Below are positions 1 through 64,000 of a stretch of DNA of 64,000 nucleotides, piece by piece. The translations under genes and the position numbers were made by a program. Position 1 is the stretch's first letter, and each line of letters opens with the position of its first letter. This DNA is from an uncultured delta proteobacterium (lineage in GTDB: Bacteria > Myxococcota_A > Polyangia > Polyangiales > Polyangiaceae): contig CAVOKF010000005.1 in the NCBI GenBank assembly GCA_963696385.1, forward strand, positions 1,280,001 through 1,344,000. Direction: 5' to 3'. Under the pieces are notes generated by a model that saw only the letters and a program-made list of their open reading frames with translations, searched no databases and was not told where the DNA came from.

Positions 1-1220
1 CATCGTGGCAGAACGGCCGCCGCGCCGGCCGTGTCTCCCTGCAGCAAGAACGACGCAACCTGGGCGAAGGCGTATCTTTCCTCTGGGACCCCGACATCCT
101 TCGCTCGAGCCATCGCGTCCTCGAACGCGACGTCGGCACCGCCCTTTACCAGTCCAACCAGGGCGCGCTCTCGCGTCCAGTCGAGAGCGGCTCGCGGACT
201 GCGCGATTCGAGCTGGAACGCTCGAGCGAGATCCTTCTCGATCGAGGGCAGAGTGTCGGGTCGTCCGCCGTGCAGCTGCGCTTCGATCTTCGTCAGAAGG
301 GCCTCGGCAAGCACGTGCTCTTCGGCCCGCTTGTGTTTGTAAAATTGGTAGACACCCACCCCGGCCACCAAGAACAAGGCCAAGCTTGCCAGGATCGCCT
401 GGGGGCCCCTGCCCTTCGGTTTGGGCTGCGCACGGTCCCAGACCGGGGACGGCGCGGGGGCGGCGTGGCTCTCGAAGACGCCGGCGAGCGCGAGCGCGTC
501 CAGCACGTCACGTGGGTGCGGAACCCAAGGTTCCCTGCGCGCCGCCTCCGGTGTCGCCGCGGGTTCGGGGGCCGCCCGGCCATGCGACGGACGAATGTGA
601 ACGGCGCCGTTGGAGGCGGGCATCGCCTGGTTCATCGCGTGGGTCCGCGCCGCGGGCGGGGGTGGAGGATTCCGACGCTTCGGCTCGGGCAGCGATGCGT
701 GATCCGGCGTGAGGAACACGCGGGTGTCGACGTCGGAGAGGCTCGGCGGCCGTCCGTTTTCGAAGGAGATGTGCGCCACCTCGGTGGCAACGGCGGTCTC
801 GCCTTCCGTCGACTGAAGCGGCCGTAAGCCGCGGGCTCTCTCGAGCCAAAGGCGAGTCGCCGCGTCGGGCGGTCCGAGCAGGACTGCGCGATCAAGGACT
901 TTCTCGGCGCGTGTCGCGTCGCCGCGCCGAAGCAATACTTCCCCGAGCCACCGGTAAACCCGCGGGTCGGTCGTCGCCTGCTTGCCCGCTGCGACGAGTA
1001 CCGCCTGTGCTTCCGCGAGTCGGTTGGCCTCGATGTACATGCGTGCGACCGACACGAGCACCGTGACGTCTCCGGCGTGGCGTCGCGCAGCAACGGCACC
1101 GACTTGGGCGACCAGCGAGACCCGCGGACTATCGCAGAGCGCATCGCATAGAGCGACCGTGGTCGATGCGCTTGGATTCTGCTTCCAGCGCTGAACGAGG
1201 TCGTCGATCGGGTCGTTCAT
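1..1220 (-). CDS. TPR-like membrane protein, partial (3' end runs off the window)
   Basis: Not in the ORF track because it has no stop in the window. Hand translation from ATG 1220 (MNDPIDDLVQRWKQNP...) stays open to base 1: TPR-like helices (VYRWLGEVLLRRGDATRAEKVLDRA), a Pro-rich linker, a TM segment (ILASLALFLVAGVGVY), then more helical repeats. Confidence 0.75.
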   Translation of the reverse strand, partial: MNDPIDDLVQRWKQNPSASTTVALCDALCDSPRVSLVAQVGAVAARRHAGDVTVLVSVARMYIEANRLAEAQAVLVAAGKQATTDPRVYRWLGEVLLRRGDATRAEKVLDRAVLLGPPDAATRLWLERARGLRPLQSTEGETAVATEVAHISFENGRPPSLSDVDTRVFLTPDHASLPEPKRRNPPPPPAARTHAMNQAMPASNGAVHIRPSHGRAAPEPAATPEAARREPWVPHPRDVLDALALAGVFESHAAPAPSPVWDRAQPKPKGRGPQAILASLALFLVAGVGVYQFYKHKRAEEHVLAEALLTKIEAQLHGGRPDTLPSIEKDLARAFQLESRSPRAALDWTRERALVGLVKGGADVAFEDAMARAKDVGVPEERYAFAQVASFLLQGDTAGAAAVLPR

Positions 1221-1516
1221 GAGATGATTGATGACTCCCCATTGTGCCGCCGAACCGGTCTGCGGCGCGAGCGAAACTCACCCTGACACCGGCCGACGAA
1301 TGCGGCCGATGTAGTCGGATGCGTGTGAACGCAGAAGGAAGGGCCCCGAACGCGCACCGCCGTCTTCGGCCGAACGTATAGGCCCCGGGGGGAGCTACGG
1401 CTCAGGATCCGATCTTGTTAGTCCCCGACCATGCATGGCCAGATGCAACGGGCGGAAACGACTCGCTCGCGGGTGCCGATCGCGATCGCCGGGCGCGAGA
1501 GCCCGAGCCTCGAGGG

Positions 1517-2419
1517 TCACCGTCGTCCCGGTGGCGTAGCCTCGGATCGCGTTCCGGCTGGGGGTAGCTTGAGCTCCTTCATGACGAGCTGAAGATCTTG
1601 CCACGCTTGTCGTTTGGCCTCGATTTGTTGCGGGCTCGGCCGAAGCAAATAGGACGGGTGGTACGTGGGCAAAACGAGGGTGTGCCCGCGATACAGTTTC
1701 CACTCGCCGCGTATCTTGCTGATGCCGACCTTCGTGTCCAGCAGGGTCGCGGCCGCCGTGTTTCCGAGAGCGACGATGACGTGCGGCCGCACCAAAGCGA
1801 GCTGCTCGTGCAGGTACGGAATGCACGTCGCGATCTCTTCGGGCTCGGGTCGCCGATTGCCCGGAGGGCGACACTTGAGAATGTTGCATATGTACGCGTC
1901 ACGGGCCGGCGTAAGCCCCATTGCGCCGATCATCTGATCGAGCAACTGCCCGGCGCGCCCGACGAAGGGCAGCCCTTGCGCGTCCTCTTCGGCGCCGGGG
2001 GCTTCGCCCACGAAGCAGAGAGCAGCTTCAGGGTTGCCACGAGCAAACACGGTTTGGGTGCGTGAGGCGCCCAGGCTGCAACGCGTGCACGATGCGACTT
2101 CGGACGCCAGGCGAGGGAGCCGGACGTGTCGATCGACGCGCTCATCCGCCGAGGACGTTGTGGTCGCGCCAGCGCTGGCGGTCGTCTTCGCCGTGGCGCT
2201 CGCCGTTGTCGCCAGGGTGGCGGCTGTCGCCGTGGAGGCAGTTGTCGTCGTGATGGCGGTCGGCCGCACCGCGTCCGTCTCCTCGCCTCGATGCGCGCCG
2301 GCCGTGGCGCGTCCCCCTCTCGGAAAGCCTTCCGTTCCGGCGTCCTGGTGCCACTCGAGATACGCGCGCAGCGACGCGGCAATCGCTCCCAGATCGGATC
2401 GAGCGTCGCCCCGCTTCAT
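1517..2419 (-). CDS. Uracil-DNA glycosylase, family 4 (4Fe-4S)
   Basis: [27 protein letters not shown] and YHPSYLLR motifs; Ala/Thr-rich N-terminal linker; start placed at ATG 2419. Confidence 0.93.
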
Positions 2420-2433
2420 GTCCGTCCCTAGCC

Positions 2434-3315
2434 TCACCGGGTAAAATGAACCGTCACGGCGAACACCGACGCGACGGGGTTTCCGTCATGGTCAAGGGCG
2501 ACACGATAACGCTGGGTCAGCGCGTACCTTCGTGCTTCTCGCCCGAACCCGCTGCCGGGATCTTTCAGGACGCGTACGGCCGACGCCGTGCCGTCGGAAC
2601 GGACGTCCACCTGAATCGTAACGTCCGCCACGTTGATTTGTGCTTGATCGGCCTCGGCCGGAAATGGCACGTCCCAGTCATTGCTTTCGACCGACGCCCG
2701 GCGCGATCGATCCGGTCCGGGAGGCGTTCGCGCGATCGGCTGCGATCCAGCTGTCCCGTTCGGATTCGCGAGTCCCCGTACCGCCGTCGGGCTCGTGCCG
2801 TTGGCGGCCGTGATGCCGCCGGCGTAGGAGTCGGCGTTGCCGGAAATGATTGTGTTCCCGGTCAGGTCGACTGGTTCGTTCGGATTGGGCTCCTGGGTGA
2901 GCACCTTGCCCGCCTGAGCGGGCGCGGGTGCGGGCGGCGGCGCTTCGCGAGGTGTCGGCCGTGGCGGCGGAGGTGGCTCGGGCTTGGCCTCCGGCTCGGC
3001 CGTGGGGGGTGGGGCAGGGGGCGGCTCGTCTCGGACGACGTCGATCTCCTGGGCGGCCGGCGCAGCGCGTACCGGGCGTTCGGTCATCGTTACGAGAAGC
3101 GACAGGACGCGTGCGCTCACCATGAGTCCGAGCAACAGCGCAACGGCGGCGAGAAAGTAGGCCAACCACCGGGCCGTGCTCGACGACGAGGCGTCGAGCG
3201 CGAGGACTCTGGTCATCGGATCGTCGGACGGCAACGTCATGCCCCCCGCGGCGACCAGCACGCGGACGTCGAGAGGCCCGGAGCCGTTCGCCGCTCGCCG
3301 AGTTCCGCCGGACAT
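2434..3315 (-). CDS. tonB: TonB-family energy transducer
   Basis: N-terminal TM helix, Pro-rich spacer (EPPPAPPP...PPPPPRP), TonB-C-like end (VDVRSDG...VTVHF); directly downstream of exbB-exbD. Start uncertain. Confidence 0.8.
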
Positions 3316-3340
3316 GGCTCGAGACTCTCGCGAGTCGCTC

Positions 3341-3766
3341 TCAACGCGGTGCCGGCGCGATGGGCGTCACGCCAAACGCGATTTTGGACACGTGCGCCTG
3401 CTTGAGTAGATCCAGCACGTGAATCACACGACCGTGCGTGACGGCGGCGTCGGCTTTGATCACGGCACGCAGCTCCGGATGCAGATCCTGGGCCTCGCGG
3501 GCAAGCCCGAGGATAGCGTCGTCGCTGGCGATCGGCTTCGTGTCGACCATCGCCCGACCATCGGCGGCGAGGATGATGCTGAAGACCACCTGGACGTCGT
3601 TGGTGCCCGTCGCGGCCTTCGGCAGGTCGAGCGGCACGGTCTGGTTCATGACGATTTTGGTCGTGACCATGAAGATGATGAGAAGGACGAGGGTGATATC
3701 GACCAGGGGCGTGACGTTGATCCCGGTGATCGAGTCGTCCGGGCTTTGCGAAGCGCCTCCCGCCAT
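3341..3766 (-). CDS. exbD: ExbD/TolR family protein
   Basis: INVTPLVDITLVLLIIFMV TM with the conserved Asp, LDLPKA, IKAD...HGRVIHVLD; GGAGG RBS upstream of ATG 3766. Confidence 0.92.
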   Translation of the reverse strand: MAGGASQSPDDSITGINVTPLVDITLVLLIIFMVTTKIVMNQTVPLDLPKAATGTNDVQVVFSIILAADGRAMVDTKPIASDDAILGLAREAQDLHPELRAVIKADAAVTHGRVIHVLDLLKQAHVSKIAFGVTPIAPAPR

Positions 3767-3776
3767 TGAGTTCCTC

Positions 3777-4523
3777 CTAGTTCCTTTCGGAGCCTTCCGC
3801 CGTGTCGCCCCTCGAACGCGAGGCCGCCCCGGCGCGCTCCACCGTCTTGCTCTCGTCTCCTGCGGCAATCGGGATCGCCTTCAGATGCGCGAGCAGCACG
3901 TGCCCGAGCGCCTCTGTGTTCGCGACCGTTCCGCGGACGACCCGCTGAAATGCGTTGAACGCCATGACAGCGGGCAGCGCAATGAGGATACCGATCGCGG
4001 TCGCGACGAGTGCCTCGGAAATGCGAGCCATGACCGCTTCCGGCGCAAGTTGCGTGGATTGTCCGGCCGCAGCCATCTTCACTTTGCTCAACTCGTCGAA
4101 CGCGGCGACGATGCCGATGACCGTCCCGAGCAGTCCAATGAATGGGGCGTTATTCCCGAGCGTTCCTAGGAACGCGAGGCGCTTCTCGAGCTTGAGGCGT
4201 TGAAGCGCGCTTGCCCCCTCCATGGCCTCTTCCGCCGCGTCGACGCCGTGGGCGGCTTCCACCACGCCAGCGATGACGACGGCTGCCTCGGCGCTGCGGG
4301 AGGCCTCGAGGCGCTGCCGGGCGCCCTCCAAGTCTCCGCCGCGGAGCAGCCGTCCGAAATCGCGCATCAACCCTTCGATATCGTCGCGCAGCGACCAGTA
4401 GAGCCATGCACGCTCGAGCATGATGGCAAGGGAAATGATGCTGAGGACCAGCATGAGCACGAGGATCCACCCCGTGCCGAGGCCGACCATCGCGCTTTTG
4501 ACTCGCTCAATCAGTGAGTTCAC
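3777..4523 (-). CDS. exbB: MotA/TolQ/ExbB proton channel protein
   Basis: LGTLGNNAPFIGLLGTVIGI and ISEALVATAIG motifs; GTG start at 4523 inferred. Confidence 0.92.
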   Translation of the reverse strand: MNSLIERVKSAMVGLGTGWILVLMLVLSIISLAIMLERAWLYWSLRDDIEGLMRDFGRLLRGGDLEGARQRLEASRSAEAAVVIAGVVEAAHGVDAAEEAMEGASALQRLKLEKRLAFLGTLGNNAPFIGLLGTVIGIVAAFDELSKVKMAAAGQSTQLAPEAVMARISEALVATAIGILIALPAVMAFNAFQRVVRGTVANTEALGHVLLAHLKAIPIAAGDESKTVERAGAASRSRGDTAEGSERN

Positions 4524-5613
4524 TCGGCATTTCCTCGTCGTCTCGTGCGCCGCCGTCCTCGCGCGCTTCGTCGATGGCCAGGGCGGTCGCAAGAACGGTC
4601 GTGGCGTAGGCACCCTTCGGTAGCACGAAGTGGACGCGTACGCTGGCCGCGCCGTGACCGGAAATATCGTCGGGAGACTCCGAGATTTCCCAGCGCAGGT
4701 CTTGTACCCAGACGCGCAACGCGCGGCGAGTTCCTTCGCCCAAGGCCCGAGTGCGAGAAATGTCGGTGCCGACCCCGAGGATTTCCGAGGTCAGGCGGTG
4801 CTCCAGTTCCCCCGGCCTACCCTCGGCGGCGCGCATCCGAACACCGACCATGGGTCCTGTCGGTGACACCTCGCCGGTAACCGCCCGTTCGCGATCCGTC
4901 TGAACGTCCGAACAGACGAAGAGCCCGCCGGATGCGCGACGCTTCAGCACGTCGCCTTCGAGCGGCGTCGCCCACGTGTCGTCGCGTACCCGGGCTTCGA
5001 GCACCGCGTTGAAGATCGTGGCTTGAAGCGATGACCACAGCAGACGCAGCATCCGCGGGTCGCGCGGACCGTGCTCTTCGCCCCGGAGCCACGCCAGCGC
5101 ACGGGCGGCGTTGTCGCCGGCGCTGCCGAAACGTTGCGCGCCGAACGCGTTCGGCACGCCGCTTTTGGCGATTTGATCGAGCGCAGCCGACACCTGCTCG
5201 AGACCTTGGCGTGGGACGTCGCGCACGAGGATGTCGAACCGATTGCCGGCCAGGTGACCGGGCTTGAGCTTGTGGCCGTGGGGCGTCGCGTCGTGCACGC
5301 GGATGCCGGCTAGCGACAGGTCGCGTGCTCGCTGCGCCAGCTCGAACGCCGAAGATGCGCCTCGAGCGTGAAGCGAGACGGTCTGCGTCGTTACGGCGCG
5401 TCGGTCCTTCATGCCTGCGAAGCCCGCTTGGCGCGAGTCGCAAGCGAGTGCTCGCGCGATCGCCCGTACGGCGTCCGGGGTCGTCCAGTCGGTCTTCGTG
5501 AACCGGATGAAGACGTGCTCCCCCGCGCCGCTCGGCGCGTACGAGGGGATCTCTTCGACGACGAAGTCCTCCGGCCGCTCTTTGATTCGGCCGCGTGCCA
5601 GGGCGATGGCCAT
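4507..5613 (-). CDS. truD: tRNA pseudouridine(13) synthase TruD
   Basis: EDFVVEE, GEH, AGMKDRRAVTTQ, GNRF, NAFGAQRFG and FVLPKGAYAT motifs; start at ATG 5613 within ORF 4507..6177. Confidence 0.95.
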   Translation of the reverse strand: MAIALARGRIKERPEDFVVEEIPSYAPSGAGEHVFIRFTKTDWTTPDAVRAIARALACDSRQAGFAGMKDRRAVTTQTVSLHARGASSAFELAQRARDLSLAGIRVHDATPHGHKLKPGHLAGNRFDILVRDVPRQGLEQVSAALDQIAKSGVPNAFGAQRFGSAGDNAARALAWLRGEEHGPRDPRMLRLLWSSLQATIFNAVLEARVRDDTWATPLEGDVLKRRASGGLFVCSDVQTDRERAVTGEVSPTGPMVGVRMRAAEGRPGELEHRLTSEILGVGTDISRTRALGEGTRRALRVWVQDLRWEISESPDDISGHGAASVRVHFVLPKGAYATTVLATALAIDEAREDGGARDDEEMPSELTD

Positions 5614-5693
5614 GCCGCCGGCGAGCGTACCGCGCTCGCAGCCGGGGTTCGAGCCGTGTCGACACGGGCCGGGCGATCGATGCCGAGAGGCCG

Positions 5694-7181
5694 CTAACCG
5701 AGTTCGTGCGCCATTTCGTCGCGAGGGCTTCGAAAGTACTGCTGCGGCGAATAGAAGAGAAAGTTGCTCACCCGCGACGTGTACAGGCAAGCGTATTCCT
5801 CGACCTGGGCTCCGAAGCTCGACTCCTCGTTCTCTTCTTTCAGCAGCGATCCCCAGAAAGGATGAAACCTCTGATCGACTCGCCGCTCGATGGCGTGGAC
5901 CTCCGCATCGACCCAACGCAGCCGCGCTCGAACCCGATCGATGGAGCGCTTGACGCGACCGCGTTCGGCTTCGGTTCCGCCGGCGCCGTTGGCGTTCGCG
6001 TGCCCGTGCTCGAGACGACGCGTCAACTCCTTGAACCGGTTTTGGTAAAAGCGCAGCTCGTCTTCGAGCCGATCGCGCCCAGTCTCGAGCAGTTCGGCAC
6101 GGGCGAAATCGTCGCGACACGAGTCGTGCGCGAGGACCTCTCCTTCGAGCTCCTGGATGATCATCGCCGTCCGCCAAGCGCTCTCCTTTTTGCTGCGCAA
6201 GATGTCGCCGTAGATGTGGTCGCCGACGTACAAGATGTCGTCGCCTGCGGCGCCCAGGGCGCGCTCGAGATCATGGAGGTTTCCGCCCTCGTAGATGTGG
6301 CCGCGCTCGAGCGGGAAGCCGGCCGGCTCGAGCCGGTCGCCGTGATGCATGAAGAGCGGGCGCTTCTCTTGAAAAAAAGCGGGCTTCGTCGCAGCGACGA
6401 CCACGACGTCGAAGTAGTTGCGCCAGTGGGGATATTCGCTCATCCCGCCGTCGAGCAAGTAGGCCATCATGCGATCCGTGTAGGACCAGCGCGAATTGGT
6501 GAGCAGAAACAATTTTTTCCCGGCACTTCGCAACTTATGCAGAGTCGGCGCGAGGTTCGGATCCTTGGCCACGAAACGTCCGAAGTCACCGGTGACGGTC
6601 TCGAGAATGGTGCCGTCGCGGTGCGCCTCGTCGATGCTCTCGCGAATATCCGTAAACGCACGCGCATAGTCGATGGGTTGGCCACGTTCTTCCATGGCGG
6701 CGACCAGCGCCGCGTAGAGCGCGGCCTCGCTCAAGGCGTACAGGGTGTCGATCCAGTGGTAGCGCGGCGTCGCCGGGCGGATTTTCTTCGAGTGGTAAAG
6801 CTCTCGGAGCTCGTCCGCGCCGAGTTCGCGAAAGCCGTGGTATCCCTTGGTCACGAACTTGTAGCGGTTCATCTTCAGGATGTGACCGAACCGCTTGTCG
6901 ATGAGCAATCCACGGACCGGAAAAAGGGTCGAATAGTGGATGTCGCGGATGAACTCGGGATAACCCCGCGCGACGAGCTTCTCGATGGTCGCCCTGATGG
7001 ACAGCTCGTCCATTTCTCGCTGGTCGTAAATCGCCAGCGTGTAGTCCATATCGAAGCCGACCCACGCGATGTTGGCCAGACGCAGATTGCGGTTGCAAAA
7101 GATGCGGCGGTGACGGGCAATGCCGGAGGCCTGGCGCGCCAGGAACTCCTCGATCGGGAGCGACAGCTGGGGAGAGTCCAC
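5694..7181 (-). CDS. HAD-IG family 5'-nucleotidase (cN-II-like)
   Basis: GFDMDYTLA, LLTNS, KPAFF, YVGDHIYGDI and FHPFWG motifs; GTG start at 7181 inferred. Confidence 0.92.
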   Translation of the reverse strand: MDSPQLSLPIEEFLARQASGIARHRRIFCNRNLRLANIAWVGFDMDYTLAIYDQREMDELSIRATIEKLVARGYPEFIRDIHYSTLFPVRGLLIDKRFGHILKMNRYKFVTKGYHGFRELGADELRELYHSKKIRPATPRYHWIDTLYALSEAALYAALVAAMEERGQPIDYARAFTDIRESIDEAHRDGTILETVTGDFGRFVAKDPNLAPTLHKLRSAGKKLFLLTNSRWSYTDRMMAYLLDGGMSEYPHWRNYFDVVVVAATKPAFFQEKRPLFMHHGDRLEPAGFPLERGHIYEGGNLHDLERALGAAGDDILYVGDHIYGDILRSKKESAWRTAMIIQELEGEVLAHDSCRDDFARAELLETGRDRLEDELRFYQNRFKELTRRLEHGHANANGAGGTEAERGRVKRSIDRVRARLRWVDAEVHAIERRVDQRFHPFWGSLLKEENEESSFGAQVEEYACLYTSRVSNFLFYSPQQYFRSPRDEMAHELG

Positions 7182-7272
7182 GGGATCTTGGCGGGAGCGA
7201 GGCCGGCTCGCGCACCCCTTTTCAATCTTCCACGCGCCGTTCGGCGTTGCAAACGACTGAGCCGCTCGAGTG

Positions 7273-8337
7273 TTACTCGACCCGCCCGCTGCGCGAGAAT
7301 TTGGTTCGCGAAGGCCCCGGCGCGTCGTTCGCTTCGATCGCCTCTGTGGCGAAGTCGTGCGGCTCCACCGCAGGCGCTCGGGCCGCGTCGGGGGAGGGCA
7401 ACCACTTCGGCGCGCCGGGAACGTCGCTGCAGCAGCGAAAGCCAACGAAATAATACTCGAAGCCGGGCTCGTGGCTAAACGTCATCGGGCGGCACTGGCT
7501 CCGGACGTGCCCCCAGGCCCCCCCCTTCAGCCCGGCCCAATGCGAGGCCTCCCGCGGCGCGACGTCGCTCGTGACCCACTCGTCGAAATTGCCCGTCATG
7601 TCGTACACACCGAACCCGCTCTTGCACGACTCCATCGAGCCGCTCGGAACGCTCTGGTCGAGCCGAGCGAGTTCGCGAGCCCGAATCCCATGGTTTTTGG
7701 ATTCAAAGTAAAATCCGCCGTGGGGTCCGAATTTCTTCGGCTCGACATAAAAATTATCCATGTTGCACTCGTTATGATTGCGCGCCCACCCATACGGAAA
7801 CGGGGTGTGCTCGGGGCCTTCGCAGGCGGCTGTCCATTCGCTCGCCCAGCAGAGGCGTTTGCCGAGCGATCCGCAGGTGGCCTGCGCTTGGTACCAGTCG
7901 AGCATCCAGACGGGGTGAGCGCCCCGGCGATTCGGGTACTCGTAGCGATCGATGCAGAACGCGATGCGACGCTCCGGAAGGCGGCACTTTTGCTCATGGG
8001 CGAACGCGTGACAAATGGGCAAGTGATTCGTTTTCTCTTGCTCCATGTCGATGCAGCGACGCTCGACGTCAGGGCAGAACATCGTATCGACGTAGGCCAT
8101 GCCATCGGGGCATGGCGACCCGTTTGGGGGCGTTTCGCCGCCGGCGGCCGTATGAGTCGGCGTGCGCGGCAAGGCTGTCGCGGACACGGCGGGCGGCGCC
8201 CCGTCTCGGTCGGTTTCGGCCTCGGGGCCCGGCTGCGACGGCAGTGGAGAAGTTCCGCAGACCACGACGACAAGGGAGATCGCGAAGGCGAACGCCGCAA
8301 TCGAAGACGATCGCATCGACGGTGCGCAACCTCTCAC
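7273..8337 (-). CDS. Secreted FGE-sulfatase (SUMF1/EgtB/PvdO) domain protein
   Basis: Hydrophobic N-terminus, CPDGM, FCIDRYEYPN, KRLC...EW, GVYDMTGNFDEW, KGG, GFRCC. Confidence 0.85.
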   Translation of the reverse strand: MRGCAPSMRSSSIAAFAFAISLVVVVCGTSPLPSQPGPEAETDRDGAPPAVSATALPRTPTHTAAGGETPPNGSPCPDGMAYVDTMFCPDVERRCIDMEQEKTNHLPICHAFAHEQKCRLPERRIAFCIDRYEYPNRRGAHPVWMLDWYQAQATCGSLGKRLCWASEWTAACEGPEHTPFPYGWARNHNECNMDNFYVEPKKFGPHGGFYFESKNHGIRARELARLDQSVPSGSMESCKSGFGVYDMTGNFDEWVTSDVAPREASHWAGLKGGAWGHVRSQCRPMTFSHEPGFEYYFVGFRCCSDVPGAPKWLPSPDAARAPAVEPHDFATEAIEANDAPGPSRTKFSRSGRVE

Positions 8338-8388
8338 GCAGCTGCCGCGTGGGGCAAGTCGGCCCTTGGGGGTAGGCCCCGTTGAACG

Positions 8389-8518
8389 GTACCCGAGCAG
8401 CGCTCGGTACGCCTGCGTTGCAGGCTGGCGCTGTACGAAGAGGATTTCCTTGGGGCTTCGCCCCGGCGATCGAAATGCACCGCCAGGAGGTCCCCTTTTG
8501 CTCTGGGGTGCTCTGGGG
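8389..8518. repeat. Intergenic cluster of short palindromes (REP-like) plus a 10-bp tandem repeat
   Basis: Hairpins GTAC-C-CGAGC/GCTCG-GTAC (8389-8410), GCCTGC/GCAGGC (8411-8425) and GGGGC-TTC-GCCCC (8452-8464); TGCTCTGGGG twice (8499-8518). Confidence 0.5.
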
Positions 8519-8526
8519 CGGTGTAC

Positions 8527-9204
8527 TTAGCTCAGGATCCGATCGACGAGTGCGTTGCCGCACGCATCGACGATGGCGTCCGCCCCGGCCGCTTCGAGCT
8601 CCGCGCGCGCACGCGCATCCAACGCGACGCCGATGACGCGCGCCCCGATGGCACGCCCCGCGAGCACGTCCCGGTCCGTGTCGCCGACGACGACGACTTC
8701 GTCCGGCCGGTTACGGCCGCAGCGGTCGGCCGCGAGGCGGACGATGTCGGCGCGCGGCTCCGCGTCGCAACCGAAAGCTCCGAGTCCGAAGTCGAACGTC
8801 GCGCCGAGGCCCGCCGACGTGAGCTTGATGCGAGCTCCTTCGCGCACGTTGCCCGTTGCGATGCCGACGACGATACCTTTCGCCCGGAGTTGCTGGACCG
8901 CAGAGTTAACCAGTCCGACCGGACGGTAGCTACGGGTCTGAACCACCTCGCCCAAGTGGGCAAGGTAACGCACGAGCAGCCGGTCGATCGCTTTCTCGTC
9001 GTCGTAGACTCCGGCTCTGAGGAGCAGGGCCCGCACCAGAGCACGATCGGTCGCACCGGCCACGCGGAGACCGTCGGTCGTGCCCTCGATCCCGTAGCCG
9101 TCGCGCATCGCCCGATCGAGCGCCGTCCGTCCGGGCCCTGGCGGAGGTCCTTGGTACGTTACGACGGTGCCGTCGAGGTCGAAAAGCACGATGCGGGTTT
9201 GCAC
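8527..9204 (-). CDS. HAD-superfamily hydrolase (phosphoglycolate phosphatase-like)
   Basis: LFDLDGT, IATGN and VVGDTDRD motifs. Confidence 0.88.
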   Translation of the reverse strand: MQTRIVLFDLDGTVVTYQGPPPGPGRTALDRAMRDGYGIEGTTDGLRVAGATDRALVRALLLRAGVYDDEKAIDRLLVRYLAHLGEVVQTRSYRPVGLVNSAVQQLRAKGIVVGIATGNVREGARIKLTSAGLGATFDFGLGAFGCDAEPRADIVRLAADRCGRNRPDEVVVVGDTDRDVLAGRAIGARVIGVALDARARAELEAAGADAIVDACGNALVDRILS

Positions 9205-9237
9205 GCCGGGCCCAAGGGTACGACCATAATAGCGAGG

Positions 9238-9531
9238 TCAGTCGTCGTCATCGCGCTCGCGCCGCGGATCTTTCGACAGATCCGCCGTCACTTCGTCGAC
9301 CGTTGCGGCGCCTGAACCCGGTCGGCCCGATTTCGCGCTGGGGGGTCGGACGCTGCTGGATCGGCGAGGCGCTTTGGTTTCCCGGGCCTTCGCCGGCGGT
9401 GGCTCGGTCGGAGCCTCGGATCGATTTCGTGCCTCCTTGGGAGCTGGACCGCTCTCGGGTCGCGCCACCTTGACGCGTCGCAGATCCGGCTCCGTATCGG
9501 GCTCAGGAGGAAAGGGCTTCTTTCGCTGCAT
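9238..9531 (-). CDS. Small Pro/charge-rich hypothetical protein
   Basis: 97-aa ATG ORF filling the gap; low-complexity sequence ending VDEVTADLSKDPRRERDDDD. Confidence 0.55.
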   Translation of the reverse strand: MQRKKPFPPEPDTEPDLRRVKVARPESGPAPKEARNRSEAPTEPPPAKARETKAPRRSSSVRPPSAKSGRPGSGAATVDEVTADLSKDPRRERDDDD

Positions 9532-9719
9532 AGCCTAAAGGGGATCGCGTTAGCGTAGCCCCGAGGCGCAATTTTTCAACGGCCGCACCCGCGGCAAGCC
9601 TGCCCCATGCAGGACAGAACGCGTTTGGCATCGCCTGCCATGAGCCGTCTCCAGCGGCGAGACGACGCCTGCGGTCCGATGGACGCGTCGGTCTCGTCCC
9701 GATCGCCCCACGTCACGCG

Positions 9720-11237
<1,518 letters not shown>

Positions 11238-11340
11238 CGGACTTCAGCGGTTGGCGTCTTGCCCATAATTACGTCGGTCGGGACCGTGCCCGGCCGACGC
11301 GTATGAGGCGGGGGGTTAAGTTCAGGTTTCCGGAGGAAAT

Positions 11341-12756
11341 ATGACACCCAAGGAAGTGTTCGAGCTCGCAAAGAAGCACGACGTCAAGTACGTCGATCTG
11401 AAGTTCATCGACTTTCCCGGCGTGTGGCAACACACGACCATCCCAGCGAACCGTCTGAACGAGGGACTCTTCGAGGACGGCCTGGCATTCGACGGGTCGT
11501 CCATTCGGGGATGGCAGCCCATCAACGCGTCCGACATGGTCATGATCCCCGACCCGGAGACCGCGAAGATCGATCCGTTCTATTCGACTCCGACGCTCAG
11601 CGTGATTTGCTCCATTTTCGATCCCATTACCAAGCAGCCGTACTCGCGCGATCCACGCCACATCGCGAAGAAGGCGGAAGCGTATCTGCGCCAAACCGGA
11701 ATCGGTGACACGTCGTTCATGGGCCCCGAGGCCGAGTTCTTCTTGTTCGACGACGTCCGCTTCGATCAGTCCCAGCCAAACTGCGGCTACTATTACATCG
11801 ACAGCGTCGAAGGCGCCTGGAACAGCGGTCGCGAAGAGTTCCCGAACCTCGGGTACAAGACGCGTCACAAGGAAGGGTACTTCCCCGTTCCGCCGACCGA
11901 CACGTTGGCCGAGCTCCGGCAGGCCATCATGACGACGCTGCAGGAGACCGGCGTCGAAGTCGAAGTCGGACACCACGAGGTCGCGTCGGGCGGCCAGTGC
12001 GAAATCGGTGTGAAGTTCAACCGGCTGAGCGCCTGCGCCGACCAGCTCATGTGGTTCAAGTACGTCGTCAAGAACGTCGCGCGCAAGCACGGCAAGGCGG
12101 CGACGTTCATGCCGAAGCCCATGTTCGGCGACAACGGAAGCGGCATGCATACGCACCAGTCGATCTGGAAGGAGGGCAAGCCGCTCTTCGCGGGCGACGG
12201 CTACGCGGGCCTTTCCGACATGGCGCTTCACTACATCGGAGGGATCATCAAGCATGCGAAATCGATCGCGGCGCTGACGAATCCGACCACCAACTCGTAC
12301 CGCCGACTCGTCCCTGGCTTCGAGGCGCCGATCAATCTCGCCTACTCGAGTCGCAACCGTTCGGCCAGCGTGCGCATCCCAATTACGGGACCGAATCCGA
12401 AGACCCGTCGCATCGAAGTGCGCTTCCCGGACCCCAGCTGTAACCCGTACCTTGCGTTCAGCGCGATGCTGCTCGCCGGCATCGACGGCATCCAGAACAA
12501 GATCAACCCGGGCGATCCGCTCGACAAGGATATCTACGCCCTTTCGCCGGAGGAGTTGAAAGAAGTGCCCCACATGCCCGGCAGCCTCGAGGAAGCGCTC
12601 GACGCCGTCGAGCGGGATCACGAATTCCTCGTGCGCGGAGACGTGTTCACGAAGGACGCGATTCACGAATGGCTGGACTACAAGCGCAACCGTGAGCTGA
12701 CCCCGGTTCGCATGCGTCCGACCCCGTACGAATTCTATCTCTACTTCGATATCTGA
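11341..12756 (+). CDS. glnA: Glutamine synthetase type I
   Basis: FDGSSI, HHEVA, FMPKP...DNGSGMH, YSSRNRS, adenylylation motif DKDIY; GGAGG RBS. Confidence 0.98.
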
Positions 12757-12843
12757 CCGCGGGTTGCATCTCCGGCCGACCCGATCCGGCCGGCAAGCGC
12801 GGAGCCTCCCGGCCCGCCGGGGGGATCCTAGGGAGGCGATCCG

Positions 12844-14046
12844 ATGAGCGCGAATCGAGTCCTGATCGCTACGGCAGTGCTCTCCACGCTGTCCTGGCTT
12901 TTGCATCGGTACGTCTGGGCCCGTCTTCTCCGGGATGGGATGTGGCCGGAGCCGTGGCGCACGGGGCTCACCGTCGGCGTGTTCGCACTGGGCGCGCTGA
13001 TTCCGGTCGCGTTCTTGGCGATACGATTTCTTCCACGCGCGGTCCACGTGCCGATCGCGTGGGTGGCCTACACGTGGATGGGCTTCTTGTTGTACTTGGT
13101 GCTCCTGACGGCGACATTCGACGCGGCGCGCGGTGTCGCCGCTCTCGCGCGGACGCAGCCCCTGGACCCGGAGCGACGTATCGCGTTGTCTCGCGCGATC
13201 GCCAAGATCGTGGTGGCCACGGCGGGTCTGGTTGGACTGGGTGGGATTGCAAACGTGGCGCGCGGGTTCGAGCTGCGCCGAGTGCGGGTGCCCATAGCCA
13301 AGCTGCCTCCGAGTGCGTCCGGCTATTGCATCGTACAGATCACGGACGTGCACGTCGGGCCGACCATCGGTCGAGACTTCGTCGACGCCATGGTGAGGGC
13401 GACCAATGCTCTTGCGCCCGACCTAGTCGTCATCACGGGCGATTTGGTCGACGGAAGCGTCGATCAGCTGCGGCACCTTGTCGAGCCGTTGCGCGATCTG
13501 CGAGCGAAGGACGGGATTTTCTTCGTGACGGGCAATCACGAGTATTATTCTGGTGCGAACGAGTGGATTGCTCATTTGGGGCAACTCGGTATTCGCGTCC
13601 TTCGAAACGAGAGGGTCGCCATCCGCGACGTCTTCGATCTGGCGGGCGTCGACGATGCAAGCGCGAACCGGATGCTGGCCCACCATGGCCAAGACGTGGC
13701 GCGGGCGCTTTCCGGTCGCGACATGGATCGCCCCGTCGTGCTGCTTGCCCACCAGCCGAAGGCACTGAAGGACGCGTTGGCCGCCCGCGTCGACTTGCAA
13801 CTTTCCGGGCACGTGCACGGCGGGCAGATGTTTCCGTTCAACTGGATCGCGCGGATCGATCAGCCACTGATTGCAGGACTCTATCGAGTGGAGCAGACGT
13901 GGGTCTACGTCAGCACGGGGACGGGCTACTGGGGTCCGCCGATGCGGGTCGGCCCCGGGGCAGAGCTTACGCGCATAGAGCTGGTGGCGAGTTCCGATCG
14001 CGATGCCGAGTTGGGTCCACCCTCCGAACGCGAGGCCCTGGGCTAA
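12844..14046 (+). CDS. Membrane-anchored metallophosphoesterase (YkuE-like)
   Basis: N-terminal TMs, then DVH, GDLVD, GNHE and GHVHGGQ motifs. Confidence 0.92.
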   Translation: MSANRVLIATAVLSTLSWLLHRYVWARLLRDGMWPEPWRTGLTVGVFALGALIPVAFLAIRFLPRAVHVPIAWVAYTWMGFLLYLVLLTATFDAARGVAALARTQPLDPERRIALSRAIAKIVVATAGLVGLGGIANVARGFELRRVRVPIAKLPPSASGYCIVQITDVHVGPTIGRDFVDAMVRATNALAPDLVVITGDLVDGSVDQLRHLVEPLRDLRAKDGIFFVTGNHEYYSGANEWIAHLGQLGIRVLRNERVAIRDVFDLAGVDDASANRMLAHHGQDVARALSGRDMDRPVVLLAHQPKALKDALAARVDLQLSGHVHGGQMFPFNWIARIDQPLIAGLYRVEQTWVYVSTGTGYWGPPMRVGPGAELTRIELVASSDRDAELGPPSEREALG

Positions 14047-15785
14047 GCGTCCTCGTCGCCGAAAAGGAAAAGTTGCGGTCCGCTCGCTCGACGGGATCGT
14101 GCGGTCCGACGGGGAGGGGCGTGCTCGCGGTGCCCGGAGGCCACCTGCGCCGCGAAGATCGTCTCCACGGCGGCGATGCCATCGGCCTGCTCGGGAGTCT
14201 TGTCGTCGCGCACGCGTACGATGCGCGGAAACCGTAGTGCAAAGCCGCTCGAGTGGCGCGCGGAGCGCTGGGCGCCGTCGAAGGCGACTTCGATCACCAC
14301 TTCGGGGCGCACGAGCCGAATGCCCGCGCGGACCTCGACCGTGATCGCGACCAGCCGCCGGGTCATCGCATCGATTTCTCGATCGGTCAGGCCACTGTAC
14401 GCCTTGCCGATCGGCACGAGATCGCCGCTTCGCCAGACCGCGAACGTGTAGTCACTGAGGGCCCCGGCCCGCCGCCCGTGTCCCCCTTCTGCAGCGACGA
14501 TGACGACGTCCAACGTCGCATGAGCCCTTTTGACTTTGATCCAAGAATGGCCCCGACTTCCGGCTTCGTAGGGTCCGTCGGCACGCTTGAGGACCAGGCC
14601 TTCGTGGCCTCGAGCCCGCGCAGCGTCGAACGCCGCGTCGAGCGCCCGATCGAGCGATAGATGAGAAGAAAGCTCCGAGAAATCATGGGTGACAATCGCC
14701 GACCGTCGCGTCGCGAGGAGTGCCTCGAGCCGGGCGCGTCAATCGCGCCATGGGAGGTCGAGGATCGACCCCGAAGCATCGGCCAGAAGGTCGAACGCGA
14801 CCAGCGCCACCGGGGTCTGCCGGATGTCTTTCTCCGACGGTCGGGACTTCCTGAGACGCGCCTGCAACACTTGGAAGGGTCTCGGACGCCCGGATGGCCC
14901 GATTGCGACAATTTCGCCGTCGAGGACGAGCGACGTGGCGCAGTCCCGCAGGGCGTCGACGATCTCGGGGAACGCGCGGGTGACCCGATCCAGTCCGCGC
15001 GCAAAAACGGCGACTTCACCGTCGTCCGTCCGGTGGACCTGAGCACGCACGCCGTCGATCTTGTCTTCCACAATGAAGGCGTCGGGCGCGATCGCGGCCG
15101 AGCGGGTCTCGAGCGGTGTCGCGAGCATGAAAGCCACCGGCCGCCCCACTGCGAGGCGGGCTTCGTCGAGTTTGCCCTGATGCGCGAGGACTGCGAGCTC
15201 CCCGACGTCGGCGATGAGTGCGGCGGCTTTCCGCACGAGATCGGGACGGGCTTCGAACGCGCGTGCGATGGCTCCGTGGACGACGCCCTCTTGCGCTCCG
15301 ATGCGCATGCCGCCTCCGAGTGCCTTGGCCAGGTACTTCGTTTCGAGGGGCGTCGCGCGCGCGAAGGTCGCGTCCAGGATGGCACGTTTCGATGCTCTCC
15401 CGGGTTCACTCGCGAGAGCGTCGGCGAGCCGGACGACGTCGGCCAGTCGGACTCCTTCACGCTCCCAAGCCCCCTCGATGCGGCTCGAAAGAAGCGCGAA
15501 CGCTTCGGCCAGCTCGCCTGCCGTGCGCGCGCATGCGACGACGACCGGGTCGTCGAACCCCGTGGCCGCCCGCACGACGTCGAGTAGCAGCGACCCTCCG
15601 ACGCCGAGCGTCCGGCCGTCGCCGATTGGCAGGAGGCGGCCCGCAGCGATGCGGCTCGCCGTTGCGAGCGCCGTCTCGTCGCCTTCGAGAGCAATCTCGC
15701 GAAGGGCGCCCGCAATCGCTTCTTCTTTGCCGATGCGCGATCGCCGAGCTCGGGCTGCATCGAGGGCGGCGGCAAGTCGCCTCAC
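14043..15785 (-). pseudogene. ATP-dependent DNA ligase interrupted by one in-frame TGA (14739-14741); real nonsense mutation or sequence error
   Basis: KIDG, LDGE and AFDLL motifs precede the stop. The same frame continues RARLEALL...EGLVLK...WIKVK...LRFPR to 14043. The GTG start overlaps the upstream stop (GTGA). Confidence 0.9.
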
Positions 15786-16813
15786 GATGACCCTCGGTCG
15801 TCGATCGGTCCGAGCGCGAGGGCGTCGGCATCGACGCCCCGGCGACGGAGCTCGTGAGCCAAAGGTCGAGCCTCGCCGCGCGTCACGTAGACCGATCTCG
15901 CGCCGGACGAGGACACGAGCGCCAGCCACCGATCGAAGTCGGCCTGATCGGCGAACGCGAACCCCGTGTCGGCTTTCTTTTGGGCCAACGCTGCGTCGAG
16001 CACGGCCCAGCCCGAGGCGTAGGCTACGGCGTGTCTCTTCGGGGCCTGCCGTTCGGCCACCCGACTGTCGGGTCGAGCGAGGACGACCGCGCCGCGCCGC
16101 ACCCCCGCGTAGCCTCCAACGACGCCGACGGGAGCCCCGATCGAATCGTACGCCGTGCAGGCGCGCAGGACTTCCGCGTCCGCCACGACGGGCAGCCCGC
16201 GATTCGCGAGCGCGTGTGCGAGCGATTGCGCAGGCCCAGGGCTCTGGACGAGGACGAAGGGCGTGCAGTCCTCGGCGAGACGCGCAGCGCACCACCCGAC
16301 GATGTCCGCAGCGACCCGCTGCATCGGTCTGAAGCGAAAGATCGGAAGGCCGAATGCGGAGGTGATGACCAGCTCGTCGCATGCCACGGCTTCTCCCGGG
16401 GGCCGTGTAGCGTCGGGCTCGCTGCTCCAATCGCCCGTGTAGACCAGGCGTCCGCGAGGATGGTCGATGACCAGCTGTGAGCCGCCGAGGACGTGTCCCG
16501 CACGGGCGATGGACAGCCGGGCCGTGCCGCCGCCGTACCGAGATCCGATGGCCCATGGAATGGTTTCGCCCCAAGCCATGGGGTGCGCTTCCCGGAACGT
16601 CCAGCCGAGCGCCTCCGAGAGCGCGATCGTCTCGGGCGAGGCCAACGCTCTGGTGCCGGTCGCGCTCGCTGCCGCGTGAGCGTGCGAGACGAACACGGCC
16701 GTTTCGGGACCAACGGGCGTCACACCGGTCGGATCGAGCCAGAGATCGAGAGCACGAACGAAGAGTCCGTGGTCACCCAGGACGACACCGAGCGGTCCGC
16801 CTCGGGTGCTCAC
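15782..16813 (-). CDS. Ligase-associated MBL-fold / beta-CASP exonuclease-like protein
   Basis: LWLDP, SHAH, AGHVLG, YTGD, FGLPIFRF and ASGW motifs; translationally coupled to the ligase. Confidence 0.85.
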   Translation of the reverse strand: MSTRGGPLGVVLGDHGLFVRALDLWLDPTGVTPVGPETAVFVSHAHAAASATGTRALASPETIALSEALGWTFREAHPMAWGETIPWAIGSRYGGGTARLSIARAGHVLGGSQLVIDHPRGRLVYTGDWSSEPDATRPPGEAVACDELVITSAFGLPIFRFRPMQRVAADIVGWCAARLAEDCTPFVLVQSPGPAQSLAHALANRGLPVVADAEVLRACTAYDSIGAPVGVVGGYAGVRRGAVVLARPDSRVAERQAPKRHAVAYASGWAVLDAALAQKKADTGFAFADQADFDRWLALVSSSGARSVYVTRGEARPLAHELRRRGVDADALALGPIDDRGSS

Positions 16814-16834
16814 CGGATCCTCGATGCCGGAACG

Positions 16835-17152
16835 TCACGTCGCTTTCGCGACGAACGACTTGCAGTTGCCGCCGGGGTTGATGGGTCCCTTGACGACCTT
16901 GCACGCGCCGCAGGCGTTCGGTGCAGCAGGAAGAAACTGCTGACAAACCGAACACGTCTTACCCGGCTCCATCGATGCGTCGACGTAGGCGAGCAAGGTT
17001 CGGACCTGAAGGTCGGCGGGCGACAGGGCGCTCGTATCGGTGCACGCCAAAGGTGGAGTCTTCTCTTTGCATCCCGTCGCCCCGATCGCGGCGAGGGCGC
17101 CCATCGCCGCAGTTTGGTGCAAAAGATCCCGACGCGAGAGTCGGTTGCTCAT
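16835..17152 (-). CDS. High-potential iron-sulfur protein (HiPIP), Tat lipoprotein
   Basis: SRRDLL Tat motif, lipobox-like ATGC, CSVCQQF...CKVVKGPINPGGNC; GGAGG RBS. Confidence 0.85.
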   Translation of the reverse strand: MSNRLSRRDLLHQTAAMGALAAIGATGCKEKTPPLACTDTSALSPADLQVRTLLAYVDASMEPGKTCSVCQQFLPAAPNACGACKVVKGPINPGGNCKSFVAKAT

Positions 17153-17231
17153 GGTGGCCTCCTTCGAGAGGCTCATTTCAGGGATCCCACCGACCGGCGT
17201 CCAGGCTGCCGCCAGCCGGGTGGCCCGCCCG

Positions 17232-18098
17232 TCAGCGGGAGAGCACCCAAAAGACGACCAGGCCAGCAGCAATTCGGTACCAGCCGAAAGGCTCGAGCCC
17301 GTGCTTGCGCAGGTACTTGAGGAAGCTGGCGATCACGGCCCAAGCGACGAAAAACGAAACGACGAGACCGACCGCGAGGCTGACCCCTCCGACGCGGGAC
17401 GCGAGGTCCGCGCGCGCCTTGTATCCTTCGAACAGCGTCGCCGCGCCCAGCGTGGGCAGCGCGAGCAGGAACGAAAACTCCGCCGCCGTCGCGGTCGACA
17501 GTCCGGCGAGTTGTCCCGCGACGATGGTGCACATGGATCGGGAAGCGCCGGGCCACAGCGACAGGCATTGACCCAAGCCCACCGCCAGCGCCCGTTTGGG
17601 CGTCACCTTGTCCAGCCCGTCTTCGCCGCTGCCGAAGGTGTCCGGCGGATGAACGCCCCGGTTGCGACGCCCGACCCAGCGCTCGATCAGGATCATCGCA
17701 ACGCCCCCGACGACGAGCGCGGCGGTGACGGGAATCGGCCCGAACAGGCGGGCCTTGATCGTCTTGCGCAGGAGCAGACCGGCGACGGCGGTCGGCGCGA
17801 ACGCCACGGCGAGGGCGGTGAGCAATTGGAACGAGGCCGCATCGCGCGCCGCGAGCCCTCGAAGTTTTTGACCGAGGAGCGTCCAATAGTGTGCCACCAC
17901 GGCGAGGATGGCTCCGAGCTGAACCACGATTTCGAACGAAGACGTCGCGGGGTCATCGTCGCTCAAGCCGAGCAGGTGACCCACCAGAACGAGGTGCCCC
18001 GTCGAAGAGATCGGGAGATATTCGGTCAACCCTTCGACGATGCCGAGCAGGACCGCAATCTTCGGGTCGCGCGCAGTCGCCGCGGCGTGCAAAGGCAT
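17232..18098 (-). CDS. uppP: Undecaprenyl-diphosphate phosphatase
   Basis: EGLTEYLPISSTGH, QLGAIL, PGASRS and AAEFSFLL motifs. Confidence 0.96.
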   Translation of the reverse strand: MPLHAAATARDPKIAVLLGIVEGLTEYLPISSTGHLVLVGHLLGLSDDDPATSSFEIVVQLGAILAVVAHYWTLLGQKLRGLAARDAASFQLLTALAVAFAPTAVAGLLLRKTIKARLFGPIPVTAALVVGGVAMILIERWVGRRNRGVHPPDTFGSGEDGLDKVTPKRALAVGLGQCLSLWPGASRSMCTIVAGQLAGLSTATAAEFSFLLALPTLGAATLFEGYKARADLASRVGGVSLAVGLVVSFFVAWAVIASFLKYLRKHGLEPFGWYRIAAGLVVFWVLSR

Positions 18099-18427
18099 GG
18101 GGGCTTTCCACGTAGCACGACGCCATCACGGGGAAGGGGAATCCGAATGCGGTCCTTTCGGGGACGCACCGCGTTTCCCGCATGCCGCCGTGCGTCGAGG
18201 CATCCGACTCCACCGAGAGTTGGCAAGGAGGGGGTCTGGCGCCGATGTCATGGGGTGCGCCTGCCGAGTCTTTTTGAAGATCGGACCGGGCTTTTCGGTT
18301 ATACCAACCGGCGCCGGGCGGTCGGACTCCGTGGCGGGGATCGATGAGCTGGCGGGCCTCTGGCCTGTCGTTCGCTGCGGGGGCAGCATCGACTCGGTCT
18401 TGGCCACTCGCCGAAAGGGAAACGTTC

Positions 18428-19354
18428 ATGTTCAACAAGCCTCTCTCCTTAGCTGTCACGATCCTGGGAACGACCGTCTTTGCCTGGATGGCGGCTTGCT
18501 CGTCGTCCAAAGAGTCGACAGACAACAGCAGCAGCAACACGGGTGGCGCCACGAGCAGCAGCAGCAGCAGCACCTCATTGGGCAGCGGCACGAGCAGCAG
18601 CAGCAGCGGCACGGGCAGTTCCGGTACGAGCAGCACGGGCGCAAGCGGCGATGGGGGCTCCAGCCCGCTCCAAATCGACAACCAGTCGGCGGCTGTGGGC
18701 TCCCAGCTCCAGTTTGGATCGAGTGTGAAGGCGCTGGTCCCGTCCGGCGACAAAATCGGCACCTGGTACACGTACGGCTGGAACGCGGCGGCCGGCCAGA
18801 CACTGACACCGGCCCAAGGGGCACCGTTCAGCTTCACGACGACCACGGGCATGTTCACGCGGGCCGCCTGCGTCAGCTCGGCGGGCTATGTCGGATACTC
18901 GGCGGGCGAGGGCTTCAACTTCGCGACGGCCGACGTCGACTCTTCGAACCCGCCGGCCGTGCCGTTGAACGTGAGCAGCTTCACGGGCATCACCTTCTGG
19001 GCCATGAGTACGACTACGGGAACACCGATGGTTCGGGTAAAGTTCCCCGACGATCAGACGTACGGGTCGGATCCGACCGCGCTCTGCCAACCAGATGCGT
19101 CGCTTCCGACGGGAGACACGGCCGGGCAATGCGATGACGACTTCTGCGATAACGTGACGCTGACGTCGTCATGGACCCAAGTGTCGATCCTCTTTTCTAA
19201 TTTGAACCAGAGCAGCTTCGGTGCCACTTTCCCCGGCGGTCTCGATACGAAGAACGTGTTCGGCATCCAGTTCGAGAATGAAGGCGGAGGGACCACCGAC
19301 GCGGGCGCGCCGGGGTTCCAGTACTGCATCGCGGACATCAACTTCACGCAATAG
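18428..19354 (+). CDS. Lipoprotein with Ser/Gly/Thr linker and a probable carbohydrate-binding jelly-roll domain
   Basis: Signal peptide with lipobox MAAC, poly-Ser tracts (AGC repeats), then SFTGITFWA...WTQVSILFSNL...GIQF...IADINF, resembling CBM11/CIA30-type domains (inference). Confidence 0.75.
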   Translation: MFNKPLSLAVTILGTTVFAWMAACSSSKESTDNSSSNTGGATSSSSSSTSLGSGTSSSSSGTGSSGTSSTGASGDGGSSPLQIDNQSAAVGSQLQFGSSVKALVPSGDKIGTWYTYGWNAAAGQTLTPAQGAPFSFTTTTGMFTRAACVSSAGYVGYSAGEGFNFATADVDSSNPPAVPLNVSSFTGITFWAMSTTTGTPMVRVKFPDDQTYGSDPTALCQPDASLPTGDTAGQCDDDFCDNVTLTSSWTQVSILFSNLNQSSFGATFPGGLDTKNVFGIQFENEGGGTTDAGAPGFQYCIADINFTQ

Positions 19355-19371
19355 GTCCGACGGGCGCCACG

Positions 19372-20076
19372 ATGCGACCCACTCACGCGACGAGCTCGAC
19401 GACCGAATCGAGCCCGTCGCGCAGTTCGCGCCAAGACGCTACCCTCGGCGCCGTGTCGACTGCCTCCGTGCCGTTGGTCACGCGACTTTGGTTCGCGTGG
19501 CTCTGCTTCTTTAAGGTTCTTTTCGATGGACGCTTTGCGTCTCGAGCGTGGGATGCTCGGGACGCACACCGTCTGCCGCCGCCGCCGACGGTGTCTGGGC
19601 GTTCCGCCTCGCCCGCCGTGGGGTCGCGGGTCCCGGATCTCGAGAGTCGTGTCGCGAGCTCAGGCGCACTGCGCGACTCGGCCTCGTCCGCGCCGTCGGC
19701 GACCGCGGCCCTTCAGCTCCTGTCGCTTTTGCAGTCTGAAGGGCGGCTTGTCGACTTCCTCGAGCAAGACGTCGCCGCGTTCTCGGATACCGATGTCGGC
19801 ATCGCCGCGCGGGTGGTGCACGAGGGTTGCCGTCGGGCTCTGCGTGCCCACGCGAGGGTCGAGCCGGTGCGGCCGGAAGGCGAGGGGCAGCGGATCACGT
19901 TGGCCGCGGGTTTCGATGCCGATGCCGTGAAGCTGGTTGGCGACGTGAAGGGGCAGCCGCCGTTCGTCGGTGTCCTGCGGCACAGAGGGTGGCGGGTCCT
20001 AACGATCGAGCTGCCGCAACGCGTGGGCGAGCATGACCCCCGCATCGTAGCGCCGGCCGAAATCGAGCTCGAGTGA
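19372..20076 (+). CDS. DUF2760 domain protein (possibly GrpE-like)
   Basis: ALQLLSLLQSEGRLVDFLEQD...DVGIAARVVHEGC...GVLRHRGW...APAEIEL; hydrophobic N-terminal helix; stop overlaps the next start. Confidence 0.85.
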   Translation: MRPTHATSSTTESSPSRSSRQDATLGAVSTASVPLVTRLWFAWLCFFKVLFDGRFASRAWDARDAHRLPPPPTVSGRSASPAVGSRVPDLESRVASSGALRDSASSAPSATAALQLLSLLQSEGRLVDFLEQDVAAFSDTDVGIAARVVHEGCRRALRAHARVEPVRPEGEGQRITLAAGFDADAVKLVGDVKGQPPFVGVLRHRGWRVLTIELPQRVGEHDPRIVAPAEIELE

Positions 20077-21896
20077 TGCGCTTCGCTGCCGGGATCGACC
20101 TGGGCACCACGCACTGCGCGATCGCGGTCGCCCCTCTCGAAGTCGAAGGCGCGCGGCCGGACGTGGTGAGCGTCCCGCAGCTCGTCGCGCGGGGACAGGT
20201 CGAAGCTCTCGCGCTTTTGCCCTCATTTCTCTATTTCGCGCATGCGAGCGAAGGCCCGCAGGCGTTGCCCTGGGACGCCCATCGCGCGTTCGCCGTAGGG
20301 CAGTACGCCCGCGCCCGAGGGGCCGACGCGCCGACGCGTGTCGTCGCGAGCGCCAAGAGCTGGTTGTCGCATCCGTCCGTCGATCGCCGCGCGGGAATTC
20401 TTCCGGTCGGCGCGCCGGACGACGTCGCGAAGATCTCTCCCGTCGAGACCTCGAAGAGGTACCTCGATCATCTCGTGCAGGCGTTTGAGGCCCAGTTCGG
20501 AGCGGACGACCGCCTGACCGATCAGGACGTCATCGTAACCGTGCCTGCGTCCTTCGACGCCGGGGCGCGCGAGCTGACGGTTGAAGCAGCCCGACAGGCC
20601 GGGTTCGAGCACCTCACGCTGCTCGAGGAGCCGCAGGCGGCCCTCTACGCCTGGACGCTCGCGATGGGCGATGCATGGCGCTCCCACGTGCGGCCGGGCG
20701 ACGTCGTGCTGGTGATCGACGTGGGCGGCGGAACGACGGACTTTTCGGCGATCGCTGCAATCGAGAAGGACGGTGCGCTCGAACTGGTGCGCGTTGCCGT
20801 GGGCGATCACATCCTGCTGGGCGGCGACAACATGGACCTCGCGTTGTCCCACCTCGTGCGCCAAAAGCTCGAATCCGAGGGGCGTGTTGTCGATCGCTTC
20901 CAAGCTGCGAGTCTGGTCCACGCGTGTCGGGTCGCGAAGGAGCGTCTCCTGGGCGATGCGTCGCTCGACCTCGCGCCCCTCGCCGTGGCTTCGCGGGGGT
21001 CGTCTCTGCTCGGCGCGACGCTTCGTTGCGACCTGACCCGCGACGACTTGACCCGTGTCCTTGTCGATGGCTTTTTTCCCCGCGTCGATGCCGAGGCTCG
21101 ACCGGCGACACGATCGCGCTCCGGGCTGACGCAGCTCGGGTTGCCCTATGCGGCCGACGCGGCCGTGACGCGCCATCTCGCTGCATTTCTCGGCCGGCAG
21201 GCGCGCGCGCTCGAGCACTTCGCCGGATCGGCCGGCCGCGCGGGCGGCGCCCTTTTGCACCCGACCGCCGTTCTCTTCAACGGCGGTGTGATGAAATCCG
21301 CCAGTCTGCGGGCGCGAGTGATCGAAACACTGAACGCGTGGATCCAAGAAGACGGGGGCGATGTCGTCCGCGTTCTGCAGGGCGCCGACCTCGACCTCGC
21401 GGTGGCTCGGGGCGCTTGCATGTACGCCCTCGTCCGCCGCGGCAAGGGGCTCCGCATTCGGGGAGGGACGGCTCGTGCCTATTACGTCGGAATCGAGAGC
21501 GCCGTCCCGGCAGTCCCCGGTCTCGCGCCTCCCGTGAGCGCGATGTGCGTGGCGCCATTCGGCATGGAAGAGGGGACCGCCGCCGAGCTTCCGCCCCATG
21601 AGCTCGGCGTGGTCGTCGGCGAGCGCTGCACGTTTCGGTTCTTCGGATCGAGCGTACGGCGGTCCGACGGAGCCGGAACCATGCTCGAAGAGTGGCGAGC
21701 CGACGAGCTCGAGGAGCTCCCGCCCATCGAGGTTACGCTTCCTGCGGACGGACGTCGCGAAGGAGACGTCGTGCCCGTGCGACTCCGACCGCAGGTGACC
21801 GAGGTCGGGACGCTGCGGCTGGAGGCCGAGCCGCTAGCGCCGCTCAAGGCCGGCGAACTGTGGCGCGTCGAGCTGAGCGTTCGCTCGAACGCCTGA
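20076..21896 (+). CDS. Non-canonical Hsp70-family ATPase
   Basis: GIDLGTT, TVPASFD, EEPQAA, DVGGGTTD, GGDNMD, NGG and AVARGA motifs; TGATG overlap with the DUF2760 gene (GTG 20073 is an alternative start). Confidence 0.92.
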   Translation: MRFAAGIDLGTTHCAIAVAPLEVEGARPDVVSVPQLVARGQVEALALLPSFLYFAHASEGPQALPWDAHRAFAVGQYARARGADAPTRVVASAKSWLSHPSVDRRAGILPVGAPDDVAKISPVETSKRYLDHLVQAFEAQFGADDRLTDQDVIVTVPASFDAGARELTVEAARQAGFEHLTLLEEPQAALYAWTLAMGDAWRSHVRPGDVVLVIDVGGGTTDFSAIAAIEKDGALELVRVAVGDHILLGGDNMDLALSHLVRQKLESEGRVVDRFQAASLVHACRVAKERLLGDASLDLAPLAVASRGSSLLGATLRCDLTRDDLTRVLVDGFFPRVDAEARPATRSRSGLTQLGLPYAADAAVTRHLAAFLGRQARALEHFAGSAGRAGGALLHPTAVLFNGGVMKSASLRARVIETLNAWIQEDGGDVVRVLQGADLDLAVARGACMYALVRRGKGLRIRGGTARAYYVGIESAVPAVPGLAPPVSAMCVAPFGMEEGTAAELPPHELGVVVGERCTFRFFGSSVRRSDGAGTMLEEWRADELEELPPIEVTLPADGRREGDVVPVRLRPQVTEVGTLRLEAEPLAPLKAGELWRVELSVRSNA

Positions 21897-21910
21897 GCGA
21901 GAGGGGCGCG

Positions 21911-24643
21911 ATGTCGGCTCGTTACGCCGTAGGCATCGACCTCGGCACGACGCATACCGTGGTGGCCTGGGCGCCTCTCGAGGGGGCCGATACGCCGCGT
22001 GTTTTCGACGTTTCCCAGCTTGTCGGACCGAGTGCGGTCGAACAGCGACCGCTATTTCCATCCATGCTTTACGCGCCGGCCGAGAGCGAACGGTTCGAGG
22101 ATCCGTTCGGCGACGCCCCATGGGCGCTCGGCGAAATAGCGCGGTGTCGCGGCGCGGAAGTCCCGGGACGCACCGTCGTATCGGCGAAAAGCTGGCTCGT
22201 CCATCCAAGCGTGGATCGGCTGGCCGCCATTTTGCCATGGGCCGCCGCGGAAGGGTGCCCCCGCTGCTCGCCGGTCGACGCGGTGGCCCGACTGCTCGTG
22301 CACGTGCGCCGTGCGTGGGATGCTCGCTGGCCGGCCTCGCCGCTCAGCGAACAGGAACTGGTGCTGACCGTTCCTGCGTCGTTCGACGAAGTCGGCCGAG
22401 AGCTCTCGCTCGAGGCCGCGCGGCGTGCCGGCCTTTCGCCCAAGCTACTCGAGGAGCCGTCGGCGGCCTTTTACGACTGGATGTCGCGTGCCGGCACGGA
22501 CGGGGTCAATCGCCTGATCCACGAAATGTCCGGCGACGCGAGGGTGCTCGTGGTCGACGTCGGTGGAGGCACGACGGACTTGTCCCTGATTCGTGTGGCC
22601 GGGCCCGACCGAATCACCCGAGTCGCGGTCGGACCGCATCTGCTGCTGGGGGGCGACAACATGGATCTGGCGATCGCACACGCAACCGAGCCCCGGCTCC
22701 AGGCGACAGGCAAGCTCGATGCGTCGCGTTTCGCACAGTTGGTCGTCGCGTGCCGGGCCGCCAAAGAGACGTTGCTGGGCGATGGTTCGCCGGAGGTGGC
22801 GCCGGTCACCGTGCTCGGGGCCGGCGCGGCCCTGGTGGGGTCCGGCCGCTCCACGCCTCTGTTGCGCCACGAGGTCGAGCGACTCGTGCTCGATGAGTTC
22901 CTTCCGCTCGTTCCGGCCGATGCCCGGCCGCAGCGCGCGCGCAGTGCGCTCGTTGCGTTCGGGCTGCCTTACGAGCGCGACGCAGCGGTCACGCGCCACA
23001 TCGCGGCGTTTCTCGGCCGGCACGTGGGCCCCGGACAATGGCCGAACGCCGTTCTTCTGAATGGCGGGGTTTTCCGATCGGCGCGCATCGCCGGTCGGGT
23101 TCTCGAGGTCCTTCGCGCTTGGCGGGGCGGCGTCGTGGCGCATTTGCCCGGCGCGGACCCCGATTTCGCCGTGGCGTGCGGAGCGGTCGCTTACGCACGG
23201 GCTCGCCTTGGCCACGGCATGCGCATCGGCGGTGGCTCGGCGCGCGGCTACTTCGTCGGAGTGACGGCGGAGGGGCCTTGCCCCCGCGCGGTTTGCGTCA
23301 TCCCGCGTGGCGCCGAGGAGGGAGCGGTCCACGTGGCCCGCGGCCGAACGTTCGCCATCGCCGTCGGGCGGCCCGTCCGCTTCGATCTTTTCGAGAGCGA
23401 TGACGTCCATGCAAGTGCGGGCGCTGTCGTCGAGGTGGACTCCGTCCGCTTCGCGCGTTTGCCTCCGATCGCCACGACCTTCGCGGCCGGGGTCGCAGGC
23501 GACGTCCGCGTCGTCATCGAGGGAGAGCTTACGCCCGTCGGCACCGTCGATCTGGCGTGCGTCGAGACGAGCGATCCCAGCGAAGGCGGCGCCAGGACGG
23601 TCCTAGCTCCGATGGCGGATGAGCCTGCGGCGCGCCGATTCCGGCTCGCCTTTCAGCTTCGCCGTGACGAGGGGGAACCGGCGAGTCGCCCGCCGTTACC
23701 CGTGCCACTGCGGCGGATGGACACGGTGATCGATTTGATTGAAGGCGTGTACGGAAAACCCCGCGGCGGCGGGGCCGGACGCGAAGTCAAAGACCTGCTG
23801 CGCGAGCTCGAACGCCTGCTTGGCGAGCGCAGCGAATGGACCACCGAGATCAACCGCGCGATTGTCGACTCTCTAGCCCCGAAGGCCGCCGCGCGCCGCC
23901 GCTCTGCCGACCACGAGCGCATTTTCTGGCTGCTCGCCGGCTGGTGCATTCGCCCTGGTTTTGGCTATCCGGACGACGCGGCTCGAGTCGCCGGGCTTGT
24001 CCCGCGCTTCGAGGAACGACTCGCCTTTGCGGGTGAGGTTCGTGGCTGGCAGCAATTTTGGATCGCCTGGCGGCGCGTCGCGGGTGGGCTCGACGAGCCG
24101 ACGCAGACTCGGATGCGCGACAGCGTCGACCCGTACCTCGCGCCTTCGGACGCGAGGCGGCGTCCGAAGAAGGCGTGGCTGGCGCTCGACGAAGCGCTCG
24201 ACATGGCCGCGACTCTCGAGCGGGTTGCTCCCGCTCGTCGCGCGGAGCTCGGCGGGTGGGTCCTGGAGCGCACGTGGACCGATCGCGATCCACGTTTGTG
24301 GTCCGCCATCGGTCGGCTCGGCGCGCGGGCTCCGGCCTATGCGAGCGTCCACCACGTGGTCGCACCGCTCGTCGCGGAGCGGTGGCTGGATCATCTGCTG
24401 CGCGAGAAGTGGGGCTCGATTCCCACGGCCGTGCAAGCGGCGCTTCGGCTCGCGCGCATGACCGGCGACCGCTCGCGCGACATCGACGAACGGATGCGCC
24501 GCGAAGTCGAGCAGCGCCTCATGGCGGCAGGCGCGAAGCCTGAGCAGGTCATCACGCTGCGAGAAGTCGTGCCGATCGACGAGATCGAGCGGGTCGCGTT
24601 TCTTGGCGACGCGCTACCGCTCGGGTTGCGGTTGGTCCGCTAG
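21911..24643 (+). CDS. Non-canonical Hsp70-family ATPase with C-terminal DUF3731-like helical domain
   Basis: Same ATPase motifs as the upstream paralog plus a Trp-rich tail (FWLLAGWCIRPGFGYPDD, WSAIGRLGARAP); GAGG RBS before ATG 21911. Confidence 0.9.
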   Translation: MSARYAVGIDLGTTHTVVAWAPLEGADTPRVFDVSQLVGPSAVEQRPLFPSMLYAPAESERFEDPFGDAPWALGEIARCRGAEVPGRTVVSAKSWLVHPSVDRLAAILPWAAAEGCPRCSPVDAVARLLVHVRRAWDARWPASPLSEQELVLTVPASFDEVGRELSLEAARRAGLSPKLLEEPSAAFYDWMSRAGTDGVNRLIHEMSGDARVLVVDVGGGTTDLSLIRVAGPDRITRVAVGPHLLLGGDNMDLAIAHATEPRLQATGKLDASRFAQLVVACRAAKETLLGDGSPEVAPVTVLGAGAALVGSGRSTPLLRHEVERLVLDEFLPLVPADARPQRARSALVAFGLPYERDAAVTRHIAAFLGRHVGPGQWPNAVLLNGGVFRSARIAGRVLEVLRAWRGGVVAHLPGADPDFAVACGAVAYARARLGHGMRIGGGSARGYFVGVTAEGPCPRAVCVIPRGAEEGAVHVARGRTFAIAVGRPVRFDLFESDDVHASAGAVVEVDSVRFARLPPIATTFAAGVAGDVRVVIEGELTPVGTVDLACVETSDPSEGGARTVLAPMADEPAARRFRLAFQLRRDEGEPASRPPLPVPLRRMDTVIDLIEGVYGKPRGGGAGREVKDLLRELERLLGERSEWTTEINRAIVDSLAPKAAARRRSADHERIFWLLAGWCIRPGFGYPDDAARVAGLVPRFEERLAFAGEVRGWQQFWIAWRRVAGGLDEPTQTRMRDSVDPYLAPSDARRRPKKAWLALDEALDMAATLERVAPARRAELGGWVLERTWTDRDPRLWSAIGRLGARAPAYASVHHVVAPLVAERWLDHLLREKWGSIPTAVQAALRLARMTGDRSRDIDERMRREVEQRLMAAGAKPEQVITLREVVPIDEIERVAFLGDALPLGLRLVR

Positions 24644-25189
24644 CGCGGCGCCGAGTCGACGGCGCTCGAAGACGATCATCTCGCCCATCGTCTCGTGCTC
24701 ACGAGTGCCGATTCGTGTCATGCCCACTTTCTCGAGGACGCGCACCGACGCGCGATGCCACCCAAACGTCGCGGCTTGCACCGCGTGCACCCCGCGCTGA
24801 TCGAGCGCCCAGCACACGCATGCGCCAACGGCCTCGGTTGCGTATCCATAGCCCTGCGACCCTTCTTCGACGCCGTAAGCAATCTCCGAGATACCTTGGT
24901 CGTCCGGTTCGCCGCGGAACACGACGCTTCCGACCACCCGCCGATGGCCTGGTTCGGTCGCCACAATGATGACGCGGGCTCCCCAAAGACGGGCTGCGGG
25001 ATCGGCTCGGATGTCGTCGAGGGACACGGCAAACGCGCGCTCGATGAGCTCGCGGTTGGGCCAGCGCTCCGGCATCCGGGCGAACGCGAGCGACTCCGCG
25101 TCGTCACGGCGGCCGAGCAGAACGGCCTCGACCATCGCCACGGTCACGGGAAGCAACTGAAGTCGCGGTGTTCGAAGATACGCGGTCAT
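24614..25189 (-). CDS. GNAT N-acetyltransferase (RimJ/RimL-like)
   Basis: LRTPRLQL, EIAYG, QGYGYATEA and ASVRVLEKVGM motifs. Confidence 0.9.
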   Translation of the reverse strand: MTAYLRTPRLQLLPVTVAMVEAVLLGRRDDAESLAFARMPERWPNRELIERAFAVSLDDIRADPAARLWGARVIIVATEPGHRRVVGSVVFRGEPDDQGISEIAYGVEEGSQGYGYATEAVGACVCWALDQRGVHAVQAATFGWHRASVRVLEKVGMTRIGTREHETMGEMIVFERRRLGAALADQPQPER

Positions 25190-25219
25190 GCGCCGTGCCG
25201 GCGCATCGACGATACCGGG

Positions 25220-26509
25220 TTACCCGACGCCAGCCCAGCCCTTGACGACGTCGTCGAGACGGCGCTGCTCGTCCTCCTCGAGCAGCCCAACCGCGACGAC
25301 GCTCAGGCACTCGGGTCGTGCCAATCGGCGTGCGGCCTCGCATACTTCGCTGGCCGTCACCCGAACGAGCTCCGCGACGTGCTCTTCGACGGTGACAAAA
25401 CGGTCGAACAGAAGCCCTGCGGCGAAGAATGCGGACGTCTCTTCCGTCGAGTCGGCCAGCGCGCTCGCATCCCATGCGATTCTGCGCCGGATCCTGTCGA
25501 GTTCGTCGTCGGTCGGACCGTCCGATGCCAGCTCGCCGAACATGGCGAGGATTTCCCCTGCTACCCGCGCGGCGCGCTTGTGTTGCACCCCTGCGGCCAC
25601 GTCGACGACCCCGTCGTCTTCATAACCATCGTATCCGGCGGACACGTCGTAGCAGAGGCCGCGCGCATCGCACAGACGATGGTACAGACGCGTGGACATG
25701 CCATCGTCGATGACCCGCATCAATACGTCGAGAGCCGGTCGGTCCGGATCCGTCTCCGAGAATGCGCGTAGGCAAACGCGCAGTTCCGTCTGGCTCGACA
25801 CGCTCTCGACCACCTCGAGTCGAGCTTTTTTTTGCGTATGCGGCGGCGCCGCCGCGTGGATGCGCGCGCCCCGGGGCAGGCCCCCGAAGTCGCGCGCCGC
25901 CAGGCGCATCGCCTCGTCGACGTCGACGGCACCGGAGAACGCGAGAACGACGTTGTCGGCCGTATAGTGGATCGCGTGATGCTTGCGCAGCGTGGCCTCG
26001 TCGAACGCGCGCACTTGAGCCTCGTGGCCTGTGATTGTGAGTCCGAGCGGGTGGTCGCCGTAGATGAGCGCACGCGAGAGATTGTCTGCGTCGACCTGAC
26101 GGCCCTCGTCATCGACGTCTTCGAGGATTTCCTCGAGCACGATGCCGCGCTCGATGTCGATGTCCAAAAAAGCCGGTTCTGAGAGCACCTCACCGAACAA
26201 GCCGCAGGCCTCTTCGAGCGAGTCAGGAGGCAGTGTGAGCGAGAAGATCCCGTGGTCTACCTGAGTCGACGCAAAGAGCGAGCCGCCCAAGCGCTCGAAA
26301 GCGAGGTTGACTTCATGGGCGCTCGGCACACGACGGGTCCCTCGGTAGATCATGTGCTCGAGGAAATGGCCGATTCCGTTCGTCGCGCGGGTCTCGTAGC
26401 GTGACCCGACGCGTGTCCAAAGCCCGACGTGAGCTCGATGAAGCCGCGGTTGCGGTGCGGCGACGACTTGGATTCCGTTCGGCAGGACGGCGCGTCGGTG
26501 CTCGATCAC
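25220..26509 (-). CDS. M16 (pitrilysin) family zinc peptidase
   Basis: LPNG, GSRYE, HFLEH inverted zinc motif, STRLY...RGLCY; GTG start inferred. Confidence 0.92.
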   Translation of the reverse strand: MIEHRRAVLPNGIQVVAAPQPRLHRAHVGLWTRVGSRYETRATNGIGHFLEHMIYRGTRRVPSAHEVNLAFERLGGSLFASTQVDHGIFSLTLPPDSLEEACGLFGEVLSEPAFLDIDIERGIVLEEILEDVDDEGRQVDADNLSRALIYGDHPLGLTITGHEAQVRAFDEATLRKHHAIHYTADNVVLAFSGAVDVDEAMRLAARDFGGLPRGARIHAAAPPHTQKKARLEVVESVSSQTELRVCLRAFSETDPDRPALDVLMRVIDDGMSTRLYHRLCDARGLCYDVSAGYDGYEDDGVVDVAAGVQHKRAARVAGEILAMFGELASDGPTDDELDRIRRRIAWDASALADSTEETSAFFAAGLLFDRFVTVEEHVAELVRVTASEVCEAARRLARPECLSVVAVGLLEEDEQRRLDDVVKGWAGVG

Positions 26510-26510
26510 G

Positions 26511-28412
26511 TTAGTATTGGTCCTCGTCCTCGTCCGTGCCTGCGGCGCCGGCGTCGGTTCGCGCCTCTTGGACAAACGATTCGTCGATCTTGATGGCGTC
26601 TTTTGCATTCGCGCGAAGGCGCCGTACGTACAGAGCGAGGGCTTCGTCGCGCTTCGCGCGCAACAGCTCGGCTTCCAGTGCGTCGCGATCTTTTTCGAAC
26701 TCGTCTCTCGTCGCGATTTTTCGCTGCTTGAGTTGGGTCACGACGAAGCCGTCTCCGGTTCGAACGGGCTCGGTCTGTACGTCGCCCTCTTTGGCCTCGA
26801 AGGCGAAGTTTGCGACGCTGTTGGTTCCTTCGGGTGAGAGCCCGGGAAATGCATCGCCACCCCGGTTGAACGCGCTCGACGTTTGTGGTTGCGGACGGTC
26901 GCCGTCGGTGCTCGCGTCGAACCGGGTTGCCGCGATCGCCGGGCCGGCCGCGGCCGTGCCTTTCGCACGGCTCGGGCCGGTCGATCGGGGGACACTTGCA
27001 GGAGCTACGTCTGGACCCGCATCCGCGCCTCGCTTCTCGGAGCCCATCTGCAGGACCCGCAGGGATTCCGTCTTCGTCGTTCGTACGAACGGTGCTATCG
27101 CTTCGTTTACGGCGTCTTGCGCGGCTAAGCCGCGCCGCAGGACGTCACCGATCCGGGCGGCCACAGAACGGGCTGCATCGGTAGCCTTGGCTTTTGCGTA
27201 AAGGGTGTGCGCCAAGCTTCGCTTGAGTGGGCCATCCAGCTCGGCGCTCGCCGAGGGGTCGTCCCTTGCAATCAGGTGGTAACCGAACTGGGTCTCGATG
27301 ACGCCGGCGGTGATCTCACCGGGCCTGAGTGCGTCCGCTGCGGCCCTGAACGGAGCGACGAACCCGTCCGTTTTCTCGCCGACGTCGCCGCCTTGCGCCG
27401 CACTCGCCGCATCGTCGGACGTGTCGCGCGCAACTTCGGCGAACGGCTCGCCGGATTGGATCCGCGCTTTTGCCCATGACGCCTTGGCGAGCGCAAGCGC
27501 CTTCTCGTCGTCGGACGCCCCATAGGGCAGCTTCACGAGGATGTGCCGGATGTGCCCGCTCTTGGGCGCGTCGTCCTGTTTGCGCTCCTCGAAGGCCTTG
27601 TCGAACTCGGTCTGATGTTCTTTGATCCATGCGTCGACATCGCCGGGCTTGGCGTCGACCGCCCAGCGAGCCGCCCACGTCTCCTTGACGAGAATCCACG
27701 TGACGGTCGCAGTCGTGTAGCGTCGCTCGTACTCGTGCCACGCCTCCGAGGAGCTCACGCGGATGGGATCACGCAAAATATTACGCATCTTTGCAGCGAG
27801 CAACTCGCGCGACTGCTCTTCGCGAAACTCGGTCGGCGAGCGATTGCTGATGTTTCGGATCTGTCGCTCGTAGATCTTCATGTCGAAGGCCTTCGTCTTC
27901 GAATCGCGGAAATCGACAGGGATGGCGGCGTCGCGATTGTTGAAATGCGCCTGTGCGACGTCTTGCGAGATGAGACCACCGCGAGCGTACGACTGGTACA
28001 TTTGTTGAAGAACCGTCTGCAATACGCTCGGGTCCGCCGCCGGCACGCTGACGCGCACGAAGCCGTCATAGAGCTGATCGGTGACTTCATCCTCCGTTAC
28101 CGCGATGCGCAGCCGGCCCGCTTCGTCGTCGAGCAATTCCCGCTCGATGAGTCCGTCGAGTGCGACGCGCTTCAAGTTCATCCGGCGCGACAGATCGGCG
28201 CTGCGCGACGGCATGAGCATGCGATACGCTGAGCCGAAGTCCTTCGGATCAATGCAGCGCCCGCGAACGCGGGCCACGCACGTTTCGCTCAGGGAAGCCG
28301 TTCTCTGGGACGCGTTGGGCCGAAACTCAATCACGAATGTGAGTATCGTCGCGAGGATGATCGCGCCGTAGAGGACGCTCGATAGGCCTCGCTGGCGGAA
28401 GAATGCAAGCAT
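26511..28412 (-). CDS. ppiD: PpiD-like membrane-anchored parvulin PPIase/chaperone
   Basis: N-terminal TM, SurA-N-like region, HILVK...FAEVA...SDD...GGDVG...ETQFGYHLI. Confidence 0.82.
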   Translation of the reverse strand: MLAFFRQRGLSSVLYGAIILATILTFVIEFRPNASQRTASLSETCVARVRGRCIDPKDFGSAYRMLMPSRSADLSRRMNLKRVALDGLIERELLDDEAGRLRIAVTEDEVTDQLYDGFVRVSVPAADPSVLQTVLQQMYQSYARGGLISQDVAQAHFNNRDAAIPVDFRDSKTKAFDMKIYERQIRNISNRSPTEFREEQSRELLAAKMRNILRDPIRVSSSEAWHEYERRYTTATVTWILVKETWAARWAVDAKPGDVDAWIKEHQTEFDKAFEERKQDDAPKSGHIRHILVKLPYGASDDEKALALAKASWAKARIQSGEPFAEVARDTSDDAASAAQGGDVGEKTDGFVAPFRAAADALRPGEITAGVIETQFGYHLIARDDPSASAELDGPLKRSLAHTLYAKAKATDAARSVAARIGDVLRRGLAAQDAVNEAIAPFVRTTKTESLRVLQMGSEKRGADAGPDVAPASVPRSTGPSRAKGTAAAGPAIAATRFDASTDGDRPQPQTSSAFNRGGDAFPGLSPEGTNSVANFAFEAKEGDVQTEPVRTGDGFVVTQLKQRKIATRDEFEKDRDALEAELLRAKRDEALALYVRRLRANAKDAIKIDESFVQEARTDAGAAGTDEDEDQY

Positions 28413-28483
28413 GGGACGGCAGCCCGTCTATCACGCGCCTCCGGCTCCGTCGACGCTTCCGGCCCGCGCCCCGGTACCCTGGT

Positions 28484-28930
28484 TCAAGCGCGCTTCTCGA
28501 GCCCCAACGCGAACTTCACCTCGAGGATGGCGTGACTCAACTCGGTGGCGATTTTCGCGTACGTGACTTCGTAAAACACGTCGAGAGTTCGCTCGGGGTC
28601 GCCGGGATCCGCCACGCGCATGACAGAGGTCCCCTGTTCCGAAAAGCCCGCGGGGAGCGACGAGGTTGCCAAGATACGAACCCGCTCGAAAAGACGGACG
28701 TCGTCCTCGTTCGGGAAGTCGGCCTTTTGCACCCGAAAGACGACGCGCACCTCGAGCGGGTCTGCAACCAGTAGCCGGACGCCCGAATCCATGATCAGGT
28801 TCTCGCGCGGCCGCTCGGCGAGAACGATCTCGTCACCACGGGTTCGGAACACCTCGAACCCGGCGTCTACGAGGGCTCGCTTGACCTGCGCCGCATTGCG
28901 CGGATCACGGGGGGCGGAGGACTCGGACAT
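28484..28930 (-). CDS. Hypothetical protein
   Basis: 148-aa ATG ORF with globular composition (AERPRENLIMDSGV; DPGDPERTLD). Confidence 0.75.
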   Translation of the reverse strand: MSESSAPRDPRNAAQVKRALVDAGFEVFRTRGDEIVLAERPRENLIMDSGVRLLVADPLEVRVVFRVQKADFPNEDDVRLFERVRILATSSLPAGFSEQGTSVMRVADPGDPERTLDVFYEVTYAKIATELSHAILEVKFALGLEKRA

Positions 28931-29256
28931 CGTTCACCGCGCTCTTCAGCCAAAGCCCGGAATCGCTACACGAATACGTCTGCGGGCGGGTCAGGGGCGC
29001 GACGCCTCCACACTATGGCATTTTTCGACCCACTGCTATCTTGCCGACTCATTGCCCTTGAAGAATCGTCGTAGCTTGACGCCGGCGGCGTGGTGGGGGA
29101 CGTGCATGGGCCGGAGCGGCGCACACCGCGGGCTCGGCTCACGCGCATCGCTCACCCCCGGCAACCTCGCAACGGCACGACGGCCGGCGGGCAACGGCGG
29201 GAGCCGGCCCGTCGCCGATGTCGATTTCCGAACTCGTGATAGATAGCAGCGTCGCG

Positions 29257-29758
29257 ATGGCGAGCACCAAGAGCCGTTTGCCCGACTGCGGGCTCTATAG
29301 GACCACCAAGCCCCTTCCCGACCACGAGGGGGAAGTGCCGGCGGGCACCCTCGTCTATTTCCACAACCACTCGGATTCGGGGCTCCCGGTCGTTATTGCG
29401 CCCGAGCACAACGTGCACAATCGGTGGCATTTTCACGGAAGCGGCATTCCGTTCCGCGGCTTGTCTTGGGCCGATACTCTCACGCGGCTTCCCTCCGAAG
29501 GCTTCTACGTGTTGAAGCGCGCTCTCTCGTTCGAGGGGGGGGAGTGGCCAAAGGCCACTCTCGTGCAGCTGGGCTTTACGAGGACCGGAGACCCCATCCT
29601 GTTTATCGCCCAGGTGCGCGCGCAGCTACAGGAAAACGATTCTGTATTTCAGCGACCGTGGGGTCGGCGTCACCGCGGAGCAGCTTGCTTTGCTCGAACC
29701 GGTACAGGTCTTTGCCGAGCCGATTCCGGCGGGCGTTCACTCCACCGGAGTCCACTGA
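29257..29758 (+). pseudogene. Hypothetical protein with a +1 frameshift at 29640/29641 (possible sequence error)
   Basis: MASTKSRLPDCGLYRTT...QLQEND, then one extra T. The shifted frame reads LYFSDRGVGVTAEQLALLEPVQVFAEPIPAGVHSTGVH* with GC-rich third positions and avoids a long overlap with the convergent gene. Confidence 0.7.
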
Positions 29759-29827
29759 CATGTCGCCGTGTCCGTTGGCCGACCTGCGCCGAAAGGCATG
29801 GGCTGCCGAGGCCCGGGTCCGCGTCCG

Positions 29828-30481
29828 TCACGGGAGATCCATCTGGGGCGTCCAGGAAGCGTCCAAGGTGCTGGCACGGGGGTCGCGTAGCATCGCTTCC
29901 CGCCACCTTACGCCGGGCGGTGAAGCATCGATCCAGTGGTAGCTCGGCTCCCGTACGTCGAGGTGAACGAATTGCGTACGTGGGTGCGTGTACACCCCTA
30001 CGCCGACCCGTGGCATCATCCGCAAGTAGGCCGCGAGTTCGGACGACCGGACTCCGTCGAGCTTGAAGTCGATCGCCTCGCCCGTGCCGTGGCGTGCCGC
30101 GCCGGTGCGCCAGCCGGATACGACGAGCACGGAGGCGCCGCGGAAATGATAAGCGGCTTTCATCACGAGCTGTTCGACGCGCGTAGAGAGGGGGTGGATC
30201 GGGTCGTCGTATCCCGAGGCGATTCGATCGAACGCCTCGCACGCTCCGGCGTCGATCGAGCCATCTTCTGCATAAAGCCGAACCCGAGCATTCGCGCGCG
30301 TGGCGACGTGCCGGACCTCGATGGGATCCAGGGCTGTGGCCCAATGCGCGACGCGAGGACGGGGCACGTCGGCGGTCAAGTGCGATTCGTCGCAGATTTG
30401 CGGCTCGCGGCCGCCGCCGTAGGCGGGGGCATCGCGCGCGGCGAAGAGGACCAAGAGACCGAGCCATTTGGCAAACCGCAT
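29828..30481 (-). CDS. Secreted DUF882/YcbK-like peptidase M15 protein
   Basis: Signal peptide; SGWR...RHGTGEAID and GVGVY...FVHLDVR zinc-ligand motifs. Confidence 0.85.
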   Translation of the reverse strand: MRFAKWLGLLVLFAARDAPAYGGGREPQICDESHLTADVPRPRVAHWATALDPIEVRHVATRANARVRLYAEDGSIDAGACEAFDRIASGYDDPIHPLSTRVEQLVMKAAYHFRGASVLVVSGWRTGAARHGTGEAIDFKLDGVRSSELAAYLRMMPRVGVGVYTHPRTQFVHLDVREPSYHWIDASPPGVRWREAMLRDPRASTLDASWTPQMDLP

Positions 30482-30539
30482 GGGCGCCTTCAAAGCTGAC
30501 GCAAGAAAGACAGCTGCGCTACGCTCGCCGGCCGCCCTG

Positions 30540-31070
30540 ATGGATTTGCGCGCAGATGCCCACGTCCCCTTCCCCCGCGGCATGGTCTTCGCCGCTTATC
30601 GCGACGACATGCCGCACGTTCTGCGGTACTTGCCCAACGTTCGGAGTATCGAGATCACGTCGCGAAGACAAGAGGGTCCTCGCGTCGACGTCGTGAACGT
30701 CTGGCATGGTGGAGGGCAGATTCCGAGGGCTTTGCGGGCCGTTCTCAACGAATCGATGCTTCAGTGGACCGACCATGCGACCTGGGATGCGTCGTCGTTC
30801 CGCTGTGAGTGGCGTACGCAGACGCACGCGTTTCCCACGGCCGTCACGTGCAGCGGATGCACCGTGTTCATGGAGGACGGTCCCCGCGCGTCGCTGCTCG
30901 AGATTCGCGGCGAGCTCACGGTCGATGCCAAGAAGATTCGCGGGGTCCCGTCGTTCGTGGCTGCCAACCTGAGCCGGCTGATCGAAGATTTCTTGGTCGC
31001 CAACATACGAGCGAATTTCGCCGAAACCGCTCGTGGACTCGCGAAGCATCTGACCGATCGCGCCGGTTAG
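30540..31070 (+). CDS. START/SRPBCC-fold (DUF2505-like) protein
   Basis: YLPNVRSIE, WHGGGQIP, WTDHATWD and a C-terminal helix typical of helix-grip folds (inference). Confidence 0.7.
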   Translation: MDLRADAHVPFPRGMVFAAYRDDMPHVLRYLPNVRSIEITSRRQEGPRVDVVNVWHGGGQIPRALRAVLNESMLQWTDHATWDASSFRCEWRTQTHAFPTAVTCSGCTVFMEDGPRASLLEIRGELTVDAKKIRGVPSFVAANLSRLIEDFLVANIRANFAETARGLAKHLTDRAG

Positions 31071-31159
31071 CACTGCCATGGAAATAACGACATAAGTCGT
31101 TGAATGTCCATCCAAGGGGGGGGTGGGCCAGCTGCCCATCCGGTCTGTCGCGGAGTAGA

Positions 31160-33379
31160 TCAGGGTCGAGCGATTTGGTCGAGCGCGAAGGCGTATTCGT
31201 CGGCAAGCTTTTCGACGGTGGACCGAACCAGATCGGCGCCTCCGTGGCCCGAGTGCTTTTCGATGCGCAGCAGCACCGGACCGCCGACCGAAGCCCATTG
31301 GAGCTCTGCCGCGAACTTTCGGGCGTGCATGGGGTCCACCCGGTCGTCGCTGTCTGCGCTCAACAGCAGCGTGGCCGGGTACCGCGTGCCTTTGGTGACG
31401 TGATGGATGGGCGAATAAGCATAGAGAGCCGCAAAGTCGTCCGCGTCATCCGCCGATCCGTACTCGGTGACCCACGTCTTGCCGCTGCCGAACAGCTGGT
31501 ACCGAAGCATGTCGAGAAGCGGCACTCCGCACAACGCAACGCGGAACAAATCCGGTCGCTGCGTGATGGCAGCGCCGACCAGCAGCCCTCCGTTCGAAGC
31601 ACCCATCGCGACGAGCTTTTCGGGTACCGTGAGTCCAAGTCGGACGAGCTCTTCGGCGACAGCATAGTAATCGTCGAACACGTGCTGCTTTTCGCGTCGC
31701 ATGCCGTGACGGTGCCACCCTTCGCCGTATTCGCTGCCGCCGCGCAAATTCGCGACCACCCAAATCCCGCCGTGCTCGAGCCACGGGAAGATCGACGACG
31801 AGAAAACGGGCGTCTGCGCGGCCTGAAACCCGCCGTAGCCATAGAGGATCGTCGGCGCTTGCCCGGTGGGGCGCAGGTCCCCGGCGCGCACGACGAAAAA
31901 GGGGACGCGCGTGCCGTCGCGACTTGCCGCAAAACGCTGCTCGACGACGTATTTGGAGGCGTCCACGGGAACCTTCAGCGTGTACCAACTCGATGTCTTG
32001 CCCGTGGAGACGCTCGTTTCGAAGATCTCGGTCGGAGACGTGAACGATTGGAACGAATAATAGGCGATGTCGTCGTCGGGCTCGCCGTAGAGCGCGCTCG
32101 CGGAGCCCAGGGTCGGCAGCACGATGGCACGAACGAGTTTCCCGTTCTCGTCACGCAGTTCGACCTGGCTGACGACGTCCTTGAGGTATGCGAGCGAGAG
32201 ATTGTGTCCCGCGAGGGTGAGGGCTTCCAGAGTGGCATCGTCGCGTTCTGCAACAATCTCGACCCATTGGTCTCGGTCCGGGCGCTCCGGGTCGACCCGA
32301 AACACCCGGTATCGCGGGGCGCCCTCGTTTGTCAAAACGAAGAAGCGATCGCGATCGACGCTGACGTCGTAACGTGCGTCCTTGCCCACGATGAGCGGCC
32401 TCCACCGCGGCTCGGGGGCATGCAGGTCTTGGAAGTAGACGTCCGTGCTGGTCCAACCGTGCTCAATCGTCGCAACGAGCCAGCGTCCGTCGCGAGAGAC
32501 TCCCGCGCCGATGAACGTCTGAGGATCCCCCGTTCTTCCGTGCACCACCGGGTCGGTACTCGGATCGGTTCCGAGTCGGTGATAGCGAACCTCGGCGTAC
32601 CCGGGCCGATCCGCCACAGGCACGCTGCCGGCGGGGGGAAGCCACGTATAGTAGAAACCTTTGCCCGACGGCTCCCACGAAGGCCACGCATATTTGGCCC
32701 CTTGAATCACATCGATCGCGCTCTGGTCTCCGGTGGCGACGTCCATCACCGTCAGCGTCGCTTCGTCGGAATTGTTCTGCTTGACTGTGTACGCAACCTT
32801 CTTGCCGTCGTACGAGACACTCCACACTCCGAGCGAGAGGCTTCCGTCGCTCGACCAGGGGTTGGGATCGAGCAGCACCGTCTCTGGCCCGTTGCGGCCT
32901 TCCCTCCAATAGACCGCGAATTTCTCCTTGCCCGCGTCACGTTTCGGGAAAAACCACCGGTTGGCGTAGTGGCGTGGCGCGCCAACGGTCTCCACGTAAG
33001 AGAGCTCTTTGAGGCGCGCCGCGAAGGCTTCGCGTCCTGGAAGACCTGCGAGGATCGCTCGCGCGATCGCATTTTGGAGGGCTGACCAGGCCTTCACTTC
33101 CTGGCTTTGGTCGTCTTCGAGCCAGCGGTAGGGATCGGGGACCGCGATTCCGTGCAGCGTGTCGGTCGTGGCTCCCCGGCGCGTCGGCGGGTAGTTCATG
33201 GCTGCGTTGGGGGCGGGCGTGGAGTCAGCGGGCATCGGGGTCGACGTGGGAGAGGGGGGAGCGGCGCCGTGGGGCGGTCGGGCGGATGTCTCCAATCGGC
33301 CAGCGCACGCAGCGCCACCGAGCGAGAATAAGAGCGACCACGAGACGGCTGCCGACGGCTTCACGGACCCCGCGACCAT
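31160..33379 (-). CDS. Prolyl oligopeptidase (S9A), exported
   Basis: DPYRWLED, YGYGGF, NLRGGSEYG, GASNGG (Ser), DDRV (Asp), SGHG (His); signal or lipoprotein-like N-terminus. Confidence 0.96.
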   Translation of the reverse strand: MVAGSVKPSAAVSWSLLFSLGGAACAGRLETSARPPHGAAPPSPTSTPMPADSTPAPNAAMNYPPTRRGATTDTLHGIAVPDPYRWLEDDQSQEVKAWSALQNAIARAILAGLPGREAFAARLKELSYVETVGAPRHYANRWFFPKRDAGKEKFAVYWREGRNGPETVLLDPNPWSSDGSLSLGVWSVSYDGKKVAYTVKQNNSDEATLTVMDVATGDQSAIDVIQGAKYAWPSWEPSGKGFYYTWLPPAGSVPVADRPGYAEVRYHRLGTDPSTDPVVHGRTGDPQTFIGAGVSRDGRWLVATIEHGWTSTDVYFQDLHAPEPRWRPLIVGKDARYDVSVDRDRFFVLTNEGAPRYRVFRVDPERPDRDQWVEIVAERDDATLEALTLAGHNLSLAYLKDVVSQVELRDENGKLVRAIVLPTLGSASALYGEPDDDIAYYSFQSFTSPTEIFETSVSTGKTSSWYTLKVPVDASKYVVEQRFAASRDGTRVPFFVVRAGDLRPTGQAPTILYGYGGFQAAQTPVFSSSIFPWLEHGGIWVVANLRGGSEYGEGWHRHGMRREKQHVFDDYYAVAEELVRLGLTVPEKLVAMGASNGGLLVGAAITQRPDLFRVALCGVPLLDMLRYQLFGSGKTWVTEYGSADDADDFAALYAYSPIHHVTKGTRYPATLLLSADSDDRVDPMHARKFAAELQWASVGGPVLLRIEKHSGHGGADLVRSTVEKLADEYAFALDQIARP

Positions 33380-33405
33380 AGCCCGCGCGAAGCGCTGCGG
33401 CTCGC

Positions 33406-33580
33406 CTAGTCCCCGGAACAGAAGTTCCTGGCGGAACCTCTGTGCTTCGCCGACGCCTTCGGCGTCCTCTGGGGGACTAGACGTTTTCCTTGGGCTCCGC
33501 CCAACCCCGAATGCGCCCCGCGACTTCGCTAGTCCCCTGGCCTCGCTCTTCTCACAGGAATCACATTACCAGGGGACTGG
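33406..33580. repeat. Two CTAGTCCCC-bounded inverted-repeat units (MITE/REP-like)
   Basis: CTAGTCCCC (33406) ... GGGGACTAG (33480), and CTAGTCCCCTGG (33529) ... CCAGGGGACTGG (33580). Hairpin GACGCC-TTC-GGCGTC lies inside the first unit and TTGGGC-TCC-GCCCAA between the units. Confidence 0.7.
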
Positions 33581-33686
33581 ACGCAAGCTTGAGGCGGCCA
33601 AGTTGTAGACTGCCTGCGCGTTGCACGTCCGTCCGCCCAATCTGAAGCTCGGCCGCGAACCGCTGGACCTCGGCGGTGCGCCGCGC

Positions 33687-34727
33687 ATGCGGCCCACGAC
33701 TCGCTTGCGGATCTTGCTTCGCGAGCACGGACGCAAGCTTTGGTGGATTCACTCGGGGTACGCACTCGCTCTCGGCGCCGGGGTCGTCGCGTTCGCAAGG
33801 AAAGGCTTCGAACATGCGCGCTGGCTGGCCGTCTCTCTGGGCGTGGCGTGGTTGCTCATGGTGGTGTTCTTTCGGGTGTTTCGGTCCGACGATCCGCCGA
33901 GCGCCTTCGACGAGGCGGGCCGCGGAACGCGCGTCCGCTTCTACGTAATGACCTACGCCCTCAAGAATCTTTATCAAGGGATGCTGTTTTTCTTACTCCC
34001 CTTCTACTGGCAGTCGACGACGTTCGACGCGGCAAACGCCTGGTTCGTGCTGGTCCTCGCGGCGTGCGCGGTGATTTCGACGCTCGATATCGTCTTCGAT
34101 CGCGTGCTGATGCGACGGCGATGGCTCGCGTCCCTATTTCACGGTATCACCCTTTTTGGCTGCTTGAATCTCGTGACGCCAGCGCTCTTCCCGGACACGC
34201 GGACGCTCTGGTCGTTGCTCGCGGCGACGGCCATTTCGGTCGTCAGTTTTTGGACGATCCACGTCACGAATCGCCAACTTAAAAATAAGATTTACATCCC
34301 CATTTTCGCCATGAGTCTCGCAGCCGGCATGGGGGTGGCGTACGCGGCCAGGGCGGCCATTCCGCCGGTCCCGATGTACGTATCCACGGCGGGGGTCGGT
34401 CCCAAACAGCTCACGGACGGACGACTGGCCATGGCCGTCAAGACGTTGCACCCGTCTGTCATCCAGGAGCTCATTGCCGTGACGGACGTCGTCGTCCCCG
34501 GGGGCAAGGGTGACCAACTTCGGCATGTGTGGCGCCATCAAGGACGGGAGGTGCACAGGCAAAGCGAACAGACATCCCGAATCGCCGGGCCCAAGGGCGT
34601 GGTGCGCTTGCGCTCGTCGCTTCGCGCAAACGACTTGCCGACCGAACTCGTCGGCCGATGGTCGGTGGACGTTGAGACCGAAGACGGGCAGCTTGTCGGA
34701 CGCACGGAGTTTGATGTCGTCGAGTGA
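33687..34727 (+). CDS. Polytopic membrane protein with C-terminal DUF2914-like domain
   Basis: Multiple TMs (LFFLLPFYWQS, ISTLD), ending LRHVWRH...GRWSVDVETEDGQLVG. Confidence 0.8.
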   Translation: MRPTTRLRILLREHGRKLWWIHSGYALALGAGVVAFARKGFEHARWLAVSLGVAWLLMVVFFRVFRSDDPPSAFDEAGRGTRVRFYVMTYALKNLYQGMLFFLLPFYWQSTTFDAANAWFVLVLAACAVISTLDIVFDRVLMRRRWLASLFHGITLFGCLNLVTPALFPDTRTLWSLLAATAISVVSFWTIHVTNRQLKNKIYIPIFAMSLAAGMGVAYAARAAIPPVPMYVSTAGVGPKQLTDGRLAMAVKTLHPSVIQELIAVTDVVVPGGKGDQLRHVWRHQGREVHRQSEQTSRIAGPKGVVRLRSSLRANDLPTELVGRWSVDVETEDGQLVGRTEFDVVE

Positions 34728-34834
34728 ACAGTCGAGCACGAATCGTGCCACATATGGGATCAAACTTTGCTGGAGCGAACCTTGGGCCTTCGAGCACCCA
34801 AAGACGCGAAGCCCGATCCCAACCGGAGGTGACG

Positions 34835-35392
34835 ATGGAGAGTCTCGTGACGTATCTCGTCGCAGCGATGGTCGCATGGGTGCCGCCGCATGCTCAGGCA
34901 CCGATCGAATCGCCCGAACAAGTGAAGGCTCGATACGAAGATATAGCGCGCGATCTGGCGTCGGTGATTCTCGACGAAGCGGAGGCGCCCCTCTTTGCCG
35001 GACACGATGCGCGCGCCCAGACGGCGCTCCTCATGCTGTCGGTCGCCTCGTACGAGAGCTCGTTTCGCAAGTCCGTCGACGATGGTCTTGGCCGTGGGGA
35101 CGGAGGCAGTTCATATTGCTTGATGCAAATCCGCGTGGGGCAAGGCATGACTCGCGAAGGGTGGACGGGGCCCCAGCTCATCGACGATCGAAAACGATGC
35201 TTTCGAGCCGCCCTTCACATGCTGCACGGCTCCTTTGCAGCCTGTCGCTCATTCCCACTCGACGATCGCCTGAGCGCATACATAACGGGGCACTGCTTCG
35301 TCAGCGCGTCGATTTCACGCCTTCGCGTCGCCAGGGCGCGGGCCTGGTGGAGCACCCACGCTCGCCCTCGACCAGGGCCGGACGCGAGCTGA
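34835..35392 (+). CDS. Hypothetical exported protein, possible lysozyme-like (SLT) fold
   Basis: GGAGGT RBS, signal peptide, SVASYESSF...SYCLMQI. Confidence 0.7.
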   Translation: MESLVTYLVAAMVAWVPPHAQAPIESPEQVKARYEDIARDLASVILDEAEAPLFAGHDARAQTALLMLSVASYESSFRKSVDDGLGRGDGGSSYCLMQIRVGQGMTREGWTGPQLIDDRKRCFRAALHMLHGSFAACRSFPLDDRLSAYITGHCFVSASISRLRVARARAWWSTHARPRPGPDAS

Positions 35393-35481
35393 ACATCGGA
35401 CGGGCGCATTGCCGCCTCGGTCGCCCAAGTTGCCACGGCTTCGATCGCGCCGAAGTTAGAACGTGACGACGTCCTTGGCTT

Positions 35482-37257
35482 ATGGATGAGACCAAAGAGC
35501 GCCTGATGTCCGAGGCATTCACTCCCCAAGAGCATCCGCCCGTCCTCGGCACGCCGGCAACGTCGACATCCGCGCGCCCCGTGGTTCGAGGGATCCACAG
35601 GGGGGCGTCGGTCGGCGCGTGGCGCTTCGTACGAGCTTATACGACCACCTTCATCGTCATCGCGAGCTACGTCGCGCTGGCGGTGCGCGCGCGTGTGTTT
35701 GGTCGAATCTGGCGGGACGCGCACATCGGCGCCGTCCACACGCGAAATGCCCGGCGCGTGTATCGGGCCATCGTGGATTTGCAGGGACTGTTCATCAAAA
35801 TCGGTCAATTGCTGTCGATCATGGCGAATTTCCTCCCCGATGAGTTCCGCGTCGAGCTGGAGGCGTTGCAGGACCAGGTCCCTCCGCGGCCCTACGCGGA
35901 GATCGCAGAGCGTCTCGAGCGCGAACTCGGTCCACGAATGGCCATGATATCGTCGCTTGAGCGCGAGCCGATCGCGAGCGCTTCGCTTGGGCAGGTGCAC
36001 GGGGCCTATCTGGTCGACGGTCGTCGCGTCTGCTTCAAGGTGCAGCACCGGGAAATCGATCGGATCGTCGTGCTCGACCTGGCCACGATTCGGCACATCA
36101 TGCGGATCGTTCGATGGTTTGCGCCCGTTCAGGGGCTCGACGCCTATTATCATCAGATCAAGGAGCTCTTGTCGCAGGAGCTCGACTTCGAGCTCGAGGC
36201 CGACAACATCGAGCGGATCGCCAGAAACTTCGCGAAAGACGACCGCGTCGTCTTCCCGGAGCCGCTGCGCGAACTGTGCACCCGACGGGTGTTGACCACG
36301 ACGTTCGTCGAAGGCGTCAAGGTAAGCGATGTAACAGCGCTCGACGGTTTGGGTGTCGACAAGCGAGAGGTCGCACGGCGCCTCGTTCGCTTGTACTGCC
36401 AAATGATTTTCGTCGACGGCGTCTACCACGCCGACCCCCATCCGGGGAATTTGCTGGTGCAAAAGGAAGGCAAGATCGTTCTACTCGATTTTGGGGCCGT
36501 CGCTGAACTCAGCCCGCGCATGAGGGAGGGAATCACGGAATTCCTCGAAGGGGTTCTTCGACGCGACACGGATCGGCTTGTCAAGTCGATGCGCAAGATG
36601 GGGTTCATTTCTCGCGCCACCGATGACACATTGAGCGAGAGGATCATCGAGTACTTCCATCGGCGGTTTCAGGAGGAGGTCCGTCTCGACAGCTTCAACT
36701 TGAAAGATCTGCGCATCGACCCTCAGAGGGGATTGGAGAATCTTCTCGATCTGCGACGTATGAACATCGGGCTGCGCGAACTGTCCGGTGCATTTCATAT
36801 TCCGAAGGACTGGGTTCTTCTCGAACGCACTCTCTTGCTCGTCTACGGCTGCTGCTCGCTTCTGGACCCCGAACTCAATCCGGTGGCGATCATTCAACCG
36901 TACTTGCATCAGTACGTGCTCGGAAGCCGTGATTTCGCGCAGATCGCCATGGAGTCCATTCGCGACGTCGCGATGGGTGCGATGACCCTCCCGGAAGACG
37001 TCCGTCGGTTCTTGACCAAGGCGAGCCGTGGCGAGCTCGAAGTCCGGGTGCGAGGATTGCGAGATGCAACGACGGCCCTGTACGCAGCCGGTCGCCAGAT
37101 GATCTACACCGCAATCGCGCTGTTCGCAGGGTATGAGGGACTCGACTGTTGGCGGCACCGTGAACTGTTGCTGGCTCGCTGGCTCGTCGGTGTTTCGATC
37201 GCCAGCGCGATCCTTTTGCTCGGGTCCAGCATTCTGTCGCGACCCCGGGGTCGCTGA
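35482..37257 (+). CDS. ABC1/AarF/UbiB family kinase
   Basis: FIKIGQ, LQDQVPP, ASASLGQVH, HADPHPGN, LDFG; C-terminal TMs. Confidence 0.93.
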   Translation: MDETKERLMSEAFTPQEHPPVLGTPATSTSARPVVRGIHRGASVGAWRFVRAYTTTFIVIASYVALAVRARVFGRIWRDAHIGAVHTRNARRVYRAIVDLQGLFIKIGQLLSIMANFLPDEFRVELEALQDQVPPRPYAEIAERLERELGPRMAMISSLEREPIASASLGQVHGAYLVDGRRVCFKVQHREIDRIVVLDLATIRHIMRIVRWFAPVQGLDAYYHQIKELLSQELDFELEADNIERIARNFAKDDRVVFPEPLRELCTRRVLTTTFVEGVKVSDVTALDGLGVDKREVARRLVRLYCQMIFVDGVYHADPHPGNLLVQKEGKIVLLDFGAVAELSPRMREGITEFLEGVLRRDTDRLVKSMRKMGFISRATDDTLSERIIEYFHRRFQEEVRLDSFNLKDLRIDPQRGLENLLDLRRMNIGLRELSGAFHIPKDWVLLERTLLLVYGCCSLLDPELNPVAIIQPYLHQYVLGSRDFAQIAMESIRDVAMGAMTLPEDVRRFLTKASRGELEVRVRGLRDATTALYAAGRQMIYTAIALFAGYEGLDCWRHRELLLARWLVGVSIASAILLLGSSILSRPRGR

Positions 37258-37281
37258 GTTTTCGTGTATCTTGCCGTTTCC

Positions 37282-38799
37282 ATGCCTCGTCACCTCCTGG
37301 CGATCGATCAAGGGACCACGGGCTCGACGGCGCTCGTTGTCGAAGTGGTCGGCGGTTGTGCGGGCCGAACGCTCGGCCGATCGACGGCCGAGTTTCGGCA
37401 GCACTTCCCCCGGCCGGGGTGGGTCTCGCACGACGCGATGGAAATTTGGACGAGCGTGGAAGAGTGCGTTCGCGATGCGCTGAGGGCGGCCGGAGTCTCG
37501 CAAAGCGACGTCGCGGCGATTGGCATTGCGAACCAGCGCGAGACGACCCTCGTTTGGGAGCGTGAAACGCGCAAGCCCATCGATCTCGCGATCGTTTGGC
37601 AGTGCCGGCGCACTTCCGCCGTTTGCGAGGCGTTGAAGGCAGACCCTCGCACGGTGGCGCGCGTGCGGGAGAGGACTGGGCTCGTGATCGACGCGTACTT
37701 CAGTGCAACGAAGATCGCGTGGCTGCTCGACCACGTCGAAGGCGCGCGGGAGCGCGCCGCCCGCGGCGAACTGGCCTTCGGCACGATCGACACCTTCCTC
37801 GTCAGCGAGTTGACGAGTGGTGCGGCTCACGTCACCGACGTGACCAACGCATCGCGCACGCTGCTGATGAATCTCGCGCGGGGCGAGTGGGACGCCGAAA
37901 TGTGCGGGCTCTTTCGAGTTCCCGAGACGGTGCTTCCCACCATCGTCGGGAGCGCCGAAGTCGTCGGACGCACAAACGGCGTCGGCTTCTTGCCCGATGG
38001 GGTGCCGATCGCGGGAATCGCGGGCGATCAGCAAGCGGCGTTGTTCGGACAGGGCTGCTTTCGCGAGGGCGATGCGAAGTGCACTTACGGCACCGGTGCG
38101 TTCGTCTTGATGAACATCGGCGACCGTCCAATCTGGAGCGATCACGGCCTGGTGACCACCGCTGCGTGGCGGATTAACGGCGCTACGACGTACGCGCTAG
38201 AGGGCAGCGCATTCATTGCGGGCGCTGCGGTTCAATGGCTCCGCGATGGACTCGGCATCATCCAAGCCGCGAAGGACGTCGAGGTTCTCGCGAAGCGCGT
38301 CTCCAGCAGCGAGGGGGTCGTATTCGTCCCCGCGCTGGCCGGCTTGGGCGCACCCTATTGGGATCCCGATGCGAGAGGTACGATTACCGGCCTCACGCGC
38401 GGAACGACCGCGGCTCATCTGGCCCGCGCCACACTCGAGGGGATCGCGTTCGAAGTGGGCGATCTCTTGGATGCCATGGTCAAGGACGCGAAGCATCCGC
38501 TGGCGCGGCTGCGCGTCGACGGGGGGGCTGCTGCCAACGATACCCTCCTGCAGTTTCAGGCCGATGTCGCCGACGTGGTCGTCGAGCGTCCGGCAGACGT
38601 CGAGTCCACCGGACGCGGCGCCGCCATGCTGGCGGGCATCGGTTCGGCTCTTTGCTCGGGGTTTGACGAAGCTGCGCGTCTCGTGCGGTTCGAGTCCAGG
38701 TTCGAACCGAGATGGGCGCAAGCCGAGCGAGCGGCCCACTGGGACCGCTGGACGGATGCCGTGCGCCGCGCGCGCTCGGTGCGTCCGAGTCCGCTTTGA
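37282..38799 (+). CDS. glpK: Glycerol kinase
   Basis: DQGTT, NQRET, YFSATK, TDVTNASRT, GDQQAALFG, KCTYGTG and LRVDGG motifs. Confidence 0.97.
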   Translation: MPRHLLAIDQGTTGSTALVVEVVGGCAGRTLGRSTAEFRQHFPRPGWVSHDAMEIWTSVEECVRDALRAAGVSQSDVAAIGIANQRETTLVWERETRKPIDLAIVWQCRRTSAVCEALKADPRTVARVRERTGLVIDAYFSATKIAWLLDHVEGARERAARGELAFGTIDTFLVSELTSGAAHVTDVTNASRTLLMNLARGEWDAEMCGLFRVPETVLPTIVGSAEVVGRTNGVGFLPDGVPIAGIAGDQQAALFGQGCFREGDAKCTYGTGAFVLMNIGDRPIWSDHGLVTTAAWRINGATTYALEGSAFIAGAAVQWLRDGLGIIQAAKDVEVLAKRVSSSEGVVFVPALAGLGAPYWDPDARGTITGLTRGTTAAHLARATLEGIAFEVGDLLDAMVKDAKHPLARLRVDGGAAANDTLLQFQADVADVVVERPADVESTGRGAAMLAGIGSALCSGFDEAARLVRFESRFEPRWAQAERAAHWDRWTDAVRRARSVRPSPL

Positions 38800-39066
38800 A
38801 TGCGGGTACTTCCGCAGCTGCCGTTTGACGGCGCTCAGCCCTCTCGCATGCCTCGAAGGACCGCGGGTCGGAGGCCCCCCTTTCGCGCCGGGCGTGCGCG
38901 TGCGATTCTCGGAGAGAGCGCACGCATGCGATCGACGAAAGTGCGTCTCAGGTTCTTCTGCCGGCCGTTACGCGCCCGAGCCCGGCGCGCTTGCGCGTTC
39001 CAGCACGCTGGATCTCGGACAGCCGGTCGCTTCGAGGCCGGTCATTTCGCCGGAGAAAGGAAAGCC

Positions 39067-39861
39067 ATGTCGAGCAGCAATGCGGGGGATCGCTCGGGGT
39101 CGGGCACCGTGCCTGCGCCCTTGCGCGACGTGCCCGTGGACTGGGAGGCGCTCGAGGATGCCTTCGAAAACAACGCGCCCGAGGTGCACAGCTATTTGCA
39201 TTTGACAACGGGCGAAGTCTTGCGAGTGGTCGACGGCGTCGCCGACCCGCAAATGCACGTGCGGATCGCGTCGGACGGCACGTATTTGCGCGTCGAGCCT
39301 GTCAGTTCACGCGAGCAATATCGCTGGATGGAGCGCTTCATTCCCACGGTGGACGACACCGAGCTTCGGAGCAAGCTCTCGCAGGCTATCGACGGCAAGG
39401 GGGCGTTCCGTCGCTTCAAGGACGTGCTGATGAACTACGCTACCGACCGCGAGCGGTGGTTTGCGTTTCGCAGCGAGCGGCTGCGGACCTTCATGGAGGC
39501 CTGGTTGAACGCTCACGCCATCCAATCGGTCGCGAGACAAGCGTGGTCGGATCCGGCGCCGGCGCCGGCGCCGGCACCGCCGCCCGAATCCGCTCCGGAG
39601 TCGACCGAGGATTCCGCACCGAAATCGCAGAGTGGCCGCAGGCTCCGCAACGCCGAGACCTTGCGCCAGAGCTTGAGAGAACTTGGGGAGACGCTCGGAC
39701 CGAGGGATCTCGAGATCGTCGTAGGGTTCGCCGAGTTTCTCAAAGCTCGGCGGGCTGCCCGCAGCTTTGCCCATCATCACGATCACATGCTTCAAGAGCG
39801 AGGAGCGACGGCACCTTCGACGTCGGAGGATTCCCTGAAGAAGGGCGACGAATCGTCGTGA
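39067..39861 (+). CDS. UPF0158 family protein with C-terminal extension
   Basis: YLHLTTGEV, QYRWMERF, AIDGKGAFRRFKD, RWFAF; Pro-Ala linker; AGGA RBS. Confidence 0.85.
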   Translation: MSSSNAGDRSGSGTVPAPLRDVPVDWEALEDAFENNAPEVHSYLHLTTGEVLRVVDGVADPQMHVRIASDGTYLRVEPVSSREQYRWMERFIPTVDDTELRSKLSQAIDGKGAFRRFKDVLMNYATDRERWFAFRSERLRTFMEAWLNAHAIQSVARQAWSDPAPAPAPAPPPESAPESTEDSAPKSQSGRRLRNAETLRQSLRELGETLGPRDLEIVVGFAEFLKARRAARSFAHHHDHMLQERGATAPSTSEDSLKKGDESS

Positions 39862-40571
39862 ATTCACGGGGCGGCTCCGCAAAAGTCCTTGCGACATGGG
39901 CCGCGATGGTCTTGCCGGGGGTCGCGCTCGCAGACGATGCACCGACGCACGCCGTCGTCGATCGCGCCGTGGTTCGGTTCGTCACGGCCGAGACAGGCGG
40001 ATCCGAGCGGCCGCGCTTCGTCTTCGAGAGAACGCTCGCGCTCGAGGCACGGCTCGAGCTGATGGCAGAGCGGCCGGAGGGTTTGGGCGAAGGATACGAC
40101 GAGCGGCACGTGAGAGCCGCGCTTGACCACGACATCGGGGAGGAGGTGCTCACGGCTCTGGCCGAGAAGCTCATCTCGGGCTCGCCCTCCGGGCGGCGGC
40201 CGACGGAGCGGGATTTGGCACGTCTTCAAGACGAGCTTACCCTGGCGCTCTTCGAGCGGCTGGGAGGGCAAGGTCGCGTCGAGGCGGCGGCAGCCGCCGA
40301 GCAGCTCGACGCATCCGAGGTTCAGGCTTTGTGGCGTCGCCGCGCGCTTGCGGCCTTCTACGTGGATCGGGCCGTTACCCAAGTTCTCGAACCGAGCGAG
40401 GAGCAGCTGAGAGAGGTGTTCCGTACCTCCGCGCATCCGTATCGCGGCAAACCGTTCGAGGAGGTACGGACCCCGCTGCGACGCTGGTTCATCACGGAGC
40501 GCCTGCGCGCCGCAGAGAGTGCGTTCATGCAAGGGGCACGGGCGCGCCTTCGCATCGTACTCACCCGGTGA
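39858..40571 (+). CDS. Exported hypothetical protein (SurA-N-like)
   Basis: GTGA overlap with the upstream gene; signal peptide then VVDRAVVRF, EPSEEQLREVF, FEEVR, ARARLRI. Confidence 0.7.
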   Translation: MNSRGGSAKVLATWAAMVLPGVALADDAPTHAVVDRAVVRFVTAETGGSERPRFVFERTLALEARLELMAERPEGLGEGYDERHVRAALDHDIGEEVLTALAEKLISGSPSGRRPTERDLARLQDELTLALFERLGGQGRVEAAAAAEQLDASEVQALWRRRALAAFYVDRAVTQVLEPSEEQLREVFRTSAHPYRGKPFEEVRTPLRRWFITERLRAAESAFMQGARARLRIVLTR

Positions 40572-41235
40572 CGAACCGAGCCACCTCGTCGGCTACCGTC
40601 TCGATCACTTCGTCGGGCCTCCGCCCGGGCCGCTTGGGCAGCGAGAGGGAATGATCGGCGCCCTCGACCACGAACAGACGCGAACCCTGCGAGAGGGATT
40701 CGACGATCGGGCGAAGCTCGTCCGGACGTCCGAACGGATCGCCCGAGCCCTGGACGAACAGCATAGGCGCGCGCACCCGCGCGAGATGAGCCGCGCGCAG
40801 CTGCTCAGGCTTGCCCGGCGGGTGAAGTGGATATCCGAGGAGCACGAGGCCGGCCAATTGCGGGGCGCCGACGTCGTCGTCGCCGGCTACATGGGTCGCG
40901 ATGCGCCCTCCCATCGACTTGCCGCCGATGAAGAGCGGAACGTCCGGAGACGACCATCGAACCCGCAGTGCGGCAAGCGCGGCGCGCCAAGTCGTCTCGA
41001 GAACGCGGGTCGGGTCCGGTGCGCGCCTTCCTGCAGAAACATAGAGAAAATCGAACGTGAAGACGTGGATCTTGCGTCTTGCTAGCGCGCAAGCGATGCC
41101 CACCATGAAGGGATGGCTTTGCCGCCCGCCCGCTCCATGACCGAGTACGATGCGTGCGCAAGGCTCACCCGTGGCGTAGAAAAGCCCCGATCCGGTCCGG
41201 CCATCTACCTCGAATGTGAAGCCCGTCGAGCTCAC
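40561..41235 (-). CDS. Alpha/beta hydrolase (KANL3/Tex30-like)
   Basis: HGAG, GGKSMGG, GYPLHP, QGSGDPFG, DHS. Confidence 0.9.
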   Translation of the reverse strand: MSSTGFTFEVDGRTGSGLFYATGEPCARIVLGHGAGGRQSHPFMVGIACALARRKIHVFTFDFLYVSAGRRAPDPTRVLETTWRAALAALRVRWSSPDVPLFIGGKSMGGRIATHVAGDDDVGAPQLAGLVLLGYPLHPPGKPEQLRAAHLARVRAPMLFVQGSGDPFGRPDELRPIVESLSQGSRLFVVEGADHSLSLPKRPGRRPDEVIETVADEVARFVTG

Positions 41236-41264
41236 GATGAATTCGAGGTAACACGCGATGATTC

Positions 41265-42206
41265 ATGCTGGATAGCCGAAAGGTCGTTCTCGTGGCGCTC
41301 GCCGGCAACGTCGCCATCGCCGCCTGCAAGTTTGCCGCCGCCGCGGCGTCGCACTCGACGGCGACCCTAGCCGAGGCCGTACACTCGCTCGCGGACACGG
41401 GCAATCAGGCTTTGCTGTTGATCGGCATGAGCCTGGCGGCACGCCCGCCAGACGATCGGTTTCCCTTCGGACGCGCCAGTGAGCTCTATTTCTGGCCCTT
41501 CGTCGTGGCGCTGCTCCTGTTCAGCATAGGTGGGGCGTTCGCCGTCTTCGAGGGGATCGAACGATTGGCCCATCCGGTCCGCGCCGAGGGTCGCGCTATC
41601 AGCTGCGCCGTGCTCGGGCTTTCGCTGGTCATCGAAGCGACAAGTCTTCGTGCCGCCCTCGTGGAGTTCGGAAAGGTGACCGGCGATCGTCCCGTGCTGC
41701 GTGCCGTGCTCGATGCACGGGATCCGACGATCCCGCTCGTGCTTGCCGAGGATGCGGCTGCGATTGTCGGACTGATCGTGGCGCTCGCGGCTCTCGGCGC
41801 GAGCGCACTCACCGGGCAATCGTTCTGGGACCCGATGGGGAGCGTCTTGATCGGTCTGCTCCTCTGCGCCGTTGCACTGGTGCTTGCGAAGGTCACCCAC
41901 GGACTCCTCATTGGCGAAAGCGCGACCGCCGAAGATCGGGTGCGAGTCGTCGAGCTGACGTCCGGCGTGGATGGGGTCGAACGGGTCACGCAGCTTCTGA
42001 CGATGCATCTCGGACCCGACGTCATCCTGCTGGCGCTCAAGGTCGCGTTTCGTTCCACGCTGACCGTCGGAGAGGTGGAGCGTGCGACGAACGAAGTGGA
42101 GGCACGCATCCGCGCCGCAATGCCGCGGATGCGCAAGATCTTCATCGAAGCCGATTCGCGCGGCGATCGGAGAGGCGTGGGCGATTCCGGACGAGCAGCG
42201 GACTAG
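41265..42206 (+). CDS. Cation diffusion facilitator transporter
   Basis: AEAVHSLADTGNQ, PFG, ED in TM5, C-terminal TMHLGP...IFIE. Confidence 0.92.
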   Translation: MLDSRKVVLVALAGNVAIAACKFAAAAASHSTATLAEAVHSLADTGNQALLLIGMSLAARPPDDRFPFGRASELYFWPFVVALLLFSIGGAFAVFEGIERLAHPVRAEGRAISCAVLGLSLVIEATSLRAALVEFGKVTGDRPVLRAVLDARDPTIPLVLAEDAAAIVGLIVALAALGASALTGQSFWDPMGSVLIGLLLCAVALVLAKVTHGLLIGESATAEDRVRVVELTSGVDGVERVTQLLTMHLGPDVILLALKVAFRSTLTVGEVERATNEVEARIRAAMPRMRKIFIEADSRGDRRGVGDSGRAAD

Positions 42207-42299
42207 GAGTCCGTTCCCCAAATCGCGCGCCTCGGGCTTGCGACGAGTGCTACGGGCTCCGAAAGGGCCGAGGCCGTGTCGATGCCTCCGGCCGCCCTT

Positions 42300-42903
42300 T
42301 CAGGTAAGCCATACGCCCGTTACAGCCTCGCCCCCGTGGTGCCGGTCGCCCGATCGAAGGCGACGGACGCACGTCGATCGTGACACCTCCTTTCGAAGCG
42401 CGTCTCGAAGCGCGTCCGCTCCGTGTCCGTGCAGAAGAAAGACGAAATTTCGTCCTTCGTTGACGGCCCGATCGAGAAAACTCATCGCCACGGCGACTCC
42501 GTCGTCGACACGGAGTCCGCGCAGGTCACATGTATTGTCTCGCGTCCGGATCGGCATCTCTTCACTGAAGCGGCCCGATCGGTTTGCGCCGAGCTTGGCG
42601 GCTCGGGCCGTCGGGTTGGGAAGGGATTCGACTCGGGTTGCCGCCCGGAGCTCGGTCGCATCGACGGTGAGTTTGAGAGATCCCGCCACAACACGCGTGC
42701 GCGTTGCCTCCGCAGCCTGGGCGAGCCATGTGCGCGCCAGTTCCCCAGTGTCGGCAAACGGAAGTGCGAGGGCCACTTCACGCCCTAGTGGACCCGCGCA
42801 ACGATCCGCGAGGGCACCGAGGACACGATCCCATTCGAGGTCTGCGCGCGTTTTGGCCGGGCAGGGGTCGGGTCGCAAGAGGAAGGTGCGAGGATACTTG
42901 CAT
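42300..42903 (-). pseudogene. mutS2: MutS2 remnant: N-terminus fused in frame to the KOW/Smr C-terminus
   Basis: DLEWDRVLGALADRC..PLG (MutS2 start) joined at about 42700 to VVAGSLKLTV...DLRG...LLHGHG...GGEAVT (Smr). No Walker A/B. ATG 42903 is out of frame; TTG 42878 is in frame. Confidence 0.78.
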
Positions 42904-42934
42904 GCGCCGGGCGTGCGCGGGGATGATTGGGCCA

Positions 42935-44326
42935 ATGAACCTCGGTTCTGAGACAGTCGCGATGTCCGGTCGCCGAGCAGCGGCGTCACGCGTCGCCAGG
43001 GGACTGCTCGACAGGGGTCAGCCGGGCGAGGCCGTTTCGGTCCTCGCCGCATCGGCCGCGTGCGGGCCCAACGATCAGGAAGGCCAGAAGTTGCTCGCCG
43101 AGGCGCTTCGGATCGACCCCACATCGCGGCTCGCGCAGCTCGCGTTCGAACGCATGGAGGGCATTGCCGGCGACCAGAGCATCCTTGACCAGGCGATTGC
43201 GCGTTGGTCGGCCGAAGAGGTCGGGCGTCTGGATCGCGAGCTCGCACGCCCGTCGTTCGTGCGGGCGCAACTCGGCTTCAACAACAACGTCAAATACAAA
43301 GATCGCACGTTCCACATTCAGACCGAGGACAGCGGTCTCGAGAAGCCGCACATCATCACGCACCTTTTTGCCGACGGTGGCCACGTCATCCGAAGCCACA
43401 AACGGTCGTATGCCGAGCACGTCCGCCGCGAGGATGTTGCCCTTTACGTCCGCCAGCTCATGAAGGCACAGCAGTTCGAGATGGCCATCGCCCTGCGCGA
43501 AGGCAAGTTCGACGAGATTATCGACGGACGCGCAGTCGGCGGCATGCACCTTTTGGACTACCCGCCCAAGGTCGACGTTCAGAGAATGGCCACGCAGAAG
43601 AAGTCGCGTGTCGACGCCGCCGGCGAGATCGCGGCTGCAACTGCGCCCGAGGCGGTTGCCGCCCCGCTTTCGTCCGCCCCTCGGCGAGCGCACTTCCGAG
43701 TTACCGTCTTGCGTCGAGTGGGTGGAGGCCCGCCCGCGTACGAGCCATTGGCCTCCGAAGCGATTGTGGGCTCGACCGGTGTGATCGCGCTCCCGGGCGA
43801 ACGGTTCTGCCATCCGCGTGAAGCCGCGATACGGTTGCGCGACGATCGCCTATGGCTCCAGGATTTCGAGGCCGGAAACGGTGTCTTCTTGCGAATCCGC
43901 GCGCCGGTGGAGCTCGGCCCCGGCGATGAGTTTATTGTGGGTGATCAGCTCTTGAGGATCGAGCGCAATCCTGTCCCAGCCGATAGTCCCGATCCCGGTC
44001 CGACGTACTTCTATTCCTCGCCCAAGTGGCTTTCGTCGTTCCGGGTCGTCCAAATCTTCGAAGGAGGTGCCCTCGGTGCATGCGTGCTGGCACGGGGGAC
44101 GACATTGCAGATCGGATCGTCGTATGGCGACTTCGTGTTTCCGAGCGATCCGCTGGTCAGCGACGAGCACTGTTTCATCGAAGAACAGGCCGGTTCGATT
44201 CTCCTCACGGACCTGGGCTCACGGACGGGTGTCTTTGTCCGCATCAAGGGCGAGCAAGAGATCCTCCACGGCGACGAGTTTTTGGTCGGCCGGACGCGAC
44301 TCGTCGTAGAGCTCACGTCCCGCTGA
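42935..44326 (+). CDS. Tandem FHA-domain protein with TPR-like N-terminus
   Basis: Two FHA-like repeats (QDFEAGNGVFLRI...GDEFIVG; DLGSRTGVFVRI...GDEFLVG); middle domain GFNNNVKY...FHIQTEDSG. Confidence 0.85.
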   Translation: MNLGSETVAMSGRRAAASRVARGLLDRGQPGEAVSVLAASAACGPNDQEGQKLLAEALRIDPTSRLAQLAFERMEGIAGDQSILDQAIARWSAEEVGRLDRELARPSFVRAQLGFNNNVKYKDRTFHIQTEDSGLEKPHIITHLFADGGHVIRSHKRSYAEHVRREDVALYVRQLMKAQQFEMAIALREGKFDEIIDGRAVGGMHLLDYPPKVDVQRMATQKKSRVDAAGEIAAATAPEAVAAPLSSAPRRAHFRVTVLRRVGGGPPAYEPLASEAIVGSTGVIALPGERFCHPREAAIRLRDDRLWLQDFEAGNGVFLRIRAPVELGPGDEFIVGDQLLRIERNPVPADSPDPGPTYFYSSPKWLSSFRVVQIFEGGALGACVLARGTTLQIGSSYGDFVFPSDPLVSDEHCFIEEQAGSILLTDLGSRTGVFVRIKGEQEILHGDEFLVGRTRLVVELTSR

Positions 44327-44344
44327 GTTTCTCGCGCGAGGTCG

Positions 44345-44587
44345 TCAGACTGCCGCGTGTCCGCGCTTCATGTGCACCGCGAGAGTGTGGTGGCCGCACT
44401 GCGGGCACGGCGGCGGCCGGTGACCCCCAAGGTGCTCCTCCTCGAGTTGCCGTTGCTCGTAGGCGCGTTGAATCTCCTCGAGAGCAGGAGGCAGGGGCGC
44501 GGGCCGGACGCGCATCGCCGCGGCCTCGGCCCACGCGCCACGCCAAGTGCAGACCGTGCAGCGAAGAGTCTTATCCATGGGCGGCAT
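44345..44587 (-). CDS. Small protein with two CxxC motifs
   Basis: MPPMDKTLRCTVCTWRG...PCPQCGHH; 3' part of ORF 44345..45436, downstream of pyk. Confidence 0.65.
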   Translation of the reverse strand: MPPMDKTLRCTVCTWRGAWAEAAAMRVRPAPLPPALEEIQRAYEQRQLEEEHLGGHRPPPCPQCGHHTLAVHMKRGHAAV

Positions 44588-44649
44588 TCTTACGGCTGCG
44601 CCCGGGTGGAGCAAGCGTTTTGGGCCCGAGGCGGCGATAAGCTCCGCCT

Positions 44650-46062
44650 CTAGCCGAGAACGTGAACCCGAATGGAATTGGTGCTCCCGCTGACGCCAAC
44701 GGGTGCCCCGAAGACGATGACCACCCTCTCGCCCGGGGACCCGTAGCCAGCCGCTAGCAAGTCTCCTGTGCACCAGTCCACGAGCTGATCCGTGTCGTGC
44801 ATCGCGGGTATCTCGCGAGGAACGACGCCCCAATAAAGCGCCATTCGGCGCCGTGTCTTGGCGTTGGCAGAATAGGCAATGATTGGCACATCCGGGCGCG
44901 CCAGGCTCACCGTCATCGCGCTGAAGCCACTTTCCGTGAAGGCGACGAGGTACTTGGCGCCGATCTCGCGGGCCGTGTTGCAAGCGCCGCGGGCAACGGC
45001 CTCGGCGACGCTGGTCGCTCGGGAGAGGTACGGAGCATGCTCGAAAAAAGGGCTGCCTTCCGCCTCGAGCGCGATCCGGCTCATCATCGAGCACGCCAGC
45101 GTCGGGTGGTCGCCCGTCGCAGTCTCTCCCGAGAGCATGAGACAGTCGGTCCCCGAGTACACGGCGGTCGCGACGTCGCTCGCTTCCGCACGCGTGGGCC
45201 GAGTCGACTTCGTCATCGATTGCAGCATCTCCGTCGCGACGATGACCGGCCGGCGGACACGCCGCGCAACGGCGAGGATTTGTCGCTGGATCACCGGAAC
45301 CCGCTCGGGTGGAAACTCGACGCCTAAATCGCCCCGGGCGACCATCACGCCATCGCTTGCGGCGACCACGCTCTCCAGATTTTCCACCGCGTCCGGCGTC
45401 TCGACCTTGGCGACGACCGGCGTCGGCGCGCCCCACGCCTGGCAGATGTCGCGGATCTGCTGAATATCCGCCGCCCGCCGGACGAAGCTCATCGCGATGT
45501 AGTCGATGCCGCTCGACAAGCCGAACACGAGGTCTTCCTTGTCTTTTTCCGTCAGCGCAGAGACGCGCATCGTCTTGCTGGGCAAGTGGACCCCGACGTG
45601 GTCGCGCATGCCCCCACCCTGGTCGACGCGCGCTCTCACTCGCTGTGACTCGACGCCGACGACGGTGAGAACGAGGCGCCCATCATCGAACAGAATCCGG
45701 TCGCCCAAGCGCACGTCGGCCGAGAGTCCCTCGTATTGAATGGGCACGACGCGTTCGTCGCTGGATGCGTCGCCTTCGAAGAGGGTCACGTCCGCACCGG
45801 ACGGCAAATCGAATTTCCGTGGGAACGACCCGGTTCGGATCTTCGGTCCGCAAAGGTCTTGCAGGACCGCGACCGCCTTGTGTTCCAAATCCGACGCTTT
45901 GCGCAACCGGGAGAGCCGTGCGCCGTGCTCCTCATGCGTGCCGTGCGAAAAATTGAAGCGCGCCACATCCATCCCGGCCGCGATGAGTCCGCGCAAGCCA
46001 TCCAGGGAGTCACAGGCCGGTCCGAGCGTGCAAACGAGTTTGGCGCGACGCAGTGACGACAT
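44650..46062 (-). CDS. pyk: Pyruvate kinase
   Basis: KLVCTLGP, RFNFSHG, DLCGPKIR, MVARGDLGVE, PTRAEASD, MLSGETA. Confidence 0.97.
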   Translation of the reverse strand: MSSLRRAKLVCTLGPACDSLDGLRGLIAAGMDVARFNFSHGTHEEHGARLSRLRKASDLEHKAVAVLQDLCGPKIRTGSFPRKFDLPSGADVTLFEGDASSDERVVPIQYEGLSADVRLGDRILFDDGRLVLTVVGVESQRVRARVDQGGGMRDHVGVHLPSKTMRVSALTEKDKEDLVFGLSSGIDYIAMSFVRRAADIQQIRDICQAWGAPTPVVAKVETPDAVENLESVVAASDGVMVARGDLGVEFPPERVPVIQRQILAVARRVRRPVIVATEMLQSMTKSTRPTRAEASDVATAVYSGTDCLMLSGETATGDHPTLACSMMSRIALEAEGSPFFEHAPYLSRATSVAEAVARGACNTAREIGAKYLVAFTESGFSAMTVSLARPDVPIIAYSANAKTRRRMALYWGVVPREIPAMHDTDQLVDWCTGDLLAAGYGSPGERVVIVFGAPVGVSGSTNSIRVHVLG

Positions 46063-46184
46063 TTGGTTCAAAGGGTAGTTTAACCGAGTTACGGATGGGA
46101 GTATGTGCGACTTTGCGCTCCCCCCTTGATCCGGCGCGAGTCCGGACGCTACTACAGGCTGGCCTCGCATTCGAGTGATTCGCC

Positions 46185-47508
46185 ATGTCCCTCACCCGTG
46201 ACGCGTCAGGTCTTCTTCGTCTCGGCGGCATCGACCTGGCGGATCTGGCGACGCGGGCTGGCACCCCGGCGTACGTTTACGATCTCGATGCAATCGCCGC
46301 CGAGGCTCACGCCCTGCAGCTTGCGTTCGATGACGCATCGCATCTCGTGGCCTATGCCGTCAAAGCGAACACGGCGGGTCCGGTGCTTCGGGCGGTTGCG
46401 AGCGAAGGATGCGGGGCGGACGTAGTGAGCGCAGCGGAGCTTCTCGTCGCCACGTCGTGCGGTATGGCGCCGGAGCGAATCGTGTTCAGTGGCGTTGCGA
46501 AGACGAACGAGGAGATGGATCGCGCCATCGCGTGCGGTGCCCGCGGAATCGCCGCGCTGCAGCTCGAAAGCGTCGAAGAAATCACCCGTGTCCGGGCGCG
46601 CGCGAGCGCCGCGGGCCGCAGGGTGCGCGTGAGCATCCGTGTGAACCCGAGCGTCAATCTCCAGGGGGTGACACACGCCAGCATTGCGACGGGCCATGAT
46701 GCGGCGAAGTTCGGCGTCGCGCTCGAAGACGTGGGCCGTGCCGTCGAACTCATCGGAGCGGCCGGCAACCTGGATCTGGTCGGCATGGCGGTACACGCGG
46801 GCTCGCAGTTCACGAGCGTATCGCCCTACGTCGAAGCGTGCCGCGTCCTCTTCGGGGTCACCCGTGCTCTGCGCTCGGACGGTCGTGCCGCGTCGCTCGC
46901 GTTCGTCGATTCGGGCGGAGGTTTCGGTATCGATTACACGGCGCCGCCGGCCGCGCGCCAGGACGGCACCGCTGCTCCCTCCACCCTGCCTCAGCCGGCG
47001 GACTTCGTACGCGCCGCCCGCCGGGAGCAAAGGCTCGTCGGCCTGGACGATTTGGCGCTCTACGTGGAGCCGGGTCGGTCGCTCGTTGGACCCCATGGAA
47101 TCCTGCTCGCCCGTGTCATTCAGGCAAAGGTCGCGAGTGGAGCTCGATGGTCGATGATCGACGCCGGGATGAACGATCTCATTCGCCCTGCCCTCTATCA
47201 GGCTCGCCACCGCGTCGTGCCGGTGGACCGGCAGGTGGACGAGGCGACGTCATTGCCGTGGCGGGTCGTCGGTCCGGTCTGCGAGAGCAGCGACGATTTC
47301 GGACAGCACTTCTTTCCGCCCAAGCCTCCCCCTTGTGTCGCCATCCTGGACGCGGGCGCCTATGGGTACACGATGGCAAGCTCCTACAACGGTCGACAGC
47401 TTCCCATCGAAATTTTCGTCTCGAGCGGACGGGTCGTCGCCCAAACCAGCCGCCGCTCGATTCGAGTCGTGGGCCGCGGAGCGCGCCAGCTACTTGTCCG
47501 CCTTCTGA
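46185..47508 (+). CDS. lysA: Diaminopimelate decarboxylase (probable +1 frameshift at 47461 near the C-terminus; as read, the ORF ends at 47603)
   Basis: TPAYVYD, YAVKAN, KFG, HAGSQ, GGGFG, EPGR, GPVCESSD, GAYG motifs; corrected end RRSIESWAAERASYLSAF*. Confidence 0.92.
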
Positions 47509-49646
47509 GACCCACGCCCCGGCGTCATTCGCGGAGGAGGCACGGACTTCGGGAGACCCGCGGGGGAGGCGGTGCGAGCCCGCACCACCTGACCGTCGGC
47601 TAGGATTTCGACTCCGATCGTCCGGCATCGTCGCGCGAGGCGGTCCAGATCCACTCCCGCCAGCACCAGCAGACCCCCCGGAGGGGAAGGATCGACAAAA
47701 AGCTCCTGAGTCGGCCGGCGAGTTCGGAGCATTTCGCGGACGTTCGGGTCCTCGACCCAGAGAAAGCCGTTCGCCGGTGCCCATGTGGCGCGGCCGACCA
47801 CGACGCTCGCCTGCGCGAGCGTCCGCGAGAGCGACTCGGGCAAGGGCGCGAGCGCTTCGATTCGCGCGCGGAGCACGTCCGCTTCGAGACCCGCGGAAAG
47901 GGCGCGTGCCAGCGTCTGCGGGGCAATCATGAGATCGAGCGTTTCGGCCGCGCGTCCGACTTCGACGAGCGGCGCGATGGCCAGAATGGCGCCGACTCGA
48001 GCTTGCGGACCCAGACGCAACACGTGCGTGTCGAGGAACTTGGACGGCGCTCCGTCGTTCGCGGGCACTTTGTCGGCGACCAGGGCGCGGCCCCGGGCGG
48101 TCAGGCGCAGCGCCATCGGGCTGCCGCGGGGTTCGATCTCGCCATCGTGCGCGAGGTCTTCGTCCTCGCCGAGGTCGAGGATTCCGAGCGCCGGAAGGCT
48201 TTCGTGCACGATGCGGCGTGCGACCTCGATCGGGTCCACCGGATCCGCGCCAACGCGCTCGGCCCATCGGCGCAGCAGCCGGGATAGCCCGGGCACCCGG
48301 TGGTCGCTCTTGAGCCAACGCGCAAGCGACGACCACGGAACCCATCGGCCCTCGCCAAGCTCGCGCAGCGCCTCGAGGACCATCTCGCGCACGACGCCGG
48401 CTGGGCTCGTGTCGCGAGATTCCGCGGCCAGTCGGAGGATCTCCGGCTCGTTGCGCGCTTCGTCCCACGCGCCTCCCCGTCTCCACGCGACGAACAGCTG
48501 CACGGTCAGATCTTGGAGTGTGAAAGTGCCGGGAGGCGAGGACGTATTCGTAGCCGAAGCGTCCCAAAGTCCGATGGCGCGCGACAGGGCAACGATGAGT
48601 GCCACGTGTTCGGGGTCGCGACCGAAACGTGCGGCGAGTTTCTGCACCAACGACTTCGGTGTGCCGACCCCGGCGCGCACCTCGAAAACCGTTCCGGAGG
48701 GGCTGCGGCCCTCGGGCGTTCGCCCCGCCTCGCGAGAGGCCGTGGCCAGGCCCATGGCCAGGGGCGACGGATCGAGCGAGAAGCGAGCTCGGCGAGGAGC
48801 GTGATCGCCCGAGGCAACGAACTGCTTCACGGCAAGGCGTCGCGCCTCGCGCTCGCTGTGATGGGCCGCGCCGATGATTGCACTGACCTCGGTCGGTACG
48901 ACGTGCCGATTCGGGTGAACCGGAATAAGAAGGCCTCGCCGCTCCAGCGAAAAGCCCACTCCGCGACGCGAGGGCGTCGCGCCTGTTGCCGTGCGAAGGC
49001 GCAAGGGCTCGCGCTCCAGCTCCAGGAGCTCTTCGGTGTCGACTTCGCCGCCGTCCGAATCGACCCCTTCGAGGACGCGGCGCTCGGTTCCGGATAACTT
49101 GCCGATCTCGTCGGATAGCTTGACCGGGTCGCCCAGCACCTCCCATGCGCTCTCCAGAGACAGCGCGATCGGCGGCGTGGCCGGTCGGCCGAGATAATGC
49201 GACGCAATCGCCGTCGTCGTCTCGAAGGAGGCCTGGGAGAGCAGGGCCCTCAGCCCCCGGGGGTCCTCGCCTTCCCACGACTTGAGCTGCACCAGATACG
49301 CGGAAGGAAGAATGAGCTCGACGCTCGTTTCCGCCGAACGGGCAAACATGAGCCCGCGAGCGAGCAGAGGCTCGAGAGCCGGAGGCACGGACGTGACCCG
49401 GAGCGAGCCGTGCGCCTCGGCGACGCGATGGATCAACTCCGTGCACGCAGGGTTCAAACGGCTTGCGTCACGGAGCTCGGTCAACGACACCAGAGCGCGC
49501 GCGACCTGCGACGGGACGTCGATCCGTTTTGCCGGGTCGATTCGAATGGCGAGGCGGTCGATGAGCCCGTCGAGCTCACCTTGCGGCAACGCCCGCAAGA
49601 TGTCGGTCAACCGATGGTTGGCTTCGGGGGCGAGCGAGGTCGACAC
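47490..49646 (-). CDS. Helicase-associated (XPB N-terminal-like) domain protein
   Basis: 718 aa without NTPase motifs; C-terminal IAPQTLARALSAGL...LPESLSRTL resembles the XPB/Ssl2 N-terminal domain (inference). Confidence 0.7.
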   Translation of the reverse strand: MSTSLAPEANHRLTDILRALPQGELDGLIDRLAIRIDPAKRIDVPSQVARALVSLTELRDASRLNPACTELIHRVAEAHGSLRVTSVPPALEPLLARGLMFARSAETSVELILPSAYLVQLKSWEGEDPRGLRALLSQASFETTTAIASHYLGRPATPPIALSLESAWEVLGDPVKLSDEIGKLSGTERRVLEGVDSDGGEVDTEELLELEREPLRLRTATGATPSRRGVGFSLERRGLLIPVHPNRHVVPTEVSAIIGAAHHSEREARRLAVKQFVASGDHAPRRARFSLDPSPLAMGLATASREAGRTPEGRSPSGTVFEVRAGVGTPKSLVQKLAARFGRDPEHVALIVALSRAIGLWDASATNTSSPPGTFTLQDLTVQLFVAWRRGGAWDEARNEPEILRLAAESRDTSPAGVVREMVLEALRELGEGRWVPWSSLARWLKSDHRVPGLSRLLRRWAERVGADPVDPIEVARRIVHESLPALGILDLGEDEDLAHDGEIEPRGSPMALRLTARGRALVADKVPANDGAPSKFLDTHVLRLGPQARVGAILAIAPLVEVGRAAETLDLMIAPQTLARALSAGLEADVLRARIEALAPLPESLSRTLAQASVVVGRATWAPANGFLWVEDPNVREMLRTRRPTQELFVDPSPPGGLLVLAGVDLDRLARRCRTIGVEILADGQVVRARTASPAGLPKSVPPPRMTPGRGSQKADK

Positions 49647-49825
49647 GGCGGGATCAACGCGAGAGCGTAGCGGAGAACGGAGCCTTGTGCCCTAAGCACG
49701 GCGAACCGCACGGCCAAGTACCGCGACACGTCACCTTGGCGCGAGCGGCAAAACGATGATCGTCATGCTCGCAGCGGCACCTGTGAAACGGTTGTCCGGT
49801 CGAGTAAGGTGAGCGCCTCGAGGGC

Positions 49826-51298
49826 ATGGTCGCACGCCAGGGCCGCAGCTCACTCGGCGCTTTCAGGGCCGGAGTGCCGTCGGCCGCTGGCTCTCGGCGT
49901 TCCTCGGAGTTGCGAATCGAGTGGCCTGGGCGGGTCTGGGAGCCCGGCAAAGCCGCTCACCCGGGCCGTGAGTTGGCGGTGACCGTCGAGAGTGCCGGCA
50001 CGAAACCATTTCCCGGAGTGACGGCGGTGGATCCGCCGCAGGGTCGTCTCATTCTGGGCGATGCTCTCGATGTGGCCACGGCCCTGGCGCGCGACGGGTT
50101 CGGCGGCATGGTCGACTTGGTTTACGTCGATCCGCCCTTCGCTTCCCAGGCTGCCTATGTGTACGAGGCGCGGCTGGATGGGCCCGCTGACGGTCGAGTT
50201 CTCCGGACCAAGGCGTACGACGATCGCTGGGATGGCGGAGGAGTGGCCGCCTATCTCGACATGCTGGCTCCGCGCTTGGAGTCGCTGGCAGAGCTGCTGA
50301 CCCCCGCGGGCACGATCTGGGTCCACGTCGACTACCGTGCATCGTACCTGGTTCGGCTCATCCTCGACGAGATGCTAGGGCGGGAGGCGTTCGTCAACGA
50401 AATCGTCTGGCGGCGCGCGCCGAACTTGGGCCGCCAGGCGGCGAGCTCTCAGTTCGGACGGACGCTCGACACGATCGTGGTCTATGGCAGAAGCGATCGT
50501 GCCGTCTTGGTACCGCCGACCCGCCTCGAGCCCATCCCGACGAGCGCCATCCGCTGGGACGACGCCGGTCGCCCATTCGTCGCCGCGCCGCGCGGCGACT
50601 ACACGGACGGTTCGATCGAGCGGCTCGACAGGGAAGGCCGCGTGCACCGGGCAGCGAGCGGCAAGGTGTATATCAAATATTTTCTTGTGCAAAATAGCGA
50701 TGGCGAATGGTGTCGGGAACGCCGCATCGACGCGCTCTGGACCGACGTGCGACCGCTCCGGCACGCGGCTTCCGGCGAGCGAACCGGATTTCCGACGCAG
50801 AAACCTCGCGCACTGCTCGATCGGATCGTGTCGTGCGCGTCGCCCCCCGGTGGCCTGGTCGTCGACCTCTTCGCTGGCAGCGGTACGACGGGCGAGAGCG
50901 CATACGCCCTCGGGCGTCGCTTCGTGCTGGGTGACGCCTCGCCGCTGGCGACCGCAACCGCGCGGGCTCGGCTGCTTCGCGCGGGCGCTTCGATCGAAGT
51001 GCAAGATTGCGGTCGCACGTCGCCGGTCGCCGACGCGCCGCGTGTGGCCGTCGATCGTGTCGGTTCCGGCGTGCGTGTGCGCTTGGTGGCCCCGCTCGAG
51101 CCACTGGCTTGGGCGGTCGGCAGCGCGGCCGACGCCCGAGCACCGCTCCGGACGGCGTGGCACTCGGAGCGAGTCCCCGGCAGTCGCGCCCGCCGCGTAC
51201 TTGACGAGGCGCTCTTCGAACCCCCTTGCGGCCCTCTTGCAGTCCGTGTCTGGAACGACGACGGCACCGTCGGCACGTGGGTTGAGGAGGTCGCGTGA
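49826..51298 (+). CDS. Beta-class N6A/N4C DNA methyltransferase (Mod-like)
   Basis: YVDPPF (motif IV) precedes FPTQKP and DLFAGSGTT (motif I); NEIVW. Start uncertain. Confidence 0.92.
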   Translation: MVARQGRSSLGAFRAGVPSAAGSRRSSELRIEWPGRVWEPGKAAHPGRELAVTVESAGTKPFPGVTAVDPPQGRLILGDALDVATALARDGFGGMVDLVYVDPPFASQAAYVYEARLDGPADGRVLRTKAYDDRWDGGGVAAYLDMLAPRLESLAELLTPAGTIWVHVDYRASYLVRLILDEMLGREAFVNEIVWRRAPNLGRQAASSQFGRTLDTIVVYGRSDRAVLVPPTRLEPIPTSAIRWDDAGRPFVAAPRGDYTDGSIERLDREGRVHRAASGKVYIKYFLVQNSDGEWCRERRIDALWTDVRPLRHAASGERTGFPTQKPRALLDRIVSCASPPGGLVVDLFAGSGTTGESAYALGRRFVLGDASPLATATARARLLRAGASIEVQDCGRTSPVADAPRVAVDRVGSGVRVRLVAPLEPLAWAVGSAADARAPLRTAWHSERVPGSRARRVLDEALFEPPCGPLAVRVWNDDGTVGTWVEEVA

Positions 51299-52590
51299 TC
51301 CTCCGCGATCCAGTCCACGGCCTCGTCGCATTCGAGGCCGACGAGGAGCGAATCGTGGAGCGACTTCTCGACACGCCCGAAGTGCAGCGTCTGCGCCGGG
51401 TGCGCCAGCTGGGGGTCACGTCGCTCGCGTTCCCGGGCGCCGAGCACTCTCGGTTTGCGCATGCGCTCGGGTCGGCCTTCGTCATGAAGCTCCTTTTGGC
51501 GCGGCTGCGCGCGATCCACGGCGTGCTTCCGGAAGCTCAGCGAATCACCCGCCAGCGGGCGCAGCACGCGTTGGCCGCGGCACTGCTGCACGACCTCGGG
51601 CACGGGCCCTTGTCGCACCTGTTCGAAGAGGCCATTCCGGGCACGCCGGCGCATGAAACCTGGACGGAGCGAATCGTGCTCGATTCGGCCACCGCTGTTC
51701 ATCGAGTGCTTGCGGACGCGGATCCAGCGATGCCCGCGCGTGTCGTCGACCTCGTTCACGGACGGCACGAACTCGCATACCTCGCGAAAGCGGTGAGCGG
51801 CGAGCTGGACGTCGACCGCTGCGATTATCTTCTTCGCGACGCGCACGCGACGGGCGTCCGCTATGGCCTTTACGACCTCGACTGGCTCCTTCGAAGCCTC
51901 TGCTTCGGCCCGGTCTCGGCTTCCACGATTGCCGCGCCCGAGCTGGCCATCGATGGAGCCAAGGGTTTGCCGGCCATCGAAGCGTTCATCACGGCACGGC
52001 TCTTCATGTTCCAACAAGTCTACCTGCACAAGGCGACGCGGGCAGCCGAGTGGATGATCCGAACGATCCTGGCGCGCGCCGTTTCGGTTTTGCGATCCGG
52101 GGCGCGACTCGACGCCGTGCCGGCGGCCGTCGTCTCGGCGGCACGTGAAGAGCCGATTCTTCTCGGAGACTACCTGGCTCTCGACGATGACGTCCTCTGG
52201 GTAGCCATGCGCGCCTGGGAACAGGCACCCGACGCACCGCTAGCGGACCTATCCAGGCGAATTCGGACCCGCTCGCTGTTCAAGACGCTGGAGCTCTTTG
52301 GCGAGCAGGCGACGATCGACGGCCGCGCGCGTGCTCTGGCCGTTGCCCGCGACGTCGCCCGCCACCGGGGATTCAATCCCGACGTTTACGTCGGAGTCGA
52401 CGTCGCGAGCGATGAGCCGTTCGGAGCCAGGGACGCACCGCTCACGGTGGTTTATTCGAAAGGGCCAGCTCGCCCCCTACACGAAGTTTCGTTTTTGCTG
52501 GGACGGCTCGCGGGACAAGTTCTCTCGCGCGTTCGCTTGGTTCTCGCGCCGGAGCTCCGTGAGCCGGTCACGCATGCCCTCGGGATTTGA
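51295..52590 (+). CDS. HD-domain phosphohydrolase (dNTP triphosphohydrolase/SAMHD1-like)
   Basis: RDPVHG, QRLRRVRQLG, HSRFAH, LHDLGHGPLSH, DVDRCDYLLRD, VYLHK; GTGA overlap with the methyltransferase gene. Confidence 0.92.
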   Translation: MILRDPVHGLVAFEADEERIVERLLDTPEVQRLRRVRQLGVTSLAFPGAEHSRFAHALGSAFVMKLLLARLRAIHGVLPEAQRITRQRAQHALAAALLHDLGHGPLSHLFEEAIPGTPAHETWTERIVLDSATAVHRVLADADPAMPARVVDLVHGRHELAYLAKAVSGELDVDRCDYLLRDAHATGVRYGLYDLDWLLRSLCFGPVSASTIAAPELAIDGAKGLPAIEAFITARLFMFQQVYLHKATRAAEWMIRTILARAVSVLRSGARLDAVPAAVVSAAREEPILLGDYLALDDDVLWVAMRAWEQAPDAPLADLSRRIRTRSLFKTLELFGEQATIDGRARALAVARDVARHRGFNPDVYVGVDVASDEPFGARDAPLTVVYSKGPARPLHEVSFLLGRLAGQVLSRVRLVLAPELREPVTHALGI

Positions 52591-53224
52591 ACGCGCGGTC
52601 TTCGCGGCGATGTCCGTGTCGTTCGTGCTTGGCGCAGTCCCCTCATGGGCCGACGGCGCGGCCAATCCGACATACGGGCGCATGAATGGCGACCTCAGTC
52701 TGGTCGTGGGTGCCGGGGCGATGGTGGTTCCGGGCGCACCGCGCGTCGAAGGCGAGATCCGGATCCGATACCTCGACACGGCCGGCGTCTTCGCCGCTTA
52801 CGAAGACGGTCCCCTCGTCGCCTCCGATTCGGAGCCGAGACGCGCCCTCAGCACCGGCGTCGAGCTCCGGCCCGTCTTTCTCGCTCGATGGTTGAACGGA
52901 CTCGAGACCGAGCGCGCTCGTCTCGACATGGTGCTCGATTCGATCGGCCTCGATCTTGGAGCGATTTTTTTGCAGCCGCGGGCAGGGGGGTTCGCGTCGC
53001 GATCCGGGCTTCTGGTCGGGCTTGGCGTCGAGATTCCGATATTCGCGAATGCGTCGGGACCTTGGATCGACTTGCAGGGTGGCATGCGATGGAGCGAGGA
53101 AGCCGTTGCACTCGGCATCGTGCGCGGACTCGTCGATCGCAGCGCTTTTCTGGCGATCACGCTCTCCTGGCACCAATTCGTATCCACTCACCTCGTCGAC
53201 GTTTGGGACGAGGCGCCGCAGTAA
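52574..53224 (+). CDS. Exported hypothetical protein, possible small beta-barrel
   Basis: Signal peptide (...AVPSWA-D), alternating amphipathic strands, aromatic C-terminal strand. Confidence 0.6.
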   Translation: MPSGFERAVFAAMSVSFVLGAVPSWADGAANPTYGRMNGDLSLVVGAGAMVVPGAPRVEGEIRIRYLDTAGVFAAYEDGPLVASDSEPRRALSTGVELRPVFLARWLNGLETERARLDMVLDSIGLDLGAIFLQPRAGGFASRSGLLVGLGVEIPIFANASGPWIDLQGGMRWSEEAVALGIVRGLVDRSAFLAITLSWHQFVSTHLVDVWDEAPQ

Positions 53225-53231
53225 GCGGCGG

Positions 53232-54224
53232 TCAAGGTGTGCCGGGATCGCGGCCGCGCGGGCCCATGGCGCTTTCCACGAGGCCGGCCAACGCGCAGTT
53301 GTTGGCCTGACGTTGCATGGCGTCGCGCGTCTCCGGGTCCGTGACGGGCCGCTCGCCGGTCGAAATGACGCGCGAGCTGCCCGATCGTCGGAGACGCAAA
53401 ATCTCCTTATTCGTTCGGAGGTCGAAGACCTCGACGCGCGCCGGGTGCGCAATGAGCTGAAGCGCTTCTTCCGTCATGAGGCCCGCCTCGGTCTGCTCGG
53501 CGTCGGCGACGGCTTCGTCCAACACCAAGAGGAAAAATTGAGCACGCGTCACGACATCGACGGCGATCGGGATCTCGTCGCGCACGGCGGTGTCGTACTG
53601 CTCTGAAAAGACGCGCATGCGCATGTCGCCGTCGGCGTCTTTTACGGCGCGAACCCACGTGTCGCCCAAAATCCTCGTTGCGGCATAGGCTCGCCCGAGG
53701 TTCCACGGCTGCTCGGCGAACGCGCCCCCGTCAATCTCGCCCCGAAGCCCGCGTTCGTTCGGCTCACGCAGCAGACAGCTTGCGAACGCGTCCTTTTTGG
53801 CGTCGGCGGCGACCCGACGAATGTCTCCGACGGTCATCGCATCGGCTACGCGCATCCGAAGATACAGCCCCGGCTGCGTCCGGAACGCACCGCCACGGGC
53901 CTCGGGCTCGACGAGGTCGCCGGCGTAAGCCCTCGCAGCGCCCAAGACGTCTTCTTCCAGGCGATCCCGGAGGGGGAACCACCGAACGCCCAGTGTCGCC
54001 TCGAGCGCACGCTGCTTGGCAAGCAGAGCTTGCTTGTCGGAGTTGAGCTCGCGGCTGCTGACGATCGTGTGCAGGATCAGTCCGAGTAGGACAGCGCCAG
54101 CGGCCGTGAGACCAGCCCGCATCGTCCAGCGGGGACCGCGCCGCGAACGCTCTTCGCGTGCGCGAGAGATGGCCGGAAGGCCGCGAGGGCCCTTCTTGAG
54201 GTCCGCCATGTCGAGGTCCGCCAC
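53232..54224 (-). CDS. Hypothetical single-pass membrane protein
   Basis: One TM (AAGAVLLGLILHTIV) then about 270 aa of probable periplasmic region with two Cys; 31 bp downstream of the tolR-like gene. Confidence 0.75.
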   Translation of the reverse strand: MADLDMADLKKGPRGLPAISRAREERSRRGPRWTMRAGLTAAGAVLLGLILHTIVSSRELNSDKQALLAKQRALEATLGVRWFPLRDRLEEDVLGAARAYAGDLVEPEARGGAFRTQPGLYLRMRVADAMTVGDIRRVAADAKKDAFASCLLREPNERGLRGEIDGGAFAEQPWNLGRAYAATRILGDTWVRAVKDADGDMRMRVFSEQYDTAVRDEIPIAVDVVTRAQFFLLVLDEAVADAEQTEAGLMTEEALQLIAHPARVEVFDLRTNKEILRLRRSGSSRVISTGERPVTDPETRDAMQRQANNCALAGLVESAMGPRGRDPGTP

Positions 54225-54255
54225 CGGAACGCAAGGCGCCCGGTATCCGAGGAGA

Positions 54256-54798
54256 TCAGCGTGCCGTCTTCGGCAGGTTGTTCACCATGAAGCTCACGTT
54301 TGGGAAACCAGCGAACGCTGCCGTTTGAAAGACGCTCTTCACGATGACGGCTTTGATGTTCTGATCGATCTGAAGCATCACCACACCGGGAAAATCCTTG
54401 TTCGGGTGCGTTTGCTTCCAGAGCTCGCGCTTGGCTTTGAGGACGTTGAAGAGCTCGTCGATTCGTTGCATCCGATCGGACTCCTCGATCGCGCGCGTAT
54501 TTCCGGTCGGCGAACCGTCGACCAAGATCTCGCTACCGACCACGGCCACCATCGGCGCGTCGATCATGTCGAGCGTATTTTCCGCCTTCGGCAGGTTGAG
54601 CCCCTTGGCGATGGGCGTTTCCCCGCTGGCACTGAACGTCATGAGCAAGAACACGACGGTCACGACGAGAAAATCGATCATGCTCGTCAGCGACAGGGCG
54701 GCATTCGTCGAACGATGCCCGCCGCCACTGACTTTCCGTTCGACGAACTCGAGCCCCACGTGATGCATGAGGCGCCGGTTGGGCTGCTGGATGGCCAT
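54256..54798 (-). CDS. ExbD/TolR family protein
   Basis: LSLTSMIDFLVVTVVFLLMTF, LNLPKA, MLQID. Confidence 0.92.
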   Translation of the reverse strand: MAIQQPNRRLMHHVGLEFVERKVSGGGHRSTNAALSLTSMIDFLVVTVVFLLMTFSASGETPIAKGLNLPKAENTLDMIDAPMVAVVGSEILVDGSPTGNTRAIEESDRMQRIDELFNVLKAKRELWKQTHPNKDFPGVVMLQIDQNIKAVIVKSVFQTAAFAGFPNVSFMVNNLPKTAR

Positions 54799-54838
54799 CT
54801 TGAATCCTGGTGCGTGGACGCGAGGGTTTAGCCTGGGG

Positions 54839-55411
54839 TCAGTTCACCGCGAAGGTAATGTTGAACGCCGGCACTTTCTCGGTCTTTGGGCCGAGCTGCA
54901 TGTCCCGGTGCGTTTGGTAAATCGCGTCGATGACGCCGATGATGTACTTGAATTCGGTCTTGTTGTCGGTGTGCAGAATCGCTTGATCGACCTTACGGTC
55001 CGTCGGGTTCGAATGCTGCCCCTTGGCCTTCCACTCGCTCTCGACCTTGTCCGCCAGGTCGGGAAAGCGCACGACCTGAACGGCCCCTTGATCGGTGACG
55101 ACGTCCTTGCGTGGGACGTCGATAGAGTCGACCGTTGTGCTGCCCTGCTTCCAGATAAGGACGAACTTGTCCTCGGATCGCATCTCCACGTGAAGTTGCT
55201 TTTCCGGCTCGACCTTCTCTTGTTCGACGTCGGGACGCGGCGGGCCGGGCACTTGAGCATCGGCGTTGATCCGAGCCATGTGCGTCCACACCGCCGTGAT
55301 GAGAAGAAACGAAATGGTCACCATGAGCAGGTCGATCATCGGAATCATGTTGATGTCCGAATCGACCTTCTTCCGCCCGCCGCCACCGCCACCGACGTCT
55401 ACGCCACCCAT
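54839..55411 (-). CDS. ExbD/TolR family protein
   Basis: DINMIPMIDLLMVTISFLLITAVW; IIGVIDAI. Confidence 0.92.
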   Translation of the reverse strand: MGGVDVGGGGGGRKKVDSDINMIPMIDLLMVTISFLLITAVWTHMARINADAQVPGPPRPDVEQEKVEPEKQLHVEMRSEDKFVLIWKQGSTTVDSIDVPRKDVVTDQGAVQVVRFPDLADKVESEWKAKGQHSNPTDRKVDQAILHTDNKTEFKYIIGVIDAIYQTHRDMQLGPKTEKVPAFNITFAVN

Positions 55412-55502
55412 GGTGCTCTCCGCTGCGCATCCTCCGCGGCGCGGAGCGACTCATGCGAGCTCCGCGACGCGAATGAGCGGTTTGACCGTTGCAATGCGAC
55501 CA

Positions 55503-56156
55503 TCACCCGGACAAGCCGCCCAAGTTGACCTTTTGCCGATTCGTCACGACGAGGTTGAGCACTTGCACGCTCGCCTCGTTGATGTCGTCTTCGAGCGATT
55601 GCGTCTTGCCGTTGAGTACGGCAAAGCCGATGAGGCCCAGGATCGCGACAATGAGTCCGAACGCCGTGCAGTTCATGGCTTCCGAGATGCCTTCTGCCAG
55701 GATTCGGGCTTTTTGACTCGGATCCACGCTCTCCCCCGAGACGGCCCCGAAGCTCACGATGAGGCCGGAGACCGTTCCGAGCAAGCCGCTGAGCATCGAG
55801 AGGTTCGCAAGGAGCGCGAGATACCCGGTGTTCTTGGCGATTCGCGGAACTTCGCGAAGCGCCGCTTCGTCCATGGCCGCTTGGACCTCCTCGTCTGGAC
55901 GGTTCACTTTGACGAGCCCCGCCTGCACGATGCGCGCGAGCGGCGCATTCGCTGCCGAGCACATCTTGACGGCCTTTGCGATGTCACCTGCGAGGATGCA
56001 CTTCTGCATCGTCGCAAGAAACACATCCTTGTTGATGGACGCGCCGAAAAGGTAAAGCGCCCTTTCGACAATCACGCCCACTGTAATGATGGACCAGAAG
56101 AGGATGACGTACATCCCCCATCCGCCTTCCTTGAAATGCTTCCACACAGCAGCCAT
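55503..56156 (-). CDS. MotA/TolQ/ExbB proton channel protein
   Basis: GGWGMY, IVER, GLLGTV, GISEAMNCTAFGL; GGAGG RBS. Confidence 0.94.
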   Translation of the reverse strand: MAAVWKHFKEGGWGMYVILFWSIITVGVIVERALYLFGASINKDVFLATMQKCILAGDIAKAVKMCSAANAPLARIVQAGLVKVNRPDEEVQAAMDEAALREVPRIAKNTGYLALLANLSMLSGLLGTVSGLIVSFGAVSGESVDPSQKARILAEGISEAMNCTAFGLIVAILGLIGFAVLNGKTQSLEDDINEASVQVLNLVVTNRQKVNLGGLSG

Positions 56157-57016
56157 CGAACCGTCCTCCGTCAGGTATTTGTCGGCAGCGCTTAGGGCGC
56201 CTAGTCACCCGGGCGGTCGGCCCCGGTGCACCGAGTATCGTTGCGAGCGATGAGTTGACCTCGAGCGGGTCTCTTAGTTCCCAGTATTCACGCTCGTGCC
56301 AGCCGCACGAGAGCGTCGGGACGTTATCTGAATGAATCGGCGCCAAGCAAGCCGCCTGCGCCAGTACGTGGACGCCATCGCCCGAACGGGCGCCCGGTAC
56401 AGCGCTCAGACGCATGAAGACCACGAGCCTGACAGGTGATGCGGAAGGACGTCAAGCGAGTTGGAGCCGGATCAGCCCCTCTGGCGACATGTATTCTCAC
56501 AGTCGCGCACAGAGCGACAGGTGCAACGAAGTTTTATGTCGCTACGTCACTGGAATGGCCTGTCGCGGCACAGGAGGGCCGCGGCCGGGGCTAGACCGCC
56601 GCCGGCCCACGAAGGTCGACCGGGCTCCCGACCGGGTGGCGAAGCCGCCGCGACAACCTGCGATCGGCGCCCACGGCCCGGCCACCTTCGTCCTCCGCGG
56701 CGTGTCGTCGTTGACTCCAGCGATCCCGAGGCGCTATCGTCGGCGATGCAAGGCCCGCTCGCCCGTCTTCGGGAGCGGGGCGGGCGACGCAATGAGCGAG
56801 TACGTCTGGCCGATCACGGGGTAGGCAAGGGCCGTCCCCGAGTGAGGCCGGCCGCGGGAGCGGGAGATGGAGTAGACGCGGAGCGCGGTGACCCCGCGAT
56901 CCCCAAATTGGCGTGTTTTGAAGCGCGTGCCGTTATACTGGGCGCGTACAGTCGAATAAACCCGAGGCGCGCAGGAAGCGCCGGTCGATCGCAGACTTAG
57001 AAAGGAGCGGCGGGGA

Positions 57017-57706
57017 ATGTTGGTGGTCCTAGTTGCGGAGCAGGCGGCCCAGGCCGCGGGCGGGAGCGGGGGCCTCATGGGCGCCTTCAAAGAGCGTCCG
57101 ACGTTCCTGGTTGCCAACCTCATCGTGAGCGCGGTCGTCATTGCGATGGTCATCGAGCGCGTGGCGTTTCAACTCTCGAAGTACAGCGTGAATTCGAAGG
57201 AGTTTTTCGCGCAGATCAAGAAGTTGGTTACGGCAGGCAACATCGATCGCGCCATCAAGCTCTGCGACGCCGGGGACTATCCGACGCTGCAGCTCGTGAA
57301 GGCGGGGCTGACGCATGCCAACAAAGGCCCAGACGAGATCGACGCGGCAATGAGCGAAAAGATGGGCGAGTTGCGACCCGCAGTGGAAAAGCGGATCGGC
57401 TCGCTCTGGTCGCTCGCCAACATCGCGACGCTCATAGGCCTCCTCGGAACGGTCACGGGGCTCATCACGACGTTCAATGCCGTATCCGATCCGCGATTGT
57501 CGGCCGCGCAGCGTCAGGCGCAGCTGTCGCTCGGCATCTCGGAGGCCATGTACAACACGGCGTTCGGTCTCGGAATCGCCGTGACGTGCATGATCGCGCA
57601 CCTATTTCTCCACCAGCGAGCGAAGAACATTCAGCACGATCTGGACGCTACGCAGGAGCGTGTGTTCAACCTGCTCACCATCCAGACGCGTCCCGGCAGC
57701 TACTGA
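57017..57706 (+). CDS. aglR: MotA/TolQ/ExbB protein, AglR-like
   Basis: ANIATLIGLLGTV, GISEAMYNTAFGL; first gene of a TolQ-TolR-TolR operon. Orthology to AglR is inferred. Confidence 0.75.
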   Translation: MLVVLVAEQAAQAAGGSGGLMGAFKERPTFLVANLIVSAVVIAMVIERVAFQLSKYSVNSKEFFAQIKKLVTAGNIDRAIKLCDAGDYPTLQLVKAGLTHANKGPDEIDAAMSEKMGELRPAVEKRIGSLWSLANIATLIGLLGTVTGLITTFNAVSDPRLSAAQRQAQLSLGISEAMYNTAFGLGIAVTCMIAHLFLHQRAKNIQHDLDATQERVFNLLTIQTRPGSY

Positions 57707-57724
57707 TCGCGACGGGAACCCGCG

Positions 57725-58294
57725 ATGCCGGATACCGAAAAGCTCAGCGCGGCGCAGCGGAGCAAAGTCCGCCGCCTATCCAGGCCGCAAGAGTTCGCAC
57801 CCGACGAGGAGGGCGGCGAGCTCAACATCGTTCCCTTCCTCGACATCATTACCAACGTGCTGATGTTCGTCCTCGCGACGATTTCGGTCACCTTCACGAC
57901 GATGATCGACTCCGAGCCACCGCGCGCCGGAGGTTCGAACGCACGCCCGCCGACGAAGCCGTCGCTCTCGCTCAACATCGTTGTCATCGACAAAGGGTTC
58001 ATCGTGTCGGCCTTCGGGCAGCGAATCGGCGAGGGATGCCAAGGGCCCGGCTCGGGACTGGCCGTTGGACTCAAGACATCGGATGGCCGGCAGGACTATG
58101 ACTACGCGTCGTTGACGTCGTGCGCAAAGCGGCTCAAAAATCAGGTTCCAGAGGCCGCCGAAGAGAAAGCCGCAACGCTTACGGCCAACAAGGACATCCC
58201 GTACCAAGTCATCATCAGCACCATTGACGCGATCCGCCGCGGCGACGACGGGCAAGAGCTTTTCCCGGACATCAACTTCGGAGTGCCCAAGTAG
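57725..58294 (+). CDS. aglQ: ExbD/TolR protein, AglQ-like
   Basis: GELNIVPFLDIITNVLMFVLAT; IPYQVIISTIDA...LFP. Orthology is inferred. Confidence 0.72.
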   Translation: MPDTEKLSAAQRSKVRRLSRPQEFAPDEEGGELNIVPFLDIITNVLMFVLATISVTFTTMIDSEPPRAGGSNARPPTKPSLSLNIVVIDKGFIVSAFGQRIGEGCQGPGSGLAVGLKTSDGRQDYDYASLTSCAKRLKNQVPEAAEEKAATLTANKDIPYQVIISTIDAIRRGDDGQELFPDINFGVPK

Positions 58295-58296
58295 CC

Positions 58297-58923
58297 ATGA
58301 GCGAGCCGCCCGTAGGGGTCGAGCAGAAGACCGCCAAGCCTGCGCCGCAAAAGCCGGCCAGCCTTGCCGTGTACAAGCGCGAGCTGCGCAAAGCGATTGC
58401 GCGCAACCAGGTCGAACCCGAAATCATGTTTCTGAACATCACGGCAATGATGGATATGATGACCATCATCCTGGTGTTCCTGCTGAAAAGCTTGAGCACA
58501 TCGACGGCATCGTTGCCGCAATCGCAAGACCTTCGGCTTCCCAAGAGCGTCCTCACTACAGAACCCGACTCCGAACCCGAGGGCCTGCCGGTCATCGTAT
58601 CCAAGTCGCAGATTATCGTGGGCGAATCGGTCGTGGGTCCAGTTCCGCCCGATGCGGCTCAGTACGGGGTCGAGGCGAAGTACAAGCGTGGGTCGCGCAA
58701 CGACTACTTCATCGTACCGCTCGGCAGCGCTCTCCAGGCATGGCGCGATGCGGACAAGCAAATTCGGCTGCGGACGGGCAAGGATCCCTCTCGGAGCGAG
58801 GCGATCCTCATCGCGGACTCCTCGACGCCGTACCGACTTCTGACCGAAGTGATGTACACGCTGGGGCAGACCGAGTTTTCTCAGTTTCACCTGATGGTCC
58901 TGCAAAGCGACAAGAGCAAGTAG
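58297..58923 (+). CDS. aglS: ExbD/TolR protein, AglS-like
   Basis: LNITAMMDMMTIILVFLLKS; IAD..TPYRLLTEVMYTLGQ. Orthology is inferred. Confidence 0.72.
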   Translation: MSEPPVGVEQKTAKPAPQKPASLAVYKRELRKAIARNQVEPEIMFLNITAMMDMMTIILVFLLKSLSTSTASLPQSQDLRLPKSVLTTEPDSEPEGLPVIVSKSQIIVGESVVGPVPPDAAQYGVEAKYKRGSRNDYFIVPLGSALQAWRDADKQIRLRTGKDPSRSEAILIADSSTPYRLLTEVMYTLGQTEFSQFHLMVLQSDKSK

Positions 58924-58932
58924 CGTCGCCCT

Positions 58933-58954
58933 CAAAGCCGCTCCCGCGGCTTTG
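58933..58954 (+). terminator. Probable intrinsic terminator hairpin after the aglRQS-like operon
   Basis: Perfect 9-bp stem CAAAGCCGC-TCCC-GCGGCTTTG, 9 nt after the stop; the U tract is short. Confidence 0.55.
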
Positions 58955-59119
58955 CTAGTGGCTCATCCCGCAAGAACCATTGCACTTATCGATTCGCGCG
59001 ACTTGCGGCAATGGGCCACTAGTACCCCGATTCCATGAAACGGAGGGGTTGAGACCACCCGATCCCGTCGGGAATATCGCGGAAAACGACCCTTCCATTC
59101 CGCGGAATCGAGGTACTAG
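58955..59119. repeat. Two abutting CTAG-bounded inverted-repeat elements (MITE-like)
   Basis: CTAG at 58955, 59019 and 59116. Unit A arms CTAGTGGCTCATCCCGCAAG / CTTGCGGCAATGGGCCACTAG. Unit B has 33-nt arms matching at 26 positions. Confidence 0.75.
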
Positions 59120-60276
59120 AGTCCGATGAGCGGTGTCGAGCGGGTTGGTGGCGCGTAAAACCGTCGCATGGACACGTTCATGACGAGGCCGACGCCGATC
59201 AAGATCGTCATGACGCTCGAACCTCCGTACGAAAAGAGCGGCAACGTGACGCCGACGACAGGGAGCAGCCCGGTGACCATTCCGAGGTTGAAGACGACGT
59301 GCCAGAAGACGATGCTGCCGACGCCCACGGCGAGGACGGCGCCGAAGCGGTCTTTCGCCGTCGACGCGATTCGCAAGCACCAGAACACCAGGACTGTGTA
59401 GAGCGCGACGAGTGCGAGGCTACCGACGAACCCCCACTCCTCCGCGAACACCGGAAACGGGAAGTCGCTGTGCTGCTCGTGCAGGAACATGAACTGGTTC
59501 TGCGATCCCTTCATGAAGCCCTGGCCGAACAGGCCTCCGTTTCCCACCGCAATGCGCGCCTGATGCGGGTCCCAGTTGTAACCGAGGATGTTCTCGTTCG
59601 GATTCAGCCACGCATTGATTCGCTCGTTCTGGTACCCGCGCAGACCGTGGCTCCAGAATAAAGGGGCCACTACGGCCACGGCAATGCCCAGGCCGATGAG
59701 GCTGTGCGCTTGGATGCGCATCAGGGCGCAGACCGAAACCAACACGAGCACCAAAATCAGGCCCGTGCCGAGGTCGGGCTGAAGCATGACGAGCGCCGTG
59801 GGGACGGAAGCCACGAGAGCCGGGACGATGAGGTCCTTAAGGGTCCTGCCCTCGTTCTTGGGGTCGTCGTGCAAATACTTGGCGAGCGCAATGACCAGAA
59901 AAAGCTTCATGAACTCGCTCGGTTGAAAGCTGTAGGATCCGATGTAGATCCATCTTGAGCTGCCTCGAATCTCGCGTCCGAGGATGAAGACGAGGAGCAG
60001 CAGCACGACGCCGACCGCGTAGAGCGCATAGCCCAGCCGCTCGTAGTGGCGGTAGTCGATCGCCGCGACGACCGTGCCGAGGATGCCGCCGGCCACCAGC
60101 CAGTAGATCTGTTGAATGTAATCGTCCGAATGTGCCCCGCGAACGACGCTCGTGGCGGAGTACAGGTTGATGACGCCGATCACGGCGAGCGCGGCGACCG
60201 CGATGAACAACGTCCAGTCGAAGTGATCCCTCGCGTGTCCCGATAGGAACCCCCCGCCTTCGGCGCGCAGCCTCAC
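59116..60276 (-). CDS. rodA: Rod shape-determining SEDS protein RodA
   Basis: GSSRWI, FQPSEFMK, QPDLGT, HSDF, LPVVGVTLPLFSYGGSS; GTGA overlap with mrdA. Confidence 0.96.
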   Translation of the reverse strand: MRLRAEGGGFLSGHARDHFDWTLFIAVAALAVIGVINLYSATSVVRGAHSDDYIQQIYWLVAGGILGTVVAAIDYRHYERLGYALYAVGVVLLLLVFILGREIRGSSRWIYIGSYSFQPSEFMKLFLVIALAKYLHDDPKNEGRTLKDLIVPALVASVPTALVMLQPDLGTGLILVLVLVSVCALMRIQAHSLIGLGIAVAVVAPLFWSHGLRGYQNERINAWLNPNENILGYNWDPHQARIAVGNGGLFGQGFMKGSQNQFMFLHEQHSDFPFPVFAEEWGFVGSLALVALYTVLVFWCLRIASTAKDRFGAVLAVGVGSIVFWHVVFNLGMVTGLLPVVGVTLPLFSYGGSSVMTILIGVGLVMNVSMRRFYAPPTRSTPLIGL

Positions 60277-62303
60277 GGTCGCGACCCCTTCGACCTCGTG
60301 GCCGACGGAGAATGACCGAGCCGCATCGATTGCAGGCGCTCGTACTCGCGAATGATTTGCATGGCGACCGGGACGGCGACTTCGGGGCCGGAGCCGCCGT
60401 GCTCGACCAAGACCGTCACGGCGACTTCGGGCGATCGGGCGGGGGCGAAGCTCGCAAACCAGGCGTGGTTCTGAGACAGGAACCAAGCGAGCTTCGTGTC
60501 GTCCTGCTTCTTCGCCACGTATCCCGTCTGGGCCGTGCCCGTCTTGCCCGCCACGTCCAAGGATGGATCGCGCGCGGGATAGGCCGTGCCGTTCGGGTCG
60601 TTCACGACCTCGTTGAGCGCCTCGGTCACCCGCTTCAGGTTGTCGCCGTCGATCGCGATTTGACGCCGAATCCGTGGTGGGAATTCTTGGACGACTGCGC
60701 CGTCGCTCGTTTCGACCGCTCGCACGACCTGCGGCTGGTACAAGGTGCCGCCGTTCGCGATGGCCGAGTATGCCAGGGCGAGTTGCAGAGGAGTGACGGT
60801 CACGTCGCCTTCGCCAATCGCCATGTTGAGCGTAAATCCTACGCGAAACTGGCCGCGGTAACGGAGCGCGTACCACGAGCGGGTCGGAATCCGTCCCGGG
60901 GCTTCAGGGTTGATCCCGAGGCCGGTCTTCTCCCCCAAGCCGAATGCCTGCGCGATGCGTGCGATGCGGTCCATCCCGACCGTCTCGGCGAGGTGGAAGA
61001 AGTAGACGTTGCACGACCTTGCGATGGCCTGGTGAAGCCGTACTGAACCGTGAACGTGGCTGCATCGGAAGATGCGACGTCCGAACATGACGTACCCTTC
61101 GCACTTCTCGACGTGCTCGGGGTCGACGAGGTGGTCTTCCAGTGCCGCGAGCGCGCTGAATGGCTTCATCGTCGATCCGGGTTGAAACGCGCCGCTCATC
61201 GTCTTGTCGAGTACCGGGCGCAGCGGATCGGCGTACAGGCGGCTGAATGCCTCGCGCACGCGCGCGTGCCCGGCACCGCCGGACAGGTCGTTGGGGTCGA
61301 AGTCCGGCTTGGAGTAGAGCGCGAGCAAACGACCCGTCCTCACGTCGATCACGACGACCGCGCCGGCGGCGTGCGGGCGCATCGCTTTCTCGATGGCCTG
61401 CTCCAAGTCGACGTCGATCGACAGCCGCAGGTCACGCCCGGGGATCGGATCCATGCGCGCGGGTGGATCGATGAGCCGCTCGGACTCGGGACCGGATCGG
61501 TAACGGCCCCTCGCGTCGACGACCCGTTTCTCCCAGCCTCGCTGGCCACGAAGGTACGGCTCCCACGCGTGTTCGATTCCCGTCGCCCCGACCGTGTCAC
61601 CCGCTTCGTAGTCGAGCGGATTGAGCCGTTGCTGATCGTCGCGAGACAAGTCCTCGTAGCCGGGTGGCCGGTATTTGGACAGCGCGTCGGCGTCGATTTC
61701 GGCGACGTATCCGAGCATCTGAGCCCCCAGGCTGTTGTACGGATAGAACCGGACGGGGACGCCGATCACGTCCACGCCTGCGAGCTCGTCGCGATGCTGC
61801 TTGAGCTCGGCGACCTCGTCGCGCGGGACGTCCTCCCTCACGAGGATCGGCGTTCGCCAGCATGGAGACTTGTCGTCGTCGTGCGCGCAAGCGGCGCGAA
61901 TGCGCGACTCGAACCCCCGGCGTTCGTCGGGATTGAGCCGCAACACTTCGGCCAGCTTCGGCCACGAATCCGGGTCGTGCGCGAGCGGCAGGCCGTTGCG
62001 GGTTCGGACCGGCCTGGCGCTCGGCATCACTCGGCCGGGAACAATTTCGACGTCGTACGACGGTCGGCTCGATGCGAGGACTCGGCCGTTTGCGTCGCGG
62101 ATGACTCCGCGGGTCGTGGGCGAGATCACGCGACGAATGATGTTTTCGTGAGCGACCGTGGCGTAGGTAGACGCATCGACGACCTGAAGTTGGAACAGGC
62201 GGACGACGACCGCTCCGAACGCCAGGAACGCGGTCAGAGCCATCCACTTGTAACGGCGCCGGAACTCGCCGACATCCGACCGCGATACCAGCAAACCCGT
62301 CAC
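60273..62303 (-). CDS. mrdA: Penicillin-binding protein 2
   Basis: TM, RGVIRD, STMK (SxxK), SCN (SxN), KTGT; GTG start overlaps the mreD stop. Confidence 0.96.
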   Translation of the reverse strand: MTGLLVSRSDVGEFRRRYKWMALTAFLAFGAVVVRLFQLQVVDASTYATVAHENIIRRVISPTTRGVIRDANGRVLASSRPSYDVEIVPGRVMPSARPVRTRNGLPLAHDPDSWPKLAEVLRLNPDERRGFESRIRAACAHDDDKSPCWRTPILVREDVPRDEVAELKQHRDELAGVDVIGVPVRFYPYNSLGAQMLGYVAEIDADALSKYRPPGYEDLSRDDQQRLNPLDYEAGDTVGATGIEHAWEPYLRGQRGWEKRVVDARGRYRSGPESERLIDPPARMDPIPGRDLRLSIDVDLEQAIEKAMRPHAAGAVVVIDVRTGRLLALYSKPDFDPNDLSGGAGHARVREAFSRLYADPLRPVLDKTMSGAFQPGSTMKPFSALAALEDHLVDPEHVEKCEGYVMFGRRIFRCSHVHGSVRLHQAIARSCNVYFFHLAETVGMDRIARIAQAFGLGEKTGLGINPEAPGRIPTRSWYALRYRGQFRVGFTLNMAIGEGDVTVTPLQLALAYSAIANGGTLYQPQVVRAVETSDGAVVQEFPPRIRRQIAIDGDNLKRVTEALNEVVNDPNGTAYPARDPSLDVAGKTGTAQTGYVAKKQDDTKLAWFLSQNHAWFASFAPARSPEVAVTVLVEHGGSGPEVAVPVAMQIIREYERLQSMRLGHSPSATRSKGSRP

Positions 62304-63004
62304 GACGCCGCTCCCGACGCAGGCTGCGACCGCAGAGCGCTGCCGGTCGCGCCGTCGATCGCTTGGGCCGCGCGAAACACGAGCGGCGCGATCGCCGCCG
62401 TCACGACGGCATGCGGCAGTGCAATAGGGTAAAGCGACTTGGGAACCCAAGCATCCCTTCCGAAAATGGCGAGCAGAACGAGGACCATGGTGCTTTGCAG
62501 GATCGAGAACGCAGCGACGAGCAGCACCTGCATCCAGGTCGTTTGTGCGGCCAGGCGAACACCAGCCGCGCGAGCGAGCACGAACGTAGCCACGTAGGTG
62601 AACGTGTAGAGACCCACCGGCGCGATTCCGATCACGTCGGTGGCGTAGCCGAGGACGAACGCAACCGCGGCGCCTCGGGCCAATGAATATTCGTGAACAC
62701 CCATGAACAGGATGAGCGGCAGAACGAGTGTCGGGATCGGCCGGCCGAGGTGCGCATGCCAGAGCGAGACAGCGAGCACGTAACCCAGGAGCACCGTGGC
62801 GGGCAGGACGAGATCGGCGCGGAACGTCGTCACGGCGCGGGGGTGCCCAGGCGTGTTGCGAGCGCCTCGGAAGACGTCGACCGTGAGCGCGAAGGCCCAG
62901 ATTGCGGCAGCCGCGCCCACCGGCATGCCGTCGAGCGCTCGGAAGACGTTGCCCTGCAGCAACAGCAGCCCCATTCCCAAGGTCAGGAGCGCAACGTGGC
63001 GCAT
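62300..63004 (-). CDS. mreD: Rod shape-determining protein MreD (extended)
   Basis: Polytopic, PTLVLPLILF...GAAVAFVLGYATD...GLY; located between mreC and mrdA. Confidence 0.82.
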   Translation of the reverse strand: MRHVALLTLGMGLLLLQGNVFRALDGMPVGAAAAIWAFALTVDVFRGARNTPGHPRAVTTFRADLVLPATVLLGYVLAVSLWHAHLGRPIPTLVLPLILFMGVHEYSLARGAAVAFVLGYATDVIGIAPVGLYTFTYVATFVLARAAGVRLAAQTTWMQVLLVAAFSILQSTMVLVLLAIFGRDAWVPKSLYPIALPHAVVTAAIAPLVFRAAQAIDGATGSALRSQPASGAAS

Positions 63005-63900
63005 CAGAGCCTCCCGCGCGGTCCGTTCAGCAATGGAGTCCCTGTCGCGGTCGTTGGCGCGGGCTCCTCGCCGGGGGTGGTCACGAGAACGACGACCGCA
63101 TCCAAACGTGAAAAATCCACGGTGGGTGCGGCGTCGACGTCCTGATCGCGGCCGAGCTCGCGCTTGATCACACCGGTGATGCGCGCCACCGGGATTCCTC
63201 GCGGAAACCAGCGTCCTTTGCCGCTCGTCATCAACAAGTCGCCGATCTGGACCTCGTCGCGCGAGTCGACCATTTCGACTTTGCAGCCATAGCGTGCAGG
63301 ATCGCCGGTTCCCCGCACGAAGCCGCGCGCGCGAGTCCTCTCGTCCTCGACGTCGACGCCGAACGCAGCGTCGACGGCGAGCTGAACATCGACTGCGTCG
63401 CCAGCGACGTGTAGCACCGCGCCGACGACACCGTCCGGGGAGACGACGGGCATGTGGGGCCGCACCTCGCGGGCCCCTTTGTCGAGCACGATCCGTGTGA
63501 CGCGGAAGAATTCCGTATAGTCCTTGCCGATCACTTGAGCGCTCACAGCGTCGCTCGGCATCGAGTCCTTGAGTTGAAGCAGCCGTCGCAATTGGCGGTC
63601 GTCGGCTTGAGCCTGTTCGAGGGCGTGGACCCTCTCGCGCAGGCGCGCATTGTCGTAGGCGAGCCGTTCGTTATCGCGGCGCACGTCCACGAGATAAGCG
63701 TAGTTCTGCCAGGCGTCGCTCACGCCTCGTGCCAACATGGCCGCCGCGACCTCGAGCGGCGCCGTAACCCGAAGGACGGTCCGGTCCATCGCGCTCTGAT
63801 TCTCGGGCAATTTCATGTTCGCCTTGAGGACGAAGAATGGCACCGCGAGCAGCAGGGCCACGATCGCGAGATCGCGATAGCGTTTGAGCGCGGAGGGCAA
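63004..63900 (-). CDS. mreC: Rod shape-determining protein MreC
   Basis: TM, coiled coil, AQVIG, LDKG, GVVG, GDLLMTSG..FPRGIPV, VDFSRLD. Confidence 0.95.
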   Translation of the reverse strand: MPSALKRYRDLAIVALLLAVPFFVLKANMKLPENQSAMDRTVLRVTAPLEVAAAMLARGVSDAWQNYAYLVDVRRDNERLAYDNARLRERVHALEQAQADDRQLRRLLQLKDSMPSDAVSAQVIGKDYTEFFRVTRIVLDKGAREVRPHMPVVSPDGVVGAVLHVAGDAVDVQLAVDAAFGVDVEDERTRARGFVRGTGDPARYGCKVEMVDSRDEVQIGDLLMTSGKGRWFPRGIPVARITGVIKRELGRDQDVDAAPTVDFSRLDAVVVLVTTPGEEPAPTTATGTPLLNGPRGRL

Positions 63901-64000
63901 GGCGAAAATTCCAGAGAAATCCGACCGCGAACGGATCGGGTGCCCAATCTAATACCGCAAGATGGGAGCGTGCACCCTGCGCGCGGCGTCCGGCCCGACC

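Follow-up and report, generated by a model that had tools for sequence, protein, structure and literature searches.

A widespread three-gene operon encoding a DUF2760 protein and two non-canonical Hsp70s as a candidate specialised chaperone machine in an uncultured member of the Polyangiaceae

The three genes described here, which encode a DUF2760 protein and two non-canonical Hsp70s (Hsp70A and Hsp70B), were confirmed to be a genuine copy of a widespread three-gene operon. Its gene order, coupling, co-occurrence across genomes and domain make-up, the intact ATPase motifs of both Hsp70s and the existence of natural A-B fusions were all observed directly. Our preferred reading, to which we give a probability of roughly 55%, is that the operon would encode a self-contained and specialised twin-Hsp70 machine, with the DUF2760 protein as its adaptor or co-factor.

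Within the window (the whole stretch of 64,000 nucleotides that was analysed), three co-directional open reading frames on the + strand correspond to the DUF2760 protein, followed by Hsp70A (606 aa) and Hsp70B (910 aa, with a DUF3731 tail) (Table 1). The TGATG overlap and the 14-bp gap pointed out in the initial annotation are both present in the sequence: the ATG of gene 2 shares one base with the TGA of gene 1 (20074-20076), and an alternative GTG start at 20073 would create a 4-nt overlap, as is common in relatives. Gene 1 would encode 234 aa from the ATG at 19372 and 207 aa from the GTG at 19453; the latter is the more likely start, since homologues align only from query residue ~28 onward. 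The flanking genes in the window have housekeeping roles (BacA, an M16 peptidase, a PpiD-like rotamase and glutamine synthetase).

Table 1. Coordinates of the operon and of its features in the window.
Feature	Position	Strand	Basis
Gene 1, DUF2760 protein	19372..20076	+	ORF and translation; PF10816
Hydrophobic/amphipathic N-terminal helix (predicted), residues ~33-64, core LVTRLWFAWLCFFKVLFDGRFA	19468..19563	+	AF2 model, alignment
Low-complexity linker of variable length, residues ~65-110	19564..19701	+	AF2 model, alignment
DUF2760 domain, residues 111-232	19702..20067	+	Pfam; genome search G000:C5:1299702-1300067
Gene 2, Hsp70A	20076..21896	+	606 aa from ATG 20076; PF00012
C-terminal domain of Hsp70A, residues 457-606, begins RIRGGTARAYYVG	21444..21893	+	Translation, alignment
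Spacer gene 2/gene 3, 14 nt, purine-rich, gcgagaggggcgcg	21897..21910	+	Read from sequence
Gene 3, Hsp70B with DUF3731 tail	21911..24643	+	910 aa from ATG 21911; PF00012 and PF12531
Beta-rich domain of Hsp70B (predicted), residues ~435-580	23213..23650	+	AF2 model, Foldseek
Armadillo/HEAT-like alpha-solenoid of Hsp70B (predicted), residues ~600-898	23708..24604	+	AF2 model, VIA
Pfam DUF3731 within the solenoid	23903..24634	+	Pfam; genome search G000:C5:1303903-1304634

Co-occurrence was surveyed in 401 genomes of the same phylum, applying the family cut-offs. DUF2760 was found in 72 of them, DUF3731 in 72 and both in 71, the two exceptions (G395 and G337) having their match ~3.9 kb and 0.3 kb from a contig end. 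In the 62 genomes where both are on one contig they invariably share a strand, DUF2760 being the upstream gene, at a spacing of 3.68-4.53 kb in 52 cases, and in 9/71 genomes DUF3731 is on a different contig. Each of the 72 positive genomes harbours a single cassette (the match in G230 consists of two adjacent pieces of one locus), which is present in 24 of the 29 genomes of the window's family; neither domain was found in any of 14 control genomes, among them E. coli. Gene order was analysed in a sample of 80 loci from Myxococcota, Betaproteobacteria and Gammaproteobacteria, in which Hsp70A, called with a 48% identity cut, is the gene immediately after DUF2760 in 77; as for the other three, two had no room for it and in L055 the gene is present, just under the cut. 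A 4-nt start/stop overlap exists in 46 of the 69 called pairs of genes 1 and 2. DUF3731 is at most 4.7 kb away in 51 of the 63 loci with enough DNA, while in 9 of these 63 Hsp70B is not found within 8 kb; this distance, along with the separate contigs mentioned above, indicates that the third gene is linked more loosely than the other two are to each other. No further neighbour is conserved, the next commonest family being Ser/Thr kinases (16/80 loci). These co-occurrence, gene order and overlap counts bear out the idea of a tightly coupled unit put forward in the initial annotation, and place the arrangement far beyond chance.

Both Hsp70s match Pfam PF00012 (HSP70), with E values of 2e-19 for Hsp70A (residues 5-325 only) and 8e-11 for Hsp70B (residues 7-288). 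The ATPase motifs had already been noticed, and GIDLGTTH, SAKSWL, LLEEP and DVGGGTTD could be found in the two translations. The catalytic motifs show little or no variation among 72 A and 62 B sequences, and K94, E184, E185, D215, G217-219, T220 and D222 are unchanged in all 72 Hsp70A orthologues. With residues 3-456 of Hsp70A aligning to DnaK 3-377 (hhalign probability 99.7%), A and B are both seen, at the sequence level, to retain a complete DnaK-like nucleotide-binding domain. Differences with DnaK appear beyond it: as described earlier, GLRIRGGTARAYYVG in A and GMRIGGGSARGYFVG in B occupy the position of the DVLLLD linker, and neither protein has a helical lid. The C-terminal domain of Hsp70A begins with the motif RIRGGTARAYYVG, nearly invariant among orthologues, and could not be matched by hhalign to the substrate-binding domain of DnaK; the region of Hsp70B homologous to it is predicted by AF2 to be a beta domain. 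The two Hsp70s are paralogues, residues ~2-582 of the window Hsp70A aligning to Hsp70B genes of related loci with 37-49% identity (tblastn). Furthermore, the natural proteins P0291 (1536 aa) and P0295 (1499 aa) join, in this order and in a single chain, a complete A orthologue (64% identity) and a complete B orthologue, and because of these fusions A and B very probably act as a pair.

The AF2 model of the Hsp70B beta domain comprises ~10 strands (model residues 31-137), and Foldseek related it to the substrate-binding domains of Hsp70, DnaK, HscA and BiP (E ~1e-2, probability 0.82-1.00). The resemblance is weak, and this domain is probably the counterpart of the Hsp70 substrate basket. The end of the protein had been presented as a Trp-rich helical domain of about 270 aa. 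It is indeed helical, with 12 Trp in the last ~310 residues; however, it corresponds to a catalogued Pfam family, DUF3731 (PF12531, 239.9 bits versus a cut-off of 25, residues 665-908), found together with PF00012 in 120/120 listed Hsp70B homologues, and is predicted to form a solenoid of 15 helices, mostly with pLDDT 90-98. In VIA searches this solenoid matched importin beta (Z 14.3), CAND1 (14.2), designed armadillo proteins (13.2-14.0) and importin-4 (13.3), and also, at rank 10, the HspBP1 core domain 1xqr_A (Z 12.1, rmsd 5.1, 228 residues aligned), although Z values under ~13 are common for helical-repeat folds and the armadillo/HEAT match is generic. Folds of this type typically hold extended peptides or partner proteins.

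The product of gene 1 is likewise a clear member of its family (PF10816, 161.7 bits versus a cut-off of 25, residues 111-232). The DUF2760 domain was modelled with pLDDT of at least 92 and contains the invariant residues Q121, R125, D128, F129, H150, G190, G200, H204, G206, W207 and A229; its fold had no Foldseek match at E 1e-3 or better, and VIA reached a Z of 4.8 at best, over helices only. The domain reaches the C-terminus, or ends at most 3 residues short of it, for 146 of 150 listed representatives. The window protein finishes in ...APAEIELE, and a tail of the form ...A(P/Q/A/E)AE(V/I/L)E(L/V/I) terminates 38 of 40 listed homologue tails, the other two being ...PAEVAL and ...AARVEL. The domain is preceded by a linker with pLDDT 50-75 and no secondary structure in the model, gapped and variable in the alignment, and by two predicted helices (residues 35-51 and 53-64, pLDDT 91-95). 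The hydrophobic N-terminal helix previously proposed is therefore there, and its motif is kept across 64 listed homologue sequences, but the stretch is only borderline in hydrophobicity (median best 19-residue Kyte-Doolittle mean of 1.53 in the listed homologues) and contains a conserved Arg and a conserved Asp, so that any membrane anchoring is putative. In rare relatives the domain, also at the C-terminal end, is fused to an N-terminal Ser/Thr kinase (P0393) or TPR array (P0394), each of them a single-member cluster.

The initial annotation saw in the DUF2760 C-terminus the pattern of GrpE, and suggested that the protein could be a membrane-associated nucleotide-exchange factor, which would open the cleft of one or both Hsp70s and speed up ADP release. 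A small protein co-encoded and translationally coupled with an Hsp70, in a neighbourhood devoid of a GrpE gene, would fit such a role, as would its layout of helices followed by a small beta region, which loosely resembles that of GrpE; besides, eukaryotes have membrane-anchored exchange factors, such as the BAG protein Snl1. However, neither sequence nor predicted fold supports homology to GrpE. The protein has no GrpE match in Pfam or NCBIfam, hhalign comparison of 130 DUF2760 with 31 GrpE proteins gave a probability of 0.29% over 10 columns, located in the helical part and outside the segment originally aligned, no GrpE was found in a profile search of PDB sequences, and none was among the best 50 matches in either VIA search with the model. 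Foldseek did place Thermus GrpE (3a6m_A) at rank 3, far from significance (E 0.76, probability 0.18), with a poor superposition (TM 0.22/0.28, rmsd 13.9, 119 columns, 23% identity). The set of DUF2760 invariants, including Q121, R125, D128, F129, H150, H204, G206 and W207, might also count against this role, which we consider quite unlikely. On the other hand, the statement that DnaJ and GrpE genes are missing from the surroundings holds: the genome has 2 GrpE and 12 J-domain matches, all outside the window. Four other Hsp70 paralogues of this genome adjoin a J-domain gene, as does a fifth if a match slightly below the cut-off is counted. The trio does not, and there DUF2760 occupies the spot expected for a dedicated co-factor.

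Compared with the DnaK-DnaJ-GrpE system, the trio has in common a nucleotide-binding domain of Hsp70 type in A and B, whose catalytic motifs are all present, a beta domain after it and a small co-encoded partner protein, but differs in having two paralogous Hsp70s instead of one, with neither the DVLLLD linker nor a lid, and an operon with no J-domain or GrpE gene, where DUF2760 has no detectable relation to GrpE or DnaJ. HscC (which uses a J-protein), YegD and other "DnaK derivates" are bacterial relatives of Hsp70 that also depart from the canonical form, their lid being short or absent. Yet, according to a review, the lid of HscC is shortened whereas YegD consists of the nucleotide-binding domain alone, and neither of them carries DUF3731 or is paired with a paralogue and DUF2760.

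Nucleotide exchange or holdase activity could instead reside inside the pair, with Hsp70B acting on A as Hsp110 does on Hsp70, or its tail acting like HspBP1/Fes1, and DUF2760 as a tether or regulator. There are precedents in the Hsp70-Hsp110 couple and in armadillo-type exchange factors (described in PMC13580251), and the trio is reminiscent of them in that an Hsp70 has a diverged paralogue as its partner, fused to it in some relatives, and in that an armadillo-like solenoid, to which HspBP1 can be matched, is tied to an Hsp70 and present in B alone. In the Hsp110-like variant the nucleotide-binding domains of A and B would be face to face. Still, no sequence relation to any exchange-factor family was detected, the HspBP1 match is no better than those to dozens of unrelated armadillo/HEAT proteins, the solenoid is free in HspBP1/Fes1 and fused in the trio, and Hsp110 has a lid and an extended basket that A and B lack. 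All catalytic motifs are intact in A as well as in B, so that neither has the features of a degenerate regulator, and we regard this arrangement as unlikely.

Three other scenarios were weighed. The cassette might be a signalling switch rather than a chaperone, with DUF2760 as the controlled element and the Hsp70 pair holding or releasing it, or a partner bound to its N-terminal part, when stress or cell density is signalled. The fusions to a kinase and to TPRs would agree with this, as would the kinase genes in 16 of the 80 neighbourhoods, a conserved H150-x2-C153...H204 set that could putatively bind metal or sense oxidation, the peroxide sensitivity of a Myxococcus xanthus mutant (PMC8265645, discussed below) and the direct activation of the Vibrio cholerae VC1375 promoter by the quorum regulator HapR, reported in PMC10328515; VC1373-1375, annotated as "DnaK-related protein" (PMC9201469), are likened to the cassette by annotation, not by sequence. 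But those fusions are single cases, kinases are so numerous in myxobacterial genomes that their adjacency may be due to chance, and Pfam assigned neither a DNA-binding nor a sigma/anti-sigma domain to the trio, all of which makes the switch distinctly improbable. As for actin-like polymerising or membrane-remodelling ATPases recruited to the membrane by the hydrophobic helix of DUF2760, both Hsp70s match Pfam MreB_Mbl (E 3.5e-8 and 6e-5), but far more weakly than they match Hsp70, and B is under the Pfam cut-off (22.5 versus 27 bits); with the entire nucleotide-binding domain aligning to DnaK and a predicted basket-like beta domain after it, this is very unlikely. Least probable of all is an anti-phage or conflict system using Hsp70-like ATPases, in spite of the patchy distribution (72/401 phylum genomes plus Beta- and Gammaproteobacteria) and of weak similarity to the PADLOC candidate family PDC-M61B (E 2e-4 for A, 5e-3 for B): this match spans only 22-91 residues around the ATPase motif, Pfam found no nuclease, protease or other effector domain in the trio, the window neighbours are housekeeping genes, and the cassette is single in every positive genome and vertically stable within families such as that of the window.

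We return to the twin-Hsp70 machine. In it, the paralogous ATPases Hsp70A and Hsp70B would work as a pair, each with a DnaK-like nucleotide-binding domain, an RIxGGxARxY segment where DnaK has DVLLLD, a beta domain replacing the basket and no lid, B adding the armadillo/HEAT-like solenoid. Gene linkage suggests that DUF2760 contacts the pair as its dedicated partner, and it would thus take the place of a J-protein, exchange factor or tether. The division of labour among domains is inferred, as are any attachment to the membrane and the kind of client served: the C-terminal domain of DUF2760, with its free ...AEVEL tail and a near-constant terminal position that fits an adaptor, would meet the Hsp70 pair, and the N-terminal hydrophobic helix may place or aim the machine.

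PF10816 and PF12531 ("DNA-K related protein") are Pfam catalogue entries without function, and full-text searches of the literature library used for DUF2760, DUF3731, PF10816 and PF12531 retrieved no paper naming them. The earlier remark that the trio has no assigned function is correct in this sense, but a member of it has already been deleted and phenotyped. In M. xanthus, MXAN_5321 (DUF2760 protein, 627 nt), MXAN_5322 (Hsp70 family, 1863 nt) and MXAN_5323 (hsp70 family protein, 925 aa), with a 25 nt gap in the trio, are annotated in supplement file 2 of Pan et al. (2021, PMC8265645); they have the same order and sizes as the window trio, orthology being based on annotation, sizes and order, and a Myxococcus locus of our 80-locus sample (L065) shows the same layout. 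The paper treats MXAN_5323 as one among many Hsp70 homologues; the tags MXAN_5321 and MXAN_5322 are absent from the main text searched, and the full-text search for DUF2760 did not retrieve this paper either. In that study, the ΔMXAN_5323 mutant had no growth defect at either high or low temperature, an E. coli ΔdnaK strain was not complemented by MXAN_5323, and the only defects were mildly reduced sporulation and peroxide tolerance; this phenotype, being mild and common to three unrelated Hsp70 paralogues, does not point to a specific client. By analogy with these M. xanthus data, the trio would not be general heat-shock gear, and its ATP cycles would probably drive the holding or remodelling of one particular client or of an assembly associated with the membrane, as opposed to the general refolding of heat-damaged proteins.

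The three genes are open reading frames (ORFs) arranged head to tail on the + strand, in a region of ~65-70% G+C content. Gene 1 (DUF2760) and gene 2 (Hsp70A) overlap by one base, shared between the TGA of the former (20074-20076) and the ATG of the latter, and exactly 14 purine-rich bases separate the TGA of gene 2 (21894-21896) from the ATG of gene 3 (Hsp70B). The TGATG overlap and the 14-bp gap quoted in the initial annotation were thus confirmed in the sequence, and all the motifs it listed were found in the translations. Coordinates and family assignments are summarized in the table below. NCBIfam gave only HscA/DnaK matches, far below threshold, and none for gene 1. Homologues of gene 1 begin near residue 28, where a GTG is located (19453), so its real product is probably 207 aa long.

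Features of the window, and Hsp70 paralogues of the source genome (G000; C, contig) that adjoin J-domain genes.
Feature	Position	Strand	Remarks
ATP-dependent DNA ligase	14043-16574	-	seemingly split across two frames
Ligase, N-terminal part	ORF ending at 14739	-	DNA_ligase_A_N and partial DNA_ligase_A_M (positions 2-134 of 204)
Ligase, OB domain	14043-14513	-	DNA_ligase_A_C, separate ORF
BacA/UppP	17232-18098	-	upstream of trio
Ser-rich, lipoprotein-like ORF	18344-19354	+	upstream of trio; no family match
Gene 1, DUF2760	19372-20076	+	ORF; PF10816, 161.7 bits
Gene 2, Hsp70A	ATG 20076 (or GTG 20073)-21896	+	Pfam HSP70, residues 5-325 only, E 2e-19
Gene 3, Hsp70B	ATG 21911-24643	+	Pfam HSP70, residues 7-288, E 8e-11; DUF3731 (PF12531), 239.9 bits
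Five J-adjacent Hsp70 paralogues, G000	C3:367.5-370.5, C7:955.6-958.3, C8:299.0-301.0, C8:574.1-576.9, C4:1059.4-1061.8 kb

Pfam gave no match for the Ser-rich ORF upstream of the trio, which carries a lipoprotein-like signal (...AWMAACSSS...) and ends 17 nt 5' of the annotated DUF2760 ATG and 98 nt 5' of the likelier GTG. Genes for an M16 peptidase and a PpiD/SurA-like rotamase follow the trio on the minus strand, and no sign of a mobile element or defence island was found around it in the window. A scan of positions 19000-25300 was uninformative, with no promoter-like sites and three terminator-like ones versus 3.5 expected. The apparent split of the DNA ligase farther upstream could reflect either a frameshift or a sequencing error.

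The gene-neighbourhood survey proposed in the initial annotation established that the order DUF2760, Hsp70, Hsp70-DUF3731, on one strand and with close spacing, is kept in relatives. In a sample of 401 genomes of the phylum, DUF2760 was present in 72 and DUF3731, over the cut-off, also in 72, both being found in 71; in each of the two genomes with one family only, the match lies at a contig end. A sub-cut-off DUF3731 match in genome G138 and second fragments in G380, G116 and G400 were dropped before this count. The two families were located on separate contigs in nine genomes and on the same contig in 62, always on a shared strand and always with DUF2760 upstream. The distance between them was 3.68-4.53 kb in 52 of these 62, which corresponds to the length of an Hsp70 gene and the Hsp70 portion of the gene after it, and 5-28 kb in the other 10.

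A scan of species genomes yielded 593 relatives, and gene order was examined in the best 80 loci, which belong to Polyangiaceae, other Myxococcota, Betaproteobacteria (Comamonas, Thauera, Azoarcus, Aromatoleum, Zoogloea, Accumulibacter and Propionivibrio), Gammaproteobacteria (Competibacteraceae, Methylococcaceae and Chromatiales), Syntrophobacteraceae and one record labelled Bdellovibrionales bacterium. Hsp70A lies directly 3' of DUF2760 in 77 of the 80 loci; two of the others have no room for it and in the third Hsp70A is just under the identity cut. A 4-nt start/stop overlap joins DUF2760 and Hsp70A in 46 of 69 called pairs. Among the 63 loci with enough DNA, a DUF3731 gene is found at most 4.7 kb downstream in 51, at 7.3 kb in one, upstream in divergent orientation in two and absent from the locus in nine. 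Loci without an adjacent Hsp70B have a mixed set of genes downstream (transglutaminase-like, kinase, redoxin, MgtE, DEAD helicase, LysR), and no fourth conserved gene was found in the neighbourhoods of the 80 loci. The commonest extra neighbours are kinases (16/80 loci), as in two loci lacking an adjacent Hsp70B, where Ser/Thr kinase genes are located directly after or near Hsp70A (L083, 10092-11114; L033, 12798-13673); this adjacency may be due to chance in kinase-rich myxobacterial genomes. The DUF2760 family comprises 1,788 clusters at 50% identity (E<=1e-3); about 18% of the phylum's genomes in the sample carry it, as do many Beta- and Gammaproteobacteria.

The two Hsp70s are paralogues, on the basis of the 37-49% identity obtained by tblastn, over roughly residues 2-582, between Hsp70A of the window and the Hsp70B gene of related loci. 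Both contain the actin-fold nucleotide-binding domain, according to Pfam matches over the cut-off and to hhalign, which placed residues 3-456 of Hsp70A (72 orthologues) on residues 3-377 of DnaK (five DnaK-like proteins of G000) with 99.7% probability. The ATPase motifs noticed in the initial annotation are conserved in 72 A and 62 B sequences, with little or no variation at the catalytic Lys, the EEP glutamates and the DxGGGTxD loop. Its description of the linker also held: whereas the five DnaK paralogues of G000 have a linker of the (D/E)VLLLDV type, the DVLLLD-type element is replaced in both A and B by G-x-G-x-R-I-x-G-G-(T/S)-A-R-x-Y, the motif being conserved among orthologues. As for the missing helical lid, Hsp70A stops about 150 residues past the nucleotide-binding domain, and its C-terminal part gave no hhalign match to the DnaK substrate-binding domain.

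Hsp70B is likewise predicted to lack a lid. The AlphaFold2 model of its residues 416-910 (62 sequences, mean pLDDT 85.9, pTM 0.70) consists of a beta domain, a disordered stretch and a 15-helix solenoid of armadillo/HEAT-like type. Foldseek found nothing at E<=1e-3 with this model; designed armadillo proteins appeared at E 2e-3, and substrate-binding domains of Hsp70, DnaK, HscA and BiP at E ~1e-2 with probabilities of 0.82-1.00, so that in the model the beta domain bears a weak resemblance to the Hsp70 substrate basket. When VIA was repeated for the basket-like domain, the list was dominated by armadillo/HEAT rows. For the solenoid, VIA gave Z values of 14.3 with importin beta, 14.2 with CAND1, 13-14 with designed armadillo proteins and 12.1 with HspBP1; since values of this order are common among helical repeats according to the notes of the tool, we assign the tail to the armadillo/HEAT-like solenoids without narrowing it further. 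A search of the ESM Atlas with the DUF3731 tail returned no usable match.

That A and B may act together is supported by two database proteins, P0291 and P0295, in which a full A orthologue is followed by a full B orthologue in a single chain. These are the only fusions accepted. Open frames of 1,379-1,581 aa at DUF3731 in six genomes (G212, G237, G122, G061, G152 and G137) were considered as A-B fusions and rejected; the sequences of G212 and G061 contain a separate Hsp70A ORF, and the B frame only stays open upstream as a high-GC artefact. In their loci (L131, G212:C240, 1338-5726; L132, G061:C65, 1396-5598) the Hsp70B frame is open for 1,400-1,460 codons, over Hsp70A in another frame.

The source genome (6.9 Mb in 8 contigs) has the trio once, and its 15 HSP70 matches group into a dozen or so genes. 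Its two GrpE matches and 12 J-domain matches all lie outside the window, in agreement with the earlier remark that no DnaJ or GrpE gene is nearby, and no J domain (PF00226) was detected in any trio protein at E<=0.01. Four other Hsp70 paralogues of this genome adjoin a J-domain gene, a fifth adjoins one that is just under the Pfam cut-off, and one of these clusters also includes a second, divergent GrpE-like gene. The trio has neither a J-domain nor a GrpE gene beside it.

The AlphaFold2 model of DUF2760 (130 sequences, mean pLDDT 84.2) shows a confident N-terminal helix pair (residues 35-64), a disordered linker and a C-terminal domain (110-234, pLDDT >=92) with three helices (110-160) and then four short strands. 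A motif of approximately phi-x-x-R-phi-x-x-A-x-x-x-F-F-R-V-L-F-D-G-x-F-A is conserved in the N-terminal helix. As this helix is of borderline hydrophobicity and includes conserved charged positions, its insertion into a membrane, part of the role first proposed for this protein, is plausible at most. Invariant residues include Q121, R125, D128, F129, H150, H204, G206 and W207, and C153 is nearly so; H150-x2-C153 together with the distant H204 (about 19819-19986 in the window) could constitute a metal-binding or redox-sensitive site. In 146 of the 150 representatives listed, no more than three residues follow the domain, and of 40 tails inspected 38 have the form ...AE(V/I/L)E(L/V/I). A C-terminal DUF2760 domain is preceded by a Ser/Thr kinase domain in P0393 (493 aa) and by TPR repeats in P0394 (509 aa); such rare proteins have the architecture of an adaptor whose targeting part can be exchanged. 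The longest contig is 281,241 for both P0394 and the fused Hsp70 P0295, which may therefore share one contig. In P0395 and P0396, DUF2760 is joined to a truncated or unmatched tail. The ESM Atlas gave no usable match for the DUF2760 domain.

In the library searched, full-text queries found no paper naming DUF2760, DUF3731, PF10816 or PF12531, with the same outcome for atypical bacterial Hsp70 operons. Candidate related loci appear in published data. MXAN_5321, MXAN_5322 and MXAN_5323 of M. xanthus lie next to each other on one strand, and their annotations read, in this order, DUF2760 domain-containing protein, Hsp70 family protein and hsp70 family protein, the last of 925 aa (Pan et al., 2021; PMC8265645); judging by annotation, gene size and gene order, we infer that they are orthologous to the window trio. 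That work gives similar expression of the three genes in normal growth (FPKM about 70, 70 and 60) and about 81, 116 and 40 under heat shock; in contrast to these values, the main text places MXAN_5323 among two hsp70 genes excepted from 'unchanged or decreased' heat-shock expression. As described there, deletion of MXAN_5323 gives a viable mutant that grew normally at high osmolarity and at both high and low temperature, with motility and predation also normal but sporulation and peroxide survival reduced; the gene did not rescue an E. coli delta-dnaK strain, and the defects were mild, as for three other non-canonical Hsp70s (PMC8265645). In a 2026 review, 'DnaK derivates' of such kind are called unexplored (PMC13580251). 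A candidate cassette locus in V. cholerae is the VC1373-1375 operon, in which VC1374 is listed as a 'DnaK-related protein' repressed in biofilm (PMC9201469) and the VC1375 promoter is reported to be activated by HapR (PMC10328515).

The best-supported reading, with a probability of roughly 0.55, is that the trio encodes a dedicated twin-Hsp70 machine, DUF2760 being the adaptor or co-factor that belongs to it. The initial annotation proposed that DUF2760 could be a GrpE-like exchange factor for a heteromeric Hsp70 pair, and this likeness was not found by four kinds of test (Foldseek, VIA, PDB profile search and hhalign). Pfam and NCBIfam gave no GrpE match for the protein at E<=0.01, and neither did PDB sequence and profile searches, the latter at E<=10. 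Aligning 130 DUF2760 sequences with 31 GrpE proteins of the phylum, hhalign returned a probability of 0.29% (E 0.21) over 10 columns. With the model, Foldseek found nothing at E<=1e-3, Thermus GrpE (3a6m_A) ranking third at E 0.76 (TM 0.22/0.28, rmsd 13.9), and the best VIA score was Z 4.8, in helices only, with GrpE not among the matches listed. In the GrpE fold, long paired helices and a four-helix bundle are combined with a beta domain at the C-terminus; the DUF2760 model has helices at 110-160 and then four short strands. The similarity is one of general layout at most. An exchange-factor role for DUF2760, with GrpE-like binding to the Hsp70 nucleotide-binding domain and faster ADP release, appears quite improbable.

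Exchange might instead be built into Hsp70B. Its tail and HspBP1 (1xqr_A), of the HspBP1/Fes1 type, have the armadillo fold class in common at Z 12.1, a score that many unrelated solenoids equal or exceed, and we consider this alternative unlikely. In exchange factors of that type an armadillo-repeat core binds lobe II of the nucleotide-binding domain. A bolder proposal, which we offer tentatively and hold to be rather doubtful, is that the twin-Hsp70 machine works independently of both J-protein and GrpE, and that B, with its armadillo-like tail, would serve as built-in exchange factor or holdase for A. DUF2760 would then represent a kind of Hsp70 co-chaperone not recognised before, whose exchangeable N-terminal part would tether the pair to a client or to the membrane. 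If B did act in this way, the cassette would parallel in bacteria the Hsp70-Hsp110/HspBP1 arrangement of eukaryotes. A signalling switch seems a slim prospect, and an actin-like role a slimmer one still. Function as a defence system has the lowest standing of all: PADLOC-DB 2.0 gives only the candidate family PDC-M61B, over 22-91 residues (E 2e-4 for A and 5e-3 for B), and no match for DUF2760.

Few protein machines are understood as well as the Hsp70 systems, whose cycle is held to depend on a J-protein and, in bacteria, on GrpE as well. The cassette, widespread and with the window trio as one more copy, is a distinct variant of this system that pairs two lid-less Hsp70s with a DUF2760 partner and has no J or GrpE gene of its own, DUF2760 and DUF3731 being catalogue entries only. 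Working out its cycle would reveal whether other sets of helpers can drive Hsp70 ATPases, and would give a function to two Pfam DUF families.
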